Assembly: GCF_902713615.1 (NCBI RefSeq)
Contig: NC_052146.1
Location: 161,434,853-161,498,852 of the forward strand
Source of the DNA: Scyliorhinus canicula
Lineage: Eukaryota
Length of the DNA stretch: 64,000 bases
Direction: 5' to 3'
Within the stretch, counting starts at the first letter, position 1. Each line of letters begins with the position of its first letter. Made by a program: the position numbers and the translations under genes. The notes beneath the pieces are model-generated. The model did no database searches. It saw only the letters and a list, made by a program, of their open reading frames with translations, and was not told where the DNA came from. This document shows, one piece after another, positions 1 through 64,000 of this stretch.

Positions 1-95
1 TTGCAGGAGGCTGTTACGGGAATTGAACCATGCTGCTGGCCTGCCTTGGTCTGCTTTTAAAGCCAGCGATTTAGCCCTGTGCTAAACAGCCCCTT
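1..95 (-). mobile_element. tRNA-derived SINE, 5' head (family shared with 45361 and 58745)
   Basis: Reverse complement GGGGCTGTTTAGCACAGGGCTAAATCGCTGGCTTTAAAAGCAGACC...GGTTCAATTCCCG has A/B boxes; near-identical to 58860-58935. Confidence 0.8.
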
Positions 96-99
96 AAGG

Positions 100-360
100 T
101 AGCTGGCAATTAAAAACAATGGCGACACAATGAAAATCTTTTTCATGCATGACTGGTGGGGATCTGGAATGCACTGCCCGGGAGTGTCAGGTTCAGTTGA
201 AGGATTTAAGAGAAAATTGGATTAATAACTCAAGAATGTGCAGAGGCACAGGGAGAAGGCAGGGGAGTTGTACCAGCAAAATTGCTCCTTTGGAGAGCCT
301 GCACAAACATGATGGACTGAATGTCCTTCTTCTGTGCTGTTATCATTCTGTGATTCTGTA
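100..360 (+). mobile_element. Old CR1 LINE 3' end
   Basis: TGGAATGCACTGCC (WNALP) and the CR1 tail GATGGACTGAATGTCCTTCTTCTGTGCTGT...TTCTGTGATTCTGT. Confidence 0.7.
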
Positions 361-721
361 AAACCATGAGGGAAGTGAGTCAGAAAAATGAATCCAGAAG
401 AAGCGAGTGAAAGACTCCTGATAGTCAATTGGTGGAGGATGGAGCCAGAGCCAGTCTTTACTTGAATTTGATTTATTCAAAGTGAAACATTACAGGTATA
501 CCCCCGACACCACTCTTCACCTGTGTTAGTAAGTGTCTCTTTATATGTGTCAGTAAGTGTCTATTTATATGTATCAAGTAACTATCCAATCAATGCCCTT
601 AAAATATCTTTGACATTAGGGCATTTCATCACAGCTCTTATTCAAGCACATTAAAACTAGCACCCAGTCTTGCTTGACTGCAGAACCTATTTAACTGACC
701 AATGAAGCTCCACAGATACTC

Positions 722-2815
722 GGGGCGGGATTCTTTGTCAGCTGACACCGAAATCGGGAAAGGAAAATGGGCGGAGAATCGATGTGAGGCCACAATCGTG
801 GCCAGCGCTGGACGCCCGCCAGAATGCCATTCTCCAATGCCTCAACAGCGGCGTCAATGCGTTCTAGTCCGCATATACAGTAAATGCCGTTCGCATATCA
901 TAATCGAGCCTGACCCAATATTCACCGGGGTCTCTGCTATGCTCCTCCTCCAGCAGGAGGAATTACCAATGCCATGTTCAAATTGTGGTTTTGAAAATTG
1001 GGAAACAGGCGTCGTGGTCAATGAGGAAGAGAGAGGAGGTAGGACATGCAAATACCAATGGCAGGGCAGGCTGTGGGGTGGGAGGGCTTCTGCCATTCCC
1101 GGGGGTCAGTAGGGGGTGACGGAGGATAGCCAAGAGATGGGCCGTGGGGTCGGGGTGACCGCGCATGGGACCAGGGCGGCCAGGCACGGACTGCCGTTGC
1201 CAAGGCCTGCAAGGCATCTATCTTGCAGCCACCCCACAGACTGCCCTCCATGGCTTGCAGTTATGCTGTGACACAGGCCCTATGGTTGCACCCACCCCAA
1301 AACCCCCCATACCACATTCCTCACCCTCCACCCCACCAATTCTCCTCCCCCAACGAGCCGGCACCCGCTGGCAGGGCAGCACACAGCCCACCCAAGGGTA
1401 ACGGCCACAGTTGCCCCTATAGTAGGGCACAGGATGGGGACACGGAGAGAACAGCTAGCATGGATAGCGCCAGTCAACGGTACTCCTGGCAGCAGGGACG
1501 GGGGCCAGAAGCTCCTACGGTGCCAGGCCTCAGGTGCAGAGGGCAGAGTGCCATGGGAACAGCTGGGTATGGGAATGTGGCGGAAGGTGGACATGTGGGG
1601 GAATTGTTTGCAGTGCAGATCGGCGGCAACATGTAGCCTACAAACAATGGACTTCAAAATTCTCCAGAAATGGTAACCTTCATCGTAGTCATTGCAGCCT
1701 ATGGGGATGTACTGAAGCTGTACGAGTAGGAGCTGCTCGGGAGGAACAGGGCATGCCCCAGAGGGATAGCAGGCAGCCAGTGAGGATGGGGTGCCGAATG
1801 CCTAACAGGACGACGAGGAGGTCGGAAGTAGGCGCTGCATCCTGTCTTTTGTGTACCGACAGCGTCAGTCATTCAAGGACCTGCTGAACCGGGCATGCCG
1901 TCCAAGACTCTGGCTGAACAGTGGGATAGCGTGACAGATCTGCAATATAATGGGGCACCTGGCACTGTGGGAGTAAGGGGGAGGACAGCTGGTAGCCGTC
2001 AAGTTGACAGTTGGTCTGGACTTTTACACCACGGGGTCCTTCCAGGCGCAGAGTGGGGACCTGTCCGAAATCTCACAGATCTTGGTGCACAGGTGCATCC
2101 ATGCCGCAACAAAAGTCCTATATGCCCAATCGGCGCAATGCATCGAATTCACTGTGGGCAAAGGGTGCCCGGGCAGCGGCATCACCGAGTTGTCCAGGGG
2201 GTGATCGATTGGATGCATGTTGCCCTACGAACACCGGCCCGTGACGGGCAGTCTTCACAAATCAAAAGGGTTTCCACTCGAGAAACGTGCAGCTGGTGCG
2301 AGACCATGAGATGCACATCATGCACGTCTGCACTTGATACCCGGGCAGTGTGCACGTTGCCTGGCAGACTTGACAGTTCCTGACTTCTTAGAGGCTAACC
2401 CGGGCTGAGGGGTTGGTTCCTCCTGGGCCACAGGGGTTATCTGCTGCGGCATGGCTGATAATGTCTATCTGGAGGCCACAGACCAATGCAGAGACCTGCT
2501 AAAATGATGCCCATACCCCGACTAGCGGCGTAATCGATGGTGCTTCAGCAGTGTAGCCTTCCAGTGTAGCACTAGGGGGGGTTCTCCCACATCGAGGTGG
2601 CCTGTTGTGTCCTCCAAAACATCGCTCAACAGAGGGGCAATGTTCCGGAGGCAAAGGATGAACGCCGTGCCTCGCCTGACAAGGAAGATGCAGAGGAGGG
2701 CAAAGATGGCCAGAACATGGGGCCCTGTCAGGCCCAGTAGGCTGCACAAGGTGTGCACCAGGGCTGATGTGCACAGGAGGCTCTAATCTCCAGGTTCGCC
2801 AATTAGGTGAAGGTA
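722..2815 (+). mobile_element. PIF/Harbinger DNA transposon, left end plus degenerate HARBI1-like DDE transposase
   Basis: Terminus GGGGCGGGATTCT at 722. Frameshifted motifs FYTTGSFQ..GDLSEISQ (2004-2204), QGVIDWMHVALR (GxIDGTH-like), NQKGFHS, YPGSVH, LLGHRGY. Confidence 0.85.
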
Positions 2816-4500
2816 TGCGGGGAGTTTAAAAACCTACGTCGGGGACATGGCTTTCCTTTCAGGAGAGGAGCGGAGACGAGTGTTTGGACCAACGGCATCT
2901 TGGGAAGGTAAGCGGGTAAAACAGTGAATCTGAGGTTTAGACTGTGGGGAGCTGAAGAGTGACGTCACAGGAGGGCTAGTGATTTGATTGGCCAAGAGGA
3001 AACCTGCTAAATTTGAATCTACCTGGTCAGTAGTGGTGACTGGTTAGTAGTTTTTCTTTTCATTTATTTATTTATTTATTTACACTTGTGGTTGTATAAG
3101 TTAACCTAAGGTTTAAGACATGGCAGGACACAACAGACCCATGTCATGCTCCTCTTGTACGATGTGAGAGTTCAGGGACAAGTCCACTGTCCCTGCAAGA
3201 AGGAACTTGCACGGTTCCTTCACGTGCAAGAAGTGTGTCCAGCTGCAGCTCCTGTTAGACTGCTTGACGACACTAGAGCTTCAGATGGATTCACTTTGGA
3301 GCATCCATGATGCCGAGGAAGTAATGGATAGCATGTTTTGCGAGTTGGTCACACTGCAGATAAAGATTACTGAGGGAGATAGGAAATGGGTGACCAGCAT
3401 GCAGAGGAAGGGTAGGAAGGCAGTACAGGGGTCCCCTGCGATCATCTCCCTCCAAAACAGGTACACCGTTTTGGATACTGTCGGGGGAAATGGCTCACTA
3501 CAGGTAGGCAGCAGTAGCCAGGTTCATGGTATTCTGGATGCCTCAGAACGGCTGCAGGACATTCTTCAGGGGGAGGGTGAACAGCCAGCTGTTGTGGTGC
3601 ATATCGGCACCAACGATATAGGTAAAAAATTGGGATAAGGTCCTATATGCTGAATTTAGGGAGTTAGGAGCTAAAGTAAAAAGTAGGACCTCAAAGCTAG
3701 TAATCTTGAGTTTGCTACCAGTGCCATGTGCTAGTCAGAGTAGGAATGACAGGATAGACAGGATGAATACATGGCTTGAGAGATCGTGCAGGAGGGAAGG
3801 ATTCAGATTTTTGGGATATTGGAATCCATTCTGGGAGAGGTGGGACCATTTCAATACCTGGGCAGGACTGGAACCAATGTCCTGGGGTGGGTTGTTTGCT
3901 AGAGCTGTTGGAGAGGGTTCAAACTCATGGGCAGGGGTTGGGAACCAATCCAGAGGGGGCAGAGGGTTGGGAACCAATGCAGGAGGGCAGGGGGTTGGGA
4001 ACCAATGCAGGAGGGCAGGGGGTTGGGAACCAATGCAGGAGGGCAGGGGGTTGGGAACCAATGCAGGAGGGCAGGGGGTTGGAAACCAATGCAGGAGAGC
4101 AGGGGGTTGGGAACCAATGTAGGAGGGCAGGGGGTTGGGAACCAATGCAGGAGGGCAGGGGGTTGGGAACCAATGCAGGAGGTCAGGGGGTTGGGAACCA
4201 ATGCAGGAAGTCAGCGTAGAAAAGAGACGATAGAACCAAAAGCCAGTGGGGAGAAAAATGGAAGGCAGAGAAACAGATTGAACTGCATTTATTTCAATGC
4301 AAGAGGCCTAACGGGCAAGGCAGATGAACTCAGGGCATGGATAGGTACATGGGACTGGGATATTATAGCTGTTACTGAAACATGGCTAAAGGTGGGGTAG
4401 GACTGGCAGCTCAATGTTCCAGGGTACAGATGCTATAGGAAAGATAGAACAGGAGATAGGAGAAGAAGGGGAGTTGCAATTTTGATTAGGGACGTACAGA
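2816..4500 (+). mobile_element. CR1 LINE 5' part: 5'UTR, ORF1 (zinc finger + SGNH esterase), start of ORF2 endonuclease; 3'-truncated
   Basis: ORF1 remnants FTCKKCVQLQLL, ISLQNRYTVL, VVVHIGTNDI, WLERSCRREGFRF; ORF2 start LNCIYFNARGLTGKADELRAWIGTWDWDIIAVTETWL. Confidence 0.9.
3928..4208 (+). repeat. 28-bp minisatellite, about 10 copies, inside the CR1 ORF1/ORF2 junction
   Basis: Unit GGGCAGGGGGTTGGGAACCAATGCAGGA repeated head to tail with few substitutions and no spacers. Confidence 0.95.
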
Positions 4501-4932
4501 GAGAGGGGGCGGGTTTCTCCCGCGGGTGGGAGAATCGCCGGGGGGAGGGGGCGCGAATCAGGGCTGCTGGTTCTCAGGTCCTCTGCACCATTCGGTGAGA
4601 TGGGATGGGGCACCAGAATGGTGAGCGTTGGCTGAGCTGGAGTCCCTGGCCCAAGCCCACCCCACCATCAGCCGAGCTCCCCTCCCCAACCTACTGCATC
4701 CAGCCCGGCCCACCCCATCCCTCACACTCATCTGACAGAGCATCGAGGCAGGTTGAAACATTTTGAACAGGTGTTTATGATGAAACGGTGAAGATCTGTG
4801 CAGGTTTGTGCCCGAGCCCCTAATGCTGTACTGTGTGCTGCACCCCGTCAACATAACTTGTGTCTATCTTTCTGGCTTAACGGGCTTAAGGCTACTGCTA
4901 GGTGGATCCACAGGTGGTACATCAGGAGTGGA

Positions 4933-5134
4933 GGCGGCATGGTGGCACAGTGGTTATCACCGCTGCCTCACGGGGCCATGGACCAGGTTCGATCCTGGCC
5001 CCAGGCTGCTGTCTGTGTAGAGTTTGCACATTCTCCCCATGTCTGCATTGGTCTCACTCCCACAACCCAAAAATGTATAGAGTATGTGGGTTGTCCACGC
5101 TAAATTGCCCCTTAATTGGAATTTTTTTAAAAAA
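4933..5134 (+). mobile_element. HE1/V-SINE-type tRNA-derived SINE, short-tail variant, nested in Harbinger
   Basis: TGGCACAGTGG A box, GGTTCGATCC B box, V-domain TGTGTAGAGTTTGCACATTCTCCCC, tail AAATTGCCCCTTAATTGG. Confidence 0.85.
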
Positions 5135-5603
5135 GGGGTGAAGGCAACCACCCTATGACATGGGTTCCTTTTGGCTGCCATCTTCTGGGGCGAGTGGGCC
5201 TGATGTTCGGGTGGCCCAGATGGCGTGGTGCTGCCATATTCTGCCCGCTGCCTATCATATGCGCGAGGGACAGGAGGGATGGGGAGTCCGAGTCGCTGTG
5301 GTGTTCCGGCACCACCCCTGCGCGAGTCGTGAGCACAGGCCCCATCACCTTCTCCTCCCTTGGGGTGCCCGATGACCCCCAGGCTACTCCTTGGGATAGG
5401 GGTGCGAGCAGATCTACCCCCTGAGGTTCCTCCGCCACCTGACACTGCCAGTTCTGTCTTGGCTGTGGTCTCAATGCCTACGGCCATGGAGCACTTCCCT
5501 CTGGGACATGTGCGATATCACCCAGTGACTGCTACCACCTTCTGAGTCTGTGCCACATTAGTCAGTGACTATTCCACCTCCCTCCTTGCCTGGCTCAGCG
5601 GAG

Positions 5604-6218
5604 TGTCATGTGAGAGTACCTTTAAGAAATTGGTATTTATAAATGGGTGTATATATAAATATCTGTAGTGAGAGTACCTTTAAGAAATGGGTGTTTATTA
5701 CTGCAGTGATGTCAGAGAGTGGGTGGAGCTGGGCTGTCTGTCAGCTTTTACTTTCGTTTTAGGCTGTTTGCTGCAGGGTGTGTTTTAGTTTTGTTTTCAG
5801 AGCTGGATAGCTGCAGTCACAGCCAGAAGGGATATTAATCTCTCTCTGTAATCTAAAAACTGTAAATCGATCCTTTGGTGATTTAAAACTAATAACTGCT
5901 CTCAGTAGTGACTTTAACCTGATGTGCTTCTGTTAAAAGGTGTTTTTAAGTCCTATTGATGTTGAAAGGAAAGCTCAAAGGATTACTTAGTGATGTATTC
6001 TTTGGGGGTTGTATTTGAATTGGTGGTTGCTAAGATGTTCACTGTATGTTTAAAATGGTTAACTTGAGTTCATAGAATAAACATTGTTTTGCTTTAAAAA
6101 ATACTTTTCCATTTCTGCTGTACCACACCTGTAGAGTGGGCCGTTAATCTATTAAAAGTTGTGGGTCAGGAGAACTCCATGATACACTTTGGGGTTCTCT
6201 AATCCCTGGCCCATAACA
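5604..6218 (+). mobile_element. Solo LTR (Gypsy-type), 615 bp
   Basis: TGTCATG...ATAACA ends, 4-bp TSD GGAG (5600-5603 and 6219-6222), TATA-like and AATAAA signals; same family as 48580-49179 and 39179-39732. Confidence 0.9.
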
Positions 6219-7135
6219 GGAGTCAGTGCCCGGGCAATGCTGTTGATGCCCTCAGCCATGGCCAGCTGTGACTGGGCCACGCTCAGGAGTGGCGCTGCAA
6301 TGTCCAGGTAGCTCTGGTACACGGCTGCCTGTGGCAGGGCAGCCCTGTCTTGGGCCTCAGCCACCGCCCGCACAGAGTGCCCCAGGCCTTGTACATCCCG
6401 ACCCATGGCTGATGCCTTTGCCACCTGTGCGGTATTGGCCTGGGTAGCACGCATTGTTGGCACCACCTCCTAGTCCTGCACGCGGTTGGACTCCTTCAAC
6501 GGCACCTGCAGCTGCTGGTTGGTTTCTGACAGCCACTCATATAGTCCCAAGTTCTGTGTCTGCGAATCGAACACCGCTTTTCATCCAGCAGAATCTCCAG
6601 CTTGGTGTCCACAAAGCGGGGTGCTGCTCCCCATGCTGCCATCCTGTTGGCTGAAATGTGTGTGTGGGGGAAGTGGAGTGCTGCTATGCAACTGCAGCTA
6701 GTCAGTCTCTCAAGTGGCAATCCCTACCCTGGCGAATCAAACACCACTTTTCATTGGAATTGATCGTGTTTCACGCGGCGCTGGTGCTAGCCCATTAACA
6801 GATCGTGAATTGCTCAGAGTTCGGCTCCAATTTAGTCGTCATAGAAGTCCACCAATTCAGTCCTGGCATCAACGCTTAGTTTCTCAAACGGAGAAACCCG
6901 CCTGAGGTGTCAACCTGGTGAAGCTACAACACTGGATTACTTGTATGCCAAACAGCATAAGCAGCAATTAACAGAGCTAAGTGATTCCAAAACCAATGGA
7001 TCAGATTTAAGCTCTACAATTCTGCCACATCCAGCCATGAATGGTGATGGACAATTAACAACTCACTGGAGGAGGAGCTCCGCATAAAACCCCATCCTCA
7101 ATGATGGAGGAGCTGAGCACATCAATGCAAAAGGT

Positions 7136-8619
7136 AAGGAAAAAGAATAAAATATAGGTCAATTTTGCTGAATTTCGGTCCATCAGCCAGGCCAGCAAAA
7201 AGGTCTCCAATCCGGGGAAGTGGATATTGTTCAGCACACAGCAAGGGGTTAACAGTAACATCGAAATCCCCACTGATACGTATGGAAACAGCTTTCTTGA
7301 ACACTGGTTCAATGGCCGTTGTCCATGGGGGACACATTTCAAGACTCTTATTTTGACCAGACATTCCAGATCAGCTTCAACATTTGTCGCATGGCATTGA
7401 ATTCACCATGTTCAGTGAGCTGTTTAAGTACTGCAACATAGTGCGCAATTGTTTCTCCTTTTGGTTTCCTTTGTGAAACCTAAATCTTTCTGCTATGACA
7501 AGTGGCTTAGGGGAAAAATGTATTTCCAATATTTTTACAATGTCTTTCTATGATTTTGTGCCAGGCTTGTCAGGTAGCGCCAAGCTTCTTAATAATCCAA
7601 AGGTTTTCGGTCCCATCACACTGAAGGAAGTTGCCATTTTTCTATAATTTTCAGGTAGCGCCAAGCTTCTTAATAATCCAAAGGTTTTCGGTCCCATCAC
7701 ACTGAAGGAAGTTGCCATTTTTCTATAATTTTCAATCCCATTCGTAAAGGGAAAAAAACTCAAACATTCGGCGTAGGAGCTTCACGGTTTCACGGTCTCA
7801 TCAAAATGTCCCATTGGTCTGCCAAGCCTTTTATTTATCTTTTTTATCAGTTGCAGTGTTGCCGTTTTATATGTATTGCTGCTTTAAGACTGTCATCGTT
7901 TCTTTCACTCAGCAGCCTCTGCAGCCGCTGGTTGAATCTCTGTGATTTTCCTGTGCTTTTTTGGCCAGACCTGTGATCGTGGCTGCTTATTCTTGACTTT
8001 TGAGAACTTCTCACTTATTTTTCAAACCACTGTGGTTTTCTTCTATTTTTTAAACATTGAGGGCTGTTTGCTGGCTGCCAGTTTTCACTCTTTTACAGGA
8101 TTCTTTTTTTAACTTAAAGCTGCTTCGAGTGCCAGCTGATTTTGTTCTCTGAGGAATTTCTTTTTACTACCTCGTTTCTGTTATTTTTTTTAAAGTCCTG
8201 TTTTTTTAATGTAAAATAACTGTGCCTCTGGTTGCCATTTTTAAAATCTTCCGAACAGCTGCAATTCCTTTTTTACATTCTATTTTACAGGTTTTGTTTT
8301 GTTCCAAACACCATTGGTCCCTGTATTTAACTGCCAGCTTTTACTGCAGTGCAGTACAATCCAGTATGGGTTTGGGTGAAAATTAAAGTTTCCTTACTTT
8401 ATTTTCACTTTTGAAGTGGCTTGACACAAATGTCCATCATTCTCATTGTGTTGAGTTTTTGGTCCTGGAACCTTTTAAGATCAATCGGTACACAAATAGT
8501 CACAAGAGGTGATTAACATTGTAACAGTTAATTATAGCTGTTGCAGTTAAACTAATAAAGCATGGATCCTGCCATGAACTGACTTGCAAAGTATGGCAAG
8601 CCAGACGGAATACATAACA
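7136..8619 (-). mobile_element. Gypsy/Ty3 LTR retrotransposon fragment (5' region, gag, deleted directly into RT)
   Basis: Gag SVMGPKTFGLLRSLALPDKP..HFSPKPLVIAERFRFHK; RT IRISGDFDVTVNP..EQYPLPRIGDLFAGLADGPKFSKIDL; possible LTR start TGTTAT at 8619. Confidence 0.8.
7570..7734. repeat. Exact 81-bp tandem duplication within Gypsy gag
   Basis: Units start at 7570 and 7651 and give ENYRKMATSFSVMGPKTFGLLRSLALP twice in frame. Confidence 0.95.
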
Positions 8620-8715
8620 CAGTCCATGTCTAAATGCAGTAAGACCTGGACAGTATCCAGGTTTGGGCTGACAAGTGATCAATAACATTCCTGCCACACA
8701 AGTGCTAGGCATAAC

Positions 8716-9115
8716 TGAGAGTTTGGCTCAAGATAGAATCAGAACTTGATGGAAAATGGAATGTCAAAGCTTTGTGTAAAATGTGTACGTGACTTTTGAG
8801 ATGAATCGCTTCTGCTTTTGCACTGGTCAATTTGCAATAACAGGACGCAGCTGAAATGGGTTCCTCATTCCAGAGATAATAATAATTAAGCTGAGAGCAA
8901 CAGAATATGTCCCTAATTTCGGCCTCTAAGGGGGCCGTCCTCAGAAAAGGGACAGTGTCATATTGTATATAAGCTACTGTCAAATGTACTAATATTGGCT
9001 TGCTGCGGTGCTCCCCGAAGCACAGTGGTGTAGCCCCGGCCGTGAATAAACATATGTTGAAGTGACTTGGTGTTCAATTGATCCTTTCATCCGGACTGAG
9101 AGTAGCAAATTCTCA
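8716..9115 (+). mobile_element. Solo LTR, 400 bp, second family
   Basis: TGAGA...TCTCA inverted termini, 4-bp TSD TAAC (8712-8715 and 9116-9119), TATATAA near 8966 then AATAAA near 9046; cleanly splits LINE B. Confidence 0.85.
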
Positions 9116-10337
9116 TAACCATCTACAATAGAGAGAATCTAAACATCACCCCATGGCATACCAGCACGGCGTCCCCCACCATCAACATCTTGTGGGTTAC
9201 GATTGGCCAGAAACTAAGCTGGACTAGTCATATAAAAGCTGTGGCTACAAGAGCAGTCAGAAATCTTGCGTCCATAACTCACCTCCTGATTCCCCAAAAC
9301 CTGTCTACCGTACACAAGGCACAAGTCAGGAGTATGATGGACTACTCTCCTCTTGCCTGGATGAGTGCAGCTCGAACAACATTCAGGAAACTTGACACCA
9401 TCCAGAACAAAGCATCCTGCTTGATTGGCACCCCTTCCATAAACATTCACTGCCTTCACCATCAGCACACAGTGGCAGCCGTGTTGTCATCTGCAAGATG
9501 TACTGCAGAAATTTACCAAGGCTCCTTTGTGAGCACCTTCCAAATTCACGACCTCTACCATCTAGAGGGACAAGGGAAGCAGGTTCATGAGGAAACAACC
9601 ACCTCAAAGCCATTAAGCCACTCACCAGCCTGATTTGGAAATATACCTTCACTTTTGCTGGGTCAAAATCCTGGAATTCCCTCCTAATCCTCTGTGGATG
9701 TGACATGTGTGACAAGGTAGCATAAAATCCTAGACCACTTGTGTGATACTAGGCCACCATAGAGATTATAGGCATTTAGCTAGACCTTAGGGACTTCTGT
9801 GGAGGCTGTGAAGAATATTTGTTGCATGGCATGTGGAAGTTTTAAATTATGGTCATAAACTGGAAGGTTGTCCACAATGGTCAAGTGGGCTTGTTACTCA
9901 TAGTAATTGTGGATAAGTCAATCAGTATTGTATTTGAATCTTCTCTGGAGACAGAACTGCTGAAATTTAATGTATTCAGCATCCTCTTGATGATCACATT
10001 GACCACTCTGTAGGTTTGTGGCTTATATGAGCAGGATGATGGCAAGGAAAATATTTCCACTACTGACACTAATGTAGAATTAAGGGCAACAGCATGGTCG
10101 ACTTGGATCTGGAAAGAGCATCAGCCTCGTTTGTGACTTATCTGGAATATGGACGGTTGTTTATTGGTACTGCATCAACCTGAGGTGATATTGTTGAATA
10201 CAAATAGGAATCTTATCAATCTCCATGGAACTGAGGAGTGTTATGAGGGGTTTGTAGTTTGTTTCCAACTGGACGGGTAGCCCCATCAAGTGATCAGAAA
10301 AGTGTTCAGCCATTTATGTGCTGGGGGCAGTGCCTCT

Positions 10338-11022
10338 TTTTCTTTTTTTTTAATTTAATAAACATTTTATTGAGGTATTTTTGGTTTTACAACAATAACA
10401 AAATAAACTGTACATGAATTTATATATAGTGCAAAAGCCGTTTTCCTCCCTCACAGGTCCCACTTTTATTAACCCCCTACACTAAACTAAGCTAACCCCC
10501 CCCCCCCTTCTGCTGACGATTAATTTTCCGCAAAGAAGTCGACGAACGGTTGCCACCTTCAGAGGAACCCTAACATCGACCCTCTCAAGGCGAACTTGAT
10601 TTTCTCCAAACAGAGAAAGCTAGCCATGTCCGATAGACAGGTCTCCGACTTCAGGGGCTTTGGGTCCCTCCAAGCTAATAATATCCGTCTCCAGGCTACC
10701 AGGGAAGCAAAGGTCAGAACGTCTGCCTCTTTCTCCTCCTGGATTCCCGGATCTTCCGACACTCCGAAAATCGCCACCTCTGGACTCGGTGCCACCCTTG
10801 TTTTCAACACCGTGGACATGACAGCTGCAAACTTCTGCCAGAATCCCCTCAGCTTTGGGCATGTCAGAACATGTGGACATGGTTCGCTGGTCCTCCCGTA
10901 CACCTTGCACACCTATCTGCTACACCAAAGAACCTGCTCATCCGGGCCACTGTCATGTGAGTCCGGTGAACAACCTTAACTGTATCAGGCTGAGCCTGGC
11001 ACATGTTGTGGACGGGTTGACT
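10338..11022 (-). mobile_element. L1-clade LINE, 5'-truncated 3' end
   Basis: ORF2 C-terminus CPKLRGFWQ..VAIFGV..ILLAWRDPKP..LEKIKFALRG; AATAAA and poly(A) on the minus strand. Confidence 0.85.
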
Positions 11023-11957
11023 TTAATCTGGCATTCTAAGACTTCTTTCTGTGCTCACCCCAGTCCAACGCTGGCATCTCCACATAACGGAATAAGAGAG
11101 AGGGATTAAAAAATAAAAACAAATTGAACAACATTTTGAAAAATTTGCAATCATCATGAAAATTTGAAGGAACGCAGTCCCTCCTTTCATCCCAGTTAGT
11201 AACTTCTCAGTGTCAGAGAGGCTGTTTGCTGTAATGAATACACCCCATTGTGAGAAATTCACTTACCTTAATGCACAAACCCTAAATTTTTCTGGCAGGT
11301 TCAGTGGGTAACTAATGGCTGAATACAACAATGCAATGCTCTTTATTTTAATACCAGCATACTCAAATTTGAAGCTTGGGACAACTTGAACAGTAACTTC
11401 CAGATCTGTGTTTAATTGCACATTTGCGGATGCTGGAATTTGATGTTCCGATTACTCGATAACTTGGCAGTGATAGACTAACCACATTCTTAACATAATA
11501 ACTGGGCTTAAGTCTAATGAGAAGAGCAGGATCCCTGATGAAACGGTGCTCACTTGTGGGGTGTTACCCATAAAATGTTGAAGTCTGAACTGGGGCATGA
11601 ATCACAGTCAGTTTGAACCAGCTGTATGAGTATTGACAACTCAGTTTTGGTAATTGAAAAGAGTGGGCGGGGAGATGGGATTGATTTTACTCAATAATTC
11701 ATTGGTATTTGTTTCGGCAATTTGTCAGTGCTTTGGTGATAATGTTAACAGCTCTGATTTTGTATTTCTAGAAGTCAAATCACACAATCACCCAGTCAAG
11801 CAAGCTTTTTCCCATCTCTAATACTTTTATAAATGTCAAAAAAAATGTTCTTTTTTGTGGAAGTAAAATACAGCAGATGCTGGAGATCTGAAATAAAAAC
11901 AGAAAGTTCTGTAAAAACGCAGCAGGTCTGACAGCATCTGTGGAGAGAGGAGCACAG

Positions 11958-12507
11958 GGCGGGATTCTCTCAGTCAGGCCGGAGAATCGCCGCGACCGGC
12001 GTGACGCCAGTGGGGGACCGCTCTATACGCGCCCCCCCCCCCCCCCCCCCCCCCGCCGATTCTCGGCCTCAGTTGGGCCGAGCGGCCGCAGCAAAAAACC
12101 AGAATCACGCCGGCACCGTTCTAACCTGCTCTCAGCCGGCGGGACCTCGGCGTGAAGGGTCCGGGGGTGGCCTGTGGGGTGGGGGGGGGGGGGTCCTTCG
12201 TTGTGGCCTGACCCGCGATCGGGGCCCACCAATCGGCTGGTCAGATCTCGTGCTGGGGGCATCTTCTCTTCCGCGCCGACCCCTGTAACCCTACGCCATG
12301 TTGCGTCGGGGCCGGTGCGGAGAAGGCGTGCGCGTGTTGACCCCGCACGCCCAGTTGACGCTGGGATCAGTAGCTGGAGTAGTGAAGGTCGCTCCAGTGC
12401 CATGTTGGCCCCCTGTAGGGGCAGAATTGCTGATCCTGAGGTCATGTTGACGCCGTCCGGAAATTCAACGGCGTCAACACTTAGCCTCAGGATCACAGAA
12501 TCCCGCC
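11958..12507. mobile_element. Harbinger-type MITE
   Basis: TIR GGCGGGATTCT / AGAATCCCGCC, 3-bp TSD CAG, GC/CpG-rich body. Confidence 0.85.
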
Positions 12508-12547
12508 CAGAGTTAATGAGCAGGCTGCTTCTCAGCCACACGCCGTT

Positions 12548-12686
12548 TGCGGCGCAATTCTATCTTCCCGCCACACTTGTCAATGGGATTTCCCATTGTA
12601 ACCATCCCACACGTCCGGGAAACCCGCGGGCGGGAGTGCGCTGCTGGCAGGGAAAATTAACGGCAAGGACTGGAGAATTCCAGCGT
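12548..12686. mobile_element. Small Harbinger-type MITE
   Basis: Ends GCGCAATTCT / AGAATTCCAGC; body resembles 45660-45820 in reverse. Confidence 0.55.
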
Positions 12687-12789
12687 ACCTTTCCAGTCCA
12701 ATTGGAAATCTTCAAATAGTACATGTCAGTTACTGCCAGACCTGGTGAGCTTCCCCAGCACTTTCTGTTCCTTTCTGGTATTGACTCTA

Positions 12790-14700
12790 ATACTTTATTC
12801 GCCCGTATTACTCCCACCAATGTCCCAGGAATGTTCTCGGACAATTCTGAAAGGTTGAAAAGCGGGATCCAGCAGTTGTAAAGGGCGCCTGGTTGTGTTG
12901 GATAAGCGGTTCCATTTTCCATCTCAGCTTTCCCGCTGTGTCCGTTCCAACTCAGTGGGAAGAGCTGGGAACCTCTGTTAAAACAGGGTCGACATTTTTT
13001 TGAACCATCATCAATTATTTGGCCCTCCCGACATTTGCGGGGTTTGTTACTTTGAACCACAAAAGGTCAGGGGATTTTTTTGACCTGGAAGTTCATTGTG
13101 GTCTTTCTCCTGACATGCAATGTTTCAATCATTCTGATTAAATGAAGGAAGGGTGTTCGATCCTTTGCAATCGGTTGTTTTCCAAAAGGGCTAAATTAAA
13201 ATCCAGCAGATTTTATTATTACCGAATCAATACGTGTCGCGTTTAGAAAACGCCAGCATGTGTCAGACACTCGGGGTTGATATTGGAAAACCTCTCGTCA
13301 TTGAAACAGTGATTGTTTGCACGGTAGTCCCGGCTCGATTCAATCCCCCAACCTCGGCGCCGCTGCTGATCTTTCAGTTCATGAGCACTTGGTTCAATGC
13401 AGCGCGAGCGGCGCCAGAATCTAGGCCATTTGCAAAGACATTTGCAAGCGGGAGGGGAGAGAATTGATCTAGCGGCACGATCCATAGCCCAGATAGGAGA
13501 TGACTAGAAGCGATAGTGGCTTTGGCAGCTCGCCGCTGAGCATTAAACGAGTGCCGGCTAACGTGGGAAAGAAGTTGTTGCGAGAAGTGACAGAGGTGGG
13601 CAACTGAAGAGAAAAAGACAACGATCATCAGACTAAACATGGTCTGAAAGGATCTTTTAAAAAATGTTTTCATTAAAGAGCTTTTGCCTTATGGTAGCGT
13701 ATGCGCGGTCCCTCCGTTGTGACGCGGAGTGTGGGGGTCATGTCTGCTCTTGATTAATAGAACAACACTTAACTACAGTGTGTTTATGTGTTTGCCCGTT
13801 GTCTTCTCTTTATCATAGGTGGTCACTCATTTAAGCTTAAGCAGAATGAAAGCAGGCTGCAGTCTGATGTTATGTTTCTGTCTCTCCCTCCCTGTCTCTT
13901 TTATCATAGGGACTCTGGTCCAGGGAGCTGGAACCCTCAGAGCTGTGAAACAGTGAAAACACAAGCAGCACACACTATATGTCTTTGTAATCAACTGGCC
14001 ACTTTCGCCATCTTAGCCCAGAAACCGAGAGATTCGGTGAGTATTGTAACAAAAAATAAAATGCCTGATTGCATATCACACCTACAGGCTGTTTTGGAAT
14101 TCATATTGTCTCATAGGTTTCAGAGATTGCAGTGAGATTTAGCTGATGTGTCTTCTAATAATATCTGGGAAAATAACTAATATTTAATTAATTTTACCAA
14201 GGGTGTTTTGCACAAAAACACCGCATTACATGTTATGTACATAGCTTGATCATTTTTTTAAAATCACGGATTAAGATATTTTGTGCAACATGGTTACACG
14301 GAATTAAGTTTTTTTCTCAACAGTGATCAATAAAGGTTGTTATGAAATTGGAAATGTTTGGCACGTTGCTGGTAGCACACTACGTTCTAACCCCAGTTGA
14401 CCATGAACCTTCACACCTTTAGTGTGTTATTGATTGCCTGAGGCGAGCTGCGAGGCTTGTGGCATTCACGTACAAATCAAATGTTTTAACTTGCAAAGAA
14501 AATGCCGGTGACTTCGTAAAAAATAAAATAATACCATCTAAAATACTTCTGAACGGTGATATTCTTGAGTCAGATGTTTTTATGTTATGACTTTAACAGA
14601 AAGTTGCTGATCAGTAATTTATGAATAATTTGTTTCAGTTTGAAGTAATCCCGGTAGCACAGTTAAACCGGTGAACCTAAGCATGTAACAAATTGGGTCT
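12790..14700. promoter_or_regulatory. TE-free, CpG-retaining island around the GPS exon; candidate internal promoter
   Basis: About 35 CpG by hand count in 13200-13740 at roughly 50% GC, whereas other non-TE stretches here are CpG-poor. No recognisable repeat for about 2 kb. Confidence 0.45.
13910..14036 (+). CDS. ADGRB2: Internal coding exon of an ADGRB (BAI) adhesion GPCR, GPS motif plus Stachel; closest to ADGRB2/BAI2
   Basis: Pyrimidine tract + AG (13908-13909) and GTGAGT donor (14037-14042); phase 2 in, phase 0 out. Translates DSGPGSWNPQSCETVKTQAAHTICLCNQLATFAILAQKPRDS, with W-x4-C...C-x-C and TFAILAQ typical of a BAI GPS. TQAAHT matches BAI2 as I recall it (BAI3 TDASHT, BAI1 LDALRT). 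Family call is strong, paralog call moderate. Confidence 0.88.
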
Positions 14701-14929
14701 ATTCCTTATTTGAATGAACAATGGTACTTTGAGCAACCTAAAATGGGTGCATAAATTTAACTTGAAGAATTTTAAGTATGGCCTTGTGGAAACTGTCTGT
14801 AGTGATTATGTACTTCATCCAGATCTGTGGCCTTTGGGATTTTCTATGATAGATTTGACCATGGCTGGTGAAGAGGTAGATAAAATAGGATTTATTGCTG
14901 TGCTTTAGGTTTATTCTTAATGCTTATTT

Positions 14930-15470
14930 TGTGCAGAGATAAAAAAGAAGAGGATAGCAAAAGAAAATATGAAAAGATTAGGAAATAAATCAAAAATATT
15001 TGGGTAGGCAAAGCGATACTATAACATTAAATTATCAAGAAATATGAAATAAGTAAAATATTCTGCAAGCCCTTGAAGAACAAAAGAAAAATCAGAATAA
15101 TAGGACCACCATGTGACCACGTGATAAATTCACAGATAATATTAGTGAAATGATAGACATATTAAATACACTTTACCCAATTATTTACTCTGGAGACTAA
15201 CATGGCAACATGACTTTGGAAGATGAGAACAAAACAAGATAGAAAAACATCCAAGATAAAAAAAGGTTTCGCTATGTAAATTCATTAGAAAAGAGAATAG
15301 CGGCAGTGAATTGCCGGCAGCTCATATGATTCCAATATATGCAAACACAGAACGAGTCCACTAAATTATATGCCAATTAATTTACCATCAGTGGTAGGAA
15401 AGATAATTCAATCCTTACTCAAAGAGGGAACAGAAAATTAAAGAGGGAAAAGAAAATTATCCTGAAACTA
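14930..15470 (+). mobile_element. Highly decayed CR1 ORF2 fragment
   Basis: AATTATATGCCAATTAATTTACCATCAGTGGTAGGAAAG resembles NYRPVSLTSVVGK. Confidence 0.45.
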
Positions 15471-15477
15471 AACATAT

Positions 15478-17850
15478 TGTTACAATCTCCATAGAGGTCA
15501 ATAACTTGTAAAAAGAGAGTCAAACTTCCAGAATGAGTTTATGGTTTAAAACTTCTTCTGTAACAATTGACTAAAAAATACTATTCACCAAACACTATTT
15601 TCATTCCTTGTAGGCAATTGATACTTTTGACCCTAGAAAGGAGCATTTCTCCTTTATACTCATCACTCAATGCAGTTTCCACAGGATTACAGTCCTTTTG
15701 GCACAGTGGCTCCCAGCTTCCAGTTGATTCTCAATTCACCAAGTAGTAACATTCTTTGATCATATTCTTTCACTTTCCTCATTTTTCAGAGTTTCTTAAA
15801 ACCACCACTAAGCAGTAAAACATGTTTCAATGATTCTTCTTCCTCCTGCCTTCCAGACCTTTTCTTCCATACCTTTTGGAATATGTAGAATGCTGCAGGA
15901 TGTGTCTCTTTGACTGGAGACTGTTGCCCTCCTGCATCCAGCCATGGTAGCTCACAAAGTCAAGCAGCCTGACCTCTCTGCTGACCTGCCTGTCATACTC
16001 ACTGTAGCAGGAGCCTGTAACCTGATTTCAGAAATGGCTTCCTTCATATTCTTTCCCATAGCAATGGGAAACACATTAACCTTATATAGTAGACATTTTA
16101 TTTGTGTTATTCCTGGCCTAACTGCGTTTCATGTGAAAAGTATGTGGCCAGGTTAAAGCACAACTGTTTACGACCAAACTTTCTCAACACTTTTCTGGGA
16201 CTTTGGAGATTCACAGTGTACTGTTTGAAAATCCAGAGACTATTACCATTATCTCCAAACGTAAATACCTTGCACCTTCTTCTCAGTGAAACAATCTAAG
16301 CCTACCGTTGATCTCAAATAACTAAACCACCCATGCTTACTGTCAGGCAGACTGCAGAGCAGGTCACACAACCCCTTTCTTTTAGCCTAAATTTTAAAGA
16401 CACAGTCCGAAAACATAATAATCTTATAAACCTCACAATTGCAACATTCCCTGCCTCCCCGCATAAAGAATGAAAAGTCATAACCATCGCAGTGAGTTTT
16501 CATAAACATTGTCCAAAATATAACAACTTGTAACAGTCTAAAACTTTAACAATTTGCAAATAATTTACAGCATAAATTACGATTATCATGCTCCGCCCAT
16601 GCTGTAACATTGTTTATTAAGCAGTCAATCCTCCCGTTTCACGATTTTTAACCACAATAAATCAAACACATGTAACAATTATGATTTAAAGTTCATTTAC
16701 AGAAATTATTTAAGTTCTTCCTTCAAATGGTTTAGTTTTTCCTTTCTTATGTGATTATAGTTAATTTTGTTTCTATATCCTTGACGAAAAGATGACACAA
16801 CTGATTCAGTCTTTACTCTCAGAAGCCTGAGCTTTTGATTCTCTGGACATATCTTTAGTTGAAACAGCACTTTCTAGAACAGGATTACAAAGAGTCCCTA
16901 ATTCTTTGAGTACATTGTCAGTTTCAGTAGATTTGTCTCCGATCCCAGGAAATAATATCACCTTATCTGCAAGTATATTCCCTATTATGAAATCACATAA
17001 TTAACGGGCAATTTTTACAACACTCCTACAATGACAGACACATTGACAAAAGTACAGTTTAAATTCACTACATAATTCTGTAGGCAAACAAGTTCATCAA
17101 TGACCTGTACAGTACATTTGTTTCTCAGTGAACTATCTGGCAAAAAGTTCAGGAATTTTGCTAACATCAAGTTTTGAGCCGAACTTCTTTACCAGACAAA
17201 AATGAAGCTACTTTATACTCAGATACAAAACTCAAGTAATTTCGTAAGTCCTGTTTTGCAACCACTGTAAATACATTAGATGGAATCAGTTTTTCACCAG
17301 CACCACTGACTGATTCAGCATTGTCACAAGCCATTGGTTTGGGTCTGCAATTCCAGGAGTCTGCTTTTACTTGTACTGTCATTTGACAATAATAACATGC
17401 TTATCCCCTTAAATCATTCCTATCCCCTGTACCATTTCACTTCTGCTATTGCCCTCATAGTCATTAGTATCCTGTTCATTATCAACTCATTCCACCAAAG
17501 TTTGATTTTGTCTCTTCCTCAAGCTGCTAAATTTTTGTCTCTTACTCAAGATACTAAATTTTTGTTTGCAAGCTTCTGGAACCAGCTCACATACATTAAG
17601 CACAGCAGTCTTAACTGTGTCAAAACTGCATACTATTCATCTAAAAGACAAATAAACCTCAAATAATTGACTTACCAAAAAGCTTAATATGATCGTCCAA
17701 ATTTCTTGTGGCTACTGTAACCTTGTAGCAATTTTCTCAAATGATACAAAATACATTTCAATTTCTTTCTCTCACTGAATTTAGACACAAGGCAAATATT
17801 CCTTGCCAAAGCAACACCAGTAGTTAAATCTGATCCATCATCAAATATAA
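15478..17850 (-). mobile_element. Old LTR element: 3' LTR 15478-16446 plus decayed internal sequence
   Basis: TGTTAC...GCAACA ends; a polypurine tract (GGGGAGGCAGGGAA on minus) abuts the LTR at 16447-16460; no readable ORF. Confidence 0.5.
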
Positions 17851-18010
17851 ACATAGAACTTAAGAGCAGGCGTAGACTGTTCAGCTCTTCAAACTTGTTC
17901 CACCATTCAATAATCATGGCTGATCTCGTTGTGGTCTCAACTCCACTTTGCCATGTTACCTCCTGACTCCCTTGTTTATCGAAGATCTGAAAATCAAAAA
18001 AATCTACTTT
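17850..18010 (-). mobile_element. CR1 3' tail fragment
   Basis: ACATAGAACTTAAGAGCAGGCGTAG..CATTCAATAATCATGGCTGATC matches the tail at 32190. Confidence 0.7.
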
Positions 18011-18109
18011 ATAATCTCTTTCCACATGACCAGAAACTATCTATTCTGATTAGTACTCCTTTTGAAAAATGCGAACCTGACGGAAAGACTTCTGTGGGGA
18101 GCCGAGGAG

Positions 18110-20754
18110 GTGAGTAGCCATCTTTGCTCACAGGCAAAGAGCTGGGGGCGCTTGGATTGCTGCCTCTGTGCTCGCTGGGGTGGGGACCCTCTGAAGGGGT
18201 GGCCGCCATGGGAGGATGGAGGAGAGGCACTGTGGGGGCAACCGCTCGCGGCACCACCATGCTAACCCCGGATCGTTTACCCATTCTGGGGGAAACCCTT
18301 GTCCCTGCCCGTCTGCCCCACCCATAAACCCCATCGACTGCCAAGGCCTCTGGCCGTGCGTCAGAAGGCTATTGCTAATAGGGAATCGGCAGTTGTGATT
18401 AAGTGAGCACTTCACACATCCCAAGTGGATTCCCGTGGGTGGGCGGTCCATGTGGCATGTAGGAGTCATTGCCTAGCATTACAATCACCCCCCCCCCCCC
18501 CCCCCCCCCCCCCGCTTTTTTTAAATTTAGAGTGCCCAGTTATTTTTTCCAATTAAGGGCAATTTAATGTGACCAATCCACCTAACCTACACATCTTTGG
18601 ATTGTGGGGGTGAAACCCATGCAATCACAAGGAGAATGTGCAAACTCTGCACAGACCATGACCCCTGACTGGGATTGAAGCCAGGTCCTCAACACTGCAG
18701 GCAGCAGTGCTACATGCTGCACCACCGTGCCGCCCTAGCATCCAAATCACACTGGATGTCTGGACACTGTGCTTGAACACTGCGGAAGGCAACATCACAC
18801 ACACAACAACCAACATATGAACACCCAGGGGTAGGTCACAGCTCCGTGGACATGTCCATGGCAGGAGGGTGGGTGGGTCGGGGAGTCGGGGAGATGCCTG
18901 GAAAGATGGGCCAAGGGATCGGAAGTCAGACCGCATTGTGGAAGAAAGTGGCAGACGCATCATACTGGTTGTGCACACGTGTGTTTAATGTGTTTCCAAT
19001 TCTCCACTCTTCTGATGGTGCCTCCTACCACCTCCCTCCCCACCCTCTACAGAACCCCCTTCCTGCTGTGCCCTCAGTGGTCATCAATGTGCTTTGCCCT
19101 GCTACCTCTACCACTACGTCTAGGCGTTGCCCATGGATGCACATTTGATGTGCAGGCAGCCAGCTGCCTACCTCATCCCATAGCCTTCGATTTCCCTTGC
19201 GGGCATCCACTGGGGCTCTTAGGCCGGCAGTCCCTGGTGCACTTGTCAACGGCACATGCACAGCTGTGCCACCCCGTCGCGTGTGCTGACTTCGAGACAT
19301 GGCCTCATCAGACGGGTGAAACTTGGGGGAACTGGTGACCACAACCCGCACTCCATGGAACGAGTCCAGGTTGGCACTCATTGTCCCATAGGCCCACAGG
19401 GCCCTGGATTCACCTTGGGACGGAGAGACAGCTGGTTCGAACCCTGACTGCCCCCTACATCATCTGGCTCTGCCAGCACTGGCAGTTACCCAATGTCTGT
19501 ACCATCATGTCGATGCCCTTGGCAATGCTGCTCAGTGACAACCTGCAACTCGGATAAGCTCCTCAGCATCCTGATCATGCCCATCTGAGAGCGGGATATG
19601 TCCTGCAGAACCTCATCAAGTCAGCCTGGTACTGGGTCACATCCCCCAGCGATTCGGACATTCTGCCGAGACCCTCAGCCATGGCCGTCAGCGACTGCGC
19701 CACACCTTGGACACCTTCACTAATGGTGCCAGCATTGTATACCAGGCTCTCCACTGCAGTCGTCACCCGAGCAGTGTTGGCGTCGGTGCCACGCATTGCC
19801 GGCACCATCTCCTGCATCCATAGCCTCTGGGACTCCTCCAAGTGGCTGTGCATCTACTGGAGTGATGCTGACATCTCCTTCTGAAACCCTGTCGCCACCC
19901 TATCGTCTCAATCAGCTCTGGGTATCTTTGTACCACAGGCTCAGCATCAGGCTGGGACCCAGCTGGGTCCTGGGATCCAGCAGCCCTCTGACTGCTGACT
20001 CATCTGGGGGTTCTTGCCTCCATCTGATGTGCATCGTTGGTAGTGTGGTGCTGACCAGATTGTGCCCCAGAAGCCTGTCCACTAACATGTCACACCGAGG
20101 TGTGTGTCTATCTGCGCTGGTGGAGGGTGCGGATGACAGCCGTGCCGCGTCTATAACAGTTGCATCCTGGGAGCTCTCATCCGAGGTGTTCTCCTGAGAG
20201 TCAGGAGAGGGTGCCTCCACAATGGGCTGATGCCATCGGCTGGAGGACCTGCGGGAGAATGAACATGTGCTCAGTGGGAGGGATGGGTCAGTCAGTAAAG
20301 CAATAACAACTCTTGTTTTACAGGTCATCCAGGTGGAGCCCGGTGGTTCCTCACCTCTGTGGCATTCACCAGCCTCTGTGTGGGTGACCACCCTGTTCTC
20401 AGCCACCCAGTCACTTCCTGAGCAGACTCCTCGAAGGAGGTGAGGTCCGGCAAATATCCGCCAGTCTGGACCCTCTCCTGGCGATTGTGGGAGAGCTTTT
20501 CCTGAGGAGACACAGAGGCGGCATCGTCAGCCATATGCGGGGTTGACTGAGCAAATGTAGCGGGGTGTTGGCAAGCATGGTCTCGGCGAATCAGCTGGCA
20601 AGCGGTCATTTACGGCGAGTAGCCCGTGAGGCCTCGTTAAATGGACCAATTAACATTGAATGGTGTTACCGGCCTCTCTGGACCGAGCACCGGGAGGCTC
20701 GCAGTAATTCCTGCTCACTAGCACACTTAGAAATTTTCCAGAGAATCACGCCCA
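18110..20754 (-). mobile_element. Harbinger remnant with spliced Myb/SANT accessory gene fragments
   Basis: EKLSHNRQERVQTGGYLPDLTSFEE and coiled-coil LEESQRLWMQEMVPAMRGTDANTARV; right terminus GAGAATCACGCCC; left boundary uncertain. Confidence 0.75.
18490..18735 (-). mobile_element. HE1/V-SINE short-tail variant
   Basis: A/B boxes and V-domain on minus; imperfect TSD CCTAGCATTACAATCAC / CCTAGCATCCAAATCAC. Confidence 0.85.
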
Positions 20755-20974
20755 AATGATTTATTTCGAGTAAAGCCACAGCAATAGGTGTACCTATATT
20801 ATAATAATACAGCAAAAGTCACGAGGAAATCTTGTATGTATAAATACATGTCAGTATGTGGATTCAAAATCCTACAAAATGCGAAAATTTTGTGATGATC
20901 TTCATTGCCTTTTGAAAGAGATTTAAACTTTCACCTATAAGCTGAAAGACTGGCAGAACAAAATTTCACATTTT

Positions 20975-21272
20975 TAAATCTCTGCAGTCCTGCCCAATCT
21001 AGTTATGAATGGAGTTGGCCAATTAAGTAACTAACTGGAGTTGAATGCTCCACACAAATATCCAATCCTCAGTGGGGGTGCATTTGCAACCAATTTCAGC
21101 CACAAGTGTCGAGTGAATGAACCATCTCAGCCTCCTCCTGTGATACAGAGAATCACAGATGCCAATTCCATTTGCTCCACATGATATTTGAAAACGGCTG
21201 AAAGCACTGGATACTGCAAAAGCTATGGGCCCTGACAACATTCTCGCAGTAGTGCTCCAGAACTAGCCACAC
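20975..21272 (+). mobile_element. LINE family B internal fragment
   Basis: DIxKRLKALDTAKAMGPDNI motif; resembles 33900-34000. Confidence 0.7.
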
Positions 21273-21428
21273 CTTTCGAATCTGCACCGACCTTCCGATA
21301 GTCTTCACCGATCTTCCGATAGAGCACCATACCTTGGCCCATACACCCACTCTACCCCCGTGACCCCACCTAACGTGCACATCTTTAAACACAAAGACGC
21401 AATTTTATTATGGTCAACCCACGTAACC

Positions 21429-21960
21429 CAGTATTTTTCAAACTTTCATGCCCGAGACCCATTTTTACCAACCGGACATCCTTTGGGACCCACTCTGGCT
21501 GGCATTCGCGACTCATGCTGGCCGACCTTCGCGAACACGCCGTCTGAACCTCGCAACCCACCATTACCGCTTACCTTTAATGTGACAGGTGAGCCTGCTT
21601 GTTTCTCACGGTCTCACTTGCTTTGTTATTCAATGTTACATTTCTGCTAAGAACTTCAGCTGACGATTTAAGTTCTCACTGTATCAGTTGAAAAAATCAA
21701 GAGGTTTCTCCATGCTTAGTATTCAAATGCTTTTGAAGTTTTGAAGGATTTAAACATTAATTTGTCTTTTCATATAACACATGGGCTTTGCATCCTGATT
21801 TGCATTGGCACAATTAATAAAGTCGCACCTTAGAAAATCATCTAAGGAGGTTGCGCAATTATGGTTGCTAATAGGTGTGTGGGTTTCAGGTAGTATCAGA
21901 GCACACATATGCCAATGCATTCCAAGGTTGGAAAGATGCATCATTAGCTTTTGGTGCATC
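21429..21960 (-). mobile_element. hAT Charlie/Buster-like fragment with BED zinc-finger remnant
   Basis: Terminus CAGTATTTTTCAAACTT at 21429; minus strand reads DDFLRCDFINCAN..KPMC and PSKLQKHLNTKH..FFQ, as in the N-terminus of Buster/ZBED5-type transposases. Confidence 0.7.
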
Positions 21961-23144
21961 AAACTTTCAAATGTCCAAATGGTAATGTTCTCAAACCTCT
22001 CGGGGGTGTTTTGAGTTGGAGGGCATCAAGGTATGGTGTTGGTGGTGAAAGTTTCAGCACTCCAGGAGATCTCCTAATTTGCAGGAGAAACAAAGCCACA
22101 ACAATTGGGAACAATCTGCCACTGGGGTGGCGTGCAAAACCTATCTATCCTCAGCGGATATGAGTTGGGAGCTTTGGACGTACAAGCCAGCAGATTGTCA
22201 GGTCGCAGAGACCTGCCTGGCACCTCCGAGGAAGATAAGAGTCCATTGGGATGAAGCGTGACAGATGCGAGCTGAAAGTGATGGAAGAGGGTTTTGTCCA
22301 TCAGAACATCCTCATTTACCCGCTGGTTGCAACTGAGAATGCAACTGAGGACGATCGCGATGGCCAACATGTGCTGAGATTTTAATCTGTGTGATATGTG
22401 TCATGAATCTTACCCTTTTTTTTCATCCCTCAGATAATCTGTCCACCAGAGCCAGCTAAGAGGCTGACGGCCCTCCCTTGACACCCATGGCACACTATAT
22501 CTCTGCACCTAACACCAATGCAGATACTGGCCGACTGTGGCCGTGACCATGTTGAGTGTGATGTTAGGGCACAACAGTGAGGGCAGATCACTTTCACTGG
22601 GGAAGATGGTAGAGGCAGGGAATTCCCAGAATGCCAACATTTGGATGACTGCTGGAGACAAGGACCATGTTAAGTCCGAGGAAGATAAAGAGCCTCTGGA
22701 GTCGACCATAAAGTTGCAAATGTTGGATGCCTGGAGAGATTTGGCAGAGATCTCCAAGGCTTTGCGTGCCATGGTCTCTGTCATAGAGGAGTCCTTGCAT
22801 GGTTAATGTCTGGGATAAGGAGGCGGCAACTAATATCACCGATGGTTGAAATTCCTCCATTGGTGAGCAAGGAGGTGAGGACTCAGCTTTGAACGCTGGA
22901 CGAGGTGGCTTTCGTCTCTGTGGACTCCTCCAATGGTGCCCCAGACAAGGGCAGCAGCTCGTCCATCTCTGCCAGTCTCTGTTCCACTCTGAAAGTCCGC
23001 GGCACAGGGGTTCCCCAGCAATGTTGCTGAAAGAACCATCCCAGCAGTGCCTACTCAAGCCCCGGTTACCAGAGGACGACCGCCAAGGTATTCTGCACCA
23101 GCAGGACAAAATGATCAGCAAGCTGCCTCTCATGCCACTGTTTG

Positions 23145-23179
<35 letters not shown>

Positions 23180-24756
23180 TGCGGATACCTAGGCATAGCA
23201 CCCGCAAACGGAAACTCATGATACGCTAGTCACAAAAAGGGGTCCGCACTGGGTGATATTGCTTTCTTTTCATTTAAAGAACTGTGTTAATGGAATTGCA
23301 TTAATTTGTTTAATCTTGATTTTATCATCTGAAGTGACCGATTGCCTCAAGCCAGAAAAGTTCTGTGTACTGCATTGGTGAAAGAATTATCATTATGGGT
23401 TCAGAAACGCTCAAGGTTTAAAACCTTATTTGGAAGGATATGGGCTCATGGAATGGATGAGTGTTATGTTTTTGAGATTAGGATAGTGCCCATTGATGAT
23501 GTGGGATGGCAGGCCATGCCAGCCTATCTAAAGACCGACTGAATTAGGTTGTCCCTGGTGTCTCTGTCCCACTGAAGGGACCGAATTGCACCCTCGTCAT
23601 CCTCACCCTCTGGCTGCCAGCATCTGAGCCCTCATTGGTGTCCATATCTGAGGTAAGTACTGCAGCAGTGGCCTGTTCAAGATGTTCAACACTGGAGAGA
23701 GCAGATTGAGAATGCAGCAGACCACTGTGAGCGACACTCGCTCAGGCATGTACTACAGGCTGCCCCCGGATTGTTTGCTGCATCTAAACCTTAGCTTCTG
23801 CACCCCAATGCCCACCACCATCCTTTTGGATAATAGCAATGGTTGTATCTTTACTCAGCTTCTATCCTTGTCTGTCATCAGCGAACCTTTCAGCAGGTGA
23901 GACTGAGATTGCCAATCAATCACCCATCAAGGCAAGCTGGAGCAACGAAGAGCCTGGGCACCTGCAAGTGACAAAGAACGTATGCATCGTATGTGTTCTT
24001 GAAGTACCTTGCACACACCTGCAGAACCTGGGCCATGTGGTTACAGACTATCTCAGCATTCATCGAGTGAAAGCTCTTCCTGTTCATAAAGGCACCCAGC
24101 TGGCCAACTGGTGCCTTGATGGCTACATGGGTTCAATTAATGACACCCTGGATGCGGGAGAGCCCTGCAATGGTTCCCTCGCTCAGCCTGGCTGGCTTGG
24201 TCCATCCTGAAATGGATGAATCTTCTCATTCGTCTGAACAGGGCATCAGTGACCAGTTTGACACAGCTTTGTGCAAAAGGTAAGGTAAAGTCACCATCGT
24301 CCCAGATAACCATAGGCTGCTATCCCCTTTGAGGGGGAGAACTGACTAGTGGTGATTAAACCGAAGGGTCACCCACACAGAAAACACTGTTTCAAAACTC
24401 CAGAATACCACCTCACCCCTACAAATGCATAACTCCTCAGATAGTGTTTTCAGCAGGGTCCTTTTATCCCACCCTAGATTGCAAAATGATTAAATTCAGT
24501 CGGTCCGCCTTCCAGTGTTGCCTGTGCAACAGCTCAAAATCACATGGGCAATATTAAACCGTACTCAATTGGAGATTTAATCCCCCTTAATACCTCCATT
24601 ACTGACAGCGGGAACGCTGCAAATCTGCAGATGCACCCACCGGCCAAGATATTGCGCATGTGCACGATGACATCAGGATGCCCGCCGATGTCATCACCTG
24701 TGATTTAACCATTTTCCAGGTTGGCTGCCTGCACGGTCAGTGTTAAATTCTACCGC
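21960..24756. mobile_element. Older Harbinger with convergent Myb/SANT gene (+, about 22000-23230) and transposase (-, about 23540-24280)
   Basis: + strand EKQSHNNWEQSATGG; - strand LVTDALFR, IQGVIN*THVAIKAP..MNRKSFHSMNAEIVCNH. Confidence 0.75.
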
Positions 24757-24789
24757 TCGTTCTCTATTTTCCACCAAGAGTGAACATTC

Positions 24790-25000
24790 ACCATGCCAAT
24801 ACCCCTCAGGATCTTAAAGTTGCCTCTTAGTCTTCTAAACTCTAGCGGATACAAACCTAACCTCTCCAACCTTTGCTCATTGGACAACCCTCCTATTCCT
24901 AGTATTGATCTGGTAAACCTTCTCTAAACTGTTTCTAATGCGTTTACATCTTTCCTCAACTGAGGAGGCTAATACTGTACACAATACTCCAGATTTAGTC
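24790..25000 (-). mobile_element. CR1 ORF2 fragment adjoining the Gmr1-like LTR
   Basis: Minus strand LEYCVQ...RFTRSILGI motifs. Confidence 0.65.
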
Positions 25001-25469
25001 TGTTACAAAACCCTGCGCAAGTGCGCGACAGTTGCAGTCCCACTCGTCTGGAGTCACAAATTAAGTGAATTAACCAATAATTCTTATAAAAATACCTAAG
25101 ACCTTGGCCCTTGGCTGTCCAATAATTACAGTCACCAGGTTGATAAGTTTAAACAGAATTGCAGTAAACACAACTGGATAACAACAAGCAAATACCTACT
25201 ACCCCTTTAACTGTCCCACCCTCGACCCACAAATACAAGATAGACAAACACAGAAGATGAGGAATCCAAAATAATAAGGATGAAAGTCAAGAAATAAGAG
25301 CTTTTGCTTTCGATGGTGGTTCTTTAGCACACTTTCTCCACAACAAGTTTACAGACTAGATGCTCTGGATAACAGCCAGCAACAGTCTTCTTTGTAGAGT
25401 CATTCATTCATTCGGGGTCATTTCAAAATGCAGTACTAACAGGCAGCAGGCTTTCTGGAGAAACACCTT

Positions 25470-26081
25470 GGGCTGGATTCTCTGATTCTGGGGCTATGCC
25501 CCCATGCCGGCGTGGGAACGGTGGCATTTTACACCAGAAAAAATGGCATAAAACGACCACCAATTCCCCGTTTTGCTGGGGGCTAGCATGCTGGCAGCGT
25601 AGAGCACCCAGCTCTCACTGCCGATACAGCCCGGAGAATGCCAGGTGTGCGCATGGCGGCGGCCTGCAGAGGCTGCGCCATGCTACATGGCGGAGGCCGC
25701 TCACGGACCTGGCCCGTGAAATAGTGCCCCCCCCCTTTGGTCTGCTCGTTCGCCCCAGGCCAACCTCCCACCGTGCCTCAGCCCCCAATAAAATCCCCTC
25801 CTGCCCGCGGATCGACCCTCCCCGGACTGTGGCAACGCTGGACTGAGTCCGCAGCTGCCACACCGAGTTCCCGACGGGTGAGACCACTCGCGACCAATGC
25901 TGTCGGGAACTCGGCTGGTCGGGTACGGAACATTGGGGATGGGTCTCAGGTAATGTCCTGAGGCCGTCGATATGGCGCGCGGCGTATTTGGCTTTGATAG
26001 GGCAGAGCATTGCGAAAATGGCACCGCCCTGATTTGGTCGGGAGCTTTGATTTCGGCGTCGGCGGTTGGAGAATCCAACCC
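25470..26081. mobile_element. Harbinger-type MITE in LTR
   Basis: TIR GGGCTGGATTCTC / GAGAATCCAACCC, TSD CTT; same family as 45839-46441 in reverse. Confidence 0.88.
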
Positions 26082-26133
26082 CTTATTTCTCATCAAACTG
26101 GCCTTCAGCTCGAGGTTTTGCTTTCAAGCCTCT

Positions 26134-26728
26134 GGGCGCGATTCTCCGCTACCACGCCGGGTGGGAGAATCGCGGGAGGGCCGCTCTGGCACCCCCCGCG
26201 ATTCTCCCACCCCCCCCCCCCCACCCCCAAAATGGCGTGTCGCGTTTTGAGACACGACGCTCGGAGAATCACGGCGGCCCGCGATTCTCCGACCCGGATA
26301 GGCCAAGCAGCCTGCCGTTCCCGACCGGTTCACACCGGCGGCAACCACACCTGGTCGCTGCCGGCGTGAACATGGCGCCAATACCTGGTTTGTGGCTTGT
26401 GGGGGGGCGGAGAGGGGAATGAGTACCACGACCGTTCTCGGGAGGGGATCGTCGGGCCGGCGTCTCAAAGAGACGCACTCTTTCCCCTCCGCCGCCCTGC
26501 AAGATCAAGCCGCCACATCTTGCGGGGCAGCGGAGGGGAAGACGGCAACCGCGCATGCGCGGGTTTGAGCCGTCATCCGTCGTGCCGTCAGCCGCAGATT
26601 CACGGCACGGCCCTCCTAGCCCCCCCGGGGGGGAGGGGGGGGAATAGGGGGCAAGGCGAGGCCTCCGACGCCGTCGTGAACCTCTCCGGGTTTCACGACG
26701 GCGTCGGGCCTTGCGGAGAATTCCGCCC
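26134..26728. mobile_element. Harbinger-type MITE in LTR
   Basis: TIR GGGCGCGATTCTCCGC / GCGGAGAATTCCGCCC, TSD TCT. Confidence 0.88.
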
Positions 26729-29700
26729 TCTATCTTTCCATCGAAAGAGTTGGTCAGTTCTTCGTTATCCTTTCAGGAGAGTGGGTTGGTCGGTTCTGGA
26801 TTCTGCCTGTATATAGATTCATCCAGACTTCCTGCGGGTTCAGAAACACAGAGAGGATAACAGGTCCTTTCCTGTGGAAGCCACGACCAAAACTAAAACC
26901 AAACTCACCCCTTGGAACGCTGAAAAATATTCCAGTGGGAACAGATCCAATCATCACCTACTACTGGGCAGTAAATAGCCTTTTAGGCTAATTCATTGGC
27001 CCCCAGCAAAATCAATCAAACCAAGTCCCAGCCAACCTCTGGCATTGGTACCGGTCAGTCTCCAACTCCAGTATGAACCAGCACAGACTAGCACAGTGAT
27101 CTCTCCTGCAGTTGAAATCTTCTGCTTGAATTAAAGGCAGAGACCACTTGCCTCAAAGACACATGTCCATTAATCATTCACAAATCAAAAATGTAACGGC
27201 AAAAGTAAAAGGGGAAATGGCAAAAGTAAAAGGGGAATAAACAGGAAGGACCCTTAAAAGAGTGAAACTTTGGGGCCGGACGTTTAACTGTAAGGTATGC
27301 AAGACACAAATCACAAACACATAACCTTCCCCAGTGTGCAGGTTTTCTTCCCCGTCTCTACATTGGTGACTAGTCAGACCTTAAAAGCGTGACAAAACAT
27401 CCACAATCATATTATCCTTTCTAGGAATATGTATAATTTTAACATTGAACTGTTGTAATAATAAAACATCCAACAGAATAAACTTCCATTCCGGGGTTTA
27501 AACTTCATTATAAACACAAGCGGATTGTGGTCTGTGTAACTCAAGCTTTGTTTATTGTCATAATGGACATATACTTCAACGTGCTGCAGGGCTAGTAGCA
27601 AGGTTATAACTTCCTTTTCAATGGTGTAATACTTTCTTTGGCAGGTGTTTAGATTTTTCCTGGAAAATACTCCTCTGGCCTTTCTATTCCTGCATAGTCT
27701 TTCTGTAATCACTGCCACTACCCCAAGGTCACTGGCACCTGTTGCCATTTTAAATGGTCTGGAAAAGTCCAGGCAGCCAGAACCGGTTTGTCCACTAACA
27801 TGGCTGTCAATCCCCGAAACTCCACTTGGCATTCTGGGGACCATAGTACTTTCACTTGTTTCTGCAACATGTCCAACATGCATTGTATTTCAGTCTCTAC
27901 CTGAGCCCATCTCCTTGGTTTTAGTTGAGACGGATGTGGCTTTATTGGTTCGGAGTTTATTATGTCCACACCATGAGTAGCTCATAGAGTGCTGCCTGAT
28001 GTTTCCCTGCAACTCTGACTATATTCTTTCTATCTCTCGTGTAAAGCAATTACTTTTCCTGATTGTCAAATTAATATTTAACTGAATTTCAAGGATATCC
28101 TGCAGATAGTATTGTCAATGCTCAGAGAAATATTGGGTTCATTTTTAACCAGTAGACACTCTTCAATCCCTCCATCTTTACATTCTCTCTTTGCGTGCAC
28201 ATGGCTACCTTCAGCAACAAGTTCAGCTGAGGGTTCAATCCCTTCAGACTTTATGTGTGCCATTCTTTGTTTTACAGTTCTTAACTTCATATCAATGTTT
28301 TCATAATCACAATCCTTATCCCCATTTGGCAATACGGACTGAAACAATTTGTGCTTTCCAGATTTCAATTGTTCTTTACTTTCAGAATCAGAGGATGGCA
28401 TGTTATCGGCGCCATAAACTTGCTGGTTGTTTTGACAGATAAGGTGGCAGAACCACCACATGGTGCTTCATCCACCTTCCTCTTAATTTTAAAAAGGGAT
28501 TGTTTACTGATTAGTTCATCTCCTTTGCTGTTTGCTTCCTTGACCTCGAGCCACTATGGACCTTTAAAACGATTTGGGTTAACCAGCTATTCGCTTGGTA
28601 TCACTTCACAGTCCTTACTGCCCTTATCCTGACCAACTGATAGCATGCTATCAGGCATACATTCCTTCAAAGCAGGCATGGGAAATATTTGCATGCAAAG
28701 TGGTTGGCAATGGGTTTACTGCAAGAGGCTTTAACAAATTACTTTTAGTAAAATCCAAGTCACTTTCTTCTTCCAGTATGTTGTCTTTATTCCTAGCTTT
28801 GGAAGAATTACTTGCCATTTGATCAAGATAAGTTAGTGATGGGCTATTTCGTAACAGCAGTTTATCATTATTTCATAATCAGAACCAAAATCAGATTCCA
28901 AATTCTCGTCTAACTCTTCAACGCTGTCATTAATATTAGATTCGGATTCCTCTTTCTTATGGTTACCTTTGGTCTTAAGAGTTCTCAGAATCTGGTTCTC
29001 TACTAGATTTTGTCTTTTATAAATCTCTGTGAGGAATCATTTCCGTAGAGATAAATTCATTAGCATCAGCCAAATCATATTCACTACCATTGTCATTTGA
29101 TATGTGACTAATGTCTGTCAACATTACTTTCGTTGAGTCATTTAATGCCCAGTGAGTTTTCCTAACTCCCACATGCCCTACCGTTAGCATCTCATGTGCT
29201 GTCTGCAGGACTTCCGTTTGACTCTCTATTATCATGGGGAAAGCTACAACTTTCACTCTTGCCTAATTATTCCCCAAAAGTAAGTCTCCCCCTCCGACTG
29301 GGAATTCTTTAAACACTCTGACAACTACTGGACCTGACACTAAATCACACTCCAATTGTATTTTATCAATGGAATTGGGGTGTAATCTCCACCATTCTCC
29401 TTCACAAATATCTCAGCTTTTATTTAGCTTTCTGGAGGGAAAACCAAATCCTTCTCCAGTAAGAAAGTTTGAGTAGCCCCTGTATCCTTAAAAGAGTTAT
29501 GGGTTTGGCTACATCAGTTGAGGGAAAGGGGGCGACCTTCCTCTTAGAAACAAACCTGGCATATCTCTCATCTACCTCATTCCTCACACCTGTTCCAACA
29601 GTAGTGTTTACCTCAGGTCTCCTAAATCCAGTTAAAGTTACAGTCTGCCCTTGTAGTACTCCACTTTTGTTCCCTTTTAAGAATCCTCGCTAAGAACTCC

Positions 29701-30149
29701 CACAAGTCCCACAGGATTTCCATGTAACTTCTGACATGCTGAACGAATGTATCCCACATTGCATGGTAACATCTAGGCGTCCAAATCTCACCTTCACGCT
29801 CAGTACCTTCCTTCCTGATCTGAGGAGAAGATCTCAGAGCATTCCCATCTATCCATTCTTTACCTTGGCTACCTGTCTTTCTTTAACTCCCTCATTTCCT
29901 ATCCTTTTCAAAATTATGAGGGTGATGGAAGGTTTAAATTTATGGATTAGCTCAATCCTCAGCCATAATTGCTGGCTGCCTGGCAGTCTTCACCCTCTGG
30001 TCTTCAACATGGGTTCTTACTGCAGGAGGTAGAGAATTCTTAAATTCCTCTCAGAGTGACCTCTCTTTTCGCCTCAGAGGCAGTTTCAACTTCCAATGCT
30101 CATACCCATCTCTCAAAATTGTTCTGCTTAACCATTTAAATTTTAAAAA

Positions 30150-31362
30150 AATATTTATTTTTTTGAGTTGTAGGCCAGCATTTGTTGCCCATCTTTAATT
30201 GCCCTTGAGAAGTTGGTGGTGAGCTGCCTTCTTGAACCGTTGCAGTCCATGTGGTGTACATCCAATGTGCTATGACCCAGTGAAGGAATAGCGATATATT
30301 TCCAAGTCAGTGATGGTGAGTGACTTGGAGGGGAACCTGCAAGTGGTGGTGTTCCCATGTATCTGCTGCCCATGTCCTTCTAGACAGTACTGGTCTTTGG
30401 TTTGGAAGCTGCTGCCTAAGGAGACTTGGTGAGTCCCTGCAGTGCATCTTGTAGATGATACACATGGCTGCTGCGGTGCGCGGTGATAGAGGGAGTGAAT
30501 GTTTGTGTAAGGGGCAACAATTAAGTGGACTACTTTGTCCTGGATGGTGTTAAGCTTCTTTAGTGTGGTTAGAGCTGAACTCATCCAGGCAACTGGAGAG
30601 TATTCCATCACACTCCTGACTTGTGTCTTGTAGATGGACAGACCTTGGGGAGTCAGGAGGTAAGTTACTCACTGCAGATTCCTAGCCTATTTATATGGCT
30701 ACTCCAGTCCAGTTTCTTGTCAATGATATTGGGATATTGACAGTTATGGCAATACCATTGAATGCTAAGGGGTGATGGTTTGATTCTATACTATTGGGGA
30801 TGGTCATTGCCTGGCACTTGTGTGGTGCAAATAGTACTTGTCACTTGTCAGCCAAAGCCTGGATATTGTCCCGGTCTTGCACGCTGACTGCTTCAGTGTC
30901 TGAGGAGTCACGAATGTGTAATTAGCAGCGAACATCCCCACATTTGAAGTTATGTTGTAAGGAAGGTCATTGATGAAGCAGCTGAAGATGGTTCGCCTAG
31001 GACACTACCCAGAGGAACTCCTGCAGCGATATCCCGGGACTAAAATTACTGACCTCCAAAAACCATGACCATCTTCCTTTGTGCTAGGTATGAGTGGAGA
31101 GTTCCCCCCGATTTCCATTGACTCCAGTTTTGCTAGGGCTCCTTGATGCCATACTTGATCAAATGCTGCCTTGATGTCAAGAGCAGTCACTCTCACCTCA
31201 CCGTTGGATTTCAGCTTTTTTGTCCATATTTAAACCAAGAAGCTGAGTGACCTTGGCGGAACCCAAACTAAGCGGCTGTGAGCAGGTTATTGCTAAGTAA
31301 GTGCCGCTTGATAGCACTGTTGATGACTTCTTCCATCATTTTACAGATGATTGAGAGTAGAT
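30150..31362 (-). mobile_element. LINE family B, 3' part, inserted in gag
   Basis: RT motif VTALDIKAAFDQVWHQG, MEYSPVAWMSSA; tail AAGGGCAATTAAAGATGGGCAACAAATGCTGGCC. Confidence 0.88.
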
Positions 31363-32185
31363 TCTGCATATGTCTGTCCCAGCTGCCTCCTTAAATTCCA
31401 AAACTTTTGCCTCCATGCTTCGGGAAGCAATTCATATGCATCCAGAATAACCTTTTTTACCACGTTATAATTTTTATACTCCTGCTCTTACAGAGAAGCT
31501 CAAACATCCTGTGCCCGCCCCGTCAGTTTATCCTGCATGGGTAATGTCTACTTTGCACTTGGCCACTCCATTTGTGTTGCTATTTTCTCAAAAGCCCTTA
31601 AAAAAAATTCTACCTCCTTATCAAATTTTGGGAGGGCCTGGATAAATATAAACATATCGTCACCGGGTTCCTTCTAGGAGTAAGCACACCTCTACTGTCT
31701 GGCAGCTCCACTCATTTCTAGTGCCTTAAGCTGGAAGCCCCTCTATTTTTCTTTCTCCCCTCTCGTTTTCTTTTTCCAATCTCTAAATCTAACCTCCTCA
31801 TTTCCAACTCCATTTATTTTACAGTCTTTTTGCATCAGCTCCCTTTTACTTTTGCAGCATTTCCATGATAGAGATAAGTCTTCCACCGCAAGAAAGCTTT
31901 GAACACCTTTCAGAACCATGCTGTTATATTACAAGAACCTCATGTCTCTTTTAATTTACACTACAACCCAATCCGCTCTCTGCTTTCTAAAGATCACAGA
32001 GAAGCCTCCAAAGTATGTCACAATATCCTGGGCAAGCGTGTGGTCAGTTCCAGCCCCAGTCACCCGGGAGTCACAACACCAAGTGAATCAACCAATAATT
32101 CTTGTAAAAATACCCAAGTATTTGGCCCTTGACTGCCTTATAATTACAGTCACCAGGATTTTAAGTTTAAACAAATTTAGTTTAA

Positions 32186-33484
32186 TAAGAAACATAAGAA
32201 CTAGGAGCAGGAGTAGGCCATGTGGCCCCTCGAGGCTGCTCAGTCATTCAATAAGATCATGGCTGATCTTTTGTGGACTCAGCTCCACTTTCCGGCCCGA
32301 ACACCATAACCCTTAATCCCTTTATTCTTCAAAAAACTATCTATCTTTATCTTAAAAACATTTAATGAAGGAGCCTCAACTGCTTCACTGGGCAAGGAAT
32401 TTCATAGATTCACAACCCTTTGGGTGAAGAAGTTCCTCCTAAACTCAGTCCTAAATCTACTTCCACTTATTTTGAGGCTATGCCCCCTAGTTCTGCTTTC
32501 ACCCGCCAGTGGAAACAACCTGCCCGCATCTATCCTATCTATTCCCTTCATAATTGTATATGTTTCTATAAGATCCCCCCTCATCCTTCTAAATTCCAAC
32601 GAGTACAGTCCCAGTCTACTCAACCTCACTTCGTAATCTAACCCCTTCAGCTCTGGGATTAACCAAGTGAATCTCCTCTGCACACCCTCCAGCGCCAGTA
32701 CGTCCTTTCTCAGGTAAGGAGACCAAAACTGAACACAATACTCCAGGTGTGGCCTCACTAACGCCTTATACAATTGCAGCATAACCTCCCTCATCTTAAA
32801 CTCCATCCCTCTAGCAATGAAGGACAAAATTCCATTTGCCTTCTTAAACAGCTGTTGTACCTGTAAACCAACTTTTTGCGACCCATGCACTAGCACACCC
32901 AGGTCTCTCTGCACAGCAGCATGTTTTTATACTTTATCATTTAAATAATAATCCCTTTTGCTGTTATTCCTACCAAAATGGATAACCTCACATTTGTCAA
33001 CATTGTATTCCATCTGCCAGACCCTAGCCCATTCACTTAACTTATCCAAATCCCTCTGCAGACTTCCAGTATCCTCTGTACTTTTTGCTTTACCACTCAT
33101 CTTAGTGTCATCTGCAAACTTGGACACATTGCACTTGGTCCCAACTCCAAACCATCTATATAAATTGTGAACAATTGTGGGCCCAACACTGATCCCTGAG
33201 GGACGCCACTAGCTACTGATTGCCAACCAGAGAAACACCAATTAATCCCCACTCTTTGCTTTCCATTAATTAACCAATCCTCTATCCATGCTACTACTTT
33301 ACCCTTAATGCCATGCATCTTTATGTTATGCAGCAACCTTTTGTGTGGCACCTTGTCAAAGGCTTTCTGGAAATCCAGATATACCACATCCATTGGCTCC
33401 CCGTTATCTACTGCACTGGTAATGTCCTCAAAAGATTCCACTAAATGAGTTAGGCACGACCTGCCCTTTATGAACCCATGCTGC
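32186..33484 (-). mobile_element. CR1 LINE (family A), 5'-truncated, inserted in the 5' LTR
   Basis: [44 protein letters not shown]; CR1 tail. Confidence 0.93.
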
Positions 33485-33644
33485 TAATTTATTTATAATG
33501 CAATATGCAGTAAATTCAACCGGATAACAATAAGTTTATACCTACTCCCCCCTTTAACTGTCCCACCCTGTATCCACACACACAAGTCAGACAAACACAG
33601 AGGGGGGAAAGGATGTAAAATAATAAGAATGAAAGTCAAAAGAT

Positions 33645-35470
33645 GCCAAAACCAACAGATTTGATTTAAGCTCTGCAGTCCTGCCAGATCCAGTTGTGAA
33701 CGGTGGTGGACAATTAAGCAACTAACTGGAAGAAAAGACTTCACAAATATTCCCATCCTCAATGATAGCGTGTCCAGAAGATCAGTGGAAAAGACAAGAG
33801 TGAAACATTTGCCGTCATCGTCAGCGAAAAGCACCGAGTGGATAATCCACCTCAGCTTCCTCTTGAAGTCCTGAACATCACAGATGCCAGTTTTCAGCAA
33901 ATTCAATTCGCTCCATGTGATATTGAGAAACGGCTGAAGACACTGGATACGGCAAAGACCATCGGCCTTGATGATATTTCTACATTTGTACTGAAGACTT
34001 CTTGTCCAGAACCAGCCGCACTCCAAGTCAAGCTGTTTCGATACAGCTAAAGCACTGGAATCTATTGAGCAATGAGGAAAATTTCCCAAACATATCCTGG
34101 TCCTCAAAGAACACGACAAATCCAACCCTGCCAATTATCGGCCCATCAGTCTCCACTCAATCACCAGCAAACTGATGAAAAATACCATTAACAGTGCTAT
34201 CAAATGTCACTTACTCAACGGGGAGTCAATTAGCTCAGTTAGCTGGATGTGTGGTTTGTGATGCGGAGCGATGCCAACAATGCAAGTTCAGTTTCTGTAG
34301 TGGCTGGGGTTATTCATGATGCCCTGCCTTCTCAACCTTGCCCCTCACCTTAGGTGTGGTGACCTTCAGGTTAAATCACCACCAGTCAGCTCTCAAAGGG
34401 GAGAGGGGACTATGGTCACATTTATTTTACTCAACCATGACATACTCATTGATGCTCAGTTTAGGTTGCAACAGTGCCATTTTAGCTCATGACTTCATTA
34501 CAGCCTTGGCTCAAACATGGACAAAAGAGCTGAGCTCAAGAGGTGAGATGAGCTTAACTTCCCTTGATACCAAGACAGCATTTAATCAAGGAAGGCATAA
34601 AGGAACCCTGACTAGGGAATCGGGGAGAACACCCCATCGGTTAGAACAAAGTAGTTAGAACAAGCCTAGTACAAAGGAAGATGATAGTAGTGGTTGGAGT
34701 TTAATCAATTCGTTCCTGGGATATCTCTGCAGGACTTCCTCAGGATAGTGTCCGAGGCACAACCACGTTGATCTTTTCATTAATGACTTTCCACCACCTA
34801 ACGGTCAGAAATTGGGATGTTCGTAGATAATGTACAATGTTCAGCACCATTCTCAACTCCTCAGATAATGAAGCAGTCGATGCCTGCTAGACCTGGGCAA
34901 TATAAAGACTTGGGCTGCTAAGTGACAGGCAGTAATCATCAACAACGAACCTAATCATCATCCCTTGATAGTCAACGGGATATCAACATCCCGAGGCTTA
35001 CCATTAACCAGAAACTGAAATAGACCAGCCATGTACTGTGGCTGGTCTCAAGAAGTGCAGCTCCAACTACACTCAAGAAGCTCAACACCATCCGGGACAA
35101 AGCTTCATTGGCATCTCATCCATCACCTTAACGTTTCACTCCCTCCACCACTGATAGATAGTGGCAGCAGTATGTACCATCTATAAGAGGCATTGGAGCA
35201 ATTCATCAAGACGCCTTCAATAGCATCTTCCAAATTGGTAACCACTACCACCTAGAAGGATAAGGGCAGCGTGCATGTGAATATCACTACCTGCGTGTTT
35301 TCCTCCAAGCCACTCACCATCCTACACTGTCGCTGCGTAAAAATCCTGGAACTCACTTCCAAACAAGCACTGTGTGTATTTCTACACCACAGGGTCTGCA
35401 GTGGTTAAAGAAGGCAGTTCATCACCACCTTTTCAAATTAGGGATGGGCAATAAATGTTGGCATAGCCAG
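33645..35470 (+). mobile_element. LINE family B, decayed ORF2 to 3' end
   Basis: KSNPANYRPISL, LDTKTAF; tail TTAGGGATGGGCAATAAATGTTGGC. Confidence 0.85.
34219..34425 (+). mobile_element. tRNA-derived SINE, third family (3' fragment also at 24278-24380, minus)
   Basis: TAGCTCAGTTAG A box, AGTTCAGTTTC B-box-like; 3' part GTGGTGACCTTCAGGTTAAATCACCACCAGTCAG matches 24340-24380 in reverse. Confidence 0.7.
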
Positions 35471-36115
35471 AAACATCACTCAAGTTTTAAGCCTCTGGCC
35501 ACAGGCTAGCAAACGGTTCCAGGAAAAATCTCACCATGGGAACAGTTAAAAGTCTGCTTTGTGCACCACGAGGTGTGGGAAGAGAATCAACAAACAGCCT
35601 CTCATCTCCTGTTCCCTCTGTTATTTGTTCTCACATGGATGACCACTATTGCATTTTGTCAACTAGGAGAATTGATCCTCAGTCCTTGTACTCTGAAATC
35701 TGAAACCATCTATCTGAAACCCCTAATATCACAACATTTCTGCTATTCTTTCTCTTTACCCCCCAGTACAGGACTCATCCTTGCCAGCCGAAACCTACTA
35801 AAGTACAAATATTATCTTTTTCTCTCGAGGAGAGCAATAAGGGAACACCAAGTCTGACCACACCCGCCTCACTTGCTCACTATAACTTCTGTTTGATATC
35901 CATCCTTCTCCTCCAGATCTGATTTCCGACTCCATCCTAAAATATGATCTTCTCCAATACCTCATCTATAAAAAAGCTTCCCCCTTCCTGATATTTTATT
36001 TATTTTATTTCTGAGTAGCCAGTTGCTCACTTCTGCCTTGAGTGTATCAATCATCTTGCAGTTGCTACAGTTGAAACCAGAATCTGGCCCTGCAAGGCAA
36101 GCATCTCACTACGTC

Positions 36116-37790
36116 TATTTTTTTAGAAAATATTTTATTGAAGCATTTGTAATTTTCACAATTTAATATATTGACATTTCTAAAACAACCGCGCGGGCCG
36201 ACGGACAAAAACAAACCCTAGAAGAACAACAAACAGTAAACCACGTACCCCTCTTCTCCAACCCTGTCCCCAATTACCTGTATACTAAGTTCCCTGTCCT
36301 TATCTAACATCGCCATGTCTCCTGTTTTGCTTCCCCCCACCCCCATTTTCCCTTTCCCCCCTTACTGCTGACGTTCAATTTTTCTTGGAGAAATCGATGA
36401 ACGGCTGCCAACTCCGGGCGAATCCCTGTATTGATCCTCTCAGAGCGAACTTGGTTTTCTCCAGACTGAGGAACCCTACCATATCGCTGACCCACACTCC
36501 TGACTTTGGGGGCTCCAAGTCCCTCCATCTCACCAATATCTGTCTTCAGGCCACCAGGGAGGAGAAGGCCAGGATATCAGCCTCCCTCCCCCCTTTGCCC
36601 CCGGATCCTCAGACACCAATTGCCAATCCTGGACTCGGAGTTACCCTACCTTCCAGGACTTCTGACATAACATCCGCAAATCCCTGCCAGAATTCCCTCA
36701 GTTTCGGACATGCCCAAAACATATGAACATGGTGGGCCGGGCTACCCCCACACCGCCCACATCTGTCCTCCGCCTCCTCGAAGAACTTACTCATCCGGGC
36801 TATCATTATGTGGGCCCTGAGGACTACCTTGAACTGAATCAAGCTGAGTCTAGCACAGGACGAGGATGCATTTACCCTTTTCAAGGCTTTTCCCCAAAGA
36901 TCAGTTTCCAGCTCCCCTCCTAGCTCCTCTTCCCACTTCCTCTTCACCTCTCTGATAGGGGCCCCTTCCCACTCTAACAATTCCCTGTATATGTCCGAAA
37001 CCTTCCCACCTCCAACCCCTGTTTGTGACAGCACTTCCTGTAGTCCCCTCAGGAGGAGGCGAGGAATGCTTGGAACCTGCCTCCGTACAAAGTCCCGCAC
37101 TTGAAGGTACCGAAAACCGTTCCCACCCGGCAAATCAAACTCCTCCTCTAATGTCTCCAAGATCGAAAAGCCCTCCTGGATGAATAGATCCCCAAACCTC
37201 ACAATCTCTGCCCGCTGCCATATCTAAAGTCCCCATTCATTGTCACAGATCGGTGACCACATTGACCAGTCTCATATGCTGCCTCCATTGCCCCCACATC
37301 GGGTTGCCACCACCACAGGGCTTGTAGAGTACCGAACCGGCGAAAATGGCAGGGGCGCCATCAGTAAAGCCTCCAAACTCGTACCTTTGCAGGATGCTGC
37401 CTCAATTCACTCCCAAACCGACCCCCCACTGTCCACTTCCTGACCATCGATTTGTTGGCAGCCCAGTAATAGTTAATAAAGCTCGGGAGGGCCTTGCCCC
37501 TCCTCTCCGCGATCCATTCCAGGAGTGCTCTCTTTACTCTCGGGGTTTTACCCGCCCATATAAACCTCAATATCGCCACATTCATGCTTCTGAAAAAAGC
37601 CTGTGGGACAAAAGTCGTGAGACATTGAAGAAAGAAAGCAGTCTCGGAAGGACCGTCTGAACCCTCCCCGCCAGCGACAGTGGGAGCATGTCCCATCTGC
37701 GGAAATCCCTTTTCATTTGATCCACTGTTTTGCCCAAATTTCTCACTACGTCTATAATGCACAAGCATTTCATCCTCAACAACTTTCAAA
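36116..37790 (-). mobile_element. L1-clade LINE, 5'-truncated ORF2
   Basis: PLSLAGRV, FIWAGKTPRV, FRYLQVRDF, CGRCGGSPAHHVHMFWACPKL (CCHC), LEKIK; poly(A) end. Confidence 0.9.
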
Positions 37791-38634
37791 TTTAGTGATG
37801 ATCGAGTTAAAATAAATTATAACATTTAAGTCCTCATTTTGTTCTCAGTTCACTCTGCTCTAAGCTCACTCTGTTCCAAACTCTGCTGTGCTCGAGCTCT
37901 GGGAAACTTTAATGGCTATAAGCGGTGAAAAAGAAAAACTATAGCCAGCAGTTTTGGAAACCACATCTAGAAATCATAATGTAACACATGGAATATTATT
38001 AATAGCTGTATGCAAGTAAAACTTTCAAAGGTTATACTGAGCAAGCCCTCTGAGGATTCGGTAGCTATAAATATCTTCAGATGCTGTATTCTTAATTTTT
38101 AGTCAGTCAGTGTATACCTCACATTGAACCAGTGATATTATCTGCAAAGGTCTCCGAATTATTCACTTCAGAGCTATTTTTGGACCTAATTTTCTTGCTG
38201 GTGTGATGTTACTACCAGCAAATTTGACGTTGGCGAGGAACGGTACAATTTTGAATCTGACGAGACCCTTTTTGGTCCGGGATATCGTGGCATTTTACAT
38301 ACTGACTGACCAGCACAACAATTTCTTTTCACCGAACAAATTAATGATGATTAGACAAATGTGTCCTCATTGATCCACCCATTCTAAATGTCAGATCATC
38401 CTCATCCTGCACAAGTATAATGCATGTCTGAAGATCAGTAATATTCTGTCTTTTCAAGAAGCTATTCTGAACTGCTCAAAGTGCGCTGAACAAATTCTGA
38501 AAATGGGCAAAGCTTTGACTAACTCTGAATTTATTGGAGGAAACCCATGAAAGGAAGGAGACCAGCAGAGTGCTCTTGCATCTGTTATCAGCTTTCAAGC
38601 CACATTTATGAGTAGAAACACAGGTTGAGGAGTA

Positions 38635-40056
38635 GGCGGTGTTCCCGATTCAGCGGAGAATTGAGCCTGGGCTAAAAATGGGATTGACACCATTCCGTGT
38701 TCCTGTTCCCTGCCGGCGGTGGCAGCAAGGTACATGCACTACGCCAGCGAGAAGATGTAAATGGGTGCAAATGGCCTATTCGCATCCAATTAGTGAGCTG
38801 GAAGACAGATTCTCCATATTCCCAGGATGCTCCAGGTGTCTCAACCAGGATTCATGTCGGTATGGATTGGTGCAGGTATTTCCAAGCGTGGTCCTATGCG
38901 GTGGACCCAGGATGGGTTAAGGAGTAAGCAGCCCCCCCCCCCCCCGGAGGTCCATTCGGAGGGCCCCCTCCCCCCACAATACAAATCCTGTACCCCCAGC
39001 CCCACCATCAGAGCCCCCATCAGAGACCCCCCATCAGACCTCCAACAGAGATTCCCTATCAGACCCCCAACAGAGACCCCCCCCACCAAATGATTCTGAT
39101 GGCGCCTGAAAAGGTCTCATATGCTGGGCCTGTTGGGAGGAGTCTCTGATGTGGCGGTTTGATGGTAGGACGGTGGAGTGTTATGGGACAGGGTTTAAAA
39201 AAACTCCAAAGTGTATTATGGAGTCCACCTGGCCTATACCTTTTTGTTGAATTTGGCTAGAATGAGCACAAGAGCCTTGCTTTCCGGGGTAATTCAACAG
39301 AATTCTTCGGCGCTTTTAATTTAAAAAAAGCTTTATTCTAAGTACTTGGTTAACATTTGTCTAAGCACACATAGCAAGAATTTTTATCAATTACAAACAT
39401 AAGGACACCACACAGTTACAGCAATTTATGGATAACCCTCAAGGAATTCCATTTTAACTGTTTCAATTCAGAAACAAGAACCCATAAACCAAAAACTCCC
39501 TTTTACCAAAATATCAGGTAGCTATCATCAATGGGTTTCTTCCTTGGAACAACTCTTTAAAATGAAAATAGAGAGACAGGCCAAAATAATTCTGTTCTCT
39601 GAGTCTACAGCAGCCAAATATGAAAACAAAAGTAAAACTCACAGAGCCCCAGCCCAGCTCCACAAATACAATGACATAATTGAAGCCATGTGATCAGACA
39701 AAAAGCTTTCTTAAAGGGACACTTCCATGACAGTAGGGAATTGGATCACCCTCATGTATGAATGCTGTCGGGGTTTTGGGGGGGGGGGGTGGTAACGCAG
39801 CAATTCCCATGAGTGGGAGGGGGGAGATGCCCCTACTTGTCAGCCGGATGGATGGGTGCAGCCACCAGATCTCGGTGTCAAAGCGACAGCCTGGTAGCGG
39901 GTTTGAAATTGAATTCCTCAAACTCCCAACCATGCATAGGTTTGCATGGCAAGGCAGAATGAATCGGTCCTAGGTGTCGCTCCCAGCGCCAGTGCAGACC
40001 ATGAGTGATTCTACTCGGGAAGGAGAACATGCTCTTCCAAACAGAGAATTTTGCCC
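38635..40056. mobile_element. Decayed non-autonomous Harbinger-type element hosting a solo LTR
   Basis: Harbinger-like subtermini (GCGGAGAATTG; GAGAATTTTGCCC) and a GC-rich body with short CCCCATCAGA repeats. Confidence 0.5.
39179..39732 (-). mobile_element. Solo LTR related to the 5604-6218 family
   Basis: TGTTATG...CATGACA ends; flanks GGAG / GTAG (3 of 4 match). Confidence 0.8.
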
Positions 40057-40551
40057 ATGGTGTATGTCTGCTGTAATCTATATTTGCATTTCTATTTACT
40101 CTCCCAATGAGAAGTGAGGTGACAGGATGCTGAGAACATATCTTTGTTTGTTGGGTTGAAGGAGACCCCCAGCAATTTAATGTGCCTGCTCTCTTTCCAC
40201 CACGAACCCTCGCCTCCACCCCCCGCCCCTCCACCCCGAGGCCAACTCCTGACTCCCCCAACCTCAGGCCAGTAATGACTAGTTGCTTTGCAAATAATCA
40301 CTGCACATTGTAAGTTCCTGCTGCAAAGTAAAGATATGAGGAAATTGGTCCTCCTTACTGCTCAATTACTGCCAGTATTAGAATAGCAATTTCCAGTTCA
40401 TTACTTTTTACAAGTTGTTATTGGGGTTTTCATTTTTGCAAATAATGCAACAAATTCCTCAAATCAGTATAAATGCTTCAACGCACATAAATACGGAAAA
40501 AGCCAGGAGCACACCAACATAGTTAGTTCAGCTTAATCATTAATCTTGGTG

Positions 40552-40852
40552 CATCCACGGTAGCACAGTGGGTAGCACTGTTGCTTCACAGTTCCAGGGT
40601 CCCAGGTTCCATTCACAGCTTGGCTCACTGTCTGTGTGGAGTTTGCACGTTCTCCCCGTTTCTGCATGGGTTTCCACGGAGCACTCCAGTTTCCTCCCAC
40701 AAGTCCTGAAAGAAGCACGTGAGGTAATTTGGACATTCTGAATTCTCCCTCTGTCTACCCGAAAAGGCGCCGGAATCTGGCGGATAGGGACTTTTCAAGT
40801 CACTTCATTGCAGTGTTAATGTCAGCCTACTTGTGATAATAAAGATTACTTT
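40552..40852 (+). mobile_element. V-SINE with alternative 3' tail
   Basis: HE1-like head and V-domain, then tail GGCGCCGGAATCTGGCG..GCCTACTTGTGATAATAAAG. Confidence 0.85.
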
Positions 40853-41140
40853 AACTTTACTTTTCCATTGATACCATATATAAACAGAAAAAATAGAGAA
40901 TGAGGGAGAAGAGGGTAAAGCCATGAAACCGTGGTAAAATGGCAGAGCCAGAATGGCAGAATCAGAGTCACTATTCAAGCCCCACCATCACCGAAAGCTT
41001 AAACCACTCTCCACCAAGGAAACCCCACCAATGGGTGTCATCAAGATACCCATCAACAGGATATCTCGGAGAAAAATACAACTCGCCTCCTCCCAGCAGG
41101 ATAAGGAACACCCACAGTACCAAATACTGGTAAAAAATCA

Positions 41141-41488
41141 GGCAGCACGGTAGCATTGTGGATAGCACAATTGCTTCACAGCTCCAGGGTCCCAGGTTCG
41201 ATTCCGGCTTGGGTCACTGTCTGTGTGAAGCCTGCACATCCTCCCTGTGTGTGCGCGGGTTTCCTCCGGGTGCTCCGGTTTCCTCCCACAGCCCAAAGAT
41301 GTGCAGGTTAGGTGGATTGGCCATGATAAATTGCCCTTTGTGTCCAAAATTGCCCTTAGTGTTGGTTGGGGTTACTGGGTTATGTGGATAGGGTGGAGGT
41401 GTTGACCTTGGGTTGGGCGCTCTTTCCAACAGCTAGTGCAGACTTGATGGGCCGAATGGCCTCCTTCTGCACTGTAACTTCTGTGATA
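41141..41488 (+). mobile_element. Full-length HE1/V-SINE with CR1-derived tail
   Basis: GGTTCGATTCC B box, V-domain, tail GATGGGCCGAATGGCCTCCTTCTGCACTGT. Confidence 0.9.
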
Positions 41489-41724
41489 AATATAACAAAC
41501 AGTCCACCAGAATATAGAATAGAATTTCCGCACCTCTCTCGGGCACATACCGCAACCTACCTCCCCCAACTCCAATTATACCAGGAGCATCAATGACACA
41601 TTATAGCATATTTTCCTTGAAGATTAGACCTGCTTGTACCTTTGCAGGAGCCAGTTAAGGACTCTTTAAACACAAAATAAAGAACAGAAACAAAGATAAA
41701 ATGTGTGAAGACATTTCCAAAAAG

Positions 41725-41960
41725 AATCTGCACCGAACCCTATCTCAACCCACTCCCCACCCCATAACCTTTGGACTCGAAGGGGCAATTTAGCTTGGCC
41801 AACCCACCTAACCTGCACATCTTTGGACTGTGGGCTTAAACCAGGGTACTTGGAGGAAACCCACACAGACGCAGGGGGAACATGCAAACTCCACACAGAC
41901 AGTTACCCAAGGTTGGAATTGAACCCGTGTCCCTGGCACTGTGAGGAAGTACTGTGCAAC
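41725..41960 (-). mobile_element. HE1/V-SINE, partial
   Basis: V-domain and B box on the minus strand. Confidence 0.8.
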
Positions 41961-44900
41961 CCTTAAATTGTTGATTCAGATTGTAATCATTGTAGTTGGC
42001 ATCTCCCTTCACCAGAACAATGACAGGATAAAAATTTACCTAAAAGGGCAGGGGATCAGATAATAACAGGAAACCATGAAAATGCCATGAGCACATGGCC
42101 CTATGATGCCCGGTACCCTCCATAAGACAAAGCTACACATTCTAAACCTAACAGCCTCAGGGGAACAACAGGGTACCACCTTCAGCACAAGACATTGTCT
42201 GGCAGTGTACAGGCTTGTATACAATAGCCAATAAACCAAAAATACTTAAACAATGCCAGGACCCGCAACACAACAGACCTCACTCCTCTCCAGCCAAGTC
42301 AGAGGGACTGCTCAGGCCCCGTAGACTTAAATCAACCTCGACAAAAGAAGCCCCACCAGGAGGGAGAAGAAGCGTCCTCAACACACACATCAGCGAGGTG
42401 ATTCAGGAGCGGATACAACTCCTTCTCACCCCTGTTCCACAGGATAAGGGAACCACTCTAAATATAAACGTACAAATCTGAGCCTGTACCAACCCCTGAC
42501 TTACCCAGATAAAGAAAGAAAATAATAGAGACAAACACCGGGAAAGCCATGTACTGTCAAACAAGGTCTAGCAACGTACACCTTCGCAAAAGGGATACCA
42601 AAGACAGGGCAGCATAGCCTCATGAGAAACAGGACACTGCTTCCCCAGGGGAGCCCAAGCCTCAAGAAGGAAAACAGTCTGGAGGTTCTGCCTCACAACC
42701 GAAGAAAGACTCTGAGACCAAACCAAGAAATATTAGAAGTCCAACGATTAACCGACCACACCTGGGTGTAGACCGATATTTATGTTCCCCTATTTCAAAA
42801 ACACCAGGGATTCTCCGTCAGCCAAGCCGGAATCGGGAAACACGATTGGACGGAGAATCGGTTTTGAAAATTGTGTCCGGCGTCGGGTTCACGCCAAATC
42901 GCAATTATCCAGTGGCCAGGCATGGGGAGAGGGGTGACTTGGGGACGGGTCGGGGTGACTGCCCCACGGGACTGGGGCAGTGTCCAGGCATGGACTGCCA
43001 CTGCCCTGGCCTGCAAGGCAACCATCTTGCTGCGCACCTCATTGACCACCCACCTTGGCTCCTGGTTCTGCAGAGTGACACAGGCCCAATGGGTGATCCC
43101 ACACTCTCACACCATTCTGACAGAGCACTAAGGCAGGTTGTAACATTGTGTACAGGTGTTTAATGTGAAAACATACATACAGATTCGTGCCCTAGCTCCT
43201 ATCACTAAACTGTGCCCTCCACCCGTGACAACTTAACTGGTGTCTAATTTTCTGGCCTTACGGGTCCTAACACTACGTCTAGGTGGCTCCCCAGATGTTA
43301 CATCGGGAGTGAAGGCGGCTGCTCTGATTCCCGCCCTGCGACCTGGGTCCCTTTTGGCTGTCACCTTCTGGGGCGACAGGGCCTGGATGGGCTCGGTTGC
43401 TGCTCGGGTGTCCCAAGTGGCATGGTGTCGCCCTATTCTGCCGCTGCTCATCAGTTGAGCCAGGGACTGGGGGGACGAGTCCAAAGAGCTACGGTGTTCC
43501 AGCACCTTCCTTGCGGGAGACACCGTTATGGGCCCCATCACCATCTCCTCCCTCGGGGTGCCCGATGGCCCCGGACTACTCCGTGGGATGGTGGTGTGAG
43601 CAGAGCTATCCCCTGAGGCACCTGCGCCACCTGGCGCTGCCAGTCCTGGAGATCTGCTGATCTCTCGGCCAGTGCATCGTCGCGGCCACGGAGCACAGTG
43701 AGTTGACCACCTGCGTCTGGGTGTACTGCATCACCCATTGACTGTGCCATCACCTTATGGGTCTGTTGCACATCAGCCAGTGACTGTGCCATCTACCTCT
43801 GGGACTGAGCCACCTCTCTCTGTCTGTGCCAATTCGACCATCACCTGGGAATGCCACCAGCGCTCTCAGCCATGGCCTGCTTTGACTGGGCCATGCTCAG
43901 GAGCGCTGCTGCAATGTCCAGGTGGCTCTGGCGTATAGCTGCCTGTGAGAGGGCAACCCTATCCTTGGCCTCGGCCCCTGCCTACACAGGTTGCCCCAGG
44001 CCTTGGACATGCTGATCCATAACCGAAAACCATGTCTTCAAGACCCGCGTGGTGTTGGTTGGGTGACGCGCATGGTCATCACCACCTCCTGCTCCTGCAT
44101 GTGGTTGGACTCCTCCACCTGTGCCTGGAGCGGTTAGATGCTCGCCGACATCCCCTCATGCAGTCCCTGGCTCTGTGACTGCATCTCCGCGATCAATGGG
44201 TCTGTCCGTTCCAGAAGCCTGAAACCCTTCTGCAGGGCAGTTAGCCCCTGGGGTGGTCTCACCCTCCACCCACTTGGGAATTCCATCTCCAGCTGCTGTA
44301 CCGCAGGATGTGTATGGTACGCACCAGAGAGTGTCCCAGGAGCCTCTTCACTAACATGCCCAACCGAGGTGAGCGTCTCTGGGATGGTGGAAGGTGTTGT
44401 AGGCAGTTGTGATGGGAAATCCGTGTCATTATTGGACTTGTGCCGCAGGGTGTCTTGGGTCTCGGGCTGATGGCCCGCATTCTTGTCGGTGTCCTTATCA
44501 CTGGTCGGCACCTAGGGCTCTGGTTATGGCTGGGGTGGCAGCACGGCACACAAGACCGACCCGCCCCAGCACCAGAAGCTCCTGCAAGACACAAGACAAG
44601 ACGCATGCTTAGACCGTGAGCTGTTGGTGGGATATGGGGGGTTGATATGAGGGTGGTGTAGGAGTGAGGGTGGTGTGGATGTGAGGGTGGTGTTGTGGGG
44701 GTGGTTGACGCATGTATCTTGGAGCCGCAACTCAGCGGGACCTCATTTACTCGCTCTGATCTCCACCCCAGCAATTGCTCTTTCATTGGGCCCGCCGACC
44801 ACACTCTGCTACGGATGAGGGCCCGCAGGTCTGGGTCCAATCTTTTCTCACTCCCCGCGGTTATGGGCAGCCTTCACCAGGGGGCGGGAGGAATAGAAAA

Positions 44901-45360
44901 CGCACAGTGTTAGACAGTCCGATTCATGCAGCTCAGAGGGTGAGTAGCTGGTGGCTTCAGTGGCCAGGAGACCCTGCCACGGTGGCCGATATGGCTTATG
45001 GGTATGTGGGATGGGGGTTGGTGCCAGAGGCACAGTGCTACCTTCTCACCCTGGCCACTCTGAGGCGGTTGTGCAGTTTCTTACAGCACAGCTGGCCGGT
45101 CTGGATGGTGGCGCTTACAGCCTCTGCCACCTGCCCCTGGGCACAGCAAGCAGCGGTGGCTGTCAGCCTCCTTCCCAGACTGGGGTGCTGGGTTGCTCGC
45201 CTCTCCTCCATGACAGGGTCTCAAGCTTGGCGTCCGTAAAATGGGCAGCTGCTCTCCTGTGTGGGGACTGAAGTGTGTATATGTGGCTGCAGTTTGTCAG
45301 CCTCCTGAATTTCAAACCTGGAACCAGTGAATCCAGCACCATTTCTCAGTGGAATCGATC

Positions 45361-45536
45361 ATAATAATAATAATAATCCCTTATTGTCACAAATAGACTT
45401 CAATAAAGTTATTGTGAAAAGCCCTCAGTCGTCACATTCCGGCGCCTGTTCGCGAGGCCGGTATGGGAATTGAACCCCCATTGCTGGCATTGTTCTGCAT
45501 TACAAGCCAGCTGTTTAGCCCACTGTGCTAAACCAG
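45361..45536 (-). mobile_element. tRNA-derived SINE with the alternative tail
   Basis: Head TTAGCACAGTGGGCTAAA..GGTTCAATTCCC; tail as at 40760-40850, ending in (ATT)n. Confidence 0.85.
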
Positions 45537-45659
45537 TCCATGGAATGGTTCTCGTGGCACCGGTGCTAGCCACTTACCAGTCATTGAATTGTTCCAGGTG
45601 CGGAGCCAGTTTTGCTGTTGCAGAAAGTCCACGAATCCAGCCCCAACGTCAACACTTAC

Positions 45660-45820
45660 TGCGGGATTCATCGTCAGTGGGAGCCTTCGCTTTGCCGCAG
45701 GTGCACCCGCGCTTGCGGGTTTCTCGACGGTGTGGGATGGTCACAATGGGAAAACCCATTGACCGGCTGCCGGAACAGAGGATCCCGCGAAGCAGGGTTG
45801 ACGGGATGGAGAATCCCGCC
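45660..45820. mobile_element. Small Harbinger-type MITE
   Basis: Ends GCGGGATTC / GAATCCCGC. Confidence 0.7.
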
Positions 45821-45838
45821 ATTAGTATCAGGAACAGA

Positions 45839-46441
45839 GAGCTGGATTCTCTGCAGTCATGTGCCAAAATCGTGTTTGGCGCGGGGGCAGAGAATCGATG
45901 TTTACGCAGAAATCGTGCCCGCGCCGCTCTGCGTGTGGATTATGCAGCGCAGCTGGGGGGCCATCGACAGAGGCGCCCGCAGCGATTCTCCGGGCAAAGC
46001 TGGCCGAGTTCCTTACAGCGTGGTTCTAACCACATATCGCCGGTCGGGAACCTCGGGTGGTGTCTGCGGACTCAGTCAGTGGCCGCCCTGGTGGAGCACC
46101 GGGGCGGGGGGAGGGGGGGGGGGGAGCCTCATGGGCAGCCGGGACAGCGATTGGGCGGTGCGCCACCTCGGGGGGTCCTACATTCTCGATGTCAGTCCGC
46201 AGTCTGAGTCCGCATGGCACAAGGCACAGCCGCTGGAGGCGCCGGGCGCATGCGCCGGCTCCCAACCGGAAGTTCGAGGGCCCGTATCCGCAACCAGAGT
46301 TGCGAGAAGCACTCCGGGGTCCTGCTAGCCCCCTGCATGTAAGTGAATCGCTCTTGACTTTTTTAAGGAAAGTCAAGAATGAAATGCCAGCGTTTTTATG
46401 CTGGCGTGGGGACATAGCCCCATTTTTGGAGAATCCAGCCC
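45839..46441. mobile_element. Harbinger-type MITE inserted next to the host element terminus
   Basis: GAGCTGGATTCTC / GAGAATCCAGCCC, TSD AGA. Confidence 0.85.
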
Positions 46442-46904
46442 AGAGAATTACGCCACAGAGGCGCATACATCAAAAGAGAAAAAGAGTTTTCTATAGGATA
46501 CATAGTCCGACTGTACCTTCATAGGAGACGAGGAAAGATTCCATAATCCCAAAATAACAGAGGTACAGAAAATATGCTGTATCTTTCACTCCATGTTAGT
46601 TTTATCTGCAAACAGCAATGGAATTAGGTACAGTGATATGGCCTGTGGAGGTTCCTTTCTGTGAAGCATTCACTGGCGCAGCACAGCAAAGTGTAATACT
46701 GTTTCATCAACCTGCTATTTTCAACTTCATACTTTACATGTTATTTTCCTCCTGAAGTCATATGGCCCGCCAGATCCTTTGTTGCGCTGATGCCTCTTGT
46801 GGCATTTTGCATTGTTCCTTGTTACATGGTGGGAAGCCATGTCCCTATTAAAAATATGCGTCTGCCATTCCACAATGATTGGCTGATAGGTCTTCACTGC
46901 CACA

Positions 46905-47130
46905 TTTTTTTTTAGAAATTTAGACTGTCCAATTCATTTTTCCAATTAAGGGGCAATTTAGAGTGGCCAATCCACCTAACCTGCACATCTTTGGGTTGTG
47001 GGGGCGAAACCCACGCAAATAAGGGGAGAATATGCAAACTCCACACAGACAGTGACCCAGAGCCAGGATCGAACCTGGGACCTTGGCGCCGTGAGGCAGC
47101 AGTGCTATCCACTGCGCCACCGTGCTGCCC
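46905..47130 (-). mobile_element. HE1/V-SINE short-tail variant
   Basis: GGGCAGCACGGTGGCGCAGTGG head, GGTTCGATCC, V-domain, poly(A). Confidence 0.9.
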
Positions 47131-48579
47131 TTTCATTGCCACTAATAAAATGGCATTCACAACAGTTGCCACTTTGGAAACCAGATCCATATGTGATTCA
47201 TCTGCATTTCACTAAAACATTGCAAAGCATCCTTTTACCTATTTCAAAGACCAGAGAATCACTGGGCTTTATCTTTCCCAAGTCATTCACCTATTTCAAA
47301 TGTTATGTATTTATCACTATCCCACTTTGTTAGCACTGTTTATTAAAAATGCAGAGTAGTCCATTGATGTGCTCTTTTCAATCGGAGCAAAATCCATGTC
47401 TGATAAAATGTGTGGTTCCTTGAAGAACCCTGGTATATTGTAATAAATATGTGCAATACAAAGACCTGCATAATAAATATAGCACAGTATAATAGCCATT
47501 TTGGTAATATGATGCAAAGGATAGAGTAGTATAATTAATCCAATGTGCATAGAATTGTAATAAAACATGTATGCAAAGCAAATCATTGGTTTGATGAAAA
47601 CATATTCTTTAGCAGAGAGAAGAACAGCTGCCTCATAGAATTTGCAGCCTATTATGAGACAATAATTCATTCATAGGTTGAGATGTATCATAAATGCAAC
47701 CAAGTGTGCTCTGGTTTGTGTTATTCTGTGTATATAACAAGCAGTAATTTCATGTATGACGGCAATATAGGCAGCTATTGCTGCACACAACTATGTTTTC
47801 TTAAACATTGATGAGCTTTGTAGCATAAATTCTACCTGCCCTGCAACAACAAATTGGTTTCACTTTTGCTGGTTGATACAAAATCACCATTCATGGGGCA
47901 AAAATATCTCTGCAGCCTAAAACAACTGAGCAGTTATTTGAGTGTAAATCTGATGCTGCAAAAACAAATGTATACTTTAAACTGTAAGGTGCTAGAGCAC
48001 CAGGAGTTGTAGACAGCATTTTAAACCACTTCATGAAAACGTTTAACAACGAAATGGAACTTTAAGTTACTACATGCTCAGAGGTAATTACTGTCACTTT
48101 GTGATGACCATTTATTCCACTGACCAAATGTATTCCTCCTTGAACCAGTAAGACTAGGTCTGGTGTTCTGCAGGGTGTTTACTCACGTTTCAAAAAATTC
48201 ATTGACGAGATGTGGGCATTGCTGGTTGCCCATCCGTAGTTGCCCTTCAGAAGGTGGCGGTGAGTTGCCTTCTTGAACCGCTGGCGTTCTTTAGGTGTAG
48301 GTACACCCACAGTGCTGTTCATGACGGAGTTCCAGGAATTGGACCCAGCGACAGCAAAGGAACGCGGATATTTTTCCACGTTGGGATGGTGAGTGATTTG
48401 GAGGGGAACTTCCAGGCGGTGGGTTCCCAGGTATCTGCTGCTTCTGTCCTTCGAGATGGCAGTGGTTGTGGGTTTGAAAGGTGCTGCCGAAGGAACCTTA
48501 GCGAGTTCCAGCAGTGCATATTGTAGATGGTACACAAGGCTGCCACTATATCAGTGGTGGAGGGATTGAATGATTGTGG

Positions 48580-49179
48580 TGTTATCAGCCAGGGTTTAGA
48601 GAACCCCAAAGTGTACCATGGAGTTCACCTGACCCACAACTTTTAATAGATTGTGGTACGGGAAGCACACGGGCCTACCCTGCAGGTGTGATGCAACAGA
48701 CATCGACAGTACTTTTAAATTAAAACAATGTTTATTTCTGAAACCAATTGACACTTTATAAACCCACAGTAAACATCTTAACAACTATCAACACCAATAA
48801 ATCCCCCAAAGTATACAGTACTATATAAGTGATTCTTAATCTTTCCTTGCAAAATCCATAAGACAAAAACAAAACCTTTTTACAGAAAGGCGTCAGGTTT
48901 AACTTCTTTACTGAGAGCAGTTACCACTTTGAAATCACAAAATGAACATTCTTTAGCTTGCAGAGATTCACACACATCGTGCTGTGACAGCAGCATCTCC
49001 AAAACTAAAACAAAACTAAACACACCCTGTAGCAGACAGCCTAAAGCGAAAGTAAAAGCAGACCGACAGCTCAGCTCCACCCACTCTCTGACATCACTGA
49101 TAAATACCCATTTCTTAAAGGTACATCCACTACAGCTATTTTATAAACCTTCATTTCTTAAAGGTACTCTCACATGACA
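48580..49179 (-). mobile_element. Solo LTR, 600 bp
   Basis: TGTTAT...ATGACA ends, 4-bp TSD GTGG (48576-48579 and 49180-49183); reverse-orientation relative of 5604-6218. Confidence 0.92.
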
Positions 49180-49205
49180 GTGGAAGACGTAGCAATCAAG
49201 CGGGT

Positions 49206-50100
49206 TGATTTGTAAGTTTGCGGGTGACACCAAGGTTGGTGGAGTGGCAGATCGTGTTGAGGATTGTCAGAGGGCACATCAAGACATAGATATGTTGGAC
49301 ACTTGGGCAGAGAAACGGCAAATAGAGTGGCATAATGCATTTTGGTAGGTCTAACATAGAGGGGAAATATGCCATAAATAGCAAAACTCTTCGGAATTTG
49401 GAAAGTCAGAAAGATCAGGGTGTGCAGGTCCACAGATCTTTGAAGGTGGCAACACAGGTGGACATGGTAGTCAATAAAGAATATTGAATGCTTGCCTTCA
49501 TTATCGGGGCATCGAGTATTAAAAACTGGCAAGACATACTACAGTTGTATAGAACCTTGGTAAGGTCGCACTTGGAATATTGCGCACTATTCTGGTTGCC
49601 ACACTACCAGAAGGGTGTGAAGGCCTAGGAGAGGGTGCAGAGGAGGTTTACCAGAACGTTGCCTGGTCTGGAGGGTGTTGGCTATGTGGACAGGCTGAAT
49701 AGACTCGGACTGTTTTCATGAGAATGCCGGGGGTTGAGGGGTGACCTGATAGAGGTCTACAATATTTTGAGGGGCATGGATAGAGTGGATGGGCAGGCAC
49801 TCTTCCCCAGGGTGGAGGGGTCGGTCACCAGGAGGCATAGGTTTAAGGCCCGTGGGGCGAAGTTTAAAGGAGATATGCGAGGCAGGTTTTTTATGCAAAG
49901 GGTGGTGAGTGCATGGAACGCATTGCCAGGGGAGGTTATGGAAGAAGATACATTAACGGCGTTTTAAAGGCATCTTGACAAACACATGGATGAGATGGAT
50001 ATAGAGGGATAAGGCAGTGCTGAGCGTTTTGGCAAAGGTTGATATCATGACCATTACAGTCTTGGAGGGCCGAGGGATCTGTTCCTGTGCCTTATTGTTC
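49206..50100 (+). mobile_element. CR1 family A, 5'-truncated
   Basis: KFAGDTK, LRGDLIEVY, RVVSAWNALP; CR1 tail. Confidence 0.88.
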
Positions 50101-51289
50101 TTTGTTCTGGATGGTGTCGAGCTTCTTGAGTGTTGTTGGAGCTGCACCCATCAAGTGGAAAGTATTACACTCTTGACTTATGCCTTGGAGATGGTGGACA
50201 GGATTTGGGCGGGGGGGGGGGGGGGGGGGGGGTCAGGAGGTGAGTTACTCGCCATAGGATTGCTCGCCTTTGATCTGCTCTGGTAGCCACAGTATTAATA
50301 TGGCTCGTCCAGTTCAGTTTCTGATCAATGGTAACCCCCAGGATGTTGACTCAGGGGAATTCTGCGATGATAATGCCATTGAATGTCAAAGGGTGATGAT
50401 TAGATCCTCTTTTGTAGGAGATGGTCATTGCCTGGCACTTGTGTGGCACGAATGTGACTTGCCACTTGTCAGCCCAAGCCTGGTTATCGTCGAGGTCTTG
50501 CTGCATTTGGAAATGGACTGCTTCATTGTCTGAGGAGTCGTGAATGGTGAACATTGTGCAGTCATCTGTGAACATCTCCACTTCTGACTTTATGGTGGAA
50601 GGGAGATCATTGATGAAGCACAAGATGGTTGTGCCTAGGACACTACCCGGGAGGACTCAGCAGTCATATCCTTGACCTGAGATGATTGACCTCCAACCAC
50701 CACAACCATCTTCCTTTGTACCGGGTGTGACTCCAACCAGCGGAGAGTTTTCCCCCTAATTCTCATTGATTCCAGCTTTGCTAGGGCTGCTTGACGTCAT
50801 GCTCGATCAAATGCTGACTTGATATCAAGGGCAGTCACTCTCACCTCACCTCTGGCATTCAGCTCTTTTATCCATGTTTGAAGCAAGGCTGTGATAAGGT
50901 GAGGAGCAGAGTGACCCTGGCTGAACCCAAACTGAGTGCCTGTAAGCAGGTTATTGCTGAATAAATGCCGCTTGATAGCACTGTTGGTGACTCCTTCCAT
51001 CACTTTGCTGATGATGGAGAGTAGACTGATAGGGCAGAAATTGACTGGGTTGGATTTGTCCTGTTTCTTGTTTACAGGACACACCTGGGCAATTTTCCAC
51101 ATTGCCGGTTAGATGCCAGTGTTGTAGCTGTACTGGAACAGCTTGGCTCGGGGTGCAGCAAGTTCTGGAGCACCAGTCTTCAGTACTGTTGAGGAATATT
51201 GTCAGGGCCCACAGCCTTTGCAATGCCATTCTGTCCATATCACTGTGACTTTCAATCCTTTTTGTAATCAGCTAACTGGCCAGCTAGAT

Positions 51290-52300
51290 AAACTACACTT
51301 GGAATACTGAGCACATTCTGGTCTTCATGTTGTAAAAGTGACATAGTGACGGTGGAGAAGGTAGAGAAAAGATTCACAAAGATGATACCCGCACTTAGTG
51401 GCTGTATTTGTCAGGAAAGGTTAAACAGGTGAAAGCTCTTTCTTGAGAAAACAGGGGCGGAATTCTCCCGGGCGGGGAATCGCCCGGGACCTTTGTAAAT
51501 CCCGCCCCCGCCGTGGCCGGAATTCTCCGCCACCTGGGAATCGGCGGGGGCGGGAATCGCGCCCCGTTGGTCGGCGGACACCCCGCACCGGTCGGTGGGC
51601 CCCCCGCGGTGATTCTCCGGCCCGCGATGGGCCGAAATCCCGCCGCTGTCAGGCCTCTCCCGCCGACGTGGTTTAAACCACCTCTGTGCCGGCGGGTGCA
51701 GGCGGTGGGATCGGGCCCCGGGGTCCTGGGGGGGGGGGGGGGGGTGCGGGGCGATCAGACCCCGGGAGGTGCCCCCACGGTGGCCTGGCCCGCGATCGGG
51801 GCCCACCGATCGGCGGGCGGGCCTGTGCCGTGGGGGCACTCTTTTTCTTCCGCTGCCCCCACGGCAATGCACCATGGCGGAGGCGGAACAGACCCCCTCC
51901 ACCACGCATGCACCGGTGGTGACGTCAGCGGCCGTTGACGCTCCGGCGCATGCGCGGACTCACGCCGACCGGCGAAGGCCTTTCGGCCAGCCCCGACACC
52001 AGCCGGCGTGGCGCCAAAGGCCGTTGGCGCCAGCCAGCGGAGCGGGAGCCACTCCGGCGCAGGCCTAGCCCCTAAAGGTGCAGAGAATTCCGCACCTTTG
52101 GGTACGCCCGACCCGGAGTGGTTGCCGCCACTCCGCTACGTCGGGACCCCCACCCCGCCGGGTAGGGGAGAATACCACCCCAGGTCGCTGATTAGTGACT
52201 GAGAAAGTCTCTTAAAATAATTGAAGGTTTTGATAAAGTAGAAACAAATAAAAAAAAATTCCACTTATAGGGAAGTTCAAATCTACAGGTCATAAATATA
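51290..52300 (+). mobile_element. Old CR1 fragment split by a MITE
   Basis: HLEY..FWS..EKRFTKMIP before 51454 and continuation after 52183. Confidence 0.6.
51455..52180. mobile_element. Harbinger-type MITE
   Basis: GGGCGGAATTCTCCC / GGGAGAATACCACCC, TSD CAG. Confidence 0.88.
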
Positions 52301-52302
52301 AT

Positions 52303-52956
52303 GGGCGGGATTCTCTCAGCCCGGGGCTGGGCCAGAGAATCTCCGCGACTGGCGCGGATCGCGCCACGCCAGCAAGCGATTCTCCGCAGAGCGGAGAATC
52401 AGTGCCATTGGTGCAGGCGTGGTTGGCGCGGCACCAATCTGGGGACACTCTACGAGGCCAACCCACCGATTCTTGGTCGGATGGGCCGAACGGCCGTCGT
52501 AAAAACGCCGAGTCCCGCCGGCGCCGTCCACACCTACTCTCAGCCGGCGGGAACTCGACATGGAAGGGTCGGGGGGTGGGGGCGGCCTGTGGGGGGGAGG
52601 GGTGTCTGATACCAGTGGGGGCCTCCGATGTGGTCTGGCCCGCGATCGGGGCACACCGATTGGCGGGCCGGCCTCTCTGGCTGGGGGCCTCATTTCTTTC
52701 GCGCCAGCCCCTGTAGTCCGCAACCGCCAAGTCGAGTTCCCGATGGATGAGACCATGAGAGACCCACGCCATCGGAATTCGGCTGATCGGGGCCGGGCCT
52801 CAGGCAATGTCCTGAGGCTATCGATACGTGGCGTGGCGTACTCCTAGAGTAGGCCGCTTTGGAGGGGGCGGAGGATCACGAATTCTGTCATAAATTTGGA
52901 TTCTCCGGCCGTTTGCCGAATGCGATTTCGGCTTCGGCGACCGGAGAATCCAGCCC
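52303..52956. mobile_element. Harbinger-type MITE
   Basis: GGGCGGGATTCTC / GAGAATCCAGCCC; left part resembles the 11958 MITE. Confidence 0.85.
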
Positions 52957-53341
52957 AGTCACTATTTGAGATTAGATGCAATTCCAGCAGTGGCCTCTGC
53001 TCCTGGTGGGATCAGATGGCTGCAGACTATCTGACTGACCAGCAGCTTTCAGAGGGTATTGAAATTCCACCTTGAGCCAAATAGCTGATTGGTAAATGGC
53101 AGAGCAGAGTGGGCTTGACCTGACATTGAGGCTGATGGGGGTATTAAATTAGGTTTCTACCTGGTAGAAAATTCCAGGAATTATATGAAGTAGATTCAAA
53201 TAGAAAAATAAATTAATATCTAGGAAATAATTATTTGATGGAATGAATCAGTTTCACCTCCCAAATTTTTAAACAAATTCTTTATACTTTGCAATTCATA
53301 AATGTCTGTCTCCGACTGGGAACACATTTGTTGGTGTCATT

Positions 53342-55078
53342 TGAACAAAGAACAAAGAAAATTACAGCACAGGAACAGGCCCTTCGGCCCTCCCAGCCTG
53401 CGCCGATCCAGATCCTTTATCTAAACCTGTTGCCTATTTTCCAAGGATCTACTTCCCTCTGTTCCCCGCCCATTCATATATCTGTCCAGATGCATATTTT
53501 CCATGATGCTATCGTGTCCGCCTCTACCACCTCCACTGGCAAAGCGTTCCAGGCACCCACCACCCTCTGCGTCAAAACCTTTCCACACACATCGCCCTTA
53601 AACTTTCCCCCTCTCACCTTGAAATCGTGACCCCTTGTAATTGACACCCCCACTCTTGGAAAAAGCTTGTTGCTATCCACGCTGTCCATACCTCTCATAA
53701 TTTTGTAGATCTCAATCAGGTCCCCCCTCAACCTCCGTCTTTCCAACGAAAACAATCCTAATCTACTCCACCTTTCTTCATAGCTAGCACCCTCCATACC
53801 AGGCAACATCCTGGTGAACCTCCTCTGCACCCTCTCCAAAGCATCCACATCCTTCTGGTAATGTGGCGACCAGAACTGCATGCAGTATTCCAAATGTGGC
53901 CTAACCAAAGTCCTATACAACTGTAACATGACCTGCCTACTCTTGTACTCAATACCCCATCTGATGAAGGCAAGCATGCTGTATGCCTTCTTGACCACGT
54001 TGCCACCTTCAGGGTACAATGGACCTGAACTCCCAGATCTCTCTGTACATCAATTTTCCCCAGGACTCTTCCATTGACCATATAGTCTGCTCTTGAGTTA
54101 GATTTTCCAAAATGCATCACCTCGCATTTGCCTGGATTGAACTCAATCTGCCATTTCTCTGCCCAACTCTCCAATCTATCTATATTTTGCTGTATTCTCT
54201 GACAGTCCTCCTTGCTATCTGCAACTCCACCAATCTTAGTATCATCTGCAAACTTGCTCATCAGACCACTTATACCTTCGTCCAGATCATTTATATATAT
54301 CACAAACAATAGTGGTCCGAGCACGGATCCCTGTGGAACACCACTAGTCACCTTTCTCCATTTTGAGACACTCCCTTCCACCACTACTCTCTGTCTCCTG
54401 TTGCCCAGCCAGTTCTTTAGCCATCTAGCTAGTGCAACCTGAACCCCATACGACTTCACTTTTTCCATCAACCTGCCATGGGAAACTTTATCAAATGCTT
54501 TACTGAAGTCCATCTACAGCCCTTCCCCCATCAATCAACTTTGTCACTTCCTCAAAGAATTCTATTAGGTTTGTAAGACATGACCTACCCTGTACAAAAC
54601 CATGCTGCTTATCACTGATAAGTCTATTTTCTTCCAAATGTGAATAGATCCTGTCCCTCAGTTTCTTCTCCAACAGTTTGCCTACCACTGACGTCAAGCT
54701 CACAGGTCTATAATTCCCTGGATTATCCCTGCTACCCTTCTTAAACAAAGGGACAAAATTAGAAATTCTCCAGTCCTCCGGGACCTCACCCGTGCTCATG
54801 GATGTTGCAAAGATATCTGTTAAGAACATAGAACAGTACAGCACAGAACAGGCCCTTCGGCCCTCGATGTTAAGGCCCCAGCTATTTTGTCCCTCGCTTC
54901 CCTCAGTAACCTGGGATAGATCCCATCCGGTCCTGGGGACCTGTCCACCTTAATGCCTTTTAGAATACCCAAAACCTCCCCCTTCCTTATGCCGACATGA
55001 CCTAGAGTATTTAAACATCCATCCCTAGCCTCAACATCCGTCATGTCCCTCTCCTTGGTGAATACCGATGCAAAGTAC
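53342..55078 (-). mobile_element. CR1 family A, 5'-truncated ORF2
   Basis: [44 protein letters not shown]; tail with TTCTTTG repeats. Confidence 0.93.
54825..54867 (-). mobile_element. 43-bp CR1 tail-only insertion inside a CR1
   Basis: Matches the CR1 tail at 63505-63550; flanked by direct repeat TGTTAAG (54818-54824 and 54868-54874). Confidence 0.85.
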
Positions 55079-55357
55079 ACCTTAAATTTGGGTTTAAGGT
55101 TTCATGTAGTTCTTAAAATAAAGGGTGCTCAGTGTAACGTTTATGCCATAATGTGTGGATTTTTATTTGCATTGAATGTTTAATGTATTCTTAATTGCTA
55201 GAAGCAGTGTGTGAGAGAGTATAAATCCACAATTACAGTTTTTCTTCAAGGAAAATTGAACAGCTGAGAGATCAAACATTCTGGCTGAAGTTCAAAAGTG
55301 TGACATGTGAGGAAAATCACCATAAAGAATTCAATGAGCAAATTTGATTAATTGGTT

Positions 55358-55694
55358 GGGCGGCACGGTGGCACAGTTGTTAGCACTGTTGCCTCACAGC
55401 TCCAGGGTGCCGGGTTCAATTCCGGGGGGATGACTGTCTGTGTGGAGTTTGCACTTTCTCCCCTTATCTGCTTGTGTTTTGTCCGCTTGCTCCGGTTTCC
55501 TCCCACAGTCCAAAGATGTGCAGGTTAGGTGAATTGGCCATGCTAAATTGCCCCTCAGTGTTCATAAAGGTTAGGTTGGGTTACTGTGTTATAGGGTGAA
55601 GGCTTAAGTAAGGTGCTCTTTCCAAGGGCCGATGCAGACTCGATGGGCCGAATGGTCTTCTTCTGCACTGTAAATTCTATGATTCTGTGATTTC
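55358..55694 (+). mobile_element. Full-length HE1/V-SINE with CR1-derived tail
   Basis: A/B boxes, V-domain, tail GATGGGCCGAATGG..TTCTATGATTCTGTGA. Confidence 0.9.
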
Positions 55695-56149
55695 ACATTT
55701 CATTGCAAACGGTATGAGTAAAACATTGCCTCTATTTTGAAAAGTCATTCAGGATGTGAAGCATTTTTTCATTGTAGCTTCAAACAGATTTAGATTTTAT
55801 TTCTTTAAGAAGCCTCCAGACTTTAAAAGAGTCAGGTTTCAACTGAACAGAAAAATCCTGTCCTTAAGTTTGTATCAGCAGCAGGGAAGCAAAAGCAATT
55901 TGCAGCAATAAATTATTTTACAGTGTAATACGTGAGCTTAAAGTTGTTGTACAAAGAAAAATTGGATGGGATTCTCTGGTCTTGTCCATGACGAATTGCG
56001 TTGTGCGAATAACAGAAAATTTGGCGTTTCAGCCAAAACTCCATTATCTTTCAGAGTAAATGGAAAATCCCAGCCGCAAATGTGGATGGAAGATTTCAGC
56101 CACTGAGTGCCATTCTGCATATAAAGGGAAATATATAATTCTGCTTTTT

Positions 56150-57500
56150 AAAATTAATTTATGTGAAGTGGGCATCTCTGGCTAGGTCAGCATTTATTGC
56201 CCATCCCTAATTGCCCTCGTGGTGGTGAGCTGTCTTCTTGAACCACTACAATACATGTGGTGCAGGGGAGGGAGTTCCAGGATTTTGACCCAGGAACAGC
56301 AATTTATTTCCAAGCCAGGGACTCGAAGGGAAACCTCGAGGTGATGGTGTTCCCATGTGTCTGCTGGCCTTGTCCTTTGGTAGTACTTGTCGTGGGTTTG
56401 GAAGATGCTGCCTGAGAAGCCCTGGTGAGTTCCTGCAGTGCATCTTGTAGGTGTACAGAATTTGTTGGTGGTGGAGAGAGTGAAAGAGTTTGGAAGGGCT
56501 TCCAATCAAATGGGCTGCTTTCTCCTGGAATGTGTTGAGCTTTTTGAGCATTGTTGGAGTTCCTCTCATCCAGGCAACTGGAGAGTATTCCATCAGACTC
56601 CTGCCTTTTGCCTTGGAGATTTTGGACAGGCTTCACGGAGTCAGGAGGTGAGCTACTCGCCGCAGGATTCCTTGTCTCTGACCTGCTCTTTTAACCACTG
56701 TGTTTATATAACTAGTCCAATTCAATTGCAGGTCAATGTAACCCTGAGGATGTTGATATGGGATGGGGGGGTTTGGGGGGGGTGGGGTGGGGGGCGGTTT
56801 GGGGGGGTGGGGTGGGGGTACAGTGATGTAATGCAATTGAATGTCAAGGGATGACGGCTAGATCCATGGAGATAGTCATTGTCTGGCACGTGTGTAGCGT
56901 AAATGTTACTTGGCTGGATATTGTCCATATTTGTTTTTTCATTCATTTACCGGATGTGGCCATTTCTAGCTGGGCCAGCATTTACTGTCCATCCTTAATT
57001 ACCCTTGAACTGAGTGGCTGGCTAGACCATATGAGAGCAGTTAAGAGTCAGTTGAATTTCTGTAGATCTGGAGTTGCATATAACCAGACCAGCTAAGGAT
57101 GACAGATTTCCTTCCCTGAAGGACATTAGTTATCGTCAATCAATTATATTTTCATGGTCATCATTAGACTTTTAATTCCAGATTTGTATTGAATTCAAAC
57201 CTGGCTCCCCAGAGCATTACCATGGGTTTCTGGATTACTAGACCAGTGGTAATATACTATGCTACTGCCTCCCCCCTATGCCATTACCTCTGCTGGCTGC
57301 ACTTGGACACCTAAATGGTGCTGAATATTGTGCATCAACAAACATCCCCACTTCTGACTTTATGATGGAAGGAAGGTAATTGATGGAGCAGCTGAAGATG
57401 GTGGGGACTTGGACACTACCATAAGGAACTTCTGCAATGATGTCCTGGAGTTGACTGACCTCCAACCACCACATCCATCTTCCTTTATGCCAGGTATGAC
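56150..57500 (-). mobile_element. LINE family B 3' part with a nested SINE
   Basis: MEYSPVAWM..KKLNTFQEKAA; VPYGSVQVPTIFSCSINYLPS; tail at 56170-56230. Confidence 0.82.
56940..57276 (-). mobile_element. tRNA-derived SINE carrying the LINE B 3' tail
   Basis: Minus strand GGGGAGGCAGTAGCATAG head, core TAATGTCCTTCAGGGAAGGAAATCTG, tail AAGGGTAATTAAGGATGGACAGTAAATGCTGGCC. Confidence 0.72.
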
Positions 57501-58739
57501 TTCTGTATGCTGCTCAATTACCTGTTTAATTTAAATAAACCATCTGTTAGTTCAGACTTTAGTCTCAGTCAGATCAAGTGTGTATTCAGTCTCCCTTTCA
57601 AAGGGTGGAAAACTTTGTGCTAACAAGATATTGTCTCGTAGTCACATAGAGGAAGTGTTCTGTTACCATTCCTGAGTTTCTATTGTTTACTGAACTATTA
57701 GGATTATGAGAGATGCAAGTGCTGCGTGCAGGAATGGCTGTTGATCCTGACAAAATAATATATTTAGCATAAAAACCCCAAAATACGACGATTCGTTAAC
57801 GACAATGTCCTTACTCCTCAAATTTGGCTCCACTATTTCCTATTGGATGCATCTCTTACTGAAAGAAGCCACAATAATGATTGGTGAGAAATATATGGAA
57901 GCTTATACTGGTGCAGTCATGGTTGTTAGTTTGACAATGAGATGAAAGTACATTACACAAATCACAGTTCAGGGAGCTTTACATTATTCATGAATGCTTA
58001 ACCTGGTAGTGTTTTCTTGACTAGTAATATGAATCCCACTAATGATGTACCTGACCTGGAGTTCTTTAGACTGACTCCAGACACTTGTTGCATTGCGAAG
58101 GAGTATTTCTTTATTCTTATTCTAATATACATATTTCTGTTAAGAACACTCTGCTCTCCTTCACCACCACCTCTCTTGGCCCCTCCATTGTGTTGAATTT
58201 ATCACGTTATTTTTCCAGATCTGATATTGCATAATCAGAAATTTCCTCAAACTAAATATTGGCTGGTGGTTCAAACTCTGTTCCATTACCACTGTTTCAA
58301 TCTCTCTCCCTGGGAAAAACTGGACCTCAGACCGTTGTCACATCTTGCTGTTGGACCCACCTTAGCGACTACATTGCACCCGGCACAGATCTGGGTTTGG
58401 CAGCTGAATAGTAGGAGAGAGCAAAAATCGAGATTCGCACTGGCCGCGAACCATTTTGCAATTCACCTGGCCTGCTTCCGATGGCATATCCCAGATCTCG
58501 CACAAAAATGGCGAGAATATCATTCACACTAATTTGCATTCATTTCAATCTCATTAATGAGATTGAAGTCAAATACAGTGGCCTCCCAGGAGTTACCTGA
58601 CTCCTCAGCGAGAAGTCATGCTGGCGCCACTTTGCACTCCATTTCAAACACATGAAGATGGCACAATGGCTAGCGAGGAAATGAGGAGGTGAGTAGCCCT
58701 TTCCATTTATCAGCATGCAGCTCAAGGGCACCAGAGGTA

Positions 58740-58935
58740 TGAAATGAAATGAAAAAAATGAAATGAAAATCGCTTATTGTCACAAGTAGGCTTCAAATGA
58801 AGTTACTGTGAAAAGCCCCTAGTCACCATATTCCGGCGCCTGTTCGGGGAGGCTGGTATGGGAATTGAACCGTGCTGCTGGCCTGCCTTGGTCTGCTTTA
58901 AAAGCCAGCAATTTAGCCCAGTGTGCTAAACCAGG
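58740..58935 (-). mobile_element. tRNA-derived SINE with the alternative tail
   Basis: Same family as 1-95; ends in (TTTCA)n. Confidence 0.88.
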
Positions 58936-59307
58936 TACTGCCCCAGTGCGCAGATTAGAGGGGTTGACGTCTGTGGTCGCCCCTGGGCTGAGGTGGAGGG
59001 GGGCGGTGGTGAAGGGTTTTACGTCTGTGAGACCCTCAAGCCATCTTCCAATATTGTGGAGACGCATAACAGGGGCAACCACAACTGAAGCTTGTCTGGT
59101 CTGCCAAACTCTCCCAGAAAAGAGCCCTGCTGCAGCTTCTCTCCTGACAGTCAATTTCACCTCCTTTGACTATGAGAAGCGTCTAGCTTCACATCTGAAG
59201 GCTACTTCAAATGAGGGATTAGCCTTGTTAGTTGTGAGCACTCAAAGGCACAGGTGCTATGACTCAGACGATGATTAGTAGACTGCATGTCTTGAAACCT
59301 TTGATGG

Positions 59308-60320
59308 AGTCATAGAGTCACAGATGTTTATAGCATGGAAACAGGCCCTTTTGCCCACATTTGGCCCATATCCCTCTGTACCCAACCCCCCCATGGAACT
59401 TTTTTTTTAAAGGACAAAATTGTACCTGCCTCTACCACTGCCGTTCCAGATGCTCACCACCCTCTGTGTGAAAAAGAATTCCCCTCTGGTCTCTTTTGTA
59501 TACTCCTCTCACCTTAAACCTATGCCCTCCAGTTCTAGACTCCTCTACCTTTGGGAAAAGATGCTCTTCATTATTTTATAGACCTCTATAAGATCACTCC
59601 TAAGCCTTCTACGCTGCAGGGAACAAAGTCCCAGCCTATCCAGCCTCTCCTTATAACTCAGACCATCAAGTCCTGGTAGCATCCATGTGAATCTTTTCTG
59701 CACTCTTTCTAGTTTAACAATATCCTTCCTATAATAGGGTGACCAGAACTGAACAGTGTTCCATGTGTGGTCTTGCCAATGATTTGTACAACTTCAACAA
59801 GACGACCCGATTCCTGTATTCAATATTCTGACCAATAAAACCGAGCATGCTGAATGCCTTCTTCACCACCCTGTCCACCTGCGACTCCAGCTTCAAGAAG
59901 CTATGAACCTATACCCCTAGATCTCTTTGTTCTATAACTCTCCCCAACTCTCGGCCATTAACTGAGTAGGTCCTGCCCTGATTTGATCTACCAAAATGCA
60001 TCATCTCATATTTATCCAAATTAAACTCCATCTGCCATTCATTGGCCTACTGGCCCAATTGGTCAAGATCCTGTGGCAATCCTATATAACCTTCTTCACT
60101 ATCCACTGTGCCACCAACCTTGGTGTCATCTGCAAATTTACTAACCATGCCTCCTACATTCTCATCCAAACCATTTATATAACAAATAACAGTGGACCTA
60201 ACACCGATCCCTGAGGCACACCGCTGGTCACAGGACTCCAGTTTGAAAAACAACCCTCCACAACCACCTTTTGGCTTCAGTCGCCAAGCCAATTTTGTAT
60301 CCAATTGGCTACCTCACCGC
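59308..60320 (-). mobile_element. CR1 family A, 5'-truncated
   Basis: VSKFADDTKVGG, GVPQGS; CR1 tail at 59310-59350. Confidence 0.88.
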
Positions 60321-63231
60321 GATACTTGAATAGTGTGCCTGTACTCTAAGAATGTGAGCACCATCGAGGCAGTTGACAACAATCAACCACTAAAGAGCAG
60401 GACCTCAGCACTGAGGCCACTTTCGCAGCCAAAGGTTAAGTGTCCTGATGAGTGGAGGGCAACTGAGCACGGCCTCCCTCACGTTCCTGGCAGAGGTCTG
60501 TGGTCGAGGGGAACCTGATGTGGTCGGGACTAAGTGTGCTGAGCAAGTTTTACTAGCACAACTGGCTTGCTGAAAGGCACTCTGAGAGAAGGTGAGACAG
60601 TCATGGTAAGTGTGGGGGAGATTTGGGGGATTTGCAGGTCCCGCGATGGAAGCCCTAACTGACTGTAAGTCTCTCTTCTTCTCCATTTTCTTCCATATAA
60701 AACAATGTGTGCTGGTGTGGATCCTGCGGAGCCTGTCCTCGCTGTGCTTGTGGCAGCCGAGGCGGCCAGATGCTGTCGAAGGCAGCAACAGCAACACAGG
60801 CTGGAGGCGGCACACCCTGAAGAATCGGCCACCCACCAGGCTGAGGAGAGGGGCCAGAAGAGAAAACAGCAATGGCCCAAGGTGTACAGGTGCTACTGGT
60901 CCTTCAATGAGCTGATGTACAGTATATGGTGTGTCTCAACAGGGACCTGTGCCACGTCCTCAGGGACATTGTACCCGTGGAGGAGGACACGCTGTGGCCA
61001 TGAAGGTCACTGCAGTCTTAAACCTCGATGTCACCATGTCATTCCAGGGCTCATGCGGGGATCTGTGTGGCACATCACTGTCATCCACCCGTTGGTGCAT
61101 CTGGGGGGTGACCGATGCTCTGTATGCCCGGACATCAGAATATATGACCTTCGATCTGGACCAGGTCCACCATGATGCCCGGGCTTCAGGTTTTGCGGGA
61201 TGCCTCAGGTCCGGGGATGATCAATAGTATGCATGTCGCCCTGCGAGCATCAGGGAGTGTCCTATATTAATAGGAAGGGGATGCACTCGATGAATGTTCA
61301 GACCGTATATGACCACCGCCTTAGAGTCATGCACATGTGTGCCAACTACCTTGGAAGCATGCTTGGCAGCTACGTCCACTTTGGGATGATGGTTGGCTCA
61401 TGGGGGACCCGCTGAGGACATGGCTGATGACACCGGTGCAAAGGCCTGAGACCGAGGCCAGCATTGCCATCAGTGCTGTCATTGAGCTGTGTATCGGCCT
61501 GCTTAAAATTCAGTTCCAATGCCTGGAGCACTCCACGTGCCCTGCAGTACACCCCCAGAGAGTCTCCAGCTTTGTGGTGGTCTACGGTGCCCTCCACAAT
61601 CTCACACAGAAGCGAGGCAACATGCTAGAGGAGGAAGAGGAGGCGGAGGGACATGTGGCCTGGTCGGAGGAGGAAGAGGCAGACCAGTAGGGGCTGGAGA
61701 ACGACCCCATGGAGGAGAAAGAAGATGGAGATCAGGGTGCAATAAGGGTCTGACATGCCCAGAGGACCAGAGAGGCCCTCATTGTCTCCAGATTCTCCTA
61801 GGATGAGGTTGTGTCTGTCAGCTCAACACTACCCCCTCCCTGCACCATCCCAGTCTCCACAATTCTCATCCCCATTTCCCCACCTTCAATCCCCCCTCAT
61901 TTCCTCCACCCCCTAAACCCCTTCCCCCCATCAGAACGCCCCCTCCTGGAACACATTCTGGCATATGCAGTGAGTCCAGATTTCTAAATTTGTTAATGTT
62001 TTTGTTTTATTTTTTTTACCTCTCCCAGGAGATTGCATGGCTGGTTGACAGATATGATGGTGTGTATGAGTCACAGGCGCAGTCCTGCCTTGGAAATTGA
62101 AATGGAATTTGCCCAAGTCATATGGTTCCAAAGCACCGCTGTGTGAATTGCAAAAGTTCCACCTTATGATTCACAACCCAAAAGGCAGCAATAACTTTGA
62201 CAGTGTTAACTAATGATTGATTAAAAACAAGTCACAGTAACACATAACAAAACAACTGAAACATAGAGGAATAAGAAACTATTTTGGGGAACTGGAAGAG
62301 CAGTACTCTAAAAGTTCAAGAAAATAAATCAACTGGCTTGCTACTCCTGATAATTTAGCTGTAATGTCCATGTGATTAAATGTCATTCTAGCACTCATTG
62401 TCAAGGTGCACACATATGGCGACTTGATTCTGGATGCACATCACTGCTTGGAACCCCAGCAAGGGAGCCAATGACTTCTAAAGAGCATTTGAGTAAATTA
62501 GTGAAAGCAGAAAAACAATTATAAATGGGCCAAGGATAGCACAATATCTCTTGACAGAATACTCTTGAAAACTGCATTACATAATACCAGCAGACCACTC
62601 CATCTGTTCCTTAAGCCAAGCTGCACCACTTTAATGGGGGTTAGTTATGTCCTGTTTACCATCTCTCACTGGATTAATCAGTCTTTATTTGGCAGTCAAT
62701 CATGTAGCCTTTACCCATGTTCAAGCTTAAGCTACAATCCATTCTGTCAGTTGCTAAATACATCTGAATGCTTTATTCACCCAAACACCACTTCCTTAAG
62801 AAGACAAAAGTTGAGATTTGTCAGGGAAAGCCTTTCTAAGTGGTTTTCCAATGGTAACCAACAAAGTGATTACAGATTTCAATAAATCTTAATATCAGAC
62901 ATATTAAATGATCATCTTTAAACTGAATTGGTTCAAAGCTGTCATCCACTTAGAGCCATTTATTGCACCTGCCTGCATAACTTAATTTAACTGACTTAAT
63001 TTACCTGACCGAAGTTCTGTTCAGATATGTTTATTTGCCATTCACTTTGCATGCTCTGGTGGCAAGACGCAGAAAAACTTGAGGGATTTCTGTCAGTCAA
63101 TGATGCAGAAGATTCAGTTGTCATTTTATTTAGTACCCCACTTTAAACAGGAACAGCAAAAAGGAAAAACATTATAAAATGTCAGAGCTGGTATTTTTTA
63201 TACATGTATCGGTGGCATAACAAACACATGT

Positions 63232-63425
63232 AAGCCATGTCTCAGTTGGTATTACCCTTGTTTTCTGAATCAGAAGCTGTGGATTTGATTCCCAGTCCAG
63301 AATTTGAGCACTTAAAAGTTTTGATTGATATCCCAGTGCAGTATATGGGGAATGCTGCACAGATGGGGATGCTACCTTTTTGGACCAAAACTTTCAATTG
63401 GAGCCGGAACACCTGTGCCTGACGC
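63232..63425 (+). mobile_element. Decayed Deu-domain SINE (SacSINE1/AmnSINE-like)
   Basis: tRNA-like head CTCAGTTGGTA..TCTGAATCAGAAG, then CCAGTGCAGTATATGGGGAATGCTGCAC..GATGCTACCTTT resembling the Deu core as I recall it. Confidence 0.6.
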
Positions 63426-63499
63426 TGATCAGACAATTCAATATCCACTTACCTGGATAATTTGAAATAAAGTTGTCAAAGAGATCATATAAATGTCTT

Positions 63500-64000
63500 T
63501 ATAGAACATAGAACATTACAGCGCAGTACAGGCCCTTCGGCCCTCGATGTTGTGCCGACCTGTGAAACCATCTGAAGCCTATCTGACCTACACTATTCCG
63601 TTTTCATCCATATGTCTATCCAGTGACCACTTAAATGCCCTTAAAGTTGGTGAGTCTACTACTGTTGCAGGCAGGGCATTCCACACGCCTACTACTCTCT
63701 GAGTAAAGAAACTGCCTCTGACATCTGTCCTATATCTACCACCCCGCAATTTAAAGCTATGTCCCCTCGTGTTGGTCATCACCATCCGAGGAAAAAGACT
63801 CTCACTGTCCACCCTATCTAACCTTCTGACTATCTTATATGTCTCTATTAAGTCACCTCTCAGCCTTCTCCTCTCTAACGAAAACAACTTCAAGTCCCTG
63901 AGCCTTTCCTCGTAAGACCTTCCCTCCATACCAGGCAACATCCTAGTAAATCTCCTCTGAACCCTTTCCAAAGCTTCTACATCCTTCCTATAATGTGGTG
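63500..64000 (-). mobile_element. CR1 family A 3' end, young-looking, runs off the window
   Basis: Open frame RVQRRFTRMLPG..RLRGDLIETYK..RVVGVWNALP; tail with (TTCTATG) repeats. Confidence 0.93.

Follow-up and report, generated by a model that had tools for sequence, protein, structure and literature searches.

Background

The closest described systems to the locus reported here are the adhesion GPCRs of the BAI (ADGRB) subfamily, together with the chemistry by which a GAIN domain cuts itself. In this mechanism, a His at position -2 of the GPS acts as a base and deprotonates the Ser or Thr at position +1, so that this residue can attack the scissile bond in an N-to-O acyl shift (PMC13062082). 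For efficient cleavage, an aromatic residue is furthermore required at the pi-pi position, which contacts the His base and corresponds to F803 in rat L1, L821 in hB3 and S876 in hB2 (PMC13062082).

The GAIN domain of human ADGRB2 has the triad H-L-S; it was crystallised uncleaved and cuts itself with a half-life of about 100 days (PMC13062082). ADGRB1 and ADGRB3 carry R-L-S, in which the Arg cannot serve as the base. Cleavage of wild-type hB3 was not seen in cells; it reached 24.5% only in the double mutant R855H/L821F, which has both the His and an aromatic residue at the pi-pi position (PMC13062082). The same survey shows that vertebrate ADGRB3 strictly retains its Arg(-2), a single exception aside, and that position -2 of ADGRB2 orthologs is shared between His (31.6%), Arg (30.8%), Gln (28.0%) and Lys (8.4%), so that the majority of these orthologs have no base; at position +1, Ala is found in 18.6% of them (PMC13062082). 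For uncleaved receptors, a non-dissociation model has been described (PMC13197933). In the case of BAI3, the tethered agonist is neither required nor sufficient for the neuronal functions of the receptor, and its constitutive exposure blocked them (PMC13322242).

The second line of work concerns a promoter. In mammals, ADGRB1 has a promoter where intron 17 meets exon 18, the exon that encodes the GPS. The short isoforms that arise from it keep the GPS sequence and have no GAIN domain; Iso-seq, reporter assays and knockout mice have all confirmed this promoter (PMC11711277).

A GPS exon with the triad Q-L-A

The window, that is, the whole stretch of 64 kb of shark DNA that was analysed, contains a GPS exon of an ADGRB-family adhesion GPCR, probably ADGRB2, at positions 13910-14036 of the forward strand. 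The identification is based on Pfam and PDB matches, spliced contigs and the dN/dS ratio. The exon has 127 bases: the first one completes a split codon and is followed by 42 whole codons (13911-14036), which encode the final strands of the GAIN domain and the first 13 residues past the cleavage position. On the same strand, a polypyrimidine tract and the splice acceptor AG (13908-13909) precede the exon, and the splice donor GT (14037-14038, within gtgagt) follows it. Apart from the sequence itself, the acceptor is supported by contigs of two sequencing runs, X26 and X27, that match from 13910 on, and by an identical exon start in bird and mammal genomic fragments, while for the donor the same two contigs diverge after 14036. 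Genomic fragments from mammals, birds and teleosts have the same two borders.

The exon is matched by the Pfam GPS profile (PF01825; hmmscan, E = 1.2e-10; score 42.2 bits, cut-off 22.5) over profile positions 11-45 of 45, and shows the pattern of the GPS motif, namely the Trp, the Cys-x-Cys and the hydrophobic last strand. Its residues W7, C12, C24 and C26 align with those of BAI3 and ADGRB2. These two receptors provide the top matches of the exon both in the PDB and among representative proteins; the solved structures concerned are 4dlo for BAI3 (CLCDRLSTFAILAQ, E = 1.6e-11) and 8oek for ADGRB2 (CQCQHLSTFAVLAQ, E = 3.2e-10). We also find the BAI-type pattern C-x-C-x-x-L-x-TFA(I/V)LAQ-x-P-(K/R)-(D/E), and 13 residues lie between the cleavage position and the end of the exon.

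Translation of positions 13986-14021 of the forward strand gives CNQLATFAILAQ (C-N-Q-L-A-T-F-A-I-L-A-Q), with the codons CAA CTG GCC ACT TTC at 13992-14006. The GPS triad (13992-14000, +) thus reads Gln(-2), Leu(-1), Ala(+1). Where the mechanism calls for a His as general base there is a Gln (CAA, 13992-13994), and where a Ser, Thr or Cys should provide the nucleophile there is an Ala (GCC, 13998-14000). The core of the Stachel, or tethered agonist, A-T-F-A-I-L-A-Q (13998-14021, +), aligns with STFAILAQ of BAI3 and STFAVLAQ of ADGRB2. All of this agrees with the original prediction, which had read the same codons and the same peptide and had claimed that base and nucleophile are both replaced while the core TFAILAQ is retained; translation and PDB alignment both bear it out. 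The mammalian triads that it had used for comparison, HL|S in BAI2 and RL|S in BAI1 and BAI3, are correct as well, BAI2 and BAI3 according to the solved structures and BAI1 according to PMC13062082.

Apart from the GPS exon, tblastn searches with sturgeon ADGRB2 and wrasse ADGRB3 as queries found no further ADGRB exon in the 64-kb window. The flanking introns must therefore be longer than 13.9 kb upstream and 50 kb downstream. Over the whole window there was no Rfam match, and an exact look-up of its read-through ORFs in the protein collection returned no match.

The Ala codon in other samples and species

Since the argument depends on a single codon, it has to be considered that the species might normally have Ser at +1, and that GCC might be a rare allele or a mistake of the assembly. 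One observation could be taken in its favour: in X1 (about 5x), the only DNA run among those mapped onto the exon, contigs end at 13981 and restart at 14007, and the resulting hole (13982-14006) lies over the triad. Such a hole could result from a heterozygous site where depth is low, although the hole as such proves nothing. On the other hand, the same organism was sequenced from another sample in another study, and in that run, X7, a contig spans 13873-14486 without any difference. One contig of X26 (organism B) and one of X27 (organism C) match exactly 13910-14036, again with 0 differences. In the X26 contig, 6 and 34 extra letters lie elsewhere, the 6 belonging to an upstream exon that is joined at 13910; in the X27 contig, 122 further letters, past 14036, lie elsewhere. 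As these contigs stop at the exon borders in the way that spliced mRNA would, they confirm both borders and indicate that the exon is expressed. Moreover, all of the sampled exon words (9/9) are present in 18 runs from 8 studies and three organisms (A, B and C).

A more distant comparison is provided by P0001, a relative that is 81% identical in the representative-protein search and whose DNA is available as L001/L002 (Logan SRR17051962/3 and SRR089296). The exon of this distant relative, CLCHQLATFAILAQ, has the same borders, an identical Stachel core and also the triad Q-L-A, in which Ala(+1) is encoded by GCT, a synonymous alternative to the GCC of the window. The two exons differ in 18 of 127 bases and in 8 of 42 residues, which corresponds to a dS of 0.42, a dN of 0.10 and a dN/dS of 0.24. 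The exon is under purifying selection, and Q-L-A is fixed and selectively maintained in this lineage; judging from the alignment, Ala(+1) is retained across a deep divergence (dS 0.42). The original prediction had itself counted assembly errors and rare alleles among the ways in which it could fail, and with X7, organisms B and C and the distant relative all upholding the Ala, we consider this explanation extremely improbable.

Two further candidates were rejected. A pseudo-exon or decaying exon does not agree with the splicing contigs, the dN/dS of 0.24 and an Ala kept across a deep split. A shift of register, with Thr(+2) as the nucleophile, would place Leu at the position of the base.

Predicted loss of self-cleavage

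With neither a hydroxyl nor a thiol at +1, the N-to-O acyl shift cannot start, and no self-cleavage is predicted. That the shark GAIN domain is not self-cleaved is, we think, a sound prediction from the triad. The pi-pi position is the residue before the Trp in CVxWD, 34 residues upstream of -2, and would fall into the preceding exon, outside the window. In 23 of 23 ADGRB2 orthologs it is occupied by I, V, A, S or T, and in one ADGRB3 (Semicossyphus) by Leu; it was never aromatic.

The receptor might still be split near the GPS, be it through strain-driven hydrolysis or through a different protease, and a CTF with an exposed agonist would then form despite Q-L-A. For example, CTF-sized fragments of ADGRB1 and ADGRB3 occur in mouse brain in spite of R-L-S, while being absent in HEK293 cells, and Ala mutants of SEA domains retain residual site-specific cleavage (PMC13062082). 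Against this, the shark triad has neither nucleophile nor base, human ADGRB2 takes about 100 days for half-cleavage even with H-L-S, wild-type hB3 stays uncleaved in cells, and the brain fragments may be products of internal promoters of the kind described in ADGRB1 (PMC11711277). We therefore regard such a cut as improbable.

The view that the domain is non-cleavable, as put forward in the original prediction, is thus chemically sound. It is not exceptional, and a reference set of mammals only had overstated its rarity. Of the rule on which it was based, His or Arg at -2, the His part holds and the Arg part does not, since the Arg in ADGRB1 and ADGRB3 cannot act as a base (PMC13062082).

The triad among ADGRB2 orthologs

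To place the shark triad, we read the triads of the named matches to sturgeon ADGRB2 among the best 120 matches listed. Sturgeon and paddlefish have Q-I-S, whereas coelacanth, lungfish and ostrich have Q-L-S. The triad Q-L-A, as in the shark, is found in neognath birds (at least 49 entries). Gar, bowfin and most teleosts have K-I-S or K-L-S, pike and salmon R-I-S, turtles H-L-S, bichirs H-I-S and mammals H-L-S. No chondrichthyan entry is among the best 120 matches to sturgeon ADGRB2, which reflects the limits of the search and not absence. The same applies to two homologue searches, limited by query length and word matching: region 59-100 of P0001 returned only P0001, and the 87-residue read-through ORF of the window returned no candidate.

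From this distribution, Gln(-2) is widespread and plausibly ancestral for ADGRB2. Ala(+1), as far as the sequences tell, arose at least two times, in the elasmobranch lineage studied here and in neognath birds; the bird Ala has an independent origin since ostrich and turtles retain Ser. Whether Q-L-A is fixed across lineages, a question that came with the original prediction, can thus be answered in two parts: it is the state in organisms A, B and C and in the distant relative, and the other ADGRB2 lineages vary. Both Gln(-2) and Ala(+1) have already been published for ADGRB2, so that the shark state was described correctly and is an ordinary one.

Assignment to a paralog

We assign the shark gene to ADGRB2 as the probable ortholog, an assignment based on one exon. 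The sequence CLCxQL is a signature of the ADGRB2 of lungfish, coelacanth and sturgeon, and the exon encodes 29 residues before +1, as do ADGRB2 genomic fragments; for ADGRB1 we calculated about 34 from PMC11711277.

The gene could also be an ortholog of ADGRB3 or ADGRB1, in which case Q-L-A would break with the strict conservation of R-L-S. The identity of the exon is about 60% to human ADGRB3 and 61% to bird ADGRB2, and is thus nearly the same for both. Furthermore, the exon of the distant relative has TV, ASHTKCLC and AILAQQPR in common with ADGRB3, the downstream intron of more than 50 kb resembles that of the giant ADGRB3 gene, and the validated GPS-exon promoter belongs to ADGRB1 (PMC11711277). 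Set against these similarities are the length before +1 and the CLCxQL signature, the conservation of Arg(-2) throughout vertebrate ADGRB3 but for one exception (PMC13062082), and the pace of change: the ADGRB3 exon is almost invariant between teleosts and human, whereas 8 of 42 residues have changed between two elasmobranch-like species. No ADGRB1-like sequence, with a stalk of the AQLSADA type, stood out among 53 representative matches, which are mostly unnamed fragments and about 24 of which were read fully. On balance, an ADGRB3 or ADGRB1 ortholog seems rather unlikely.

The sequence upstream of the GPS exon

A CpG-rich, island-like stretch lies at 13201-13800 (no strand assigned), a short distance upstream of the exon, and is a candidate internal promoter. 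Its CpG observed/expected ratio is 1.04, as compared to a window median of 0.39, which makes it the second highest 600-base bin in 64 kb. In the distant relative, the ratio is 0.85 upstream of the exon and 0.14 downstream of it. Within the stretch there is a non-coding block of 35 bases (13572-13606, no strand assigned) that is conserved with the distant relative in the alignment (1 mismatch and 1 gap). The intron around this block is about 40-70% identical to that of the relative, which is near the neutral expectation from a pS of 0.32. In X7, depth is zero over 13206-13872, and the contig that includes the exon starts right after that, at 13873.

Taken together with the mammalian ADGRB1 precedent (PMC11711277), the CpG content in both species, the conserved block and the depth gap in X7 might suggest that an internal promoter just 5' of the GPS exon gives rise to GAIN-less short receptors which functionally replace cleavage. 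Such a promoter, which the original prediction had put forward as a transcriptional way of freeing the tethered agonist, would be compatible with an ADGRB2 receptor that is used uncut. Several observations argue against it. The X7 contig reads through the donor without splicing, and further contigs lie in the intron beyond it; X7 is only presumed to be RNA, and contigs do not reveal where transcripts start. X26 (organism B) shows the full-length splice form, with the upstream exon joined at 13910, and the distant relative has ATC in place of the in-frame ATG at 13872. A short isoform would still bear 29 residues ahead of the Stachel and would have no signal peptide, and the neuronal functions of BAI3 do not depend on the tethered agonist (PMC13322242). 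We regard an internal promoter with this role as a lead that is rather unlikely to hold.

A broader version of the idea would be that a CpG-island promoter 5' of the GPS exon is an ancient ADGRB feature, common to elasmobranchs and mammalian ADGRB1, from which GAIN-less short receptors are made in those lineages where self-cleavage is impossible, the Ala at +1 having persisted over a deep divergence in elasmobranchs and arisen anew in neognath birds. Mammalian ADGRB2 would then have gained its H-L-S secondarily, as a triad that looks canonical and has no function. This is speculative, and we hold it to be still somewhat less likely than the promoter itself.

Discussion

The reading that we prefer, with a probability of roughly 0.8, is that the window holds the GPS exon of a shark ADGRB-family receptor, most likely ADGRB2, with a fixed Q-L-A, and that this receptor is made and used uncut. 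Lacking a hydroxyl at +1 and a His at -2, the GAIN domain would not undergo the N-to-O acyl shift, and the receptor would remain a single uncut polypeptide. The uncut state would be the norm of the BAI/ADGRB subfamily and not a special invention of sharks, since ADGRB1 and ADGRB3 have R-L-S, human ADGRB2 is uncut with H-L-S, most ADGRB2 orthologs have no His and the 23 tabulated here have no aromatic residue at the pi-pi position. In the simplest scenario, ADGRB2 was cleavage-resistant already in early jawed vertebrates; with cleavage not in use, the Ser at +1 would have been free to change into Ala. TFAILAQ may have been kept as a buried strand of the GAIN domain and, possibly, as a tethered agonist that acts without dissociation.

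If the assignment to ADGRB2, which is probable, is correct, cartilaginous fishes join the published ADGRB2 orthologs that have no catalytic residues. Shark and bird data together fit the view that BAI-type receptors work without self-cleavage of the GAIN domain and, on that view, the H-L-S of mammalian ADGRB2 is no sign of activity. If there is indeed a promoter at the GPS exon, the short BAI isoforms of mammals would date to early jawed vertebrates. The practical value of these results is small.

Among the known systems, the ADGRB2 of neognath birds is most similar to the shark exon. It belongs to the same family and has the same Q-L-A followed by TFA(V/I)LAQ, the same exon borders and the same 29 residues before +1; the bird pi-pi residue is non-aromatic. 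The differences are the independent origin of the Ala, with Ser being retained in ostrich, turtles, lungfish, coelacanth and ray-finned fishes, and details of the sequence: AIL in the shark corresponds to AVL in birds, and CLCN to CQCR.

The GAIN domains of human ADGRB2 (8oek) and ADGRB3 (4dlo) are the closest solved relatives. The Stachel is conserved in them, and both are cleavage-resistant and were solved uncleaved. In contrast to the shark, where the nucleophile is missing, they keep the Ser at +1, and mutations can push them towards cleavage.

A loss of the GPS consensus is also known from adhesion GPCR mutants that were made cleavage-deficient in the laboratory and from human adhesion GPCRs that have no triad. 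Such receptors can traffic and signal, either by non-dissociation or independently of the Stachel (PMC13197933). They are, however, engineered or members of other subfamilies, whereas the shark change arose in nature and has persisted over a deep divergence (dS 0.42).

Finally, the candidate promoter resembles that of mammalian ADGRB1 in its position directly 5' of the GPS exon and in its predicted short product, which would have the GPS and no GAIN domain. The two differ in that the shark one is known only from its CpG content, its conserved position and a single contig of ambiguous meaning, and probably belongs to a different paralog.

The GPS triad

Among the ADGRB2 orthologs that we sampled (proteins P0032-P0199), a histidine at GPS-2, one of the residues flanking the GAIN cleavage site, occurs in mammals, turtles and bichirs only. 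The pi-pi position, that is, the residue before the tryptophan in CVxWD, was tabulated in 23 orthologs, and in none of them (0/23) is it aromatic. Since the histidine is so restricted and the aromatic residue is absent from all 23, the canonical H-L-S of mammalian ADGRB2 looks secondarily acquired and non-functional. In the shark itself, the contigs of the DNA run X1 leave a 25-base hole at 13982-14006, exactly on the Q-L-A-T-F codons, which may be due to low depth or to a heterozygous site in the individual sequenced.

Repeats and introns

The window is mainly intron, filled with retroelement remains. Decayed LINE reverse-transcriptase-like ORFs lie on the minus strand at 54503-55101, 59548-60313 and 63591-63998. 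At 3900-4310, both strands have an open frame in tandem repeats with a unit of about 30 residues (GWEPMQEGRGLGTNAGGQGVGNQCRRAG-like); this minisatellite-like array adjoins retroelement-like ORFs. A very high-copy repeat occupies 12000-12700. In the DNA run, its summed contig depth reaches values from thousands up to tens of thousands, and its contigs also show numerous variant copies and loose ends. Within the long intron, two further GC-rich stretches, 25700-26800 and 51800-52800 (GC 0.60-0.68, CpG o/e near 1.0), could each be a CpG island or a GC-rich repeat.

The region upstream of the GPS exon

The GPS exon has, directly on its 5' side, a CpG-rich, island-like stretch (13201-13800) with a CpG o/e of 1.04, the window median being 0.39. 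The distant relative with the same exon is CpG-rich upstream of it too (L001, a DNA fragment, 1-520; o/e 0.85, downstream 0.14). Within this stretch, a non-coding block of 35 bases (13572-13606) is nearly identical in the two, with 1 mismatch and 1 gap, whereas the divergence of the surrounding intron is roughly neutral; the block is a possible regulatory element.

Run X7, which comes from an independent sample of the same organism and which we guess to be RNA, has zero depth over 13206-13872. Position 13872 is the A of an in-frame start codon (ATG); one base further on, at 13873, a contig of this run starts, which continues unspliced across the GPS exon into the intron (13873-14486); more intronic contigs follow as far as 15785. 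The start at 13873 could be a transcript start, or else it could be chance. In mammalian ADGRB1, a validated promoter in intron 17/exon 18 (PMC11711277) has the same position as the CpG-rich stretch of the shark.
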